Source of the DNA: Armatimonadota bacterium
GTDB taxonomy: Bacteria; Armatimonadota; UBA5829
NCBI GenBank assembly: GCA_046719185.1
Contig: JBDNDK010000001.1
Span: 1 to 50,316 of the forward strand
Reading direction: 5' to 3'
DNA: 50,316 nucleotides
Part shown: positions 1 through 50,316 of the stretch, piece after piece
Layout: each line of letters begins with the position of its first letter
Numbering within the stretch: position 1 is the first letter of the stretch
Notes under the pieces: model-generated
Database searches by the model: none
What the model saw: only the letters and a program-made list of their open reading frames with translations
Told to the model about the DNA's origin: nothing
Program-made: the position numbers and the translations under genes

Positions 1-803
1 TTTTCAATTTTGAGTTTTTTCCCATCTTGAGGAGCTGTTTTGTTTTCTAATTCATCATGATTGAATACAAATGGGAAATAAGTTGACTTTGCATTAGGAG
101 CAGGGAAGTAGTCAATAGTTAGGAATTCATCACTTGCACCATTTTTCAGAACTCTTCCTCCGGCAGATGCATCTAAGTAAAGAACATTGACTTCTAAATT
201 ATTCTTCAAACCTATTGTTTCTTCAGGTCTCCAAGATTTTCTTTCAAACATTATTATCTGGTTTTCAGGATATTTATAATCATTAATGCTTCTTGCTGAA
301 ACACCACCATGTTTTTCAGATAACCAAGCTCTTTCTACAGAATATCTCCACCAGAACAATGAAATCTTTGTTTTGTTAGAGTCTTTGGCTGGATCCAAAA
401 AATCTCTAATGTCCTTATTATAGTTTTTAATTTGGTACATGTTTTCTCTAATATTTTTATCATAGTCAGATAAACACATTGCCCATGTTTTAATAGAATC
501 ATTTTTCTTAGAAGGATAAGCTTTACAGAAATATGACATATATCTACCATCATAATCATCAGGATCACCATCATAATTAATTGCAGAGGTTGGCAGCATT
601 GAATCATAATCTTCTGTATATAACAATATTGCTTTTCCAAATATTCTTAGATGTTCTCCACCATTAGAGTAAAGGGCTGTTTCTCTTGCACTTTTGAAGA
701 GAGGCATTAAGATAATAATAGTTAGTAGTATCATTAGAGCTACCATTATTATCGCTATAGTAGAACAACAATTATTTGTTTTTGGATTATTACTTTCCCT
801 CAT
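1..803 (-). CDS. prepilin-like N-terminal-helix protein (DUF1559 / H-X9-DG-like), 3' end outside window
   Basis: Not in the ORF track because there is no stop in the window. ATG at 803-801 is preceded by GGAG. I checked every codon from 803 down to position 3 and found no stop. The N-terminus ...IAIIMVALMILLTIIILMPLFKSARETA resembles a pseudopilin hydrophobic helix plus the LLPALSRAREKA-type motif. The C-terminal part ...NVLYLDASAGGRVL resembles the H-X9-DG end. The track ORF 335..640 is another frame of this gene. Confidence 0.55.
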   Translation of the reverse strand, partial: MRESNNPKTNNCCSTIAIIMVALMILLTIIILMPLFKSARETALYSNGGEHLRIFGKAILLYTEDYDSMLPTSAINYDGDPDDYDGRYMSYFCKAYPSKKNDSIKTWAMCLSDYDKNIRENMYQIKNYNKDIRDFLDPAKDSNKTKISLFWWRYSVERAWLSEKHGGVSARSINDYKYPENQIIMFERKSWRPEETIGLKNNLEVNVLYLDASAGGRVLKNGASDEFLTIDYFPAPNAKSTYFPFVFNHDELENKTAPQDGKKLKIE

Positions 804-950
804 ATATAATCTCCATATAATGCATCAGATTCTATAATTCCTAGACTGTATTAATAAAAAGATGTTCCAGAAGAATACTTATATATCCTCTATAATTATT
901 ATAATATTCTTATGTATTTAATTATTGGATAGTATATATTAAAAAGCTTT

Positions 951-980
951 TTGCAGGTATATCATAGAGTGTTGTATAAT
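951..980 (+). promoter_or_regulatory. putative sigma70-type promoter of serA
   Basis: TTGCAG (951-956), an 18-nt spacer, then TATAAT (975-980), about 65 nt upstream of the serA ATG. Sequence pattern only. Confidence 0.35.
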
Positions 981-1045
981 TGGTAATTGTTATCAATGAA
1001 GATTTATAATACAGCTATGATGCTGGAAATATATGGAGGAATGAT

Positions 1046-2629
1046 ATGCCAAAGGTATTGGTTAGTGATAAACTTGCAAGTGATGGAATTGAAATTTTAA
1101 AGCAAGTTGCTGAAGTTGATGTGAAAACTGGTCTCTCAGAAGATGAATTATGCAGCATTATTGGTGAGTATGATGCTCTTGCTATAAGAAGTGGTACAAA
1201 AGTGACTGCTAAAGTTTTAGAATCTGCAAAGAATCTAAAAATTATTGGTAGAGCAGGGGTAGGGGTGGACAATGTAGATGTGCCTGTTGCTACAGAAAAA
1301 GGTGTCATAGTAGTAAACAGCCCAGGCGGAAATACTCTTGCTGCTGCTGAGCTCACAGTTGCTATGCTGTTATCTCTCACCAGAAACATACCTCAAGCCC
1401 ATATGTCTATGTGCAACAAACAATGGGAAAGAAGCAAATTTGTTGGCAATGAAGTATTCAAAAAAACTATAGGTATATTGGGTTTAGGAAAGATTGGTCA
1501 GGAAGTAGCAAAAAGATGCACTGCTTTTGGAATGAAAGTGTTAGCTTATGATCCATTTATTAGTTCAGAAATAGCTGAAAAGATGAGGGTAGAGCTTGTA
1601 GATTTTATTGACTGTATCAAAAACAGCGATTTCATAACTCTTCATCTTCCAAAGAATAAAGATACTGTAAATCTCATAACCCACAAACAGTTTGAAATGA
1701 TGAAAGATGGTGTAAAAATTATAAACTGTGCTAGAGGTGGGATTATTGATGAAGATGCATTAGTTGCTGCTATTAAAAGTGGGAAATGCTCAGGTGCTGC
1801 TATTGATGTATATCCAACTGAGCCGCCAGATTTTAGCTCTGAAATATTCACTCTTGAAAATGTTATCACTACTCCACATCTTGGTGCTTCCACTGAAGAA
1901 GCTCAAATTAATGTTGCTATAGATATTGCAGAACAAATTGTTGATGTATTCAAGGGATTAGCTCCAAGAAGTGCAGTTAATATGCCTGCTCTAGCTCCAG
2001 AAGTATTAGCTGCGGTTCAGCCATATTTGCCCCTTGCAGAAAGAATGTCATCTCTTGCAGTTCAATTGATTGAAGGCAGGCCGTGCAAAATAGAGATTAA
2101 ATATGCTGGTGAAATATCAAACATTGAATGTGGACCAATTTCAAGAGCTGTTTTGGTTGGTTTGTTAAAACCTGCATTAGGTGAGACTGTGAATCCAGTT
2201 AACGCTCCTGTGCTGGCAGAATCCAGAGGAATTGAAGTAGTGGAAAGCAAGACTGCTGAAAAAGGTGATTTTGCATCACTCCTATCTGTGAACATAAAGA
2301 CTGATAAAGGTGATAATGAGATAAGTGGAACTTTGTTTGGCACTAGAGAAATGAGAGTTGTAAGTATGGGGGGATATAAAATGGATATCTCACCAGAGGG
2401 TGTGATGCTAGTTGCACCACATCTAAACAAACCGGGCATCATTGGAAGAGTTGGTACACTGCTTGGTGGAGAAAATGTAAACATATCCCATATGTATGTT
2501 GGCTTAAAACCTGAATCAACTGAAAAAGCAATTATGATTTTGAGTGTAGATTCAGTTGTTCCTGAAAATGTGATGGAGCAAATATCACAGATAGATGGTA
2601 TAGAAAATGTTAAGCAGGTAAAACTATAA
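1046..2629 (+). CDS. serA: D-3-phosphoglycerate dehydrogenase (long form with ASB and ACT domains)
   Basis: 527 aa. GGAGGA RBS 6 nt upstream. NAD-binding GxGxxG (GILGLGKIGQEV), the catalytic ...NCARGG...D...TPHLGAST region, and a C-terminal ACT-like tail. Confidence 0.95.
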   Translation: MPKVLVSDKLASDGIEILKQVAEVDVKTGLSEDELCSIIGEYDALAIRSGTKVTAKVLESAKNLKIIGRAGVGVDNVDVPVATEKGVIVVNSPGGNTLAAAELTVAMLLSLTRNIPQAHMSMCNKQWERSKFVGNEVFKKTIGILGLGKIGQEVAKRCTAFGMKVLAYDPFISSEIAEKMRVELVDFIDCIKNSDFITLHLPKNKDTVNLITHKQFEMMKDGVKIINCARGGIIDEDALVAAIKSGKCSGAAIDVYPTEPPDFSSEIFTLENVITTPHLGASTEEAQINVAIDIAEQIVDVFKGLAPRSAVNMPALAPEVLAAVQPYLPLAERMSSLAVQLIEGRPCKIEIKYAGEISNIECGPISRAVLVGLLKPALGETVNPVNAPVLAESRGIEVVESKTAEKGDFASLLSVNIKTDKGDNEISGTLFGTREMRVVSMGGYKMDISPEGVMLVAPHLNKPGIIGRVGTLLGGENVNISHMYVGLKPESTEKAIMILSVDSVVPENVMEQISQIDGIENVKQVKL

Positions 2630-2658
2630 TATAAATTATATAAATAATAAACTATAGA

Positions 2659-2689
2659 ACCCGTCCATATCAAAAGGACGGGTCTTTTT
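2659..2689 (+). terminator. rho-independent terminator after serA
   Basis: 8-bp GC-rich stem ACCCGTCC (2659-2666) / GGACGGGT (2676-2683), a 9-nt loop, then CTTTTT. Confidence 0.8.
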
Positions 2690-2724
2690 AATGACTAATA
2701 ATCCATTATATACGGTATAAAATT

Positions 2725-3948
2725 ATGTTTTTAGAGAAAAAAGTTCCATTAGAAGCTAGAGAAAACTATAGATACGACAGTTGGAGTGGAATGTTAGGCT
2801 CTGTATCTATAGCATTTGTTGGTCCTTTTGCAGCTGTTATTGCAAGAGAGCAATTAAAAGCAAGTGCATTTGAAATTGGCCTTCTCACTGCTGCACCAGT
2901 AATTGGCAGTCTATTATCTATTTTCTGGGCTCAAATTATGATAGGAAAAAGAAAACTACCTTTTGTAGTTGTTCCTATTGTGCTTTGTAGAATATTTCTA
3001 CTCCTAGTTATTTTGTCTTATTCCTCATTTTCATTTGTGATGTTTATATCATTATTTTTCTTTGTTGCATCTGTTTCAGGTCCTGCATATTCCAGAGTGA
3101 TGAAAGGCATATACCCTGATAGCGATAGAGCAAGAATAATGTCTTATGTAAGACAAAATGTATTAATTGTAATCATAATTTTTACTGCATTTGCTGGCAA
3201 GCTTTTGCAAATTGTTTCATATAGATATGTATTTCCAATTGCTGGCATAATTGGTATGTTGGCTGCTTATACATTTAACAAGCTCAAAATGGAAGAAAAT
3301 GTTAATGAAGATAATATTTCAGGCAAAAAAACTAATTCATTAAACTATTTAATTGATACATTAAAAATACTAAAATATGACAAAGCATACAGGTGGTTCA
3401 CAATAGCAATGTTTGTATTTGGGATGGGCAATTTCATTGCAGCACCTGTTTTTTCAATATACCAAGTTGATGTTTTAGGTGTGGATACCAGATGGGCAAG
3501 CTATTATACCGTGATTACTCAAATTATTTCATTGTTTTTATTTCCATATTGGGGAAGCCGTATTGACAAAAAATCACCTATTAAAACTTTTTCTGTGTGT
3601 GTTCTTTTTTGGTGTTTGATTCCATTAAACTATTATTTCTCTATAAGTCCTGCAACACTCATACCTTCTGCAGTTATATCTGGAGCTTTGCTGCCGGCTT
3701 TAGAACTAATTTTTATTTCTTCAGTTCTTCATTATGCACCAACAAATAAGATTGTCCAGTATCAGGCAATATTCAGCACCGCACTAGGTATTAGAGGAAG
3801 CATAGGACCATTCATAGGAGCAGCTCTTCTTCAGTCTAACTTACTATCAATGAAAGGAATATTTATACTTGTAACACTAATATTCCTATCAAGCTTCTTT
3901 ATATTTGTGTATATCATCAAAAGATTTGAAAAGAATGCAACTTTATAA
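2725..3948 (+). CDS. MFS-type transporter
   Basis: 407 aa and almost entirely hydrophobic, with about 12 predicted helices split by a central charged loop (KLKMEENVNEDNISGKK). Typical MFS layout. Confidence 0.75.
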   Translation: MFLEKKVPLEARENYRYDSWSGMLGSVSIAFVGPFAAVIAREQLKASAFEIGLLTAAPVIGSLLSIFWAQIMIGKRKLPFVVVPIVLCRIFLLLVILSYSSFSFVMFISLFFFVASVSGPAYSRVMKGIYPDSDRARIMSYVRQNVLIVIIIFTAFAGKLLQIVSYRYVFPIAGIIGMLAAYTFNKLKMEENVNEDNISGKKTNSLNYLIDTLKILKYDKAYRWFTIAMFVFGMGNFIAAPVFSIYQVDVLGVDTRWASYYTVITQIISLFLFPYWGSRIDKKSPIKTFSVCVLFWCLIPLNYYFSISPATLIPSAVISGALLPALELIFISSVLHYAPTNKIVQYQAIFSTALGIRGSIGPFIGAALLQSNLLSMKGIFILVTLIFLSSFFIFVYIIKRFEKNATL

Positions 3949-3966
3949 AAGTATGCTAAATAGAAT

Positions 3967-4944
3967 CTAAACTTTTATAAGGTCTATTTTATCTGGGTTA
4001 TTAGTGCCGACTCCTCTTTCATTGGCAGAATCTAGCCAAGCTAGTTTTTTTGCAGGAATTGCATCTAATCCATTTTCTTTTCTTTTATTTTGAATTATTT
4101 GAATGCCTTCATAATCAGCTGCAAGAGGGTCTTGAGAGACAATTAGACTATAATAATCAAATTGTGAATCTGCTTTCAAACCTGGACCTCCGTCATATTG
4201 AGGTCTTACAGCATCAATAACTACCAATCTTGTTTTGTTTTTCACTATAGGGATAGCATTGAAATCAGCTATCATAGGATTGCAGTGGTTAGCATGATGA
4301 GATGATGGATTATCCATTGAGCCATAATGATTTTTAAGGCAGATCGATACTCCTGCATTAGAGTGAGTTTTCAAAATAGGAACATTAATAATTGCAGTGC
4401 ATTTACTTTCAATAAACTTTGTTATTCTGCCCTTGAATGAACCTTGTTCTATTTCAGAACCCCAATCACCATCATCTGCATAACATTGCACACCTATTCC
4501 ATCTCTTTTAGGTTTGAAGCCAGATTTTATGAGTTCACTGGTGTTTCTATCCCATATAATAATATTTTCTGGCTTTACACCACTTGCTTGCAAAGCTTCA
4601 GCTACTGCATAAGCAACCTCTGGATGAGTGCTTACTCCAACTCCAAACAATGCATTAACCTTTATTCCTATAACATCATCTGGTCCAAAAATCTTTTGCC
4701 AAGCTTCTTTTGATGTTTTTGTTTTCATCAGCTTTGCAATACTTTTATCCAGCATCTCCTTTGCAACAGCTTGGTTTACTTGATTGTTCCTAGAAATAAT
4801 ATTTTTGTCTGTAACAATCACAACTCTTGATTTATTATTAAGTGATTTATCTTCAAATGCTGCATTTGCTAATTTAGGAAATTTAAGAGCAGCACCAGCA
4901 AAAGCAACCTGTTTTAGAAATTCTCTTCTTGTTGTTTTAACCAT
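3967..4944 (-). CDS. DUF362 domain protein with twin-arginine (Tat) signal
   Basis: DUF362-like blocks are present (GIKVN..., INVPILKTHSNAGVSICLKNHYG). The signal is MVKTTRREFLKQVAFAGAALKFPKLANA. The track start (4965) is a TTG. The ATG at 4944 has GGAGA 9 nt upstream, so I prefer it. Confidence 0.8.
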   Translation of the reverse strand: MVKTTRREFLKQVAFAGAALKFPKLANAAFEDKSLNNKSRVVIVTDKNIISRNNQVNQAVAKEMLDKSIAKLMKTKTSKEAWQKIFGPDDVIGIKVNALFGVGVSTHPEVAYAVAEALQASGVKPENIIIWDRNTSELIKSGFKPKRDGIGVQCYADDGDWGSEIEQGSFKGRITKFIESKCTAIINVPILKTHSNAGVSICLKNHYGSMDNPSSHHANHCNPMIADFNAIPIVKNKTRLVVIDAVRPQYDGGPGLKADSQFDYYSLIVSQDPLAADYEGIQIIQNKRKENGLDAIPAKKLAWLDSANERGVGTNNPDKIDLIKV

Positions 4945-4961
4945 AGCAATATATCTCCATG

Positions 4962-5630
4962 TCAAAGGTTTTCAAAGCTAAAGCTTAATATTTCAATATC
5001 TTTTGCCATAAATGCAAGCAAAGCATCCTCATCATAATCATTTGCCGGGTTGATTTTTAGTCTAATATTTTTTAAGTTGTCAGATAGATTTTGAGTTTCT
5101 AATACATGCACACTTGCTCCAAATTCCGGAATAATGCTGATTAAATTATATAATGACTTCGATTTCTTATCAATTGTAATATTTAATATCTTTTCTGGTT
5201 TTTTTATTTCTATCCATTTTTCTATGATAGCAACCAGCTTAAGATTAAAAAATATTAAAATGCTTGCTATCATGGCAAGAATGATAAAATTTCCTCCAAT
5301 TCCAACACAAAGACCGATAGCTGCTACTCCCCATATACTTGCAGCAGTGGTCAGACCTCTTACCATACTTCCTTGTCTTAATATTGTTCCAGCACCAAGA
5401 AATCCAATGCCTGTAACTATTTGTGCAGAAATCCTAGCAGGATCTGAGTCTGGAGATATATTTAATGAGGCAATAGTAAAAAGAGTAGCACCAAGACATA
5501 CTATTATGTGGGTTCTAAGACCGGCAGGCCTACCTTGTGACTCCCTCTCAAAACCAACTAATCCACCTAAAAGAGAAGATACTAGAAGTTTTATTATAGA
5601 TTCAATTAAGAATTGATTATTCATAATCAC
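4962..5630 (-). CDS. MgtC/SapB family membrane protein
   Basis: 222 aa. The signature LLGGLVGFERESQGRPAGLRTHIIVCLGATLFT is followed by a soluble ACT-like C-terminal domain. The start is either GTG 5630 or ATG 5624. Confidence 0.85.
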   Translation of the reverse strand: MIMNNQFLIESIIKLLVSSLLGGLVGFERESQGRPAGLRTHIIVCLGATLFTIASLNISPDSDPARISAQIVTGIGFLGAGTILRQGSMVRGLTTAASIWGVAAIGLCVGIGGNFIILAMIASILIFFNLKLVAIIEKWIEIKKPEKILNITIDKKSKSLYNLISIIPEFGASVHVLETQNLSDNLKNIRLKINPANDYDEDALLAFMAKDIEILSFSFENL

Positions 5631-5649
5631 TCTGCTGATTTATATTATG

Positions 5650-7407
5650 TTAGTTACTATTAGATATCTTACTTGCAGCTTGAGCTTTTACCTCTAAATC
5701 ATTATACATTGCATCTCTAATTTTTAATATTTTTTCAGATAAGTCATCAATTGATACTTCTGATTTTTCACCAGTTGCTCTGATTTTTAATTCAACTTTT
5801 CCTTCTGATGCTAATCTTCCACAAACTACTTGGATAGGTGAGCCAATCAAATCAGCATCTTTGAACTTTACACCTGGCCTTTCATTCCTGTCATCAATAA
5901 GAACATCCACTTTTGCAAACTTCATTTCTTCATACACTCTAGTTGCAACCTCACATTGCTTTTCATCATCAGGATTAACCAAAACAATATGCACTTCAAA
6001 AGGTGCAACACTAATAGGCCAGATTATACCATCTTTATCATGGCTTACTTCTGGAATAACTGCTAGTATTCTGCTTACTCCAATTCCATAACAACCCATA
6101 TAATAATTTTTTTCTTTTCCATCATCATCTAAAAAGCTTGCATCCATTCCTTCTGAATAGATTTTGCCAAGCTTAAAAATATGACCAATCTCAATACCTC
6201 TGACTAAATCAAAAACACCAGTATCACATTCAGGACACCTATCTCCTTTGCAAGCATTTCTAATATCAGCATATTCATCAATTTTAAAATCTCTATCAAT
6301 GCAAGCATTTATGTAGTGTGCATCAGTCTTATTTCCACCTACAACTACATTACATAATTTTTTTACTTCGTTATCTGCAACTATTTTAGCCCCGTCTAGT
6401 CCAATAGGACCGGCAAAACCAACATCAGCACCAGTTAGCTTTACGATTGTTTCAGGATCAGCCATTTCTAGCCCTTTTATATCAAGTGCTCTTGATAGTT
6501 TTGCTTCATTTAGTTCTCTGTCACCTCTAATTAAAGCAGCAATTATTGTATCATCAGCTTTATAGATAAGGGTTTTAACAAGTTTGTCTGGAGTAACATT
6601 AAGCATCTTACTTACTTGTTCAATAGTTTTAGCATTAGGTGTATCAACAAGCTGTAAATCTTTCATTTCTTCAATGTTTTCAAGTAAAGTGTCTTCTCCA
6701 ATCTCACACTTTTCCATATTTGCTGCATATCCGCATTTATCACATACAAGCACCATATCTTCACCAGCATCTGTGATGACCATATACTCTTGGCTTGCTT
6801 TGCCTCCAATAGCTCCGGAGTCAGCATCTACTACTAATGCATCCATTCCGCATCTCGCAAATGCTCTTGAAAATGCTGAATACATAGCTTTATATGAAGA
6901 ATCTAAATCTTCAGGTGTTCTATCAAAACTATAGGAATCAAGCATTATAAACTCTCTTCCTCTAACCACTCCACCTCTTGGTCTTGCCTCATCTCTGCCT
7001 TTTGTTTGTATCTGATAAAGGTTAAGAGGCAGTTGATTATAAGATTTAACATCTCTTCTAACTATATCAGTTACTATTTCTTCATGTGTAAATCCGATTG
7101 AATAATCTCTATTATTTCTATCTTTTAATCTAAATAGAACATCTAAATCCCATCTGCCTGTTTCCTGATAGAGATTAGCAGGCACTATTGCAGGCATTAA
7201 AATTTCCTGTCCACCATGGTTATCCATTTCTTCTCTTAGGATGTTTTCAATTTTTCTTAGTGTTTTATATCCAAGTGGAAGATAATTATATATTCCTGCT
7301 GCTACTTTTCTTATAAACCCTGCTCTTAATAGTAGTTTATGACTTATCATTTCCGCTTCAGCAGGAACTTCTCTTAATGTTGGGAAAAACAATTGTGAAG
7401 CTCTCAT
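5650..7407 (-). CDS. proS: prolyl-tRNA synthetase (bacterial type with INS editing domain)
   Basis: 585 aa. MRASQLFFPTLREVPAEAE..., class II motifs, a central insertion domain and a C-terminal anticodon-binding domain. GAGAGG RBS. Confidence 0.97.
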   Translation of the reverse strand: MRASQLFFPTLREVPAEAEMISHKLLLRAGFIRKVAAGIYNYLPLGYKTLRKIENILREEMDNHGGQEILMPAIVPANLYQETGRWDLDVLFRLKDRNNRDYSIGFTHEEIVTDIVRRDVKSYNQLPLNLYQIQTKGRDEARPRGGVVRGREFIMLDSYSFDRTPEDLDSSYKAMYSAFSRAFARCGMDALVVDADSGAIGGKASQEYMVITDAGEDMVLVCDKCGYAANMEKCEIGEDTLLENIEEMKDLQLVDTPNAKTIEQVSKMLNVTPDKLVKTLIYKADDTIIAALIRGDRELNEAKLSRALDIKGLEMADPETIVKLTGADVGFAGPIGLDGAKIVADNEVKKLCNVVVGGNKTDAHYINACIDRDFKIDEYADIRNACKGDRCPECDTGVFDLVRGIEIGHIFKLGKIYSEGMDASFLDDDGKEKNYYMGCYGIGVSRILAVIPEVSHDKDGIIWPISVAPFEVHIVLVNPDDEKQCEVATRVYEEMKFAKVDVLIDDRNERPGVKFKDADLIGSPIQVVCGRLASEGKVELKIRATGEKSEVSIDDLSEKILKIRDAMYNDLEVKAQAASKISNSN

Positions 7408-7431
7408 AATACCTCTCTATTCAACTAATAT

Positions 7432-7929
7432 TTACAACACTGATCCAGGTGGTCTTAATATCAAATCAGCTTCTTTACCAGTTAAACTTAGCAGCAAAGC
7501 CTCTTCACCACAATCAGGGTATTTAGGACAGTTTATACACTCTGACCACACCTTATGAGGCAGGTCATCTCTATTTATTTTAGAAAATCCAAGATTCAAA
7601 AAGAAAGAAGGTCTATATGTGAGTGCAAACACTTTTTCGACTCCAAGTTCCTTTGCTTCTTTCAAACATGCAAGAACAAGTTCTTTTCCATAACCTTTGC
7701 CTTGCATACTTGAATCAACTGCAAGACTTTTTACTTCAGCCAAATCAGCCCAGCTAACATGAAGAGCACAACAGCCAACCACTTTTCCATCTTCTTCTGC
7801 TACAAAAAAATCTCTTATACCTTCATATATAGCATTCAATGATCTAGGCAGCATTTCTCCTGCATCAGCAAAGCTGTTGATCAATCTATGAATTGCAGGC
7901 ACATCATCAATTTTAGCTTTTCTTATCAA
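7432..7929 (-). CDS. GNAT N-acetyltransferase, ArgA C-terminal-domain-like (short form), with a C-terminal Cys motif
   Basis: IRKAKIDDVPAIHRLI...VGCCALHV...LAVDSSMQGKGYGKEL matches the GNAT A/B motifs and the NAT domain of ArgA. The tail is WSECINCPKYPDC. The track start TTG 7953 lacks an RBS. TTG 7929 has GGAG 10 nt upstream. Either start overlaps the ispG 3' end. Confidence 0.75.
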   Translation of the reverse strand: MIRKAKIDDVPAIHRLINSFADAGEMLPRSLNAIYEGIRDFFVAEEDGKVVGCCALHVSWADLAEVKSLAVDSSMQGKGYGKELVLACLKEAKELGVEKVFALTYRPSFFLNLGFSKINRDDLPHKVWSECINCPKYPDCGEEALLLSLTGKEADLILRPPGSVL

Positions 7930-8980
7930 TCTGAATTTTCTCCACTTCTGCAATCAATTCATCTATCAATTCATTACTTTTAACTTTTTTCAGTGGTTCA
8001 CCATTAGAGAATAATATTCCATATTCATTAGTTCCAGATATTCCAACATCAGCCATCTGTGCTTCACCAGGACCGTTCACAACACAACCCATAACAGCAA
8101 CAGATATAGGCTTAATGATATTCATCTTTTCTAATCTATTTTTTACTTCATTAGAAATAGATTCAATGTCAATTGTAGTTCTCCCACAAGTAGGGCATGA
8201 AATTATAGTAAACTTTTTCTCTTTAAGACCTAATGAGTTTAGAATTTCGATTCCAATTTTTACCTCTTCAACTGGATCACCAGTTAATGATACTCTTATT
8301 GTATCACCAATTCCCTGAGCCAAAAGAGCTCCAATTCCAACTGAGCTTCTTATAGTACCTTCCCAAGGCAATCCGGATTCAGTTACTCCCAAATGCAATG
8401 GATATTCGCATCTATTTGCTACCATTTGATATGCATCTATCATCATAGGCACATCAAATGTTTTTAATGACAAAACTATATCAGTAAACCCAGCTTTTTC
8501 AAGTGTTTCTGCTTCATCAAGGGCAGAGTGTACTAATGCCTCAGCAGATGGTTTGCCATATTTTTTCTTATCAATCGAACCAGCATTCACGCCAATTCTT
8601 ATTGGGACATTATAATCTTTTGCTGCTTTTGCTACCTCTATGACCTTGTTTTCAGAACCAATATTGCCCGGATTTATTCTAAGTTTGTCAACACCTGATT
8701 TTAGGCTCTCTATTGCTAGTTTATAATCAAAATGAATATCTGCAACTAATGGAATTTTTATAGCTTTTTTAATTTTCTTTATTGCTTTTGCTGATTCCAT
8801 ATCTGGAACTGCAACTCTTGCTATATCACATCCTGTCATTTCAAAAGCTTTTAATTGAGATATAGTTGATTCAACATTTTGGGTTTTGGTATTTGTCATA
8901 GATTGCACTGAAATAGGTGAGTTTCCACCAATTCCAATATTTCCAGCAAATACTTTTTTTGTGATTCTTCTTTCAATCAT
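7913..8980 (-). CDS. ispG: 4-hydroxy-3-methylbut-2-en-1-yl diphosphate synthase
   Basis: 355 aa. GGNSPISVQSMTNT..., and a C-terminal CPTCGRT...MGCVVNGPGE Fe-S motif. Its ATG directly abuts the rseP stop. Confidence 0.95.
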   Translation of the reverse strand: MIERRITKKVFAGNIGIGGNSPISVQSMTNTKTQNVESTISQLKAFEMTGCDIARVAVPDMESAKAIKKIKKAIKIPLVADIHFDYKLAIESLKSGVDKLRINPGNIGSENKVIEVAKAAKDYNVPIRIGVNAGSIDKKKYGKPSAEALVHSALDEAETLEKAGFTDIVLSLKTFDVPMMIDAYQMVANRCEYPLHLGVTESGLPWEGTIRSSVGIGALLAQGIGDTIRVSLTGDPVEEVKIGIEILNSLGLKEKKFTIISCPTCGRTTIDIESISNEVKNRLEKMNIIKPISVAVMGCVVNGPGEAQMADVGISGTNEYGILFSNGEPLKKVKSNELIDELIAEVEKIQIDKKS

Positions 8981-10567
8981 TTATTGTGGAATATTGCCTC
9001 CAATCAGCTTTGATATATCTGAAGATATCACCAAGAATAAAATTATAGCTAATATAAAGAACCCAGTTGTTTGCCATATTTGCATTTGCCTTTGAGTCAA
9101 TTTTTTCTTTCTAATAGCTTCAAGACCAATCAGCACTAAATGGCCACCATCAACAATAGGAATTGGAAGCAAGTTTATAAATGCTAAGCTCAAACTCAAC
9201 CCACCCATTGTAAGAAATACATAATATGGACCGATAGCAACAGCAGAAGAAGTGATTTTTGCAATCATTATAGGACCGCCGACTTCTTCTTTTATCTTTT
9301 TGCTTGTTAACACTTCCACAATCATTCCTGCAAGCCTTATAGTAGAGCTTATAGCTTGTTTTATAGATTCAACAAAGCCTGTCTTTACTAGTTTTGGCTG
9401 TGGTTGAAATCCCAACAATCCATAGGCAACAAAAACACCCATTTCAATATTAGAATTATAAGGCACTTCTAAAGTTACCTTTTCATCACCATTTCTTTCT
9501 ACAACTACTTTGTAGGCTTTATTATCATCTTTATTCTTGACAACATCTAATAAATCATCAGCATTATTTATCTTTATATCATCAATACTAACTAGAATGT
9601 CATATTCTCTGAATGGTATAGTTTCAGATGAATATTTTGTTTGTCTTTTATCTCCAATATCTGATGTATAGCCTTGTGGGAAATGCCATTTTACTCCACC
9701 AAATCTAACCCAAGCAATTTCAGGCTTTACATCATATCTAATAACTTTATTTTCGGTATTTACTCTTCTTTCAACTTCAATATATGTTTCAGTTGTACCT
9801 ATTGCTTCAATTTGGCTAATCATATCATTACCAGATTTAATTTCAATACCATTTATTGAAAGCAAAATATCATTTTCCTTCAAGCCAATTTTGCCGGCAG
9901 TAGATTCTGGGCTAACAGCACCCAAAACAGCTTTATTGTTTTCATTAAAAGCCCAAGCAGCTCCCAGATATTGCACCATCCATCTTGGAGTGCCTTCTTT
10001 TTTTAATATTTTGCCTTTTCTTTCTATTTCGAGTTCTAGTTTTTCACCAGGTTTTTTGTGTATTAAGTTTATTAGGTCATCACCAGTAGAGACCTCAATA
10101 CCATTTATTTTTAATATAGTGTCTCCTGATCTTAACCCAATCCTATGAGCTTCTGTTTGTGGATTTACAAATCCAACCCTATTCATCATTTCTGTTCCGT
10201 CAGGGAATCCCCAATATAAACCAACAAATATAAATACGGCTGCACCAAATAGGAAGCTAAACAATGGACCTGCAAAGATAGTTAATGCTCTCTTTCCTCT
10301 TGATTGTGCTTGAAAACCATCAGGAAGATGCTCTTCGTCAGGTTCCATACCAATAATTTTTACAAATCCTCCTAAAGGTATTAAATGAACAGTGAACTCA
10401 GTCTCATTTTTCTTATAATATCTAAAGAGTTTAGGACCAAATCCAATTGCAAATTCTTCAACTTTCATTCCAGATAGTTTTGCAAAAATATAATGACCAA
10501 ATTCATGGGCAACTACCAAAAATGAAAAAATAAAAATTAGTGCTGCTGCAGTTTGTAATATTTCCAA
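8981..10567 (-). CDS. rseP: RIP site-2 metalloprotease (M50) with PDZ domains
   Basis: 528 aa. HEFGHY zinc motif in TM1, PDZ-like repeats in the middle, and a C-terminal NLLPIPIVDGGH motif. TTG start with AGGAGA 8 nt upstream. Confidence 0.9.
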   Translation of the reverse strand: MEILQTAAALIFIFSFLVVAHEFGHYIFAKLSGMKVEEFAIGFGPKLFRYYKKNETEFTVHLIPLGGFVKIIGMEPDEEHLPDGFQAQSRGKRALTIFAGPLFSFLFGAAVFIFVGLYWGFPDGTEMMNRVGFVNPQTEAHRIGLRSGDTILKINGIEVSTGDDLINLIHKKPGEKLELEIERKGKILKKEGTPRWMVQYLGAAWAFNENNKAVLGAVSPESTAGKIGLKENDILLSINGIEIKSGNDMISQIEAIGTTETYIEVERRVNTENKVIRYDVKPEIAWVRFGGVKWHFPQGYTSDIGDKRQTKYSSETIPFREYDILVSIDDIKINNADDLLDVVKNKDDNKAYKVVVERNGDEKVTLEVPYNSNIEMGVFVAYGLLGFQPQPKLVKTGFVESIKQAISSTIRLAGMIVEVLTSKKIKEEVGGPIMIAKITSSAVAIGPYYVFLTMGGLSLSLAFINLLPIPIVDGGHLVLIGLEAIRKKKLTQRQMQIWQTTGFFILAIILFLVISSDISKLIGGNIPQ

Positions 10568-10585
10568 ATTATAATTCTCCTAAAA

Positions 10586-11755
10586 TTAATTGAGATTTTT
10601 TGCTATCTCAAGAGCAGATTTTCTTGCTATTGTATCAACTAAAACAATTTCATCTATGCTTGGTGAAGCAATATAATCAGCATGTTTTTCCATTGTCTTT
10701 TCGACAACAATTGCTATATCAGTAAATCCAATTTTTTCAGATAGGAAAAGATCAACAGCAACCTCATCAGCAGCATTCATCACCACTGCTAAGGTGCCTC
10801 CCTTTTCACAAGCATAATGTGCTAATTTTAGACAGGGATACTTTTTATAGTCAGGTTCTTCAAAAGTTAGCCTTCCTGTTTCAAATACATTAAACCTTGG
10901 CAGGTTTGAGTTTATTCTTTCTGGATACAATAGAGCATATTGAATTGGCAATCTCATGTCAGGCAATCCTAACTGAGCAATTATTGATGCATCTTTATAC
11001 TGTACCATAGAATGAATTATGCTTTGTGGATGAATCACTACTTCAATATCATTTGCACTAACTCCAAACAGCCATTTAGCTTCTATTATCTCAAGACCCT
11101 TGTTCATTAATGTTGCAGAGTCAATAGTAACTTTTTTTCCCATCTTCCAAGTTGGATGATTTAGTGCATCATCTGGAGTAACTTTTTTCAAATCTTCTAT
11201 ATTTTTATCTCTAAAAGCTCCACCAGAAGCGGTTAGAAATATTTTTTCAATATTATTTTGTTTTTCTCCATTCAAACACTGGAAAATTGCAGAATGCTCA
11301 CTGTCAATCGGCAGAATATTAACATTATTTATACGGGCTTTATCCATCACTATGTGCCCTGCAGCAACTAAAACTTCTTTGCTAGCTAGAGCCACATCTT
11401 TTTTATTTTCAATAGCAGTTAGAGTAGGGGATAATCCCGGTGTGCCTGCAATGGAAACAACTGCTTTATCACACTCATCTATCATAGCCAATTCATCAAA
11501 ACCATCAACGCCTGATAATACATTAATTCCTAATCCATATAATGCATCTTCAAGAGGATTTCTTAATTCATCTCTGCCAATGCAAACATATTTAGGCTTA
11601 AATTCCAGTGCTTGTTCAACCAGCATTTTGAGATTAGACTGTGCACCAAGACCAACTACATTTACTCTGTCCTTATCTAGTCTTTTAACAACATCCAATA
11701 CTTGTGTGCCAATAGAACCAGTGGAGCCTAGTAGAGAAATATTTACAGGTTTCAT
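10586..11755 (-). CDS. dxr: 1-deoxy-D-xylulose 5-phosphate reductoisomerase
   Basis: 389 aa. LGSTGSIGTQ NADPH motif, PIDSEHSAIFQC, and NKGLEIIEA. Its ATG overlaps the uppS stop (ATGA). Confidence 0.95.
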   Translation of the reverse strand: MKPVNISLLGSTGSIGTQVLDVVKRLDKDRVNVVGLGAQSNLKMLVEQALEFKPKYVCIGRDELRNPLEDALYGLGINVLSGVDGFDELAMIDECDKAVVSIAGTPGLSPTLTAIENKKDVALASKEVLVAAGHIVMDKARINNVNILPIDSEHSAIFQCLNGEKQNNIEKIFLTASGGAFRDKNIEDLKKVTPDDALNHPTWKMGKKVTIDSATLMNKGLEIIEAKWLFGVSANDIEVVIHPQSIIHSMVQYKDASIIAQLGLPDMRLPIQYALLYPERINSNLPRFNVFETGRLTFEEPDYKKYPCLKLAHYACEKGGTLAVVMNAADEVAVDLFLSEKIGFTDIAIVVEKTMEKHADYIASPSIDEIVLVDTIARKSALEIAKNLN

Positions 11756-12495
11756 TCTTCTTCTACCACTCCTCCAAATTTCCTTGTTCTATTTTGATAT
11801 GAGTATATTGCTCTAATCAACTCATCTTTATTGAAGTCAGGCCATAAAGTTTCAGTGATATATAATTCAGTGTATGCTGTTTGCCACAAAAGAAAATTAC
11901 TCAGTCTCATTTCACCAGCTGTTCTTATAAGCAAATCTGGATCTTTGAGTTCAGGATGATACATTAGATTAGATATTAATTTTTCATCGATATCTTCAGG
12001 CTGGATATCGCCTCTTTTTATAATTTTAGCAAGATGAATTGCAGCATCAACAATTTCATTTCTTCCACCATAATTAACAGCTAAATTCAAAATAATTTTT
12101 GTATTATTTTTTGTTTTAGCCTCATTTTCTGCAAATTGTTCTTTCAAAAAATCTGGCAGCATTTCAGTTCTTCCTGATGTTATCATTTTTACACCTTGAG
12201 TATTCATTTCATCAAGCTCTGCTTTTGCTGCATAAGCTATAAGTTTCATCAAACCTTCAACTTCTTCTTTTGGTCTTGACCAATTTTCAGAAGAAAATGC
12301 ATATGCAGTAATAGCTTTTACTCCAATTTCAGCTGCAGAAAATACAAAATCCTTCAGAACACTATATCCCTTTACATGTCCATCAAGCCTTTTTAAGCCT
12401 TTTCTTGTAGCCCATCTGCCATTTCCATCCATTATCACAGCAATGTGATTTGGAATATTTTTCATATCAAGTTGGCTAATATCTATTTTATTCAA
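11752..12495 (-). CDS. uppS: undecaprenyl diphosphate synthase (cis-prenyltransferase)
   Basis: 247 aa. HIAVIMDGNGRWA, FSSENWSRP and RTAGEMRLSNFLLWQ. TTG start with GGAGA 7 nt upstream. Confidence 0.95.
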   Translation of the reverse strand: MNKIDISQLDMKNIPNHIAVIMDGNGRWATRKGLKRLDGHVKGYSVLKDFVFSAAEIGVKAITAYAFSSENWSRPKEEVEGLMKLIAYAAKAELDEMNTQGVKMITSGRTEMLPDFLKEQFAENEAKTKNNTKIILNLAVNYGGRNEIVDAAIHLAKIIKRGDIQPEDIDEKLISNLMYHPELKDPDLLIRTAGEMRLSNFLLWQTAYTELYITETLWPDFNKDELIRAIYSYQNRTRKFGGVVEEE

Positions 12496-12554
12496 TAAAG
12501 ATTCTCCAAGGTAAACTTAAATAATAAAATTATACAATTATATTATATACGAAT

Positions 12555-12587
12555 AAGACCTCCTGCAGAATTATTACAGGAGGTCTT
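12555..12587 (-). terminator. hairpin downstream of frr (possible terminator)
   Basis: 11-bp perfect stem AAGACCTCCTG / CAGGAGGTCTT with an 11-nt loop. The U-tract on the minus strand is weak (ATTCGTAT). Confidence 0.45.
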
Positions 12588-12610
12588 GATATTGAAACAA
12601 TAAGTATGAA

Positions 12611-13168
12611 CTACACTTCCATTAATTCTGCTTCTTTATTGGAAGTTAGTCTATCAATTTCAGCAATATATTTATCTGTTTTCTTTTGAACTACATCTTG
12701 TTCACGCTTCAAGTCATCTTCTGTTATTTCTGAATTTTTTTGTTGTGCTTTAAGTTTTTCATTTACATCTCTTCTTATATTTCTTACAGCAACTTTGTGT
12801 TCCTCAGCTTTTTTATGAAGTTGCTTAATAAGCTCTTTTCTTCTTTCTTCAGTTAGCTGAGGAATATTTAGTCTAACAACATTACCATCACTCATAGGGC
12901 TCAAACCAAGTTCTGATGTTTGTATAGCTTTTAGTATTATATCAATGATACTCTTATCCCACGGTTGAACCATCAATTGTCTGGGTTCAGGAACAGATAT
13001 ACTAGCAAGCTGCATCAGTGGAGTAGGCGTTCCATAATAATTCACTTGTAAATTTTCAATCATTGCAGGGTTAGCTCTACCAGTTCTTAGAGTATTGAAA
13101 TCAGCTTGTGATGCCTCAACAGCTTTTTTCATTCTTCTTTCTGCATCTTGAATTAAATCTGCTGTCAT
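12611..13168 (-). CDS. frr: ribosome recycling factor
   Basis: 185 aa with full-length similarity to RRF (...FNTLRTGRANPAMIENLQVNYYGTPTPL...). The RBS GGAGG lies in the pyrH 3' end. Confidence 0.97.
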   Translation of the reverse strand: MTADLIQDAERRMKKAVEASQADFNTLRTGRANPAMIENLQVNYYGTPTPLMQLASISVPEPRQLMVQPWDKSIIDIILKAIQTSELGLSPMSDGNVVRLNIPQLTEERRKELIKQLHKKAEEHKVAVRNIRRDVNEKLKAQQKNSEITEDDLKREQDVVQKKTDKYIAEIDRLTSNKEAELMEV

Positions 13169-13169
13169 T

Positions 13170-13904
13170 TTAATCCTCCTTGACCAAAGTACCTATATTG
13201 CCACCCATTGCAGCCAACTTTATATTTCCCTTTTTGGTAATATTAAACACTACTATAGGAACTTTGTTTTCTCTACACATTGTAAATGCTGTTAAATCCA
13301 TAACCCTTAGGTTTTGGTTTATTGCATCCATATAAGTCAATGATTCTATAAACTTTGCATCTGGATTAACATTTGGATCAGAATCATAAATTCCGTCTAC
13401 ATTAGTAGCTTTCAGTACAACTTCAGCTTTAATTTCAACAGCTTTCAATGCAGCTGCAGTATCTGTGGTAAAAAAAGGATTGCCCGTGCCAGCAGCTAGT
13501 ATTACAACTCTACCTTTTTCAAGGTGCCTCATAGCCCTTCTTCTAATAAAAGGCTCAGCAACCTCACTCATCTCAATAGCAGTCTGAACTCTAGTTGGAA
13601 CTCCTAATTTTTCTAGAGCATCTTGTAGAGCCAAAGAGTTAATCACTGTTCCCAGCATACCCATATAATCACCAGTGGCTCTATCTATTCCTTTATCAGA
13701 TGCTGCTTCACCTCTAATAATATTTCCAGCACCTATAACAATAGCTACTTCAATACCTTCATCACAAGCTGACTTTATATCCTCAGCAATTGATTTTACT
13801 GTATCAGGGCAAATCCCTAATTTTTCTCCACCAGAAAACGCTTGTCCAGAAAGTTTTAACAGCACTCTTTTCCAAGTGAGATTCTTTTTAGGATTATTCT
13901 GCAT
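13170..13904 (-). CDS. pyrH: UMP kinase
   Basis: 244 aa. [12 protein letters not shown]..., GAGNIIRG, and [10 protein letters not shown]. Confidence 0.97.
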
Positions 13905-14781
13905 CAGATGCAGTTTCTCCTACTCTAAATCTTACATAAGATTTTATTTCTACATTATCTTGTGCTGCTTTATTTACAGATTCAATTAATTTGCATATTG
14001 ATAAATCTTCATCTTTAATATATGGCTGTTCTAATAAGCAAGTTTTGGAATAAAACTCTTTCATTTTGCCTTCTATTATTCTATCTAAAACAGCTTCAGG
14101 CTTTCCTTCATTTATTGCCCATTGCCTATGTACATTTCTTTCTTTTTCAAGGTCTTCTTCAGAAATATCTTCTCTTGTAAGATAATTTGGATTACTCCAA
14201 GCTATATGCATTGCAAGATCTCTGCCTAATTGGGAAATTTCAGGTTTTGATGGATCTTCACAAGATAAGTTTACAATAACACCTATCTGATCACCTGTGT
14301 GTATATAATGACCAAGATAACCATCTGTATCAACTCTAGCAAATCTTGCAAGTGCTGTCTTTTCACCAAGTTTTGCTACAACTGCATTTATGTTTTCTTT
14401 TACAGTTTCACCATTAGCCATTTTCATACCCATAAGTTCATCAACACTTATATTAGATATTGATGAATCTTGTTCAGATATAAACTTAGCTAAATCTTCT
14501 GCTAGACCTTTGAATTCATCTGTCTTTGCAACAAAAGTTGTTTCACAATTGAGTTCAACAATTGTGCCAGCTTTTCCATCTGGTGATACATAAGCAGCAA
14601 TTACACCTTCACTAGCTGATCTGTTTTCTCTCTTTTGTGCAATTGCTATGCCTTTCTCTCTTAAGAGTGTTATAGCCTTTTCAAAATCTCCATCAGTTTC
14701 CCCTAGAGCTTTCTTGCAGTCCATCATTCCTGCACCAGTTTGCTCACGCAACTTTTTTACCATATCGGCACTAATCGCCAT
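13894..14781 (-). CDS. tsf: translation elongation factor Ts
   Basis: [26 protein letters not shown] is a canonical EF-Ts N-terminus. The ATG at 14781 has GGAGA 8 nt upstream. The track start at 14796 is a TTG inside that SD. Confidence 0.95.
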
Positions 14782-14826
14782 TGTTCTTTTCTCCAATTTC
14801 TAAAAAGTGTATTTTAAGTTAGATGA

Positions 14827-15678
14827 TTATTCTTCAAACATTTCTTCTTCAGTAGCAAATGGGCTATCATCTTCTTCCAATGTTTCATTTTCATCTACAT
14901 TAGCTTCTGCAGTTTCCACTTCATCAACATTAGGCTTTTCTTCTGTTTCATCCTCATTAGCCTGTGCAGTTTCTTCTGCAACCTCTAGTTCTTCTTCAGG
15001 TGCTTTTACTTCATTTACTGCTTCAGCAATTTTTCCTGATATCAATTTGATAGCTCTTATAGCATCATCATTTCCCGGTATAACATAATCAACTTCTTCA
15101 GGGTCACAGTTGGTATCAACTATTGCAACCACAGGAATTCCAAGCTTCTTTGCTTCAAGCAAAGCAATTCTTTCCTTTTTGAGATCAACTATATACATCA
15201 CTCCGGGCATTTCTTGCATATCTTTGATACCACCAAGATATTTCTGGAGTTTTTGATATTCTTCTCTCACCTTTGATGCTTCTTTTTTTGTTAATTGTTC
15301 AATTCTGCCATCTTCTTCCATCTTTTCAATTTCTTTGAGTCTGGCAATTCTATTTTGAATTGTTTTGAAGTTGGTAAGCATACCACCAAGCCATCTTTGA
15401 TTTACATAATACATACCACATGCTTTTGCAGCTTGTTCAATTGCTTCTTGAGCTTGTTTTTTTGTTCCTACAAAAAGAATTGAATTACCTTCTAACACAG
15501 ACTCTTGAACAAATTTTTGAGCATCATCAAAAAGCTTTACTGTTTGGTGGAGATCAATGATGTAGATTCCATTTCTTCCCCCATAAATGTATTTTTTCAT
15601 TTTGGGGTTCCATCTGTGTGTTCTATGTCCAAAATGAACACCAGCTTCAAGCAGTTCTTTCATTGATAATGAAGACAA
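14827..15678 (-). CDS. rpsB: 30S ribosomal protein S2 with a long acidic C-terminal tail
   Basis: ...[23 protein letters not shown] is canonical S2. TTG 15678 has AGGAGG 6 nt upstream. The longest-ORF ATG at 15717 has no SD. The last ~55 aa are E/D-rich. Confidence 0.93.
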
Positions 15679-15973
15679 AGTAATTCCTCCTAGGTTTTTT
15701 TCTTCCTGATTCTTCATCTTGTCAATTTATCCAAATAATTAGGACACCTAATTGAGCAATCAGAACCAGTGTTTGCTAAATAGCCAAAAAATAATAACAC
15801 ATTAATTAATTTCAGTCAATAAACCCATAAACTTTAGTATACAAAAATCCTAATTTTTATTTGTGGAATTATTATTGTCTATTTATTTTTATTTGGAATA
15901 TACATTAAAATGGTCAATATTAAAATAACACATTAAAATTAAATAATATCACTCTAATAAATGGAGCAAATTA

Positions 15974-18007
15974 ATGTATAAACATACTTTAAGATTTAGA
16001 CAAATACATTTGGATTTTCATACATCACCACATATACCCAATGTTGGTGTTGATTTTGATAAAAAACAATGGCGGCAAACACTGCTTGATGCAAAAGTTA
16101 ATTCTATTACTTGTTTTAGCAAATGTCATCATGGATTTTCATATCATCCAACTAAAGTGGGTACTATGCATCCGCATTTGAAATTTGATTTACTCAAGGC
16201 TCAATATGAAGCTTGCAAAGAAGTTGATATTAATGTTCCTATATACATATCCGCTGGTGTAGATGATGTTGAGGCTGAAAAGCATCCAGAATGGAGAGAA
16301 ATATCTATAAATGGTCAATATCAAGGTTGGAATACTCAAGTTGACAAACCCGGTTTTAAGACTATGTGCTTCAATACTCCATATCTTGATTTCTTATGCA
16401 AGCAAATAGAAGAAGTGGTTACATTATATCCTCATTGTGATGGTATATTTTTGGACATTATTTTTCAAGGTGAATGTTGCTGCACTTATTGTGTAAAATA
16501 TATGCAGGAACATGGATTAGATATTGAAAAACAGGAAGACAGAAGAAAATGTGCTGATATGGCACTCTTGAAGTATTATGAAAAATCAACTGCCGCTTGC
16601 AAAATTACAAATAAAGATATGCCTGTTTTTCATAACAGTGGACACATACCCAAAGGCAGACAAGACCTTTTAAAATTTTTTTCTCACCTTGAATTAGAAT
16701 CTCTTCCTACTGGTGGCTGGGGATATGATCACTTTCCAATGTCAGCAAAATATGTTCAGAATTTAGATGTGGATTTTATGGGAATGACTGGCAAATTCCA
16801 TACTATGTGGGGAGAGTTTGGTGGTTATAAACATCCAAATGCACTCAAATATGAATCAGCACTGGCATTAGCAAATGGTGCTAAAATATCAGTAGGTGAT
16901 CAGCTGCATCCTAGTGGAAAAATTGATACAAGCACCTATGGGATTATAAAAGCAGCCTATGATGAAGTTGAAAAGAAAGAACCGTGGTGTGATGATGTTA
17001 AATCTATAGCTGATATTGCTGTTCTTTCATCTGAAGCAGAAGCAAGATATAGTGATTTAAGCAATATAAATAGAAACCAAGATATTGGTGTTGGCAGGGT
17101 ATTGCTTGAAAGTCATTTTTTGTTTGATTTGCTTGATAGGGATATGAGTTTTGATGGATATAAACTCTTAATTTTGCCAGATGTCATAAAAATAGATGAT
17201 CAGCTAAAAAAGAAGATTGATAAGTATCTATTAACTGGAGGAAAATTATTACTTACAGGCAAAAGCGGACTCTCAATGGATGAAAAAGAATTTGTTTTTG
17301 ATATTGGTGGAGTATATGAAGGTGAAAGTGAACACCAGCCAGATTATCTTCTTCCAATACCAGAATTAGCACCGGATTTTGTGCATCATCCAATGGTGAT
17401 GTATATGAAAAGTCAAAAAGTGAGAGCAACAGACGGAAGAGTATTAGCTGATATTGAAAAGCCTTTTTTCAATAGAAAATGGAATCACTATTGCAGTCAT
17501 CAGCATGCTCCAAATGCTGGAAAAACTGAATATGCAGGTATTCTACAAAAAGACAATATCACATACATGGCTCATCCAATATTCTCAATATATGGTGCAT
17601 TAGGAGCTGTGATTTATAAAGATGTTGCAAAAAAAGTTATAAATAATATATTGGGTGATAATAAAACACTTAAGACAAATCTGCCTTCCACTGCAAGAAT
17701 CACATTAATGAATCAGGAAAAAGAAAAAAGATATGTTTTGCATTTATTATATGCAAACACTATCTCAAGAGGATCTGAGCAAGTTTTATCACCTGAAGGA
17801 TATGTTTACAATTCACACAAAGTAGAAGTAATAGAAGAATTACTGCCTTTGTATAACACAATAATACAATTAAAAATAAAACAAAACATTTCAAAAATTA
17901 CACTTGAACCAGAAGGAAAGGAGATAGATTTTATAAAAGATGGAGATTATATAAGCATTAAGATTGATCAATTTACATGCCATCAGATGGTAGTTTTGCA
18001 TTATTAG
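15974..18007 (+). CDS. GHL6-family putative glycoside hydrolase with beta-galactosidase-trimerisation-like C-terminal half
   Basis: 677 aa. The N-terminal block FRQIHLDFHTSPHIP...FSKCHHGFSYHPT matches my recollection of the GHL6 (PF14871) signature. GGAG RBS. Confidence 0.55.
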   Translation: MYKHTLRFRQIHLDFHTSPHIPNVGVDFDKKQWRQTLLDAKVNSITCFSKCHHGFSYHPTKVGTMHPHLKFDLLKAQYEACKEVDINVPIYISAGVDDVEAEKHPEWREISINGQYQGWNTQVDKPGFKTMCFNTPYLDFLCKQIEEVVTLYPHCDGIFLDIIFQGECCCTYCVKYMQEHGLDIEKQEDRRKCADMALLKYYEKSTAACKITNKDMPVFHNSGHIPKGRQDLLKFFSHLELESLPTGGWGYDHFPMSAKYVQNLDVDFMGMTGKFHTMWGEFGGYKHPNALKYESALALANGAKISVGDQLHPSGKIDTSTYGIIKAAYDEVEKKEPWCDDVKSIADIAVLSSEAEARYSDLSNINRNQDIGVGRVLLESHFLFDLLDRDMSFDGYKLLILPDVIKIDDQLKKKIDKYLLTGGKLLLTGKSGLSMDEKEFVFDIGGVYEGESEHQPDYLLPIPELAPDFVHHPMVMYMKSQKVRATDGRVLADIEKPFFNRKWNHYCSHQHAPNAGKTEYAGILQKDNITYMAHPIFSIYGALGAVIYKDVAKKVINNILGDNKTLKTNLPSTARITLMNQEKEKRYVLHLLYANTISRGSEQVLSPEGYVYNSHKVEVIEELLPLYNTIIQLKIKQNISKITLEPEGKEIDFIKDGDYISIKIDQFTCHQMVVLHY

Positions 18008-18024
18008 ATAATTAAGAGGATATT

Positions 18025-18984
18025 TTGAATTCAAGAGATAGAGTTTTAAGAGGAATAAATCATGAAAAATTAGACAGATTTCCTACTGATATATGGTGTA
18101 CAGGAGAAGTATTTAATAAATTAATTCAGAATTTTGGCTCAGCAGATGAAATTTATTCTGCTCTACATATTGATGGAATTGCTATGATGATTCCTGAATA
18201 TAAATATAGTAGTATATTCACTTGAAAACTTCAAAACTATAGGTGAAATTGATAAATACAATTGGCCTAATCCAGATTGGTTTGATTATAAAAAATTAAG
18301 AGATGATGTAATAAAAAATAGAGAAAAAAGAGTTGTTTGTGTTGGTTATATGGCACCATTTTTTCTTCATAACAAGCTTAGAGGATTAGAAAATTCTTTA
18401 ATGGATCCGTATGATGACCCAGAGTTTACACACTATCTTATGAATAGAATATCTGATTTTATGTATGAAAATCACAAAAGAATGTTTGAGGCTTGTGAGG
18501 GATTAATTGATCTTACACAAGTAACTGATGATTTTGGTAGTCAAACAGGTTCAATGATAAGCCTTGATACATTTAGAGAATTTTATAAACCATATTTTAA
18601 GAGTTTTAATGACCTAGCAAAGAGCTTTGGAATTAAAGTTTTTCATCATGATGATGGATCTATGAGACCATTGCTTCCAGATTTGGTTGAACTTGGTATT
18701 GATATATTAAACACAATACAGCATAATTGCCCCGGTATGGATATGAAAGAACTAAAATCATAGTTTGGAGAAAAATTTGTATCCATGGAGCAATAGAAAA
18801 CCAGCAAATACTGCCATTTGGATCTCCTGAGGATGTAAGAAAACAAGTAAGAGACTGCATAGATGCACTTGCAAGTGACGGCACAGGATATATACTAGCA
18901 CCTTGTCATAATATCCAACCAGTAACACCAATGGAAAATATTATTGCAATATATGATGAAGCTCATAATTATGGTAAGTTTTAA
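18025..18984 (+). pseudogene. uroporphyrinogen-decarboxylase (URO-D / MtaA-like) family gene, inactivated
   Basis: Three colinear fragments in frames 1, 2 and 1 (18025-18225, 18212-18763, 18727-18984). There is a frame change plus apparent loss of ~30-40 codons near 18200-18220. There is an in-frame TAG at 18761-18763. A 1-nt shift in the A5 run at 18771-18775 restores ...KELKS*FGEK|ICIHGAIENQQILPFGSPEDVR. Confidence 0.8.
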
Positions 18985-19004
18985 TATGTTTGAATTTTAT
19001 ATAT

Positions 19005-21764
19005 TTATCTCCAGCAGCTGAGTCTTTGAGGTTGTTGCTTTTGTGTTATAAATAGAGATTTGCTTCTGGCATGCAAAAGATGTTTTCTGCCTTCTCTTTG
19101 TCTTGTGTAGATTAGTTCACATGGTCCAATGTGTTTGTTCCATGCTTTGCAAAACATTTCTGCCTGGTTTTTCTTTTCTCCAACTAAAGAAGGCACAGGG
19201 AAATAGTCGTCATCTGATATCTTTTTACTTTTATCTTTTCTAACTAATAGATATCTTTGATTTGAGATTGGTTCGAATAATTCTTCAAGGCAATCTATAA
19301 AAAGTGATCTTTCATAGGATGTGCCTCCCAAAAGCTCACATCTTATATTGCCTTCATTTTCTTTTTCTGTTATTACTTTTATACTGTTATCTTTTTTGAT
19401 TAAATTGAGTTCTAATAATACATCTAACAAAGTATAGGCAATTTCTTTTAGGCTGGATTCAAGCTTTATATGTTTGTATGCTCTAATAGCTGGTTTTATC
19501 ATAAAGGGTGTAAAAACTATTGCTGGAGCAAATGAAATCAATGCCAAATTTAGGCTTGCTGTAGTTTCTAGAATACTCATCATTGAAACTCCAGAAAATA
19601 TAGCTCCACCAATCCCTGCAATTATCAATTGCTTTAATATTGGTTTGTATGCACCTTTGAAAGCAAAATTTCTAGGAAGATGTGTTTTTCTTACTAAAAT
19701 TCCTTCTATCATTTTGTGCTCAGTTCCAGATTTTAGCACATCCATCCATTTTGTATATAAACCTTTTCTATCAACTGATTTTTCAAACATTAAATTATTA
19801 ATTGTTTCTATTTCTTCATTCTTAAATGGAGGGTTTGATATATTCAGTCTTGCAAAGCCATTTTCTATTGAATCATTTTTAAATGATAATCCTACAAATG
19901 CATTAAATCTTCTGACTACTGATTCATAGTCATTGTAAAATGAAATACTTTTATTTTTATCAACACATATCAAATGCCAGACATTAGCAGTTTTCTGATG
20001 TTGACTTTGGCATATTCTAATTGCTCTGCCTCTCATTTGATTGGATAAAACAAAAGAACCAACATTACTTGCAAGAACTAAGCTATTAATACAAGGTGCA
20101 TCCCAACCTTCACCAAGTAAAGATTTTGTGCCTACTATTACATTTACATCACCAGATAAAAACAACTCAGTGATAATACAAACAAGTTTTTGTCTATTAG
20201 AATCATTTATGGATATTTCAGTATATCTTCCTTCATTATCCATATTTTGTATAACTGATTCATTAGATTTCAAATTGTATTTATTGCATATTTCTTTGTA
20301 CTTAGGAATTGCTGTTTGAGGAATTACAACCAAACTTCCTGTCAGTATTGCCAAATTGATATTACTTAAATCACACTCAGCTTCTGAGATACTTCCCAAA
20401 AGATTATATTCATTAATTTCTTTTCTTATCATATCAAAAATAGGTGCTACACCAAGTTTTTTTGGTGTGTTAGCATCATATTTTGTATTCATCTCAGCTT
20501 TTCTAATGTAATCTGTCAAAATTACCATTCTGATATCAGACCCAAGATGATTTAATTCACTTTTTAATATCCTAATTATGCTGTCAAACTTGCTTGCACT
20601 GCTGGTCATTATTTTTGATATGATTTTATTGTTTTTCAGCACTATCTGTTTTTGCTCAACAGCACCAATGCTTTTTAATTGTTCTTCAATAGCTTTAATT
20701 GTTTCTTTATACTCAGAGAAATTATCATAGTCTTTATATATGCAGTTTGATAACAGAATCTCAAGCCATTCCAAATCCAGTGGAGGTATATCTTTATTTT
20801 CAATTCCAAGTATATCTACAAGATGAATAGGCACATTTATATCACTTGCATTTATAAATATAATCATACTGCTGAAATATGCTGGGTTAGATAATATATC
20901 TTCTATATGGTTTTCAGCATCTTTTATCCATATGTGTTCAGATACCGCACTACAGAATGCTCTATTCCAAACAATAGAATCAAAGAAATCAGATACTCTA
21001 TCTCTAAACTCACTTAATATTATATTTTCTTCATCTGTAGGCATACTAAGACAGACATAATCCTGATGTGGGCATAAATTGCCTTCTTTTACCATCTCCG
21101 GAACACTCACTTCAATATCCACTGGTCCACATAGCTCTTTATATCTTTCCCATTCATTTTGGGATACATCATAGGGTGGGGTAGCTGTAAGTGCAATAAT
21201 AGTTGGGTTTCCAAGGTCTGTTCTTAATTGTTCTAGTGTTTGCCACCATGCAGATTTTAGGTGGTGTGCTTCATCTACAACTAAAACTTCAATTCCAATT
21301 TCTTTAAGTGCTTTACTTATATCAACAATTTCAGATGATTCACTCTTTTTATTACCATTTTCATTATCACTATATGTTTCTTCTTCAAGTTCATCATACA
21401 AGGTTTCATTATCAACTAGACCTTTATATGCAGAAAAAACAGCCTGATATGTGGATACTGTAAGCAATTTGGGATTTTTTATATCTGTGCTTACCCATTC
21501 TGGCAAATCATAACCATCAGGCAAAAAATGTTTTTGGAATCTATCTATCCATTGATGTTTTATTGTTAGGGTAGGACCGAGGATTAGTGCTGGTTTTCCT
21601 ATCATTCTCACTAGTTCAAGACCAAGTATTGTTTTACCTGAACCTGGAGCTGCAACTATATGGAATCTATTATCTGATATATGCTTATCAAACTCCAGTA
21701 ATACTTGCTGCTGATATGGTCTCCAAGAAAGATTAAATGACACATAATCTGGAAAAACACTCAA
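19005..21764 (-). CDS. SF2 DEAH-box helicase (ResIII + Helicase_C type) with internal hydrophobic hairpin and unassigned C-terminal domain
   Basis: 919 aa. WRPYQQQ (Q-motif-like), Walker A AAPGSGKT (aa 38-45), DEAH (aa 164-167, nt ~21264-21275), TATPPYD (motif III), GEGWDAP and QMRGRAIR (motifs V and VI). TTG start with GAGGA 6 nt upstream. Confidence 0.85.
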   Translation of the reverse strand: MSVFPDYVSFNLSWRPYQQQVLLEFDKHISDNRFHIVAAPGSGKTILGLELVRMIGKPALILGPTLTIKHQWIDRFQKHFLPDGYDLPEWVSTDIKNPKLLTVSTYQAVFSAYKGLVDNETLYDELEEETYSDNENGNKKSESSEIVDISKALKEIGIEVLVVDEAHHLKSAWWQTLEQLRTDLGNPTIIALTATPPYDVSQNEWERYKELCGPVDIEVSVPEMVKEGNLCPHQDYVCLSMPTDEENIILSEFRDRVSDFFDSIVWNRAFCSAVSEHIWIKDAENHIEDILSNPAYFSSMIIFINASDINVPIHLVDILGIENKDIPPLDLEWLEILLSNCIYKDYDNFSEYKETIKAIEEQLKSIGAVEQKQIVLKNNKIISKIMTSSASKFDSIIRILKSELNHLGSDIRMVILTDYIRKAEMNTKYDANTPKKLGVAPIFDMIRKEINEYNLLGSISEAECDLSNINLAILTGSLVVIPQTAIPKYKEICNKYNLKSNESVIQNMDNEGRYTEISINDSNRQKLVCIITELFLSGDVNVIVGTKSLLGEGWDAPCINSLVLASNVGSFVLSNQMRGRAIRICQSQHQKTANVWHLICVDKNKSISFYNDYESVVRRFNAFVGLSFKNDSIENGFARLNISNPPFKNEEIETINNLMFEKSVDRKGLYTKWMDVLKSGTEHKMIEGILVRKTHLPRNFAFKGAYKPILKQLIIAGIGGAIFSGVSMMSILETTASLNLALISFAPAIVFTPFMIKPAIRAYKHIKLESSLKEIAYTLLDVLLELNLIKKDNSIKVITEKENEGNIRCELLGGTSYERSLFIDCLEELFEPISNQRYLLVRKDKSKKISDDDYFPVPSLVGEKKNQAEMFCKAWNKHIGPCELIYTRQREGRKHLLHARSKSLFITQKQQPQRLSCWR

Positions 21765-21796
21765 AACAAATCCTCAATATAATGGCAAAATAAGAT

Positions 21797-21831
21797 TCAA
21801 GACACAGATAAAAAGTATATCTATGTCTTGA
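21797..21831 (-). terminator. hairpin between the small secreted-protein gene and the helicase gene
   Basis: 14-position stem with one mismatch (TCAAGACACAGATA / TATCTATGTCTTGA) and a 7-nt loop. It is followed on the minus strand by ATCTTATTTT. Confidence 0.5.
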
Positions 21832-21933
21832 TATTTATTCCATATTTAATGCTATTTAGGTTGTTCTACATATTCAACAAGTCTTATCCAAAATCCTGTA
21901 TCTGGTTATCAGCATTAAACACATACTTTAAAT

Positions 21934-22263
21934 CTAAGCTTTCTTTTCAAAATTATAGTTCATATAAATTATATGGTTTGGTGATAATATTTGTTCTCTT
22001 GTTTCACCAATACTTTGCAGATCACCTGTTTTTGCAGTAGTCATTTTCCAAACAGTTTCTAGTTGAACAGGATTTACAGCTGCCTTCATTTGATCATCAA
22101 AATTAGCTGTTACTCCTTTGAAACCTTCATTTTTGAGCTTTTCTGTGGTTTCAAGAGTAATCTTTGTTTTTACATCTGCTGATTCTTTGCTGAATTTACT
22201 GCATCTTAAAACACCAAATATTATAAAAACATACAAAACAAATAGCAAATTTCTTTTCATCAT
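21934..22263 (-). CDS. small secreted or membrane-anchored protein, DUF3887-like
   Basis: 109 aa with an N-terminal hydrophobic signal (MMKRNLLFVLYVFIIFGVLRC). ...FDDQMKAAVNPVQLETVWKMTTAKTGDLQSIG resembles DUF3887, which is usually the N-terminal module of larger hydrolases. Confidence 0.45.
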   Translation of the reverse strand: MMKRNLLFVLYVFIIFGVLRCSKFSKESADVKTKITLETTEKLKNEGFKGVTANFDDQMKAAVNPVQLETVWKMTTAKTGDLQSIGETREQILSPNHIIYMNYNFEKKA

Positions 22264-22749
22264 ATTCCTACATTAGTTAATTGTTTTATCTGGATCAGAT
22301 TTTCAAATTAAATACGAATACAAAACAAGTATTAGGGTGATTATCAAAACACTTATAATTAAAAATTTGGAAGAGAAAAGCATTTGATATTCCCAATTCA
22401 TTTCAACACATAAAAAAAGCCTTTCTGAATTAAAAGATATGTATCAAAGAGGCAGGCTTTGCAGATACTACATTCGATCTTTCATCAGAAACGCAAAAAA
22501 TGGTGAAGTATTAAAAGGAATATCTTGGCTCAATTGTGCATTTTTATTATCATTTTCAGGTATGTTCTCATCAAACTTCTGGAAAGCATTAAGAGATTAG
22601 ATAACTAATCTAAAACAACCCCACAAATTATTATTTGATTATTTATATCAATAAATATCCAAAATAGGATTGTATTTACTGGAAGAATTTCCTGTTTTTG
22701 TTTATCATATACTATATTTTAAGATTATTTTTATCAATTGGAGATTAAT

Positions 22750-24294
22750 ATGATATTTCTTGGTGTAGATGTTGGTTCTGTCAGTGTGAAGTCTGTTTTG
22801 ATATCAGAAGATGGGACAATACTAAATCACCAATATATAAGGCATCATGGTCAGCCTCTGCAAATTGCAAAAAAACTTCTAGAATCTGAATTATCCAAAA
22901 ACAAAGAAATTGCAGGAATTGGTTTCACTGGTTCTGGTGGCAGAAGGATAGCTGATGCATTAGGAATGCCTTTTGAAAATGAAATCATTTGTCATTCACG
23001 ATCAGCTTCAAAACTCACACCAGAAGCAAAATGTATGATACTAGTTGGTGGAGAAGATTCATATTTTGTTCTAATGAATGAAAAAGAATCAGATGAATCA
23101 GTGGGTATAAAAGATTTTGCAATGAATGGTATTTGTGCAGCTGGTTGTGGCAGCTTTTTGGATCAGCAAGCATCAAGATTAGGCATTGATATAGAAGGTG
23201 AGTTTGGGAAACTTGCTGTTGAATCAACAAGACCATCAAGAGTTGCGGGTAGATGCAGTGTTTTTGCAAAAACTGATATGATACACCTTCAACAAAAAGC
23301 AACACCTGTTCAGGATATTGTTGCTGGTCTTTGTTTTGCATTTGCCAGAAACTATGTAGCTGTTCTAGCAAGAGGAAAAGATTTTACTCCTCCAATTGTC
23401 TTTCATGGTGGTGTCTCAAAAAATGATGGCATGGTCAGAGCATTCAAAGAAATATTAGAACTTGAAGACAACCAATTGATAATTCATGAATATTCCGCAG
23501 TAGCTGGAGCCTATGGTTCTGCATTACTTGCAAAAAACACTTATAACCCTGAGAAAAAAATTAATCTTGAAGGATTAGATCATATAAAGAATCTATCCTC
23601 TGAATCTGATAATCCTCTTCCTCCACTACCTCAACCTTCACCTGCTCCTGGAAGCAGAGTTTATGATGTAGAAACTGATAAAGTGGAAGCATATTTGGGT
23701 GTAGATATAGGCTCAATCAGCACAAATGTTGTCGTTATGGATTCTCAAAGAAGAGTATTACATAAGAGCTATCTAATGACTGCTGGCAGACCAATAGAGG
23801 CTGTAAGAAAAGGACTAGCAGAAGCATCTGAAAAACTTGCTGATAAAGTTGAAATCAGAGGAGTATGCACCACTGGCTCAGGCAGATATTTGATTGGTGA
23901 TTTTTTAGGTGCTGATGTTGTGAAAAATGAAATTACAGCACAAGCTAGAGCTGCTGTTGAGATTGATCCCAATGTTGATACTATATTTGAAATTGGTGGG
24001 CAGGATTCAAAATATATTAGCCTTGAAAATGGGGCTATTATTGATTTTGAAATGAACAAAGTATGTGCAGCTGGCACTGGTAGCTTTTTGGAAGAACAAG
24101 CAGAAAAGCTTGGAGTAAGCATAAAAGGTGAGTTTGCTCAATTGGCATTAGAAGCTCAAAACCCTGTAAGGCTTGGTGAGAGATGTACAGTATTTATGGA
24201 AAGTGATTTAGTTGGACATCAGGGCAGGGGAGCATCAACTCCTGATTTAGCTGCTGGTCTTGCATATTCAACAGTATATAACTATCATATATAA
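22750..24294 (+). CDS. BcrAD/BadFG (HgdC-type) activase, N-terminal fragment of a disrupted ~1400-aa gene
   Basis: Two tandem acetate/sugar-kinase-fold ATPase repeats: GVDVGSVSVKS...CAAGCGSFLD...RCSVFAKTDM, and GVDIGSISTN...CAAGTGSFLE...RCTVFMESDL. The likely start is ATG 22750; the track TTG at 22738 is upstream. The ORF ends in a stop inside the second repeat. Confidence 0.85.
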   Translation: MIFLGVDVGSVSVKSVLISEDGTILNHQYIRHHGQPLQIAKKLLESELSKNKEIAGIGFTGSGGRRIADALGMPFENEIICHSRSASKLTPEAKCMILVGGEDSYFVLMNEKESDESVGIKDFAMNGICAAGCGSFLDQQASRLGIDIEGEFGKLAVESTRPSRVAGRCSVFAKTDMIHLQQKATPVQDIVAGLCFAFARNYVAVLARGKDFTPPIVFHGGVSKNDGMVRAFKEILELEDNQLIIHEYSAVAGAYGSALLAKNTYNPEKKINLEGLDHIKNLSSESDNPLPPLPQPSPAPGSRVYDVETDKVEAYLGVDIGSISTNVVVMDSQRRVLHKSYLMTAGRPIEAVRKGLAEASEKLADKVEIRGVCTTGSGRYLIGDFLGADVVKNEITAQARAAVEIDPNVDTIFEIGGQDSKYISLENGAIIDFEMNKVCAAGTGSFLEEQAEKLGVSIKGEFAQLALEAQNPVRLGERCTVFMESDLVGHQGRGASTPDLAAGLAYSTVYNYHI

Positions 24295-24432
24295 AAGAAG
24301 GATTAACATAAAGAACTTTGCCCTTATTGTCGCAAATAATTACCGGGTTTTTTATTGCATCAAGATAGTTGTACTTTTCAAACATTGTAGTATTATAAAC
24401 ATCATTATCTGTTAAAATAGTATCTCTTACAT
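24286..24432. other. 147-nt foreign segment interrupting the activase gene; PAS-like coding signature on the minus strand
   Basis: The host reading frame (frame 1) continues on both sides (...AYSTVYNY | ... | IFFQGGTAFNRAVVAAF). Inside the segment it hits 5 stops (24292, 24304, 24337, 24388, 24418). The minus strand is open throughout and reads VRDTILTDNDVYNTTMFEKYNYLDAIKNPVIICDNKGKVLYVNPSF. Confidence 0.7.
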
Positions 24433-24468
24433 ATCTTCTTCCAAGGTGGAACAGCATTCAATAGAGCA

Positions 24469-27015
24469 GTGGTTGCAGCATTTCAGGCAGTTACTGGTAA
24501 GCATATCACTGTTCCAGAGCACCATGAAGTAACCGGTGCAATTGGCTGCTGTTTGATTGCAATGGAAAATGCTGTAGATGGAGTTCCAAGCAAATTCAAA
24601 GGCTGGCAGTTATCTAAAACTGAATACTTACAAACCTCATTTGAATGCAAAAGCTGTGCTAATGCTTGTGAAATAAACAAAGTTCAAATAGATGGTGGAG
24701 AAACTTTAGTTTATGGTGGTAGATGTGAGAAATTTGAAAAGAAGAAATCTGCCTCCACAAACTTGCCAGATCTCTTTGCAGAAAGAGAATCTTTAATGCT
24801 TTCTGGTTATGAAGAAGGAAAACAAATAGAAGGCAAACCTTATATTGGCATTCCAAGAGCTTTGCATTTTATGGATTTTGCTCCATATTGGATTAGCTTC
24901 TTTAAGAGTTTAGATATTCCTATAAAATTTTCTAGTCCTACTAACAAGAAAATAATAAATGATGGATTAGAGGCTGTATTAGCTGAGTTTTGTTTCCCTG
25001 TGAAAGTTGCTCATGGTCATGTTATGGAGCTTATGGAAGAAAATGTAACTCATCTATTCTTGCCATGCATAATTCAGCTTCCAAAGCTTAATGATGGTTT
25101 TGACGAGAGTGTGCAGTGTCCTTATGTTTCCACTCTCCCATACTCTATTCAGGCTGCACTTGATCCTGAAAAGCAAGGTATCAATATTTTAGCACCTGCT
25201 ATTGATTTGTCTGATGATTCTGGTAGAGCTGTTAAAAAAATGTATGAGTATATGAAAGAGCTTGGAGTAAGCAAAAATCAAATTGCAGAAGCAATGAAAG
25301 CTGGAAGAAAAGCTCAGAGTGAATTCTCAGAGAGGCTTATTGCTAGAGGCAAGGAAATATTAAAGAGTCTAGATGAAAATAAACCTGCAGTTGTGATAAT
25401 AAGCAGAGGATATAATGGCTGTGATAATGGTATTAATTTAGAGCTTCCAGAAAGATTTAAGGAACTTGATACACTTGCAATACCACTGGATATGATGCCT
25501 TTTGATGAGTATGATATATCAGATGAATATAAAATGATGTCTTGGAGATCTGGTCAGAAGATATTAACCTCAGCTGAAATAATAAGAAAAGATGATAGAT
25601 TGCATGGAGTATATGTAACAAACTTTGGGTGTGGTCCTGATTCATTTCTATTAAAGTTTTTCAGAGACAAACTAGGTGGCAAGAGCTTCCTGCAGATAGA
25701 AATTGATGAACATTCAAGTGATGTTGGAGCATTAACAAGATGTGAGGCATTCTTGGATAGTTTCAAAAAATCTAAAAAGCCAAGTGAAGCTAAAAAGAAA
25801 ATATCTAATCCTGTTTTTGATGATGATAGAACTTTATATATACCTAATATGAATAATGCAGCAGATATAGTTGCAGCTGCATTTAGGTCTGTAGGCATTT
25901 CTGCTCAACCTTTACCTGAAACAGATAAAGAATCAGTGGCAATTGGTAAGAAATACTGTACAGGTAAGGAATGTTTCCCTTGTATAGTAACAACTGGAGA
26001 TATTGTTAAATTCATATCAAGAGATGATATTGATACAAGTAAAGCTGCATTCTTTATGCCTAGCATATCAGGCTCTGGAGGTTGCAGGTTTGGCTGTTAT
26101 AACATACTTCATAGGATTGTGCTTGATGATTTAGGATATAATGATATACCAGTTTTTTCACCAAATCAGAGCAAAGGTTTTTATGAAAGCTTGGGAGCTA
26201 AAGCTGGAAAGGACTTTGTGAGAAAAGCTTGGCAGGGTCTTATTGCTAGTGAATTACTAGAAAAGGCACTTTATACTGTAAGACCGATGGAAGCAGTTGA
26301 TGGTTCAGCTTATGCAGCATACAGAAAATCTCTTGATCTTGTGATTCAAACAGTTGAAAAAAATGGCGATTTAGTATCCGCGATGAAAAAAAGCAGAGAA
26401 TATTTTGAGGCTGTGCAGACAAATTCTGATGGTCACATGTGGATTGGCATTGTTGGAGAGGTATTTGTAAGATCACATGATTTCAGTAATTCTAATCTCA
26501 TAGAATTAATTGAAGAAAGCGGTGGAAAGGCTTGGCTTTCACCTCTTAGTGAATGGCTGTATTATGTAAACCTTGGTCAGAAAACAACTGCAAAAAATGA
26601 AGGCAGATGGCTTGAGTATATAAATGTCAGCCTTATTGATAAAGTGATGAAAGATGATGAAAAGAAACTTGTTAAAGTTTGGGAAGGCTTTATTCCTCAT
26701 GCTCATGAATTAACTCCAGAGGAATTAGTAGAGCTTGGAAAAGAATATATTGATCCTGAGTTCTTTGGAGAACCTATACTTAGTCTTGGTAAATCTGAGT
26801 ATCTTAGAGAAAAAGGACTTGCTGGCATAATAAATGTAATGCCTTTCACTTGTATGCTTGGTACAATCACAAATGGCTTGCTTAAGAACTTCCAACCGAA
26901 AAATGATGGTATGCCTGTATTAAACCTAGCTTTTGATGGTCAGGAAGTTGGTGACTTGCCATTAAGATTAGAAGCATTCATGGAACAATGCAAAGCATTT
27001 AAAAATAAAAACTAA
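24469..27015 (+). CDS. activase C-terminal fragment (end of second ATPase repeat + DUF2229 / HgdB-like domains)
   Basis: 848-aa ORF from an internal GTG. Homology to the ATPase repeat already begins at 24433 (IFFQGGTAFNRAVVAAFQAVTGKHITVPEHHEVTGAIGCCLIA), in the same frame as the upstream fragment. The rest matches the large C-terminal region of CoA-substrate-specific enzyme activase proteins. Confidence 0.85.
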   Translation: MVAAFQAVTGKHITVPEHHEVTGAIGCCLIAMENAVDGVPSKFKGWQLSKTEYLQTSFECKSCANACEINKVQIDGGETLVYGGRCEKFEKKKSASTNLPDLFAERESLMLSGYEEGKQIEGKPYIGIPRALHFMDFAPYWISFFKSLDIPIKFSSPTNKKIINDGLEAVLAEFCFPVKVAHGHVMELMEENVTHLFLPCIIQLPKLNDGFDESVQCPYVSTLPYSIQAALDPEKQGINILAPAIDLSDDSGRAVKKMYEYMKELGVSKNQIAEAMKAGRKAQSEFSERLIARGKEILKSLDENKPAVVIISRGYNGCDNGINLELPERFKELDTLAIPLDMMPFDEYDISDEYKMMSWRSGQKILTSAEIIRKDDRLHGVYVTNFGCGPDSFLLKFFRDKLGGKSFLQIEIDEHSSDVGALTRCEAFLDSFKKSKKPSEAKKKISNPVFDDDRTLYIPNMNNAADIVAAAFRSVGISAQPLPETDKESVAIGKKYCTGKECFPCIVTTGDIVKFISRDDIDTSKAAFFMPSISGSGGCRFGCYNILHRIVLDDLGYNDIPVFSPNQSKGFYESLGAKAGKDFVRKAWQGLIASELLEKALYTVRPMEAVDGSAYAAYRKSLDLVIQTVEKNGDLVSAMKKSREYFEAVQTNSDGHMWIGIVGEVFVRSHDFSNSNLIELIEESGGKAWLSPLSEWLYYVNLGQKTTAKNEGRWLEYINVSLIDKVMKDDEKKLVKVWEGFIPHAHELTPEELVELGKEYIDPEFFGEPILSLGKSEYLREKGLAGIINVMPFTCMLGTITNGLLKNFQPKNDGMPVLNLAFDGQEVGDLPLRLEAFMEQCKAFKNKN

Positions 27016-27116
27016 TAGTCTATTGCTTTATTATAATAAATTATAATAAATATATTTTTTGATTTCCGATAAAAGGTCTTTTTGTTGGTATGGACTGTAT
27101 GCGATTTGTGGTGTTT

Positions 27117-27145
27117 GCGGTGTTTCAGGAGTTTGTTTCCGAAAT
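27117..27145. repeat. REP-like palindromic core, degenerate copy (copy 3)
   Basis: GCGGTGTTTCAGGAGTTTGTTTCCGAAAT aligns with the cores at 32833 and 35495. It is preceded by a partial duplication, GTGGTGTTT, and followed by a T7 run. It lies between the convergent activase and ABC ATPase genes. Confidence 0.6.
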
Positions 27146-27167
27146 ATTGTTTTTTTACAAATAGATA

Positions 27168-27857
27168 CTAACTTCCATTATCTTCAATAGTGCCATCTAC
27201 AAGGTGAATGGTCTTTTTTGTTTGAGAAGCAAAATCTTTGTCATGGGTTACCATCAAAAATGATGTTCCTGTGTATTCATTTAGCTCTTTCATTAAATCA
27301 ATCACAGCTTGTCCACTTTTTGAATCCAGATTGCCTGTTGGTTCATCAGCAAGGACAATTGTCGGTTCATTTGCCAGAGCTCTCACAACTGCTACTCTTT
27401 GTTGCTGTCCACCAGAAAGTTCACTTGGTTTATAATGCAGCCTATCTCCAAGTCCTACTCTTTCTAGCAACTCAATCATTTTTTCTTTTTTGTTATTATC
27501 ACATTTGCTGCCGGATAATAAGCAAGGCATCATTGCATTTTCAAGAACAGTAAATTCACTCAATAAATAATGGAACTGAAAGATAAAACCAAGAAAGTTT
27601 CTTCTATTCATTGCTCTTTCATCTTCAGATAATGAGGCAGCGTTTTTGCCACCTATTATCACTTCACCGGATGTTGGTGTATCCAGCAAACCAAGAATAT
27701 TTAAAAGTGTAGTTTTTCCAGATCCTGAAGAACCTACAACAGATACAAACTCTTCTGAATAAACTTTCAAATTTATATTCTTCAGAACTTTTGTTACCAC
27801 AGATTTTCCGTATTGTTTATTTATATTCTTGAGCTCTAGCACAGGTTTAGGTGTCAT
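27168..27857 (-). CDS. ABC transporter ATP-binding protein (MacB/LolD family)
   Basis: 229 aa. Walker A GSSGSGKTT, Q-loop, signature LSGGQQQR, and Walker B IVLADEPTGNLD. Confidence 0.9.
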   Translation of the reverse strand: MTPKPVLELKNINKQYGKSVVTKVLKNINLKVYSEEFVSVVGSSGSGKTTLLNILGLLDTPTSGEVIIGGKNAASLSEDERAMNRRNFLGFIFQFHYLLSEFTVLENAMMPCLLSGSKCDNNKKEKMIELLERVGLGDRLHYKPSELSGGQQQRVAVVRALANEPTIVLADEPTGNLDSKSGQAVIDLMKELNEYTGTSFLMVTHDKDFASQTKKTIHLVDGTIEDNGS

Positions 27858-29111
27858 TTATATACCTCTAATCACATCAATTGGGTTTACCTTTGCTGCT
27901 CTTCTAGCCGGATACAGAGAAGCAATGAGGGCTATCAAAACTGCAATTGCCATTGCACCCAAAACTGTTTGCCATCTTATTTCAATAGGAAAAACTTCTG
28001 CTTGCCTGCCAGTTGCACTTGCCTGTTGTCTCATAGAATTTACAAATAAACTAAATGCAATTCCACAAACAGCACCCACAACTGAACCCAATGATGCAAG
28101 AAGTGTGCTTTCAAGCATAAATATACTAAGTATTTGCTTGTTTGTTGCTCCCATAGCTTTTAATATTCCAATATCTCTATATTTGCTTACAACCAATGTA
28201 ATCAAAATACTTGCTATTCCAAAACCAGCTGCAATAGTTGTAAAGGTTAATATCAAAGTAGATGATTGAGATTGAGCTCTTAATCCAGATAATAAAGATT
28301 GATTATCTTTCATCCAAGAATTAGTTTCATATTTAATCTGTTTTGATAATCTTTCTGCCATATTATCAGCTTCAAATATATCAGTGATTTTTATTCCAAT
28401 TGAAGTTACTGCCCTTCCAATTCCAAAAAGTGACTCTGCATCTCTTAATGGAATATACACTGTTCCAGTATCAACTGCTCTAAAGCCTGTATCAAATATA
28501 CCTGCAACAGTATATGTTGAAGATATTTCTTCAGAGCTTATCAATCTTACTTTATCACCCAATTTTAAGTCTAAATCATCTGCTATCTGATAACCTAATG
28601 CTATTTCACCAGCATTAAGACCAAAAAATCTTCCATCTACAAGCTTTTCTTCAATATCTACAATTCTATTATGTTTTTCTGGAATGATACCATTTATTAC
28701 TACAGCTTTTCTTGTCTCACCTCTTATCAAAAAACCTTGACCATCAACAGTAGGTGATACTGCTGTTATAGCAGAGTCAAAATCTTCAAGAAATGGAATA
28801 ACAATAGCCCAGTCTTCAATTTTTCTTTTCTTTTGTTCTATAGCCACTCTGGTTCCGATGTATATTGTCTTATCATTGGGTAATTTATTTTCCCATAAGG
28901 CTATTGATTCTCTTTTTTCTGGAGTAACTGTTATATGTGGTATAGAACCTGTTACAGAACTGATTAGTCTTTTCTGTAATCCATATATTAAAGAACTCAA
29001 AAATATAATTAAAGTTACACTAACAGCTACCAAACAAACAGTAAGAAATGTTTGAGCTTTATTATATCTAAGCTGTTTTAATGCAACTTTCCAAGAGAAT
29101 CTGTCAAACAT
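27858..29111 (-). CDS. ABC transporter permease, FtsX/MacB-type (4 TM with large periplasmic domain)
   Basis: 417 aa. One TM helix, a ~230-aa extracytoplasmic domain, then 3 C-terminal TM helices ending ...AKVNPIDVIRG, the FtsX-family end. It abuts the ATPase gene. Confidence 0.85.
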   Translation of the reverse strand: MFDRFSWKVALKQLRYNKAQTFLTVCLVAVSVTLIIFLSSLIYGLQKRLISSVTGSIPHITVTPEKRESIALWENKLPNDKTIYIGTRVAIEQKKRKIEDWAIVIPFLEDFDSAITAVSPTVDGQGFLIRGETRKAVVINGIIPEKHNRIVDIEEKLVDGRFFGLNAGEIALGYQIADDLDLKLGDKVRLISSEEISSTYTVAGIFDTGFRAVDTGTVYIPLRDAESLFGIGRAVTSIGIKITDIFEADNMAERLSKQIKYETNSWMKDNQSLLSGLRAQSQSSTLILTFTTIAAGFGIASILITLVVSKYRDIGILKAMGATNKQILSIFMLESTLLASLGSVVGAVCGIAFSLFVNSMRQQASATGRQAEVFPIEIRWQTVLGAMAIAVLIALIASLYPARRAAKVNPIDVIRGI

Positions 29112-29113
29112 AT

Positions 29114-30544
29114 CTATTTAGCCTCCACAGGCTTAACTCTTTTTCCTTCTTTTAATCCAGAAGCATTTTTTGCAACAATTGTGTTTTTATCAATATCTTT
29201 AACTGCTGTATATCCACCGCCACTACCAAGCACCTCAATTTTTTTTCTTTTGAGTCTGTTATTTTCTATTACAAAAACAAAACTGTCATTCATTATTGTT
29301 ATTATACTTGTAGATGGGAGAGTAAGTGAGTTTTTGAAATTAGATACTTCAATATTCACATCAACAGTCATATCTGGTCTTGCATATTCTGGCAATGTAT
29401 CAGGTTTCAATGTGAGACCAACAACACCTCTAACATTATCTACTCCAGGACCTATTCTTATTAATTTTGCACGAAATGGTTTTTCTGGAAATGCTGGTGC
29501 AAATATTACAGCTTTTTGACCTAACTTAAGCTTGCTTAGATTGTTTTCATCAGTTTCAACATATATTTCAGTATTACTCATATCAGCAATTTTAAGCAAA
29601 GACATACCAGGGCTTATAGTGAATCCTGGTTCTGCAATTCTTTTGGTAACTATACCATCTATTGGAGATATAATTTTATATTTCTCAGATAGTGTTTTTT
29701 GAAGTTTAACTGATTCTCCAGCTTCTGAGACTTTGTTTCTAAGAATATTTATTTCATCTGATGTTGGTTTTGCAAGTAATAGATTGAGATTTTTTTGAGC
29801 GATAGATACAGATTGCTCAAGTGTATATCTTGCAGCTTCCACATCTGCTTTTGCTGCTTCAATTGCTTCATTTGAAACAGGGCTTTTTATTCTTTCCAAT
29901 CTGCTTTCTGCTGCTTGTTGTGCAGTTACTGCTGTTTTATAGTTTGCATTTGCTCTGTCTAAATCTGCTTTTGATATAGCACCTTTATTATATAAATCTT
30001 CTGCTCTATTTAAATCATCTTGAGCTAATTTTGCATTGACTTTTGATTGCTCAAGTAATGCTTTAGCTTCATTTATCTCAGACTGCAAACTACCTTTTTT
30101 TAGGTCTTCCAATTTTTTTTGGGCTGCCCTTAATCTTGCAGTATTTACAAGCCTTGCTTGATCAACTTCTGCTTTTGCTCTTGCAATTTCTTCTGATATT
30201 GGTCTGTTTGATAAATCTTTTAGTTGAAGTTCAGCACTTTTCTGTATAGATTCAGAAACTGCAATTTGTTGAGAAGCAACTTCATCTGAAAGCAAAACCA
30301 ATAATTGTCCCTTTGAAACATAATCACCTTCTTCTACATATACTTTCTTCACAGTACCAATCACTTCTGAACCTATTTCAGGTTGATATTTTGCTTTCAG
30401 AAGACCACTTGCAATCACAAGTTCAGTAACATTATTCACTTGGGGGTTAACTGTTTCAATAATTTCAGCTCTTGTTGCAGCTCTCCAAATAAGAATTACA
30501 GCTATGATTATTATAATTAGAATTATGATATTTCTTGTTTTCAA
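29114..30544 (-). CDS. HlyD/MacA-family periplasmic adaptor
   Basis: 476 aa. N-terminal anchor, lipoyl-like VKKVYVEEGDYVSKGQLLVLL, a long alpha-hairpin (A/Q/K/E/L-rich), and beta-barrel/MP domains. TTG start with GGGAGA 7 nt upstream. Confidence 0.85.
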   Translation of the reverse strand: MKTRNIIILIIIIIAVILIWRAATRAEIIETVNPQVNNVTELVIASGLLKAKYQPEIGSEVIGTVKKVYVEEGDYVSKGQLLVLLSDEVASQQIAVSESIQKSAELQLKDLSNRPISEEIARAKAEVDQARLVNTARLRAAQKKLEDLKKGSLQSEINEAKALLEQSKVNAKLAQDDLNRAEDLYNKGAISKADLDRANANYKTAVTAQQAAESRLERIKSPVSNEAIEAAKADVEAARYTLEQSVSIAQKNLNLLLAKPTSDEINILRNKVSEAGESVKLQKTLSEKYKIISPIDGIVTKRIAEPGFTISPGMSLLKIADMSNTEIYVETDENNLSKLKLGQKAVIFAPAFPEKPFRAKLIRIGPGVDNVRGVVGLTLKPDTLPEYARPDMTVDVNIEVSNFKNSLTLPSTSIITIMNDSFVFVIENNRLKRKKIEVLGSGGGYTAVKDIDKNTIVAKNASGLKEGKRVKPVEAK

Positions 30545-30723
30545 TTTTTAATCTCCCTGATATTTCAAATGAACAGCTAGATAAATGTTACCCATATTGA
30601 ACCTAGATGTCTACAGTATTATGCCTATTTTATTTAAGTTGTCTTATATTAGAAATAGTGATAATATACTTTCTAACTTAATTGGGTATTATTCAATAAT
30701 TTTTTATACTAGAGGGTGAAATA

Positions 30724-32778
30724 ATGAAAAATACTATTGTTATATTTGTCTTCCTATTTCTTATATGTGCTGTATCATTATATGGAGCTCCAAAAGGTAT
30801 TGTTAAATCACCTGCAAAACTTTCTGTGTATCCAGAAAAAAACACAATACCTCTTTATGATACACTTTTTGGAACAAATAGCCACCCATATGAAAGAAAA
30901 CAAGTTGCAGATCCTCAAATATTAGAAAGAATAAAAACACTTGGATTCAAAAGTTTTAGATTTCCCAATGGATGTGTTGCAGATTTGTATAATTGGAAAC
31001 AACCAAATGAAAACCAGATGACTGTTGATGAATGGATGATTTTCTGTGATGAGATGAATGCAGAGGCATATTACACTATCAATATGCAAGGTGGAACTGA
31101 AGGGTTAGATGGACCAATTCCTGATGGTGCAGAATTAAATGAAATAATTAAATATAAGCATTATGCTCCAAATCCTTGTGGATATACAAATTATCACTTT
31201 GGAACTTTAGCCGAAACACTTGAACTTATGCAAAAGTTTACAATAGACAGAGCACTAGAAGGCAAAAGACCAATTTTGCATTATGAAATGGGCAATGAGA
31301 ACTGGGGACAATCTAAAACAGATTGGGAGCCTGAGGTATATGCTAAAACAGTTGAAGTGTATGCAAATGCTATGAGAAAGCTTTTTGAAGATGCACAGAA
31401 AAAATATCCAGAGCTTAGAGATCATAAGCTTTATATATCAACTGTTGGGTTCCCTGTGATGGGTAATAATATGAAATTTGTTGATACACCAGACAGAAAA
31501 ATAAATATAAGATGGACTACAGAACTAAACAATCTATATGAAAAAGGAATCATTGATGCTGTTCAAGAGCATTTTTATCCATATTCAAATGCTAATGGAG
31601 GTGCATTAGTTTGGAGTGTTCATAATTTACATAATATTTTTAGTGTTAGAAAAAACATTCCAAATGAAAGACTTGGTGGATATGTTGATCCAATTATTGC
31701 ATATAAAATGCCTATGGAAATCACCGAATGGAATGTTAGGTGTTGGGGTCCTCAATACACACAAAATGTTAAATTTAAAAATCCGGGATTTGAGGATGAA
31801 TTAAATGGTTGGAATATAACAGGTGGAGGTCAGAAATCTACTGTTAGTTGGGCAGCAAGAAAAGGTAATAAGGGTTTGAGGGTTATTCAGAAGGCTGGAG
31901 ATGAACCATTTGAAATTTCTCAAGTATTTGATAAACCTGAAAATGCAATTATTATGATAGCTGGTGTTTGGGTTAGAACTGCAAACCCAGAGGCTGTGAA
32001 GTTAAACTTCAAAATAGCCGACGATGATGAAACCAAAGGAACAATAATTGGAGGATGGACTCCGAAACTTACAGACACTTGGGAGCAAGTTGTTTTTTCT
32101 GCCCACAACTTAGATAAAGTAAAACAATTAGAAGTTATGATAAGAATTGATAAGCCTGCTGTTGTTTATATTGATGATTTGAAAATTTATTCTACAGATC
32201 AACCATCTGGACATGCAACTATGGCAGCAAATATATATGAGCAAGTTTTATTTTGTGTAGATGCACTGAGAATAATGGCAATTAATGGATGCCCTAGAAC
32301 ACATCTTCATCATTTGTTTGGTGATTATCCTTGTGGTGTTATGAGTATGAATGGAGAAATTAAGCCTTTAGGAAAAGCATTTTTGTTTTATTCTGATGCT
32401 TATGGTGAAAGACTTGTTGATATGGATTATACTTCTGAAACTTTTGAGTATTACACACAAGGCAATCCGTGGGCAACTGATTTTAACGCTCTAGCTCCAG
32501 ATAGAAATGATGTGCCCGTACTTAGCTATATGGCAAGCAGAGATGATGATAATTTATATATAATGCTGTTAAATAGAAGCTCAGATAGGACTGGAGTTGT
32601 TGATATTGATATAAATGCAGATCCAATAGAGAAAACTGCCAAAGTGAGAACATTATATGGTGATGATATTGATATGCCAGGAGCTTATCTTGAGGAAGAA
32701 GAGATAAACATATCAAGAAATTTCACTCAATCAATAGAGCCATACTCAGCACAAATAATAACTATAAAATTGAAATAG
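30724..32778 (+). CDS. secreted clan GH-A glycoside hydrolase (GH51 / alpha-L-arabinofuranosidase-like) with CBM4/9-like module
   Basis: 684 aa with a signal peptide. RFPNGCVADLYNW, the acid/base-like EMGNENWG and the nucleophile-like EITEWN are present. The segment FKNPGFEDELNGWNITGGG...GLRV is typical of CBM4_9. The family assignment is from motif memory only. Confidence 0.5.
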   Translation: MKNTIVIFVFLFLICAVSLYGAPKGIVKSPAKLSVYPEKNTIPLYDTLFGTNSHPYERKQVADPQILERIKTLGFKSFRFPNGCVADLYNWKQPNENQMTVDEWMIFCDEMNAEAYYTINMQGGTEGLDGPIPDGAELNEIIKYKHYAPNPCGYTNYHFGTLAETLELMQKFTIDRALEGKRPILHYEMGNENWGQSKTDWEPEVYAKTVEVYANAMRKLFEDAQKKYPELRDHKLYISTVGFPVMGNNMKFVDTPDRKINIRWTTELNNLYEKGIIDAVQEHFYPYSNANGGALVWSVHNLHNIFSVRKNIPNERLGGYVDPIIAYKMPMEITEWNVRCWGPQYTQNVKFKNPGFEDELNGWNITGGGQKSTVSWAARKGNKGLRVIQKAGDEPFEISQVFDKPENAIIMIAGVWVRTANPEAVKLNFKIADDDETKGTIIGGWTPKLTDTWEQVVFSAHNLDKVKQLEVMIRIDKPAVVYIDDLKIYSTDQPSGHATMAANIYEQVLFCVDALRIMAINGCPRTHLHHLFGDYPCGVMSMNGEIKPLGKAFLFYSDAYGERLVDMDYTSETFEYYTQGNPWATDFNALAPDRNDVPVLSYMASRDDDNLYIMLLNRSSDRTGVVDIDINADPIEKTAKVRTLYGDDIDMPGAYLEEEEINISRNFTQSIEPYSAQIITIKLK

Positions 32779-32901
32779 ATTCTGATAGTTATTTAATGGT
32801 ATCAATGTTATTGTGAAGAAAAGATTATACAAGCGGTGTTACGGGAACTTGTTCCCGTAATTGGATAGATTTATTTTAAACTCTTTCAAAATGAGTCTAA
32901 T
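32775..32901. repeat. ~125-nt MITE/REP-like palindromic element, copy 2
   Basis: It shares the left end ATAGATTCTG with copy 1 (32775-32784 vs 35440-35449). It shares the core GCGGTGTTACGGGAACTTGTTCCCGTAAT (32833-32861). It shares the right-end AAAATGA block 27 nt after the core, at the same spacing as copy 1. It overlaps the stop codon of the GH gene. Confidence 0.65.
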
Positions 32902-32907
32902 ATAGAC

Positions 32908-32936
32908 TTTACTTTTTTAGGTTCATTTGTTATAAT
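32908..32936 (+). promoter_or_regulatory. putative promoter of tRNA-fMet
   Basis: TTTACT (32908-32913), a 17-nt spacer, then the extended -10 TGTTATAAT (32928-32936), ending ~18 nt before the tRNA 5' end. Confidence 0.45.
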
Positions 32937-32953
32937 ACATCATCAAAGAACGA

Positions 32954-33030
<77 letters not shown>

Positions 33031-33040
33031 AGACAATTAA

Positions 33041-33079
33041 AAGCCTCAGAATATTTTTATTCTGAGGCTTATATTTTTA
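33041..33079 (+). terminator. rho-independent terminator after the tRNA
   Basis: 13-bp perfect stem AAGCCTCAGAATA / TATTCTGAGGCTT, a TTTT loop, then ATATTTTT. Confidence 0.8.
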
Positions 33080-33458
33080 TTGAAAAATATAATAATTATA
33101 TTCAAGGCTATATTATAAACTCATAAAAATGCAATTAAATGATTCTTGGAATTACATTCACTCTATTTCTTGGTGGGATTGCTGTTTGTTATGTTCCAAG
33201 AAAGCAGAAACTATTTGCTTTGATTTCTCTTTTTTTGTAGCTTTATGTTGGTTCTAATATTATTTACTGCAAGAAGACCACAAATTGGTATTTACAGAAC
33301 CATTCTGCACAATTGCTGTTCCATTAGCTCCAAAAAATTTGTTGGTATGTATAGGGCAGATGAACCATGAAGTACAATGGCATTTATGATTGGATTTTCA
33401 TTTGAAATGTAAATATTTCTTCAACTTCTACTGCTGCTTATAGAAGGAATAAGGGTTT

Positions 33459-33490
33459 TTATAAAAGGAAAGAATAGCAGCTATTCTTCC
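33459..33490 (-). terminator. probable terminator of hisB
   Basis: Minus strand reads GGAAGAATAGC-TGC-TATTCTTTCC (one bulge) followed by TTTTAT, 12 nt after the hisB stop. Confidence 0.5.
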
Positions 33491-33501
33491 AATCTATAGC
33501 A

Positions 33502-34089
33502 TCACAACATCCCCTTGGTAGATGGGATTCCTATTTCTTTTTCATCTATCTCTAATGCTTGTCTCATTGCTCTTGCACAGGCTTTGAATGCTGCTTCTAT
33601 AATATGATGTGCATTGCTTCCATTAAGCTGCTTTATGTGTAAATTTATTCCTGCATTATGTGCAAGTGCTCTAAAAAATTCAGGGCATAATTCAGTATCA
33701 AAATTACCAATATTTTCTTTACCCGGATTCATATCAATCACAAGCATTCCTCTGCCACTGAAATCCAGTGAACACATAACTAATGCTTCATCCATAGGCA
33801 CAAAGAATGTTCCATATCTCTTTATACCAGCTTTATCTATTATAGCTTTGCTTATTGCATTGCCAAGACATATTCCAACATCCTCAACAGTATGGTGTGC
33901 ATCAACATCCAAATCACCTTTACAAGTGATAGATAAATTAAATAGAGAGTGTCTGCCAAATAGAGTCAGCATATGATCAAAGAAACCAACTCCAGTGTCT
34001 ATTGATGTTTGACCAGTTCCATCAATATTTAACTCAATGCTTATATCAGTTTCTTTTGTCTTTCTTTTTATTTCTGCTATTCTAGGCAT
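33502..34089 (-). CDS. hisB: imidazoleglycerol-phosphate dehydratase
   Basis: MPRIAEIKRKTKETDISIELNIDG..., GFFDHML, DAHHTVED and SNAHHIIEA. The ATG at 34089 has GGAGG 5 nt upstream. The track start at 34101 is the TTG inside that SD. Confidence 0.95.
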   Translation of the reverse strand: MPRIAEIKRKTKETDISIELNIDGTGQTSIDTGVGFFDHMLTLFGRHSLFNLSITCKGDLDVDAHHTVEDVGICLGNAISKAIIDKAGIKRYGTFFVPMDEALVMCSLDFSGRGMLVIDMNPGKENIGNFDTELCPEFFRALAHNAGINLHIKQLNGSNAHHIIEAAFKACARAMRQALEIDEKEIGIPSTKGML

Positions 34090-34106
34090 ATCACCCTCCA
34101 AGTAAA

Positions 34107-35399
34107 TTATTCTTTATCTAAAGATAATCTTATTCTAACAGTATTTGCATGAGCATGAAAGCCTTCAGCTTCTGCAAGCTCTAATACAGTTGGTGCAAGT
34201 TTTTCAAGTGATTTTTTTGATAATGCAAGCAATCCGGATTTTTTAAGGAAATCATCTACACTAAGAGCTGAGCTGAATTTTGCTGTGCCATTTGTTGGCA
34301 GGGTATGATTAGGACCAGCTGCAAAATCACAGGCTGGAACAGGTGTGAAGTGTCCCATCATAATAGTTCCTGCATTTTTTATTAGCTTTAGAGTTTCCCA
34401 AGGATTATCAACTGCAAGCTCCAAATGCTCTGGTGCAAATTCATTTGATATTTCACAGCATTCCTCAATATTTCTTGCTATAATCACTATCCCATATTCA
34501 TTCAATGAAGCTTTTATAAAGCTGTTTCTCTCAGCTGTTGCTGTTTGTTTGTCTATTTCTATTAATACTGAGTTTGCAAGTTCTCTGCTATTTGTAACCA
34601 GCACACATCTTGAATCATCTCCATGTTCAGCTTGACTAAGCATATCAGCTGCAACATAGGCAGGTTCTGCAGTATTATCAGCAATCACCAAAATCTCACT
34701 AGGTCCTGCAAGCTGGTCAATGCCAACAATTCCAAAAAGCTGTCTTTTAGCCTCAGTAACAAATGCATTGCCTGGTCCTACTATTTTATCCACTTTAACA
34801 ACAGAATCTGTGCCAAATGCTAATGCTGCAATAGCTTGAGCACCACCTGCTTTATAGACATAATCAACACCACATTCTTTAGCTGCCACAAGCATTGGTG
34901 CAGATATTTTTCCATCTTTTTGAACAGGTGATGTCATTGCAACTGTTTTCACACCTGCAACCTTTGCTGGAACAGCTGCCATAAGAACGGTGCTGGGGTA
35001 GGGTGCAAGCCCTCCGGGAGCATAAAAACCAACTTTTTCAATAGGTCTTATTATTTGTCCATAAGCTTTATCTTCCTGAAAATCAATCCAAGACTTTTGC
35101 ATCTGCTTTTCATGGAAGATTTTTATATTTTCTTTAGCTGTTCTTATTGCATTTAATAAATTATCATCAATATTTCTATAAGCAGCTTCAAACTCATAAT
35201 CTGTTACAACAATATTATCCAGATTTGGTGAATCAAACTTCTTTCCAAGCTCCAGAAGTGCTTCATCACCTCTAGTTTTTACATCGTCTATAATGCTAGC
35301 AACTAAATTTGCAATATCCTCAGCTGAACCTGCATTTTTAGGTGCAACTGCAGCTAATATATCATTATATGAGTCTTTCTCAGTTTCAAATATTTTCAT
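34107..35399 (-). CDS. hisD: histidinol dehydrogenase
   Basis: Full-length similarity, including ...GGAQAIAALAFGT..., GPGNAFVTEAKR and QAEHGDDS. The ATG at 35399 has GGAG 6 nt upstream. The track start at 35411 is a TTG in the SD. Confidence 0.95.
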   Translation of the reverse strand: MKIFETEKDSYNDILAAVAPKNAGSAEDIANLVASIIDDVKTRGDEALLELGKKFDSPNLDNIVVTDYEFEAAYRNIDDNLLNAIRTAKENIKIFHEKQMQKSWIDFQEDKAYGQIIRPIEKVGFYAPGGLAPYPSTVLMAAVPAKVAGVKTVAMTSPVQKDGKISAPMLVAAKECGVDYVYKAGGAQAIAALAFGTDSVVKVDKIVGPGNAFVTEAKRQLFGIVGIDQLAGPSEILVIADNTAEPAYVAADMLSQAEHGDDSRCVLVTNSRELANSVLIEIDKQTATAERNSFIKASLNEYGIVIIARNIEECCEISNEFAPEHLELAVDNPWETLKLIKNAGTIMMGHFTPVPACDFAAGPNHTLPTNGTAKFSSALSVDDFLKKSGLLALSKKSLEKLAPTVLELAEAEGFHAHANTVRIRLSLDKE

Positions 35400-35439
35400 T
35401 GCAAACTCCAAGGCTCAGGTAGTTTATTTTGCAACACAT

Positions 35440-35564
35440 ATAGATTCTGTCATTTTGAGGAGCAAAGCGACGAAGAATCTATTGCAATATTTATGGGTGT
35501 TTCGGGAACTTGTTCCCGAAACCATATTCATGATTCTTCAATAACACCTAAAATGACAGCTAAC
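35440..35564. repeat. ~125-nt MITE/REP-like palindromic element, copy 1 (most intact)
   Basis: Outer inverted repeat CTGTCATTTT(G)A (35447-) / TAAAATGACAG (-35559). Inner inverted repeat GAAGAATC (35472-35479) / GATTCTTC (35532-35539). Central perfect hairpin GTTTCGGGAAC-TT-GTTCCCGAAAC (35499-35522). Confidence 0.7.
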
Positions 35565-35596
35565 TAAAACTAACTTTGCCTATTGATTTCTTTAAT

Positions 35597-36520
35597 TTAT
35601 AAACTTTCAGTTAGCTCTAAAAGAGGCAGTATTGACTTATCAATTGAGTCTTCAGATAAATCACATTCAACATCATTGAATAAATACCAATATTCTGTAT
35701 GAACTGCACTATCTCCGGGTTTTAATGTTGATAGATATCCTACTGTTTCAACTTCCATAAATGAACCACATGTATATGTTTCAAAATTGCATCCATAATC
35801 AGGATACTCTTCACCATCAACATAAGCAAATCTCTTTATGAATAATTGTTTGTCAAGAAGATATCCAGCCCAACCTTGTTTGTTTGCAGCACCTACTTTT
35901 TGAGCAAAATCAAGAGTATCATCGCTTTTTAATAGGATGTATTTTTTTCCAAGAGTCCATCTTGAATCAGTAAAATCTGTGTAGTGCCACATTGTGAGAG
36001 GTCTTGCAGGAAGCAATTCTCCTGTATGAGGAATAAATGGTTCCTGTGGGCAAATTGTAGTGCCTCCACCTTTCATAATAGTGAGTGCCCAAGGTGCAAG
36101 TTTTATAGTCCATACACCTTTATTGGTTAGTTTATGTATCACTTCAAGTTTGGTTCCATTTGAGGCTAATTTAATTATCATTTCTTTTTGAATACCAGTT
36201 TGATATTCAAAAGGTGCATTAACTATTACTGTATCTCCACCAACTATATCCACTTTCACAGGGTCATTATCTGGTACATAGCTTCTTGGTTTTGCTTCTG
36301 GAGAATGCCATAATCTATGTCCTCCCCAAGGATGCCATTCACCCCATTCTGTAGGCACAACATCAGCATCTGTGAGTTCACCAAGAATATTTTCACCATT
36401 AATAAATCTGTATGCTATTATTCTGGGTCCAAGTTGTGTTGTCACTAATACTTCTACTGTGTCATTAGATATTATGACACACTCTCCATAGTGAGAATAA
36501 TCTATTTTGTCAATTTTCAT
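35597..36520 (-). CDS. conserved hypothetical protein, possibly galactose-mutarotase-like (DUF4380-like)
   Basis: 307 aa from ATG 36520 (GGAGG 5 nt upstream; the track TTG at 36532 is inside the SD). It looks beta-rich, contains WGGHRLWHSPE, and sits upstream of nothing but the repeat and next to the GH65 gene. The fold assignment is a guess from memory. Confidence 0.6.
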   Translation of the reverse strand: MKIDKIDYSHYGECVIISNDTVEVLVTTQLGPRIIAYRFINGENILGELTDADVVPTEWGEWHPWGGHRLWHSPEAKPRSYVPDNDPVKVDIVGGDTVIVNAPFEYQTGIQKEMIIKLASNGTKLEVIHKLTNKGVWTIKLAPWALTIMKGGGTTICPQEPFIPHTGELLPARPLTMWHYTDFTDSRWTLGKKYILLKSDDTLDFAQKVGAANKQGWAGYLLDKQLFIKRFAYVDGEEYPDYGCNFETYTCGSFMEVETVGYLSTLKPGDSAVHTEYWYLFNDVECDLSEDSIDKSILPLLELTESL

Positions 36521-36543
36521 AATTTCCTCCAATATGTGAAGTG

Positions 36544-38712
36544 TTATTTTAACATTTTAAGGTCATATTTTTCTTCATATACAGTTAAATCATATTTTTT
36601 GCCATTAAAATGAATGCTTTTTATGGTGATTGAGTTCCAATCAATAGGTAGGCAAGGATTAACAAAAAGTTTGTTATTATTTGAAAGATATTCAAATTCT
36701 AATCCTGCAAACCCAAAAATTGTTGCTTTTATTGGTCCAGCAGCACCAGTGAGAAAAGTCATCACATCATTATATAGTGATGGTTTCTCATTGAAATTAT
36801 TAAATGGTCCTCTGAAATATGGCTTATAGCTTAGATGAAACTTTTCATAAGCATCAGCACAATTCCCTAATCTAGCCAATATCACAGAATGAGCAGATGG
36901 TGCCATAGCAGGTCCGCCTTTATGCACTTTTGGTGCATAATACTCATAAGTATTCTTATAAATTATCTTCATTTCCTCTTGTGTTTTTCCTGAAATTTTA
37001 TATTGTAATGGAAAAATCACAAGTTCAGTATCTGCTTGTTTTGCAGCAAGACCTTCATCATTATCATGAGCAACAAATCTTTGATTTTTTTCATCAAAGG
37101 GTATATACATTTTATTAGCAATCTCAACCCATCTTGGTGAAGGAGTCTGTCCGATAGTTTCAGCTGCTTTAGCTGCAATCAGCAAATTCAATTTTGCTAT
37201 CACATTTGTATATACAGAATTATTTACCATATCCCTGTTTTCATCTGGGGGCACAACTTCTAAAATTTCATATCTATCTTTATCTTCATTATATGTAACT
37301 TTGCTAACCCAATAATCTGCAGTTTCTTTAATGACATTATATCCTCTTTTTTTCAGCCATTCTTTATCTTTTGTGATTAAATAATACTGCCATTGGGCAA
37401 GGGCGATGTTTCCATTTATATGCCTTTCATGTCTATATACTAAGCCTTCTGGAGTTGCTTCAATTCCGGTAAATCCGCTTTCCCAAGCAAACTGTGCACC
37501 TTTGAATCCATCATTAACAGCATTTTGTCTTGCACCATCTAATGTTTTATATCTATATTCAACAATAGATTTTGCAAACTCCGGAAATTGCAACGCAATA
37601 GCATGAAATATCCACAAATCTGCATCCCAAAATATATGACCACTCCATCCATTGCTTGATAATCCTAGTGGTGGAATACTCCAATGCATATCCTCTCTAA
37701 CACTTTGAAGAATATAAAACATACAGCTGTTTATAGTCTGCTGATCTTTCTTCGGTCCATCTATTATAATTCTTCTTTCCCATATCTTATTCCATGCGGA
37801 AATGTGTTCTTCTTCTATATCTTCAATATTTATAGCAATTGCTTTTTCAAGCTCATTTTTTGCAGAAGAAACAGCAGTCTCTGAATTCATATCAACTGAA
37901 ATAGAAACTAAATATAATACTTTGAATCTTTTATTCTTTTCTGCTTTGATTGATATTCTGTCAATATAATCTTTTGATTTATCAGTATTATTAGATTGCA
38001 AGATGCTATCAGAATGGAAGAATGTGTATATAGCTAGATATAAATTACTTTCTTTTGTTTTCAACAGATGGCAAATATCATTTTCTATAACATCAAAGTA
38101 TGCAAATTTGCTTTTACCTTGCTCATCTAAATAGCTAGGCACATAAAAAGTAATATTACCATCAAAATTTGGCACAAAATCAAAAGTGATAAGAGCTATA
38201 TTTTTTCTTGCTCTTGAAACTATTATTTTTATTTCACCCTGTAAGGTTTGATTTTGATATCTATATGTGCATTTAGTTGTCAAAATGCCTTTTTTAATAT
38301 CAAGAGTTTGAGTATAGAATGATTTAGCATCAATTTGAAACAAAGCATCATCAGAATTAACATTATTGGTGATTCTTATATCACTCCAAGTGGGAATTGG
38401 AACTAGTGTTTCTTCATTATATAAACCTGCAACAAAGCACTGTAGTGGTTCATTCTTTTCAAAACCTAACCCAGAACCTTTTATTTGAGTAGATATATAT
38501 CCATTTGCCAGATATGTTCCATAATCAAAATCTGGTTTATCGGATAGTAATTGCCAAGGGTCATCAGTTGCTGGTCCTCTTTGCTCTGGAGTATTTGATT
38601 TAGTGTTGATATCTTGTTCTTTATCTTTTAGAGCGGATAAATAAACTATAACACTAGCAAATACGGACAGAAAAATTATTAACAAGACAATTTTATAAAA
38701 TCGATTGCTCAT
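36544..38712 (-). CDS. GH65-like (alpha/alpha)6 glycoside hydrolase/phosphorylase with N-terminal membrane anchor
   Basis: 722 aa. Anchor IVLLIIFLSVFASVIVYL. The catalytic-domain blocks GHIFWDADLWIF, YRYKTLDGARQNA, GAQFAWESGFTGIEATPEG and ERHINGNIALAQWQY resemble GH65. Confidence 0.7.
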   Translation of the reverse strand: MSNRFYKIVLLIIFLSVFASVIVYLSALKDKEQDINTKSNTPEQRGPATDDPWQLLSDKPDFDYGTYLANGYISTQIKGSGLGFEKNEPLQCFVAGLYNEETLVPIPTWSDIRITNNVNSDDALFQIDAKSFYTQTLDIKKGILTTKCTYRYQNQTLQGEIKIIVSRARKNIALITFDFVPNFDGNITFYVPSYLDEQGKSKFAYFDVIENDICHLLKTKESNLYLAIYTFFHSDSILQSNNTDKSKDYIDRISIKAEKNKRFKVLYLVSISVDMNSETAVSSAKNELEKAIAINIEDIEEEHISAWNKIWERRIIIDGPKKDQQTINSCMFYILQSVREDMHWSIPPLGLSSNGWSGHIFWDADLWIFHAIALQFPEFAKSIVEYRYKTLDGARQNAVNDGFKGAQFAWESGFTGIEATPEGLVYRHERHINGNIALAQWQYYLITKDKEWLKKRGYNVIKETADYWVSKVTYNEDKDRYEILEVVPPDENRDMVNNSVYTNVIAKLNLLIAAKAAETIGQTPSPRWVEIANKMYIPFDEKNQRFVAHDNDEGLAAKQADTELVIFPLQYKISGKTQEEMKIIYKNTYEYYAPKVHKGGPAMAPSAHSVILARLGNCADAYEKFHLSYKPYFRGPFNNFNEKPSLYNDVMTFLTGAAGPIKATIFGFAGLEFEYLSNNNKLFVNPCLPIDWNSITIKSIHFNGKKYDLTVYEEKYDLKMLK

Positions 38713-39451
38713 TATTTTCTTTCCTAGCTACAAAAAACACTCTATCAGATCTTCTGTTAGGTTTTTTGAATTTATAAGCATGGAATATATGAAGCACTTT
38801 AAATTTAGTTTCTCTTAGTATGTTTGATAACTCTTCAATTGTATAACCTTTTTGAACATGAACTTCTTTGAATTGCACCAATTCACCGTATTCATTTTCA
38901 GTTTCAAAAGTCATATTCACTCTGCAAATTCTAGTTGCATTATCCCACTCACTTCTCCATACATATCTAGGCAAATGATCTCTTGATAAATTTGCTTGAT
39001 CGAAGAAATGATGCTGAAGAGCATATATAGTATTTACATCAAAAATGAAAATTCCATTATCCACTAAATGCTGAGAGACTCTTTTTATTCCTTCTCTTAG
39101 TTTATTGATATCAGTAACATAATTTAGACTGTCAAATAAACTAATGGCAAGATCAAATTTTCTATCAATATTTAATTCTGCAACATCACTAACAAAATAT
39201 TCTGCCTTATGATCTTTATTTAAGGCAACAGCTATCATTTCTTTACTTATATCAAAACCGGTAACCTCATAACCTTTCTCTGCAAGCAATTCAGATACAT
39301 TACCAGTCCCGCAAGCAACATCAAGAATTGTTTTTGGTTCATAATCAACCATCAGCAATAGGTCTTCTAAATATTTAACCCAAAAACTATAAGGAACTCC
39401 GCTCATAAGTTTGTCATAATGAGGAGCTACAAGATTAAATTGAGATTCCAT
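38693..39451 (-). CDS. class I SAM-dependent methyltransferase (small-molecule type)
   Basis: 252 aa. Motif I ILDVACGTGNVS, post-I E.TGFDIS, and motif II/III LAISLFDSLNY...GIFIFD. Its 3' end overlaps the GH65 start by 20 nt. Confidence 0.8.
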   Translation of the reverse strand: MESQFNLVAPHYDKLMSGVPYSFWVKYLEDLLLMVDYEPKTILDVACGTGNVSELLAEKGYEVTGFDISKEMIAVALNKDHKAEYFVSDVAELNIDRKFDLAISLFDSLNYVTDINKLREGIKRVSQHLVDNGIFIFDVNTIYALQHHFFDQANLSRDHLPRYVWRSEWDNATRICRVNMTFETENEYGELVQFKEVHVQKGYTIEELSNILRETKFKVLHIFHAYKFKKPNRRSDRVFFVARKENNEQSIL

Positions 39452-39528
39452 TCAGCATTTCATCCATTCAAATTATTTAATATTAGATGATATTATACTA
39501 TAAAACAGAGGTTGAGTTTATGAGGTTT

Positions 39529-40113
39529 TTACTTTTCCCATTCTATGTGACCATTGATATTATATTTCTCATATGTTTTGAGAATGTCTTCACAGAATGA
39601 CTTTAGTTCTTGATTGTTTTCTTTTTTTGCTAGTTCATAAAGTCTTATAAACATTTTTTTGCTTGTTTCTGTCTGATTTAGATTTTTCTTTATGAAATTG
39701 TGTTGGGCACATAATGTTTGTCCATTTTCTATTTCAGCTTTTCCACCAAGCGATCTTGGTTTTATATGGTCAATATGTAGCTCTACACCATCAATTTTGC
39801 CTTTGCCACAAATTACACACTTGTAATTATCTCTTTTTAGTATTTGTCTTTTTTGTTCGTCGCTGAAATCTTCAAGATGGTTTGTTATTTCCATATTAGG
39901 ATCATATTTATAGATCCCTTTGGCTACTTTTATAAGTTTTCCATTTTCATGTAGTTTTCTTATGCTTCTCCAAGTATCTCTGGGTTTTCTTCCGTATAAT
40001 TTTAAATAATGTTCTTCAACCCAGTCTACAACGGGTCCATGTTGTATATCTTGATTGGGATGTTTTGTAAAATATTCTATAACCAAATCCTCTATACTCT
40101 TTTTCTTTTCCAT
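39529..40113 (-). CDS. HNH (beta-beta-alpha-Me) endonuclease, putative type II restriction enzyme
   Basis: 194 aa. CVICGKG...LHIDHIKPRSLGGKAEIENGQTLCAQHN follows a ~90-aa N-terminal domain. It starts 2 nt after the DNA MTase stop. Confidence 0.8.
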   Translation of the reverse strand: MEKKKSIEDLVIEYFTKHPNQDIQHGPVVDWVEEHYLKLYGRKPRDTWRSIRKLHENGKLIKVAKGIYKYDPNMEITNHLEDFSDEQKRQILKRDNYKCVICGKGKIDGVELHIDHIKPRSLGGKAEIENGQTLCAQHNFIKKNLNQTETSKKMFIRLYELAKKENNQELKSFCEDILKTYEKYNINGHIEWEK

Positions 40114-40115
40114 AT

Positions 40116-40922
40116 TTAAAAGTTTATCCTTTGTTGATAAAAATGAGCTTCAGTTTTTATTCTTTTTATAGCAAGATTACAGTATTCAGAATCAATATCA
40201 ATTCCTATTGCTTTTCTGTTTGATAATGAAGCTGCAATAAGAGTTGTTCCACTGCCCATAAAGGGGTCCATTATAACATCATCTACAAAACTAAATAATT
40301 TTATACATCTCATTGGAAGATTTATAGGGAATGGTGCAGGATGTCCTATTCTTTTCTTACTTTCACCAGAAAATGTCCACAAACCATTTGTCCATTCCAT
40401 AAACTCACTTTTTGTTATATCTGATTTCAGGCTACCAGAAGTTTTTTTCCAGTTATCTTTATATAGCACAACAATAGTTTCAACTGGAGCAATAACATAA
40501 GGTGCACTAGCAGAAAGCCATGAACCCCAAGCCGTTCTTCTTGATATATTACCTTCATTCCAGATAATTGTTGAGTGATATTTAAATCCAACTGATTTTG
40601 CAATGGAAGTAATATCCGCACAAACAGATTGCTGTCCTCCCTTGTTTTTGTCAAGAGGTATATTTAGGCAAAATCTACCGTCATTTTTTAACATTTTATA
40701 GCATTGTTTTAGCCATAATGTTGTGAATTCAAGATAATCTTCATAACACTCAGCATCATCATGTGAATTATAATGAATATCCACATTATAAGGTGGTGAA
40801 GTAATGATTAAATCAATAGATTCATCATTAATATCTTTAATTGTAAGAATATCATCATTATAGATTAATATATCCTTATCATTGAAAACTAAATTCACAT
40901 TTTGTCTCTCTTCCAAGAGCAT
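40116..40922 (-). CDS. beta-class N4-cytosine/N6-adenine DNA methyltransferase
   Basis: 268 aa. Motif IV SPPY (aa 42-45, DLIITSPPYNV) precedes motif I DPFMGSGTTLIAA near the C-terminus, which is the N6_N4_Mtase beta permutation. GGAG RBS 8 nt upstream. Confidence 0.85.
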   Translation of the reverse strand: MLLEERQNVNLVFNDKDILIYNDDILTIKDINDESIDLIITSPPYNVDIHYNSHDDAECYEDYLEFTTLWLKQCYKMLKNDGRFCLNIPLDKNKGGQQSVCADITSIAKSVGFKYHSTIIWNEGNISRRTAWGSWLSASAPYVIAPVETIVVLYKDNWKKTSGSLKSDITKSEFMEWTNGLWTFSGESKKRIGHPAPFPINLPMRCIKLFSFVDDVIMDPFMGSGTTLIAASLSNRKAIGIDIDSEYCNLAIKRIKTEAHFYQQRINF

Positions 40923-41033
40923 ATGTATTACTCCAAAAAATATTATTCAATTGAATTATATCAAATTTACATTGTGATGATTAGACATTATATAAATATA
41001 GCAAAAAAACCTTCCGTACAATGCTTTATGTTA

Positions 41034-41042
41034 TGCTATAAT
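41034..41042 (+). promoter_or_regulatory. extended -10 element (TGCTATAAT) upstream of the SbcD-like gene
   Basis: TGCTATAAT lies 70 nt upstream of ATG 41113. The -35 is weak (TTCCGT, 19-nt spacer). Pattern only. Confidence 0.3.
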
Positions 41043-41112
41043 ATGCAAGGTTACAATAATATCAATAATTAATATAAATTATACCATTTGAAAACTAGAA
41101 TTGTGAGGGTGT

Positions 41113-42375
41113 ATGCTGAAACTATTGTGTGCTGGAGATTTGCATTTAGGAAGAAGATCAAGCAGAACTCAAAATGATGATGTATCAATTTCTTCATCAC
41201 ACACATGGCTTGAGTGTGTGGAATATGCAATAAAAAATGAAGTTTCTGCTGTTTTGCTTGCAGGTGACATTATTGATGAAAGCAATAAATTTTTTGAGGC
41301 ATTTGGTCCGCTTGAGAAAGGCATAGAAACTCTTAGAAAATATAATATCCCAGTGATTGCTGTTTCGGGGAATCATGATTGGGATTCAATTAAAAGCTTT
41401 GTCAATGGTTTAAATTTAGACAATTTTCATATTCTTGGAATAGATGGTAAATGGGATAATTATAAGATATCCAAAGATGGAAATATCATTGTTAGTGTTT
41501 GGGGTAAAAGCTTCATTTCAAAATATCAAGACAACTCACCAATTCAGAACCTACCTAGTATTCAGCCAGAAGGTGTTCCTATTATAGGTTTGCTTCACAC
41601 AGATGTTGGAGCAAAAAACAGTGTTTATGCAGGTGTTGATAGAAATGAATTACAAAATAAAGGTTTTAATCTCTGGGTAACTGGTCATATTCATCAGCCA
41701 AGTTTTGAAGATAACATATTAATTTGCGGTTCACTTCATGCACTTGACCCTAGTGAAGAAGGCAAAAGAGGCTGTTGGATAATAGAAATTGATGAAAATA
41801 ATAATATAACAAGTAAGCATATACCTCTAAGTTCAGTTGAATATCACAATGTAAATATAGATTTGTCACAAGCTCAAGGTATAGATAATATTAGAAGCAT
41901 AATAGCTAGGGAAATAAGAGACTATACAACAAAAATCATACAAAAAAATATTAATCTCAAATATGCAGTTTATAGAATATCATTAGTATCCAGAACACCT
42001 GCATATAAAGATGTTAATCTTGCTATAAAAGAGTTAGATAAAGAGCCTATTAGTATTCACATATCAGATTGCACCGTTGTGATAGATAAAATATACAACA
42101 ACACAAAGCCATTATTAAATCTTGATGAAATATCTCAGGGTGTGGGTGTAACAGCATTTCTTGCAAAATTGATATTAGATATTGAATCAGGTATCAATTC
42201 AGAAGAGATGTTATCGCTTTTATCAAAGACTAATGATAATGTTGCATCATTGATTTCTCAAAGAAATGCAGAAGATTTTGATTTTAGGCAATTAGATCAA
42301 GATGATTTGAAAGAAATAATATGTGCAAAAGGTTATGAATTATTAGATTCACTGATAATGCAGGTGAAAAAATGA
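41113..42375 (+). CDS. SbcD/Mre11-like metallophosphoesterase
   Basis: 420 aa. Calcineurin-like motifs GDLHLG, GDIID, SGNHD, LLHTD and GHIHQ, followed by a ~170-aa C-terminal extension. GAGGG RBS. Confidence 0.85.
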   Translation: MLKLLCAGDLHLGRRSSRTQNDDVSISSSHTWLECVEYAIKNEVSAVLLAGDIIDESNKFFEAFGPLEKGIETLRKYNIPVIAVSGNHDWDSIKSFVNGLNLDNFHILGIDGKWDNYKISKDGNIIVSVWGKSFISKYQDNSPIQNLPSIQPEGVPIIGLLHTDVGAKNSVYAGVDRNELQNKGFNLWVTGHIHQPSFEDNILICGSLHALDPSEEGKRGCWIIEIDENNNITSKHIPLSSVEYHNVNIDLSQAQGIDNIRSIIAREIRDYTTKIIQKNINLKYAVYRISLVSRTPAYKDVNLAIKELDKEPISIHISDCTVVIDKIYNNTKPLLNLDEISQGVGVTAFLAKLILDIESGINSEEMLSLLSKTNDNVASLISQRNAEDFDFRQLDQDDLKEIICAKGYELLDSLIMQVKK

Positions 42376-45167
42376 GCAAAAAATGTTTGTATTTTAAAAA
42401 TATAAAAATTATAAATATGCCAGGTTTTGAAAATAACAATGGATTTGATATAGATGGTTTAGTTGATGGGATAAATATAATCTATGGACCAAATGCATCA
42501 GGTAAAACTACAACTGCAAAATCATTAGTATCAATTCTTTGGCCAAAACTATTGAATAACAAAGATTCAATGCTATCTGCTGAAATGATACTTGATAATA
42601 AAAAAATAAAAACAGACTTAAAATCTGGAAAAGTTGATTGTTATATTGACGGTGAAAAATCAAATTTGCCTCTGTATCCATCAGAACAGTATTCTTCAAG
42701 ATATTGGCTTGACTTAAATACACTTATGACTGGAAATAATAATGAATTTGCAAAAGCAATTGCAAATGAATCTGCCGGTGGTTATGACATAAAAGCTGCA
42801 ACTAAAAGTCTTGGATATACATTAAAGCCATCTAATCCAAGAGGTTTAAAAACCGAGCTTAGTAATATAAAAGCAAAGATAAAAAAAATATCAAATCAAG
42901 AAAAGGCAAAAATTAACTTATTAAATGAACTTGAAGCTCTTAAATTGGCTGTATCAAGTGAAGATGAAGATAAAAAAAGGGTTAGACAATTTGAGAAAAT
43001 TAAAGAATACAAATACAGAAAAAAACAACTTGATATAGTTGAAATAGAGCTCAAATCATATCCTGATATATGTGAAAAATTAGTTGGTAATGAAGACAAA
43101 CAGCTTGAGGAGCTAAATCAGAAAATTGATGATCATAATAAGTTTATTGAGAGGGCAAAATTAGAAATTGAGAGAAATTCAAATGAAAAATCAATGCTTT
43201 CAATTCAAAAAAGTCCAGAAATAACTGAAATTGAAACACTTAGAAACTTAAATAATTCATTAATTGATATTAAAAGTAAAATTGAATTACAGCATAGAGA
43301 AATATCAAATTATCAAAATGAAAAAAACAACGCTAAAAAGAGGCTTCCTCTCAAAATTGATCCTGAAAAACTTGATACATTTAATTCAGACAGTACAGAA
43401 ATCTTAGGCAGGTTTATAAGAAGAGATGAGAAAATTAGATCTAAGTTTGATGCATATAATCAGATAGAAAAGTGGATTGGAACCGAGAAATCATCACAGG
43501 ATTTATCAAAGATAAGAAGATGTATAGATTTATTAATTGATTGGTTTTCTGAAAATATTATTTCTGCATCAGGTTACAATAAAGTAAATTTAATTTATGC
43601 ACTACTTGCTGGATTATTTTGGGGACTTGGTATATTAGCAGGTTATTTGATTAACCCAATTTATTTTATAACACTTCTATTTTCTATAGTTTTTCTTATT
43701 CTGATTAAAAAACCTCAGCCAGCATCAACCAGAAGAGTTGATATACAAAATGAGTATGAAAATCTAAATGTATCTCTTCCGGAAAGATGGGAAAAAGATA
43801 GTGTAAAAACCCATTTTTTTGATATTCAAGCAAAATATTCAGATCTTCAATTTATTAATGCAAAAGCAGACTATTTGAAAAATATATCAAATGAATTAAA
43901 CTGTCTTAACAATGAAATAAATCAGCTAAACATCGATAAAAATGAAATTTTAGATAAAATAGGAATAATGCCGGAGATGAGTGATGATGAATACTCCTTA
44001 TTTGTTATGTTGACAAATATCATCAAATGGCAAGAAGCAAATGACAAACTTGATTTTGCAGAAAATAAGTTGAGAGATCTCATAATAAAACAAAAAAATA
44101 TTACTACACAAATTAATGAGATACTTATGAAATACAATCAAAATGAAGTAGGTTCTTCTGATGACGCTGGATCTGCTATAGAAAGATTAGCCTCAGAAAA
44201 AATTAGATTTGATGAAGTTACTAGTCAGATAAATAGACTTAATGAAGATATAAAAAGAGAGGAAAAATCTCTTAATGATTCTGTTCAAAAGAAAAAGAAA
44301 TTATTTGAAAATATTGGCATTGCATTAAATGATGAAAGATCATTATATGATGCTCTAAATCAATATAAAAATTATCAGCAAACAAAGAAAAACTATAATA
44401 ATATTCTAGCAGTATATAATCAATCACAGAATGAAATTGAAGATTTTAAAGAGCTATCAGATTTATCTGATGAGGAAATTGAGAGCCACATAGAAAGATA
44501 TGAACGCAGAATTGATAGCCATAAAGAGAAACATCAAAAAATTGGTGAGCTGATAAACACTATAAATAGTGCAAAAATTAGTAAAGAATTGGAACAAGCA
44601 TTAGATATAGAAATTAATGCAAAAGACAAACTTACAAAGCTGCTTGATAATGATATAGAGTCGGTTGTGGGACAGACACTAGCAGATTTTGTTGAGTTAA
44701 ACAGCAGAAGTAAAGACCTTCCAAAGGTATTTGAAAATGCAAACTGTATCTTTCAAAAGATAACTGATAATAGGTATGAGTTAGAAATAGATTACACTAA
44801 TTCTGAATTAGATTTTAAGGCTCTGGATAAAGAAGTAGATAAATTTAAAAACATTAATGAATTATCAACTGGCACAAGGGTTCAGTTGTTACTTTCTGTT
44901 AGACTTGGTTTTATAGAAGAGCAAGAAACAGAATTATCTTTGCCATTGATATTAGATGAAGTTTTAGCAGTTAGTGATGAAAAAAGAGCAAAAGAAATTA
45001 TGGATTTTATCTTAGATGTTGCTAAAAGAAATAGGCAGATAATATATTTCACAACTCAATTAGAAGAAGCAAAGAAATGGAGTGAATATCTTGAATCTGT
45101 TGGATATAACAATTATTCCATAAAAGATATGAATAATATTAAGCGATATCAATCTTTATTTGTTTGA
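42372..45167 (+). CDS. SbcC/Rad50-like ABC ATPase with long coiled-coil and central two-helix membrane hairpin
   Basis: 931 aa. Its ATG overlaps the upstream stop (ATGA). Walker A GPNASGKT (aa 39-46), signature-like ELSTGTR, and Walker B LPLILDE in the last ~100 aa. The hydrophobic hairpin is at aa ~405-447 (nt 43584-43712). There is no CxxC. Confidence 0.8.
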   Translation: MSKKCLYFKNIKIINMPGFENNNGFDIDGLVDGINIIYGPNASGKTTTAKSLVSILWPKLLNNKDSMLSAEMILDNKKIKTDLKSGKVDCYIDGEKSNLPLYPSEQYSSRYWLDLNTLMTGNNNEFAKAIANESAGGYDIKAATKSLGYTLKPSNPRGLKTELSNIKAKIKKISNQEKAKINLLNELEALKLAVSSEDEDKKRVRQFEKIKEYKYRKKQLDIVEIELKSYPDICEKLVGNEDKQLEELNQKIDDHNKFIERAKLEIERNSNEKSMLSIQKSPEITEIETLRNLNNSLIDIKSKIELQHREISNYQNEKNNAKKRLPLKIDPEKLDTFNSDSTEILGRFIRRDEKIRSKFDAYNQIEKWIGTEKSSQDLSKIRRCIDLLIDWFSENIISASGYNKVNLIYALLAGLFWGLGILAGYLINPIYFITLLFSIVFLILIKKPQPASTRRVDIQNEYENLNVSLPERWEKDSVKTHFFDIQAKYSDLQFINAKADYLKNISNELNCLNNEINQLNIDKNEILDKIGIMPEMSDDEYSLFVMLTNIIKWQEANDKLDFAENKLRDLIIKQKNITTQINEILMKYNQNEVGSSDDAGSAIERLASEKIRFDEVTSQINRLNEDIKREEKSLNDSVQKKKKLFENIGIALNDERSLYDALNQYKNYQQTKKNYNNILAVYNQSQNEIEDFKELSDLSDEEIESHIERYERRIDSHKEKHQKIGELINTINSAKISKELEQALDIEINAKDKLTKLLDNDIESVVGQTLADFVELNSRSKDLPKVFENANCIFQKITDNRYELEIDYTNSELDFKALDKEVDKFKNINELSTGTRVQLLLSVRLGFIEEQETELSLPLILDEVLAVSDEKRAKEIMDFILDVAKRNRQIIYFTTQLEEAKKWSEYLESVGYNNYSIKDMNNIKRYQSLFV

Positions 45168-45253
45168 GTTTTGTAATAAATATTCTCACAAAGAATAACA
45201 AATATGCTATCATCATACAAATAATTTGACTGTAAAAGATGGGAGTTATACTG

Positions 45254-46507
45254 ATGGCTAATATTACTGATATGCAAAAAGATTCTATAAGATGTAGAGT
45301 CTTAAAAGCTGTAGATGAGGTGAAGATTACTGATATTCACACTCATATATACAATCAAAGTTTTGGTGATATTTTATTATGGGGAATAGATGAACTTATA
45401 ACATATCACTATCTTGTAGCTGAAACTTTAAGATGGGGAGTTATATCACCAGAGGATTATTGGAAACTCAACAAAAAAGAGCAAGCAGATATTATTTGGA
45501 AAACATTATTTGTTGATCATATACCTTTTAGTGAAGCTTGCAGAGGTGTTCTTACTGTTTTAGACAAACTTGGTCTTGATACTTCTGCTAGAAATCTTAA
45601 TGAATATAGAAAGTTTTTCCAATCACAGAACTTAGAGAAATATGTTGATACAGTATTTGAAACAGCTGGTGTAGAAAGCGTGGTCATGACAAATGATCCA
45701 TTTGATGATCTTGAAAGACCATCGTGGCTAAATAATGCTCCAAGAGATGAAAGGTTTCATGCTGCATTAAGAATAGATCCTATTTTAATCAATTGGGCAA
45801 CTGCGGCTTCAAAGATTAAAGATTGGGGATATGATGTAACACCTGAACTTACAGAAAAAACCTGCCTTGAAATCTGCAGATTTTTAGGTGATTGGGTGGA
45901 TAAGATGAAAGCACTGTATTTAGCTGTTTCTCTAACCCCAGATTTTAGATTTCCTGATGATTCTGAGCAAACACTTATAATAGAAAAATGCATCTTGCCT
46001 GTCTGCAGAGAAAAAGGCATCCCATTTGCTCTTATGATTGGTGTTAAAAGACTTATTAACCCAAGATTAAAGCTTGCTGGTGATGGTGTTGGGGCAGGGG
46101 ATGTAAATTCTGTTGAAAATCTATGCTCAAATTATCCTGATAACAAATTTATGGTAACTATGCTTTCAAGAGAAAATCAGCATGAGCTAACAGTAGCAGC
46201 TAGAAAGTTTTCAAACTTATTTTTGTTTGGTTGCTGGTGGTTCTTAAACAATCCATGCTTTATTGAAGAAATGACAAATATGAGATTTGATTTACTTGGT
46301 CCTAATGTGGTTCCTCAGCATTCTGATGCTAGAGTATTGGATCAGCTTATTTACAAATGGTGGCATTCAAGAGATATAATTGGTGAGGTGTTATCAGAAA
46401 AAATTATCAATTTATCTGCAACTGGTTGGATTCCTACTGATGAAGAAATTAAGAGAGATGTTAAAGCTTTGTTTGGTGGTAATTTCTGGGATTATTTGAA
46501 GAGATAA
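45254..46507 (+). CDS. uronate isomerase, Bh0493-type (amidohydrolase superfamily)
   Basis: ITDIHTHIY..FGDILLWGIDELITYHYLVAE, VVMTNDPFDD, RFHAALRIDP, MLSRENQHEL, FGCWWFLNNP and PQHSDARVLDQLIYKW match my recollection of B. halodurans Bh0493 closely. The ATG at 45254 has GGGAG 8 nt upstream. The track start at 45239 is 5 codons longer. Confidence 0.8.
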   Translation: MANITDMQKDSIRCRVLKAVDEVKITDIHTHIYNQSFGDILLWGIDELITYHYLVAETLRWGVISPEDYWKLNKKEQADIIWKTLFVDHIPFSEACRGVLTVLDKLGLDTSARNLNEYRKFFQSQNLEKYVDTVFETAGVESVVMTNDPFDDLERPSWLNNAPRDERFHAALRIDPILINWATAASKIKDWGYDVTPELTEKTCLEICRFLGDWVDKMKALYLAVSLTPDFRFPDDSEQTLIIEKCILPVCREKGIPFALMIGVKRLINPRLKLAGDGVGAGDVNSVENLCSNYPDNKFMVTMLSRENQHELTVAARKFSNLFLFGCWWFLNNPCFIEEMTNMRFDLLGPNVVPQHSDARVLDQLIYKWWHSRDIIGEVLSEKIINLSATGWIPTDEEIKRDVKALFGGNFWDYLKR

Positions 46508-46533
46508 AATGTTTGAAAATTAAACATAAAGTA

Positions 46534-46561
46534 AAAAGCCCAGATAATCTCTGGGCTTTTT
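46534..46561. terminator. bidirectional rho-independent terminator between convergent genes
   Basis: AAAA-GCCCAGA (46538-46544), loop TAATC, TCTGGGC (46550-46556), then TTTTT. The A-run and T-run flank the stem symmetrically. Confidence 0.8.
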
Positions 46562-46582
46562 CTGACTTGGCAAACTGATTTA

Positions 46583-47731
46583 TTAACCACTACTTTTTAT
46601 TTTCGGTATTGATGCTTTTATATCTATAGACTCTTCTGGAAATCCTTTAATAATTTTTTCAATTGCATCTTGAGCTGATACAAATGTTCCGGGCTGTTCA
46701 TATAATTCGGGCATAACTTCTATACAATCTCTAATAATAGCAGAATCTGTAACACTACATTCACAACCCAATACGCATCCTTTTATCACAGATTTGCTTC
46801 CAACCTGACATTTATGACCTAATATGCTATATTCTATTTTTGCATCTTCTTCAACCATGCTATCTTGAGCAATAACAACATTTGGTCCAATATGTGCACC
46901 TTTTTTTACACATGTTCTGTTTCCTAAAAATATTGGTGCTGATAAAGCAACGGAATCGTGAATACTAATTCCTTCACCAATCCATACTCCATCACTAATT
47001 TTTGCAGCCTGAATATATAAATCGATTTTTCCAGTGAGAGCATCAAAATGGCAATTTCTATAGTCTATTAATGATCCTATATCTTTGAAATAACCATCAA
47101 CATTTTCAGCATAAATTGGATAGTTATTATCAATAAGTTTTGGAATTAGTTCAATATCATAATCAAATACTTCTTTTTCTGGTAGTAGAAATATTAATTG
47201 TTTATCCAATATCACAATACCAGTTGACACAATATTTGAAAAGATATTATTACTTGATGGCTTCTTAGCAAATTTTGTTATAAGTCCATTTGTATTTGTT
47301 TCAAATATACTATGATTAGCAGGATCATCGGTTTTTTGAGTTAAAATTGTTAGGCAAGATGATTTCTTTTTATGAGTTTGTATTGCATCAGTTATATTTA
47401 TATTTGTAATTATATCTCCGGGAATAATAAAGAATGATTCATCAAGAAGAGGTTTTAGATGTTTTAGGCAGCCACCAGTTCCAAGAGGTTTATATTCCAC
47501 AAAGTATCTTATTTTGACTCCCCAAGTTAATCCTTCTCCAAGGTAATCAATTAATTTTTGGGATTCTGGAGAAAGAGTGATTATGATATCATTTATACCA
47601 CTTTCAGCAAGCATTCTTACAGTGTGTTCGAGTAGAGGTTTATCAAAGATAGGTAGCAGTGATTTTGGTACTTTGGTTGTTGGTGGGTGTAATCTGGTTC
47701 CGGAACCTCCGGCTAATATAATTGCCTGCAT
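46583..47731 (-). CDS. sugar-1-phosphate nucleotidyltransferase with left-handed beta-helix C-terminal domain
   Basis: 382 aa. MQAIILAGGSGTRLHPPTTKVPKSLLPI is the NTP_transferase signature, and the C-terminal half carries hexapeptide-like repeats. AGGAGG RBS. Confidence 0.85.
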   Translation of the reverse strand: MQAIILAGGSGTRLHPPTTKVPKSLLPIFDKPLLEHTVRMLAESGINDIIITLSPESQKLIDYLGEGLTWGVKIRYFVEYKPLGTGGCLKHLKPLLDESFFIIPGDIITNINITDAIQTHKKKSSCLTILTQKTDDPANHSIFETNTNGLITKFAKKPSSNNIFSNIVSTGIVILDKQLIFLLPEKEVFDYDIELIPKLIDNNYPIYAENVDGYFKDIGSLIDYRNCHFDALTGKIDLYIQAAKISDGVWIGEGISIHDSVALSAPIFLGNRTCVKKGAHIGPNVVIAQDSMVEEDAKIEYSILGHKCQVGSKSVIKGCVLGCECSVTDSAIIRDCIEVMPELYEQPGTFVSAQDAIEKIIKGFPEESIDIKASIPKIKSSG

Positions 47732-47901
47732 GTTTTTCCTCCTTATGCCATGCTGAATGATATAGCTTTCTAATGATCACTAAAATGGATAAGAAAAATA
47801 TGATTGCGTAATAGTGCCTTTAATAATATTTAAAAATATTTTACATAATAAATTCTACTTATAATTTTTATACTACCCAAAATTTTTGCAAATATTTGAA
47901 T

Positions 47902-47931
47902 TTGCCCAAATATCCATTCTAATGATATAAT
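47902..47931 (+). promoter_or_regulatory. putative promoter of the UPF0182 gene
   Basis: TTGCCC (47902-47907), an 18-nt spacer, then the extended -10 TGATATAAT (47923-47931), ~50 nt upstream of the ATG. Confidence 0.4.
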
Positions 47932-47983
47932 CCTGCAAATTATTATCGGTATAATAATATAAAATAATAAGGAGAAACAGACT

Positions 47984-50316
47984 CATGAAGAGATACTTTG
48001 GTCCGATATTGATGGCTATAATTGCATTGATATTGCTTTTCGGTGGAGCTGCAGTGAAGTTATATACAGATTGGCTGTGGTTTTTAGACCTTGGATACAG
48101 AAAAGTTTTCACCACTGTGTTTTTCACAAAAATGCAGTTAGGAATTACTTCAGCAGTTTTATTTTTTGCAATTATTTATGGAAATTTATGGTATGCAAGA
48201 AAAATATCACCTGCTCCTAGAGAATCCAGCATAGAGATGCAGCTTCTTGAGAAGCTTGGAAGTTTTGCAAGAAGAGGAGTTGGAATATTAATTTTCATTG
48301 TTAGTGTGTTTATCTCAGTGATGGTTGGTCTTGAGACTGCAAATCATTGGGAGTCTTTTTTGAAATATAGAAATGCTATTCCATTTGGTGAAGTGGATCC
48401 AATTTTTAATAATGATATTGGATTTTATGTTTTTCAATTGCCTTTTATAAAATATATAAATGGTTGGATTTTCTTTGCTTTGGTTGTAACAACTATTGCA
48501 ACTGCTGCAATTTATTATGCAAGTGAAGCAATAGAAATGTGGGCAAATAAACTTCAGTTTGCACCTAAAGTCAAAGTGCATCTATGTATATTGATTGCTC
48601 TTATGTTTGTAGTTAAAGCTTGGGGTTACAAGCTCGGTATGTATGATATGCTTACAATAAGGGGCAATATATTTGATGGTGCTGGATATACAAACATACA
48701 CGCAAATCTGCCTGTATTATGGCTTTTGATAGGTGCTGCTATTGTTGGGGCTGTTATAGTTTTATTGAATAGTACAAGAAGAGGAATTGCTCTTGCTGTA
48801 GGTGCTGTTATTGGATTGATGGGACTTTCAATACTTGCTGGTGCAATTTACCCTAGTATTATCCAGAGTGTGATTGTAAAACCTAATGAATTCAATAAAG
48901 AAAGACCATATCTTGAAAGGGCAATTCAGTCAACTAGAAAAGCTTATGGATTAGCTGATGTTGATTATAAACCATATGAAGCTGCTTCAACTCTCACAAA
49001 AGCTCAGATAGAAGCTAATGCATCTTCAATTGAGAATATTAGATTATGGGACAATAGACACTTGATGCATGCTTATGCTCAGATCCAGACTATTCAGCAG
49101 TATTATAATTTTCATGATGTTGATGTTGATAGATATTGGCTTACTGATAAGGATGGTAACAAAAGATACAGACAAGTATGGTTATCAGCTAGGGAACTTT
49201 CTCAGAGTTCACTTCCACAGCCATCACAAACATGGGTGAATAGGAGATTGCAATATACCCATGGTTATGGATTTTGTATGAGTCCTGTTAATGAAATAAG
49301 TTCGGAAGGATTACCGAACTTTTATGTTTATGATATTCCTCCAAAGACATCAATGGAAATTCCAATTTCAAGGTCAGAAATATATTATGGTGAACTCACT
49401 GATGCATATGTTATAGTTGGAACAAAAGCAGATGAATTTAGCTATCCTGCAGGCTCTGAGAATGTTACTACAAGATATGCAGGTGATACTGGTGTTGGCA
49501 TTGGAAGTATGATGAGAAAGCTTCTTTTTGCTTGGAGATATGCTGATGTTAACATTCTTTTGAATTCTGATATTACAAAAGAAAGTAAAATTTTATACAA
49601 CAGGGAGATAAAGAGCAGGGTTAATACTTTAATGCCATTTTTGAAGTTTGATGATGATCCATATTTAATAACTGCTGATGGCAGATTATATTGGATGATT
49701 GATGGCTATACAATAACAAGTGCTTATCCTTATTCTAGAATGACTGTGATGCAGGGTTCATTATGTAATTATATCAGAAACTCTGTGAAGGTTGTTGTGG
49801 ATGCATATAATGGCAATGTATCAGCATATATCATACAAAAACCAATTGAAGATCCTATTATAAAAGTATATGACAAAATATTTCCTGGTGTTTTCAAAAA
49901 GTTTGAAGATATGCCTGAAACACTAAAAAGTCATATAAGATATCCAGAGGAGCTTTTCAAAGTTCAGGCAGCAGTTTATACAAACTATCATAATGAGCCA
50001 GAATCTTTCTATAAGAATTCAGACCTTTGGGCAATTCCCGAGAGAGCAGTATTACTAAGTGAGGAATTAACAGGTTCTGAATATATGGATCCATATTATG
50101 TTAATATGAAACTTCCTGATGGTGAAAAAGAAGAATTTATATTGATGATTCCATATAAAAGAGCTGGTAAGAAAAATATGGTTTCATGGATGTGTGCAAG
50201 ATGTGATGGAGATAATTATGGAGAAATTGTTCTTTATAGGTTTCCACAGGACAAGAATGTATTAGGACCAGATCAGGTAATTGCTAGAATAAATCAAGAT
50301 ACATCCCACAATCGCG
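47984..50316 (+). CDS. UPF0182 family large membrane protein, 3' end outside window
   Basis: Not in the ORF track because there is no stop in the window. ATG 47984 has AAGGAGA 9 nt upstream. MKRYFGPILMAIIALILLFGGAAVKLYTDWLWFLDLGYRKVF is the characteristic UPF0182 N-terminus. About 7 TM helices are followed by a large soluble region, open to the window end (777 codons). The track minus-strand ORFs 47873..48127 and 48315..48581 are its shadows. Confidence 0.85.

Follow-up and report, generated by a model that had tools for sequence, protein, structure and literature searches.

The interrupted activase gene

The question raised by this locus is how a long activase gene, which reads in the same frame on both sides of a 147-nt segment, came to be broken there, and whether the break is a mutation of the organism, a device that still allows a product to be made or an error of the assembly. 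The window (the whole stretch of DNA analysed, 50,316 nt) belongs to a metagenome-assembled genome (MAG) assigned to the Armatimonadota. Based on Pfam and on translation, the host gene begins at 22750 on the plus strand and corresponds to a protein of ~1,413 aa with two BcrAD_BadFG domains followed by DUF2229. This "acyl-CoA dehydratase activase" architecture of ~1,400 aa is widespread. The following features were identified:

22750..24285, plus strand: 5' part of the activase gene, with ATPase repeat 1 and about three quarters of repeat 2, ending ...AYSTVYNY
24194..24457, minus strand: antisense ORF of 87 aa, a PAS fragment with antisense activase sequence on either side
24286..24432, minus strand: interrupting segment of 147 nt, which codes for a PAS end, the linker behind it and the beginning of a further PAS domain, with five stops on the plus strand
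24286..24290, no strand assigned: left junction, CATAT; C24286 matches the CTC codon of the orthologue and the remainder is insert
24430..24434, no strand assigned: right junction, CATAT; CAT is the conserved His codon (CAC in the orthologue) and AT opens the Ile codon
24433..27015, plus strand: 3' part of the activase gene, with the end of ATPase repeat 2 and the DUF2229 region

PF01869 (BcrAD_BadFG) was found in the 5' part in two stretches with an E value of 1.8e-66, while the tail of the second such domain (profile positions 224-271) makes up the start of the 3' part. The latter opens with IFFQGGTAFN, the ASKHA adenosine motif, carries PF09989 (DUF2229) with an E value of 3.2e-63 and is fully covered by homologues of 1,365-1,458 aa. 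The gene resembles the HgdC/BcrAD-type activases with DUF2229 in architecture and in the Cys-containing motifs CAAG.GSF and RC.VF, which are visible in both ATPase repeats as ...CAAG(C/T)GSF... and ...(G)RC(S/T)VF...; the activity expected of such a protein would be an ATP-dependent electron transfer with a bridging [4Fe-4S] cluster. The present copy differs in being interrupted, which makes a full-length protein impossible.

The plus frame runs up to 24285 as ...DLAAGLAYSTVYNY and picks up again at 24433, in the same frame, with IFFQGGTAFNRAVVAAFQAVTG (as a longer stretch, IFFQGGTAFNRAVVAAF). The 49 codons in between contain five stops, namely TAA at 24292, 24304 and 24337 and TAG at 24388 and 24418. 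Both the continuity of the frame across the segment and the five stops had been described in an earlier, sequence-only reading of this DNA, and direct translation and reading agreed with it in every position. Two activase ORFs of 514 and 848 aa result. The longest downstream ORF that could be restarted begins only at GTG 24469 (848 aa), and this first usable start lies downstream of the IFFQGG adenosine motif, the break itself being located inside the second ATPase domain.

Sequence lost from the activase gene

Thirty-one related genomes were searched with a stitched activase query. A contiguous activase gene without stops, of 1,413-1,517 aa, was present in at least 25 of the 31, and a gene split at this point was found in none of the related genomes searched. 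The best orthologue (genome G012) is intact, with 1,413 aa and 77% identity over the query. An intact activase paralogue with 47% identity was also identified in the interrupted gene's own genome, on contig C251.

From the first ATPase repeat it had been estimated that about 13 aa should lie at the gap. This figure proved to be exact: in all 13 aligned homologues, the own-genome paralogue included, 13 residues separate NY from IFFQGG, with the consensus LN[RK]VV(G)..+[IV]G.+, and G012 reads NY-LNRVVGERRIGDH-IFFQGG. At the DNA level the similarity to the orthologues extends through AACTATC, of which the C is 24286, and is back at CATATCTTCTTCCA from 24430 onwards, the CAT at 24430-24432 matching the His codon of the orthologue. 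The comparison with intact orthologues, proposed earlier as a way of defining the breakpoints, thus narrows the certainly foreign core to 24287-24429, that is 143 nt in place of ~35 nt. Overall, ~143-147 nt have taken the place of ~35-39 nt of conserved coding sequence, a net gain of 108 nt by which the frame is kept.

The kept frame is of no help to the gene, because stops lie within the block and conserved residues are missing. Intact members of the family have an uninterrupted frame of ~1,400 aa with LNRVVG..IG.. ahead of IFFQGG; here five stops were found and the 13 residues were lost. That the length of the segment is a multiple of three had been regarded as a coincidence, and this view holds, as the protein is not restored whether the block is skipped or inverted. 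The segment was also looked for in relatives as a conserved spacer between two functional genes, an outcome that would have spoken against the earlier reading; the orthologues are without it, and it is therefore not a conserved spacer.

Identity of the inserted block

On the minus strand the block has no stop and reads (Y)VRDTILTDNDVYNTTMFEKYNYLDAIKNPVIICDNKGKVLYVNPSF, with (IY) at the end, so that the open antisense frame reported from the bare sequence was recovered on translation. It is the single open frame of the six, the numbers of stops being 5, 1 and 3 on the plus strand and 4, 7 and 0 on the minus strand. In 20,000 shuffles this minus frame was open in 1% of cases and any frame in 6.5%. 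The block was then scored against a codon table constructed from 1,286 long ORFs of the same genome. In the minus frame it scored 0.18, which is the 14th percentile of host genes read in frame (mean 0.29, sd 0.10); the host means are -0.87 off frame and -0.79 antisense, and the block is far removed from both of these distributions. The GC3 of the block is 0.208 against a host mean of 0.215, and its overall GC content of 26.5% falls in the lowest 8.5% of host 147-nt windows. The block is therefore real coding sequence, inverted relative to the activase gene and similar to the host in codon usage.

The Pfam match of the block to PAS_8 (E 0.0033, 17.7 bits) lies below the gathering cut-off of 21.8, which is missed because only ~25 residues of the domain are present; only profile positions ~1-30 of PAS are represented. 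Weaker matches were obtained to PAS (E 0.03) and PAS_4 (E 0.22). A phmmer search of 1.84 billion representative proteins returned 13 matches to the block peptide at E<1e-3. The best of them, P0122, is a protein of 1,030 aa (E 1.5e-12) which is matched in six separate stretches and which, according to Pfam, has 5-6 PAS domains and an MCP signalling domain. Three of the 13 proteins (P0122, P0125 and P0126) were scanned with Pfam, and all three are multi-PAS proteins with 2-6 PAS domains, in which the peptide is matched more than once, at PAS starts or close to them. P0125 and P0126 are histidine kinases, and in each of them the best matched stretch opens where a PAS domain begins or close by. 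These results provide the PAS-family match by which the earlier proposal of an inverted piece of a PAS sensor gene could be tested, and they uphold that proposal.

The peptide had been taken for the start of a PAS domain. Such a start is indeed present, but pairwise alignment with P0122 revealed that it is preceded by the end of another PAS domain and a linker. YVRD-TILTD of the block aligns with YIQD--ITE, the last PAS strand and exit linker, and EKYNYLDAIKNPVIICDNKGKVLYVNPS corresponds to EKINNLDAIPTPIKAIDNNFNITYINPA, with which the following PAS domain opens. By this alignment, the block represents an inter-PAS junction of a multi-PAS gene.

CATAT is present at both joins (24286-24290 and 24430-24434), an observation of the sequence-only reading that was confirmed by direct reading. 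On the minus strand the left junction falls in the donor codons ...TTT ATA TAT, while the right one consists of TAT (Tyr) and the G of GTA (Val) of YVRD, the motif that aligns with the YIQD found at PAS ends in P0122, its Tyr falling on the conserved Tyr of those ends. The right CATA(T) is probably a microhomology of 4-5 nt common to donor and acceptor. There are no terminal inverted repeats, and the block has no second copy in the MAG.

The 87-aa minus-strand ORF matches PAS profiles at residues 32-55 only and was rejected as a gene, being a by-product of the join. A genome-wide screen for antisense-coding blocks within genes was unspecific and picked up mostly real genes on the opposite strand.

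Search for the donor

The MAG comprises 2.50 Mb in 282 contigs, all of at least 2.5 kb and free of Ns, with 34.2% GC and a completeness of 93%. The BLASTN/TBLASTN check by which the donor PAS gene was expected to be located in the genome was run on the whole MAG (BLASTN with a word size of 7, and tblastn) and yielded no donor, the only matches being 16-nt chance matches and generic PAS similarity of at most 42%. As the visible part of the donor, both the truncated multi-PAS gene with which contig C13 ends and the start of C228 were considered; only generic PAS-level similarity to the phmmer matches emerged.

No donor was found in the GTDB genome contigs, searched with an exact 48-nt pattern and with peptide patterns, nor in the JGI metagenome contigs, where both of two peptide-pattern matches were judged spurious from the one inspected, L025, which lies in a 733-aa non-PAS ORF that has only the string CDNKGKVL in common with the block. 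A collection of 5.8 billion proteins gave no donor in two word-based searches covering the length classes 330-1050 aa and 770-2450 aa, for which a padded query was used, stops were read through and residues 1-50 alone were scored. The plasmid and phage collections contained no match to the block, and against 28 genomes of the family the block peptide gave E values of 0.05 or worse. Exact look-ups of the 514-aa, 87-aa and 848-aa products in other assemblies returned no match. An identifiable donor template, by which a template switch is recognized, was not present in the collections searched, but as the MAG is incomplete this absence is no proof.

There are at least 12 PAS genes in the host, and several of them contain 3-5 PAS repeats. 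Three host PAS genes run off contig ends, one of them being a multi-PAS membrane sensor that runs off C13 at 26936, within its third PAS domain. With so many PAS genes in the host, and three of them incomplete in this way, it is plausible that the donor lies outside the bin. Repeat-rich PAS genes assemble badly, and binning drops short contigs. The donor most likely belonged to an unassembled or unbinned part of the same organism, which is an assumption and the simplest one. No second genome of the species was found in the collections, and the protein fragment occurs on one contig only. The next activase in the protein collection is 66% identical, and for HisD nothing above ~53% was obtained; the best named relatives found with HisD and the activase are only ~50% identical. 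The lineage is poorly sampled.

Origin of the interruption

The interruption is best explained as a recent microhomology-mediated deletion-insertion which made the activase gene a pseudogene, a reading to which we assign a probability of roughly 0.55. It would be the scar of an ordinary gene-killing mutation, an assembly chimera being less likely. As assembled, the DNA lacks the ~35-39 nt which code, in the second ATPase domain, for the conserved helix-loop LNRVVGERRIGD(H), and has in their stead ~143-147 nt copied in reverse from a multi-PAS signalling gene, at the junction of two of its PAS domains. A double template switch in replication or break repair is the most likely mechanism. After ...AACTAT(C) the growing 3' end would have come off the activase template, paired over a few bases with the antisense strand of the PAS gene, copied ~145 nt and re-annealed at CATAT, 39 nt downstream of the point of departure, in an MMBIR/FoSTeS-type event or a templated insertion by alternative end-joining. 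The outcome would be a recent pseudogene in which five in-frame stops split the protein within the second ATPase domain, and the function may be taken over by the intact paralogue on C251.

The two junctions lie 143-147 nt apart, and beyond the second one the same gene continues colinearly, 39 nt downstream. This return was counted in favour of a real event, as it is what a double template switch yields. No further lesion was found in the rest of the 4.1-kb gene (1,366 codons), which suggests that the event was recent. Template switching was favoured over classical NHEJ capture because no Ku gene was found in the genome. The assembly consensus is ~87% coding, ORFs of 250 aa or more account for 66% of its bases, and its quality looks good. 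A de Bruijn assembler is unable to join sequences across an overlap of 5 nt, so that reads themselves should span both junctions, and low-coverage chimeric side paths are normally pruned.

The strongest competitor, less probable than the deletion-insertion and still to be taken seriously, is that the junctions are absent from the organism and the real gene is intact. In that case a chimera of whole-genome amplification or library preparation, or an error of gap closing or local assembly, would have joined in ~147 nt, about the size of a read, of a PAS gene present in the sample. The length of the insert is indeed near that of a 150-nt read, the MAG is fragmented (282 contigs of at least 2.5 kb, 93% complete) and the gene is otherwise perfectly intact; moreover, the donor was not found and there is no second assembly for a cross-check. 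Against this, such an artefact would need two independent junctions 147 nt apart, after which the sequence resumes colinearly in the activase gene, at the matching frame position, only 39 nt on. Graph assemblers, as is generally known, need k-mer support at junctions and remove low-coverage chimeric links, and the assembly has no Ns and no sign of poor consensus elsewhere.

Chimeras formed in multiple displacement amplification (MDA) are the nearest model for such an error, since inverted orientation and short microhomology are typical of them: more than 85% are inverted, with microhomologies of 2-21 nt (Lasken & Stockwell 2007, PMC1855051). The block shares with MDA and library chimeras the inverted orientation and the short complementary stretches at the join; it differs in having two junctions around 143-147 nt and a precise return to the gene. 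MDA chimeras are single junctions, mostly intramolecular, that bring in inverted sequence from nearby (PMC1855051), yet the donor is nowhere in the 50-kb contig.

It is improbable that the event was real and the piece came from another organism, for example as environmental DNA used as filler in break repair. No donor is present in the 93%-complete bin, and the low GC content of the insert given above would fit such an origin, but its codon usage and GC3 agree with those of the host, multi-PAS genes are numerous there, three of which contig ends cut short, and no similar sequence was found in any public collection searched.

Readings in which a product is still made are very unlikely, well below foreign capture. 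They comprise a ribosome hop from CAU 24286 to CAU 24430, a site-specific inversion and two separately translated halves. CAT-AT stands at both ends of the segment, a stop follows two codons past the first CAT, the segment length is a multiple of 3, and an SD-like AAGGTGGA is located at 24443-24450, upstream of GTG 24469. Against these readings, 18 nt separate the SD-like motif from the GTG, the break falls within an ATPase domain, at a point where none of the related genomes searched has a split gene, and the insert is clearly a fragment of another gene in antisense orientation. An in-place inversion was excluded by frame arithmetic on the coordinates, since it does not fit in frame at both ends and would insert PAS residues.

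The hop of 144 nt, which would give an activase with a shortened helix in the second ATPase domain, is most improbable; its product, ...VYNYH-IFFQGG, would be without 12 residues kept in 13/13 homologues. If true, it would amount to a long-range, cellular counterpart of the bypass in T4 gene 60, with which the locus has in common a non-coding gap in a continuous frame, identical take-off and landing codons and an early stop. The gap is 50 nt in T4 gene 60 and 144 nt here, and the present locus has no stable take-off hairpin, its stop is not adjacent to the take-off codon and the 12 conserved residues are missing. Of the marks of a bypass, the take-off hairpin and a stop directly after the take-off codon are thus absent, and a product that still functions is improbable. 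The predicted RNA fold is no better than that of shuffled sequences (z +0.61), and a structured RNA or bypass element was rejected on this basis.

Several further identities were tried and rejected. No Rfam match at E <=1 was obtained within the block, which excludes a known RNA family, and a MITE, IS element or inverton is not compatible with the lack of flanking inverted repeats and of any other copy. An IS200/IS605-type insertion next to TTAC was dismissed on account of its orientation, which does not fit.

Relation to known events and annotation

Among known categories, templated insertions or complex indels of the template-switch/MMBIR type come closest, and the block is not a new kind of element. 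It resembles such insertions in that a small deletion is replaced by a copied, often inverted stretch without transposon features; a microhomology of a few bases at each join, as in those insertions, is probable here. Classical short-range template-switch cases copy from within the same locus. The present case differs in that the template is absent from the 50-kb contig and from the assembled 2.5 Mb, so that the switch would have been a long-range one.

If real, the deletion-insertion would add one more gene killed by a complex indel with templated inverted filler, with an intact paralogue kept, and would carry little biological weight. It would be of mild interest for mutation mechanisms as a clean, young, long-range templated insertion in a bacterium seemingly without Ku. 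If the junctions are an artefact, the locus would illustrate that MAG contigs can carry read-sized chimeric blocks which mimic pseudogenes. For annotation, the ORFs of 514 and 848 aa are to be treated as one pseudogene, and the antisense ORF of 87 aa is not to be called a PAS protein.

A neighbouring gene of the UroD family, a family which is much expanded, carries three separate lesions. As this neighbour is multiply damaged, real pseudogenes do occur here and dispensable paralogues decay, which was counted in favour of a real event at the activase gene.

Sensor genes at contig ends

The following PAS-containing genes were located on contigs of G000, the 282-contig metagenome-assembled genome to which the window belongs:

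C13, 24561-26936, plus strand: multi-PAS membrane sensor gene of at least 792 aa, in which the 3' contig end falls within the third PAS domain
C228, 1-1059, plus strand: PAS-containing histidine kinase gene, cut by the contig edge and beginning within a PAS region
C123, 788-3829, plus strand: PAS-containing MCP gene, interrupted by the contig end

All three run into a contig end; the assembly of sensor genes in this bin is evidently incomplete. The C13 gene is a candidate donor, not fully assembled, for the reverse-oriented block that interrupts the window activase, but the similarity that could be demonstrated was at the generic PAS level only.

Activase paralogue and flanks of the interrupted copy

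An intact activase paralogue was identified in the same genome:

C251, about 6305-8530, minus strand: 1,427-aa open frame, 47% identical to the window activase

The 13-residue segment missing from the window activase is present in this paralogue, which may render the window copy dispensable.

The first start of the 848-aa ORF downstream of the inserted block is GTG 24469. A Shine-Dalgarno-like AAGGTGGA lies 18 nt upstream of it (24443-24469 region); a good ribosome-binding site would sit closer to its start codon, and the motif is simply the Gln-Gly-Gly codons of the activase (FQGG motif). Immediately upstream of the activase start are 474 nt (22264-22737) without a convincing ORF, which were likewise uncovered in the crude gene map.

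Lineage and a second broken gene

The lineage of G000 is sampled very poorly. No match above about 53% identity was found for the HisD of the window among named genomes. For the activase, the nearest relative in the protein collection shares 66% identity, and the nearest in a single 8.2-Mb genome of the same family (G012) shares 77%. At 2.5 Mb and 34% GC, G000 is among the smallest genomes in this family (range 2.1-8.2 Mb).

The UroD/MtaA family is strongly enlarged in the lineage, with 13 matches in G000 and up to 56 in G012. The reading of one member in the window (18025-18984) is split over three frames, with the following lesions:

near 18200: frameshift
18761: in-frame TAG
right after the TAG: second frameshift

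Follow-up and report, generated by a model that had tools for sequence, protein, structure and literature searches.

What kind of machine is encoded by the two overlapping genes at positions 41113 to 45167 of the window (the whole stretch of 50,316 nt of Armatimonadota DNA that was analysed), and does it serve repair or defence? The initial annotation described an SbcD-like nuclease coupled to an SbcC/Rad50-like ATPase with a membrane hairpin at its midpoint, and suggested action on incoming DNA rather than housekeeping repair. Our analysis agrees with the first part and yields no support for the second. The locus probably belongs, as a divergent short form, to the YhaO/YhaN (SbcF/SbcE, COG4717) family, that is, it would encode a two-gene Mre11-Rad50-like DNA-end-processing machine with a predicted membrane hairpin at its apex.

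The nuclease and ATPase genes

Gene A (41113..42375, plus strand, as for all gene features below) encodes a YhaO/SbcF-type metallophosphoesterase nuclease of 420 aa, which matches PF00149 with E 1.8e-14 and is named 'DNA repair exonuclease' by NCBI. All five expected Mre11 motifs are present: motif I, GDLHLG, at aa 8 (41134..41151); motif II, GDIID, at aa 51 (41263..41277); motif III, SGNHD, at aa 85 (41365..41379); motif IV, LLHTD, at aa 160 (41590..41604); and motif V, GHIHQ, at aa 191 (41683..41697). The 39 homologues compared all retain, in motif order, the metal ligands D9 and H11 and the residues D52, N87, H88, H162, H192 and H194. BLASTP aligns gene A with Bacillus YhaO from a yhaQ-P-O-N-M-L-prsA locus (E 3e-22), a nuclease of similar size (418 aa). 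The AF2 model of gene A (pLDDT 93) has the full Mre11/SbcD fold; its top 50 Foldseek PDB matches are all Mre11/SbcD, and T. maritima Mre11, from a structure with bound Rad50, aligns with it over 416 columns. The C-terminal helical region (42148..42369), with AF2 helices at aa 346-358, 364-383 and 396-419, may be the ATPase-binding helix-loop-helix.

Gene B (42372..45167) starts within the stop of gene A, the ATGA overlap being confirmed by the coordinates, and encodes a YhaN/SbcE-type Rad50-like ABC ATPase of 931 aa. It carries the Walker A motif GPNASGKT (aa 39-46; 42486..42509), the ABC signature-like motif ELSTGTR (aa 830-836; 44859..44879) and the Walker B motif LPLILDE (aa 857-863; 44940..44960) followed by the D-loop S868-D869, while CxxC is absent, all as first described; no C..C pattern was found in the protein, and its six cysteines are all isolated. 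Across the 27 sequences of its clade, G39, P40, N41, A42, G44 and K45 are invariant in Walker A, S832, R836 and Q838 in the signature region, and P858, D862, E863 and D869 in the Walker B/D-loop region. The AF2 model (mean pLDDT 82) combines an ABC head with two helical arms (aa 157-393 and aa 451-780), and Foldseek assigns it to the SMC/Rad50 fold.

The pair is preceded by a divergent, A+T-rich intergenic region of 190 nt (40923..41112, no strand assigned; GC 0.23), presumed to hold the promoter of an A-B operon; a promoter scan of this region gave nothing above the shuffled expectation. The two genes keep this arrangement in 70 of 71 loci, where the ATPase gene is immediately preceded by a gene A homologue in the same orientation, the two in most cases overlapping by 4 nt.

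Relation to the YhaO/YhaN family

The initial annotation had noted a similar two-gene layout in B. subtilis YhaO/YhaN, and the parallel proved to extend beyond layout to homology over the full length, hairpin included. Both loci have the nuclease-then-ATPase order and the 4-nt overlap. Profile comparison of the gene B clade with Firmicute YhaN by hhalign gave a probability of 100% and E 2.2e-44 over 884 columns, end to end, with the hydrophobic hairpins of the two falling on each other; the clade profile also matches Rad50 structures at 1e-12. Gene B and SbcE/YhaN share the absence of an apex CxxC and of a C-terminal extension. Their identity is nevertheless very low, so that pairwise BLAST aligns the C-terminal head only (E 2e-11), and gene B scores 17.6 bits against the family model Pfam AAA_27 (PF13514), below its gathering threshold of 22 bits, and under every NCBIfam cut-off. 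The two proteins also differ in Walker A (GPNASGKT in gene B, GxNEAGKST in SbcE/YhaN) and at the H-loop (switch histidine) position, where Q896 of gene B (45057..45059) aligns with the invariant His of the Firmicute 'TCH' motif. Gln is found here in 24 of the 27 clade members, and judging from this alignment ATP turnover in the clade may differ from that of Rad50 and SbcE. Unlike the Firmicute locus, the Armatimonadota MAG has no yhaM exoribonuclease gene next to the pair.

The best sequence matches of gene B (E to 1e-103, identity just 19-27%) form a 'GPNASGK' YhaN-like clade of ~1155-aa proteins from Bacteroidota, Planctomycetota, Chloroflexota, Haloarchaea and others, labelled 'uncharacterized protein YhaN' by JGI. 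Like gene B, they follow a nuclease gene and have the same Walker A and signature motifs, a Gln in the H-loop, and the hairpin between its L..W and P..W motifs. Most of them carry ~230 extra C-terminal residues that gene B lacks and that no part of the window encodes; besides gene B, P0005 and L049 were the sole short forms observed.

The hydrophobic hairpin at the apex

The canonical arm of Rad50/SbcC is closed, and dimerises, through a CxxC zinc hook. At this place gene B has a 43-residue hydrophobic hairpin (aa 405-447; 43584..43712), situated at the midpoint of the protein and the apex of the coiled coil and composed of two ~20-residue helices with a short N-P turn between them. The early description of this segment was borne out, and it is the sole such stretch in gene B: the Kyte-Doolittle mean over 19 residues exceeds 1.6 solely for windows centred on aa 413-439 (peak 2.47, against 0.78 for the best window outside the hairpin), and the two charged residues of the segment are its terminal KK. 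An approximate Hessa-type insertion sum assigns the two helices +0.1 and -0.75 kcal/mol and the rest of the protein at least +10. The AF2 model has apex helices at aa 402-427 and 429-445, in the region of its lowest confidence (pLDDT 53-67). A single hydrophobic window is common among random shuffles of this I/L-rich sequence (mean maximum 1.57), and the statistical weight of the hairpin therefore comes from its conservation in homologues.

This conservation is broad. A midpoint hairpin is present in 27 of 27 proteins of the clade, none of which has CxxC anywhere, and in 15 of 15 Firmicute YhaN/SbcE proteins examined, none with a midpoint CxxC; one of these 15 is a true orthologue in yhaQ-P-O-N-M-L synteny. 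The hairpin is thus a family trait and not a novelty of the window locus. In the clade alignment hydrophobicity alone, not sequence, is conserved within the hairpin, while its flanks are conserved as residues: L388 and W391 (43533..43544), ~15 residues ahead of the first hydrophobic helix, are invariant, and P470 and W473 (43779..43790), which follow a basic stretch C-terminal to helix 2, are nearly so. A predicted membrane hairpin in place of the zinc hook is the hallmark of the named, little-studied YhaO/YhaN (SbcF/SbcE) family of DNA-repair proteins. To our knowledge, its members have been studied experimentally in Bacillus only. In the searchable literature we found no description of the apex as a predicted transmembrane hairpin; SbcE of B. 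subtilis, which interacts with YhaO, has been described as having a unique hydrophobic, insoluble central domain without CxxC (PMC2811018).

Most likely the hairpin is transmembrane, with both ends cytoplasmic and the short turn outside, insertion being predicted here from hydropathy only. A soluble alternative, which we regard as unlikely, is that the hairpins of two protomers form a four-helix bundle that replaces the zinc hook as a dimerisation module and does not anchor the protein in the membrane. Some substitute for the hook is needed for apex dimerisation, and the insolubility of the isolated SbcE central domain in E. coli fits an exposed hydrophobic interface too (PMC2811018). The low AF2 confidence at the hairpin also favours this alternative, as does the existence of at least one protein named 'YhaN family' (P0264) that has no hydrophobic stretch at all, so that anchoring is not obligatory for relatives. 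SbcE-YFP foci were seen 'on the nucleoids' and travelled between the poles in a minute or less (PMC2811018), a behaviour that fits a complex diffusing freely no less well than one integral to the membrane. However, both helices are ~20 residues long, lack charges and exceed the classical Kyte-Doolittle threshold; the basic residues found after helix 2 in nearly all members fit the positive-inside pattern; and conservation of hydrophobicity without sequence is common in segments that face lipid but unusual where two proteins make a specific contact. A membrane location ('Membrane') was also predicted for YhaN in a staphylococcal surfaceome study (PMC7137321).

Locus context and the proposed role

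Known defence systems employ SMC/Rad50-like ATPases, and the pair stands back to back with genes for a type II N6/N4 methyltransferase and an HNH endonuclease. A membrane-tethered Mre11-Rad50-like nuclease could destroy incoming linear DNA at its entry as an anti-phage or anti-plasmid system, perhaps together with the adjacent restriction-modification (R-M) system, and a position in the membrane close to where DNA enters would be apt for this. The distribution of the family is in keeping with this: its loci span many bacterial and archaeal phyla but patchily, and in haloarchaea the cassette lies on plasmids, plasmid-like or conjugative-type elements, the flanks of close homologues being unrelated to each other. 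Gene B also weakly matches the PADLOC models AriA, JetC and LmuB, and shares with PARIS AriA, Wadjet JetC and Lamassu LmuB the architecture of an ABC head with a coiled coil, along with a weak similarity of fold. The PADLOC matches are however not significant (E 2e-5 or worse, in generic ABC/coiled-coil regions), gene A matches no PADLOC model, and the partner of gene B is an Mre11-type nuclease instead of LmuA, JetD or AriB.

The context likewise speaks against defence. Housekeeping families dominate among 144 neighbours in 18 loci of the family, where no defence-island context was found; the handful of PADLOC matches there come mostly from two helicases that each match many models, and only 2 of the 144 match a type II methyltransferase model, so the R-M adjacency once taken as a clue is not recurrent. 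No third gene was found to be conserved beside the pair, synteny around it is kept in Planctomycetes and in Brumimicrobium, and no member of the family occurs among INPHARED phages, and essentially none in IMG/VR. The block had been called visibly more A+T-rich, which holds for gene B (GC 0.277) but not as a sign of foreign DNA: GC3 is 0.195 for gene A and 0.176 for gene B compared with 0.196 +/- 0.025 for other window genes, the R-M genes being no different, and the deficit of gene B sits in codon positions 1 and 2, reflecting amino-acid composition. In B. subtilis, moreover, transformation drops 20-fold without SbcE, which therefore promotes it instead of acting as a barrier (PMC2811018). 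A defence role is thus improbable; as the neighbourhood test is coarse, we consider this role to lack support, not to be disproved.

Among solved structures, those of SbcCD/Mre11-Rad50 come closest, sharing the Mre11 fold, the full metal-ligand set and a split ABC head with an antiparallel arm of helices. That the pair is a plain SbcCD orthologue with an overlooked hook is barely credible, even though some sources label homologues SbcD or SbcC: it is ruled out by the missing hook motif, absent from gene B and 26 clade homologues, and further opposed by scores under the family cut-offs for SbcC and far under the NCBIfam ones for SbcD, Mre11 and Rad50, by the much weaker similarity of gene A to any solved SbcD/Mre11 (~3e-5) than to YhaO, and by the coexistence of SbcCD and SbcEF as distinct systems in B. 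subtilis (PMC2811018).

As a YhaO/YhaN-type machine, the pair may work as follows. Gene A would supply an Mn-dependent nuclease of the Mre11/SbcD fold, whose metal ligands are all intact and whose C-terminal helices probably clamp the base of the ATPase coiled coil, and the N- and C-terminal half-heads of gene B would be linked by the long antiparallel arm. The hairpin would anchor the apex of this arm in the cytoplasmic membrane and probably supply the apex dimer contact within the bilayer, so that the ATPase-nuclease head would lie ~30-35 nm below the membrane, in the cytoplasm. As in SbcCD, the heads would engage under the drive of ATP, capturing DNA ends or hairpins and controlling the nuclease, whose activity would be restricted to DNA close to the envelope. 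In B. subtilis, mutants of the SbcE/SbcF system are sensitive to double-strand breaks, and both proteins accumulate at the cell pole where the DNA-uptake machinery sits (PMC2811018). By analogy with these genetics, the pair most likely would function in recombinational repair or DNA-end processing at the membrane.

A divergent YhaO/YhaN-type gene pair

Gene A (41113-42375, + strand) encodes a 420-aa protein, named 'DNA repair exonuclease' at NCBI, with all five phosphoesterase motifs reported in the initial annotation: GDLHLG at aa 8, GDIID at aa 51, SGNHD at aa 85, LLHTD at aa 160 and GHIHQ at aa 191. Residues D9, H11, D52, N87, H88, H162, H192 and H194 are invariant in an alignment of 39 sequences. 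The protein matches the Pfam Metallophos family (E 1.8e-14) and, weakly and always below threshold, the NCBIfam Mre11 and SbcD models, the best matches reaching 54 bits versus a cut-off of 500 (Mre11_Sulfo) and 38 versus 77.65 (TIGR00619); it has the full ligand set of Mre11/SbcD but does not reach the scores of the curated families. The solved structures nearest in sequence are the Mre11/SbcD proteins of T. maritima and P. furiosus. The AlphaFold2 model of A (pLDDT 93, pTM 0.88) had only Mre11/SbcD chains among its top 50 PDB matches in Foldseek, with up to 416 columns aligned to T. maritima Mre11 from the Rad50 complex. These matches indicate a nuclease domain, a capping domain and a C-terminal helical region in A, whose predicted fold, including the putative Rad50-binding helices, is that of Mre11/SbcD.

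Gene B (42372-45167, + strand) encodes 931 aa ('hypothetical protein SNJ70_00190' of an Armatimonadota MAG at NCBI) and begins in the ATGA overlap with the stop codon of A. Its Walker A motif GPNASGKT lies at aa 39, the signature ELSTGTR at aa 830 and the Walker B motif LPLILDE at aa 857. A long antiparallel coiled coil divides the ABC head, with Walker A on one side and the signature and Walker B motifs (aa 830-863) on the other. The motifs, the overlap and the missing CxxC are as first described; the cysteine pair is likewise missing from all 26 homologues aligned with B in the 'GPNASGK' clade of YhaN-like proteins. The AlphaFold2 model of B, built from this 27-sequence alignment (mean pLDDT 82), has an ABC head and helical arms at aa 157-393 and 451-780, and the profile of the clade matches Rad50 ATPase structures at 1e-12. 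The Foldseek comparison that the initial annotation had proposed for both proteins, which led from A to Mre11/SbcD, led from B to the SMC/Rad50/MukB proteins (condensin, Smc5/6, Rad50, MukB, JetC and LmuB). The split head and the antiparallel coiled coil are common to B and Rad50/SbcC, but the CxxC zinc hook is missing from B; this, together with the failure to pass any curated family cut-off, rules out a canonical SbcCD. A scan of 40800-45400, uninformative in such A+T-rich DNA, gave promoters not above the shuffled expectation and no terminators.

The likeness to B. subtilis YhaO/YhaN (SbcF/SbcE) pointed out in the initial annotation is borne out by profile comparison. Compared by hhalign, the 27-sequence clade and 15 Firmicute YhaN proteins align over 884 columns with a probability of 100% and E 2.2e-44, hydrophobic segment on hydrophobic segment, and Bacillus YhaO matches A with E 3e-22, far better than does any solved SbcD. 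Pfam AAA_27 (PF13514) scores 17.6 bits with B (E 0.0031), below the gathering score of 22; precomputed matches to it exist for the clade members P0002, P0009 and P0011, and P0225, a protein of Bacillus sp. V-88 and one of the 15 Firmicute sequences, scores 95.5 bits. The closest homologues of B are 19-27% identical to it and mostly about 1155 aa long, several of them being named 'uncharacterized protein YhaN' by JGI, and a search started from a Firmicute-type relative gave hundreds of AAA_27 proteins that bear the name YhaN. Around P0225 the gene order is an ABC transporter pair, Metallophos (418 aa), YhaN (986 aa), a YhaM-type gene (OB fold and HD domain), YhaL and PrsA, which we take to be that of the B. 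subtilis yhaQ-P-O-N-M-L-prsA region. In B. subtilis, yhaN has yhaO upstream and yhaM downstream, and it is only from this species that a physical interaction of SbcE with SbcF and a role in double-strand-break repair and transformation are known (PMC2811018). The hydrophobic central domain flanked by two heptad arms, without a midpoint CxxC, and the upstream YhaO/SbcF-type partner, which characterize SbcE/YhaN (COG4717), are both present in the window pair. The two genes are translationally coupled, their motifs for catalysis and nucleotide binding are intact, the hydrophobic apex is conserved, and they are homologous to the SbcF/SbcE pair; the locus is a divergent, new member of a known, poorly characterised family.

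The hydrophobic hairpin at the coiled-coil apex

The two-helix hydrophobic segment claimed near the midpoint of B was found at aa 405-447 and is the only one in the protein. Kyte-Doolittle means over 19 residues exceed 1.6 only for windows centred at aa 413-439 (peak 2.47; the next best value elsewhere is 0.78), and approximate insertion-energy sums on a Hessa-type scale put the two helices at about +0.1 and -0.75 kcal/mol and the rest of B at +10 or more. As shuffled versions of this I/L-rich protein quite often contain one hydrophobic window, the significance of the hairpin rests on its conservation. In 27 of the 27 clade sequences the sole strongly hydrophobic segment is at aa 383-501, halfway from Walker A to the signature motif. 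Each of the 15 Firmicute-type YhaN proteins likewise has just one hydrophobic segment, placed at the midpoint, where CxxC is absent. Within the hairpin only hydrophobicity is conserved in the clade alignment; in the flanks, L388/W391 and P470/W473 are invariant or nearly so, and a conserved basic stretch follows helix 2.

The SbcE-type hydrophobic apex was first described in 2009: the central domain of SbcE was called unique and insoluble, with a hydrophobic first half, a conserved proline and no CxxC, and was not called transmembrane (Krishnamurthy et al. 2009, PMC2811018). This 'unique central domain' consists of two conserved helices, each long enough to span a membrane, exactly where the zinc hook would be. 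A transmembrane reading of it was not found in the literature combining Rad50/SbcC with transmembrane terms, but may already have been published. The substitution itself is real, widespread and not specific to the window locus, and is little discussed in the literature searched. One YhaN family protein with AAA_27, P0264 of Desulfobacula sp. (1168 aa), has no hydrophobic stretch and no CxxC whatsoever; thus some YhaN-like proteins lack the hairpin and must have a different means of closing the apex.

That a membrane hairpin replaces the zinc hook is supported at the level of prediction. In the main, less likely rival explanation, the hairpins of the B protomers form a soluble four-helix bundle. 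The AlphaFold2 model, which has its lowest confidence at the apex (helices 402-427 and 429-445), leaves room for it, as do SbcE foci, which were described on nucleoids and as mobile; on the side of the membrane, YhaN was given a predicted membrane location in a staphylococcal surfaceome paper, and the insertion energies of the two helices stand apart from those of the rest of B. With a membrane hairpin, the helices would cross the cytoplasmic membrane, the short N-P turn lying outside and the two ends inside, and two B protomers would associate through them, the bilayer segment playing the part of the zinc hook. The head with a dimer of A could then extend into the cytoplasm by as much as about 35 nm (roughly 240 arm residues of about 0.15 nm each), where ATP-dependent head engagement would bind DNA ends and license cutting, as in SbcCD.

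Distribution and features of the family

Among 1.84 billion cluster representatives, the profile of the B clade identified 2,547 proteins at E <=1e-30; clusters at 50% identity that reach this level number at least 2,500. In a set with one genome per species, relatives were found in Bacteroidota, Planctomycetota, Chloroflexota, Gemmatimonadota, Gammaproteobacteria, Myxococcota, Elusimicrobia, Chlamydiae, Lentisphaeria, Haloarchaea and Thermoplasmatales. Of the 71 loci with upstream room, 70 have a homologue of A as the adjoining upstream gene on the same strand, and the two genes usually overlap by 4 nt. Presence and synteny were called by tblastn and tblastx, the greedy ORF caller being poor in high-GC loci. 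All-against-all clustering of ORFs from 81 loci and the window yielded no third conserved gene; an apparent third cluster, which in high-GC genomes runs antisense to the nuclease gene, was taken as an artefact of ORF calling.

Synteny is retained in some lineages, for example between two Planctomycetes and between two Brumimicrobium species, and is lost among haloarchaeal loci though their ATPases are 74-84% identical. On haloarchaeal megaplasmids the pair adjoins a prim-pol-type gene and a TrbC-like gene and is part of a block at about 1-13 kb that is conserved across two genera, in the Natrinema plasmid NZ_CP100447.1 and the Haloarcula plasmid NZ_CP010531.1. Synteny kept in some lineages and the plasmid or element location in haloarchaea mark the cassette as accessory, with vertical inheritance in some lineages and mobility in others. 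The conserved block encodes a 1232-aa protein without family match, a 562-aa NrS-1-type prim-pol helix-bundle protein and a TrbC/VirB2-like small protein, with a 1509-aa STAND-like AAA_22 protein downstream. In the only one of the 71 loci that lacks the nuclease partner (L002, 7182-10000, Salinibaculum litoreum chromosome), a 381-aa transposase-like ORF (8344-9489) takes the place of the nuclease. The genes immediately upstream encode a VirB4-like ATPase and a polytopic membrane protein, suggestive of an integrated conjugative-type element. The ATPases of an Elusimicrobia MAG (L010) and of Bacteroidales MAGs (L030 and L067) share 61% identity, and the loci have only the two-gene cassette in common; this points to recent horizontal transfer or to contig mis-binning.

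B belongs to a large clade, the 'GPNASGK' clade, with two features of its own. The H-loop (switch) His is invariant in Firmicute YhaN ('TCH') and is Gln in 24 of the 27 clade proteins ('TAQ'), Q896 of B (45057-45059) being at this position; judged from the sequences, the replacement suggests that ATP-hydrolysis kinetics may be altered across the whole clade. Most clade members (about 1155 aa) also have a C-terminal extension of about 230 residues with conserved motifs such as HLWYL, WGQL, GRGRPVDR and SGAVS (P0002, P0003, P0015 and others; ATPase genes of L002-L081) and without a Pfam match. It is missing in the window B, P0005, L049 and Firmicute YhaN, and its encoding by a separate window gene was rejected after a negative tblastn of the window. 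A 422-aa ORF 72 nt 3' of gene B on the same strand (45239-46507, +) is unrelated to the extension and has no Pfam match; it contains DIHTHIY, which resembles a metal-dependent hydrolase motif.

Genomic context and possible action on incoming DNA

The A/B operon is divergent from genes on the - strand at 39529-40922 and 38693-39451. They comprise a compact type II R-M pair, consisting of an N6/N4 methyltransferase (PF01555, PADLOC MTase_II 7e-100) and a 194-aa HNH endonuclease, and next a class I SAM methyltransferase. The defence role proposed in the initial annotation drew on this neighbourhood and on the A+T-rich block. The R-M genes are indeed present, but elsewhere only two of 144 neighbouring proteins match the type II methyltransferase model (four nearest genes per side, 18 low-GC loci). 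The argument from composition fails: the low GC content of B (0.277) sits in codon positions 1 and 2. At third positions A (0.195), B (0.176) and the R-M genes (0.190 and 0.231) do not differ from the rest of the window genes (GC3 0.196 +/- 0.025), and a foreign-island origin read from the A+T richness was rejected on these grounds. The wider window contains serA, proS, hisD and glycoside hydrolases; the only further gene of possible restriction or defence flavour encodes a 918-aa ResIII/DEAD/SNF2-type helicase (19005-21764, - strand), about 20 kb from the locus.

Searches for defence associations gave little. In PADLOC-DB 2.0 there was no match for A, and the best matches for B, AriA (2.2e-5) and JetC (3.4e-5), are over generic regions. 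Among the 144 neighbours, mostly housekeeping, the commonest Pfam families are peptidases, ECF sigma factors, methyltransferases, ABC transporters and sensor kinases, and PADLOC matches are few, many of them from two helicases that each match many models. Carriage by phages or proviruses was rejected, as the family was not found in INPHARED and IMG/VR gave one weak partial match. As these are raw, gene-by-gene neighbour counts, a defence role for the locus is unsupported rather than disproved.

Evidence for action on incoming DNA at the envelope, but in a pro-recombination sense, comes from B. subtilis, where both SbcE and SbcF collect at the pole of DNA uptake, dependent on ComK, and cells without SbcE are sensitised to double-strand breaks and transformed 20-fold less (PMC2811018). 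As a long shot, YhaO/YhaN-type complexes might be true integral-membrane Mre11-Rad50 machines, dimerised via a four-helix transmembrane bundle instead of a zinc hook and acting specifically on DNA ends in contact with the envelope or passing through it in transformation, conjugation or phage injection; in non-Firmicutes such as Armatimonadota they could then bar incoming linear DNA alongside the R-M system. The locus itself is an ordinary divergent family member, with no evidence for a defence role.

Few bacterial SMC-like systems are as poorly understood as SbcEF, which is treated as a Firmicute speciality in the literature searched. The architecture and its nuclease partner are spread over many bacterial phyla and haloarchaea, and one large clade combines the change of the switch His to Gln with an uncharacterised C-terminal domain. 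If Rad50-like proteins of this branch are indeed membrane-anchored, this would change how end-tethering and 'ring' models apply to them and would provide a concrete handle on the gathering of SbcE at the DNA-uptake pole.
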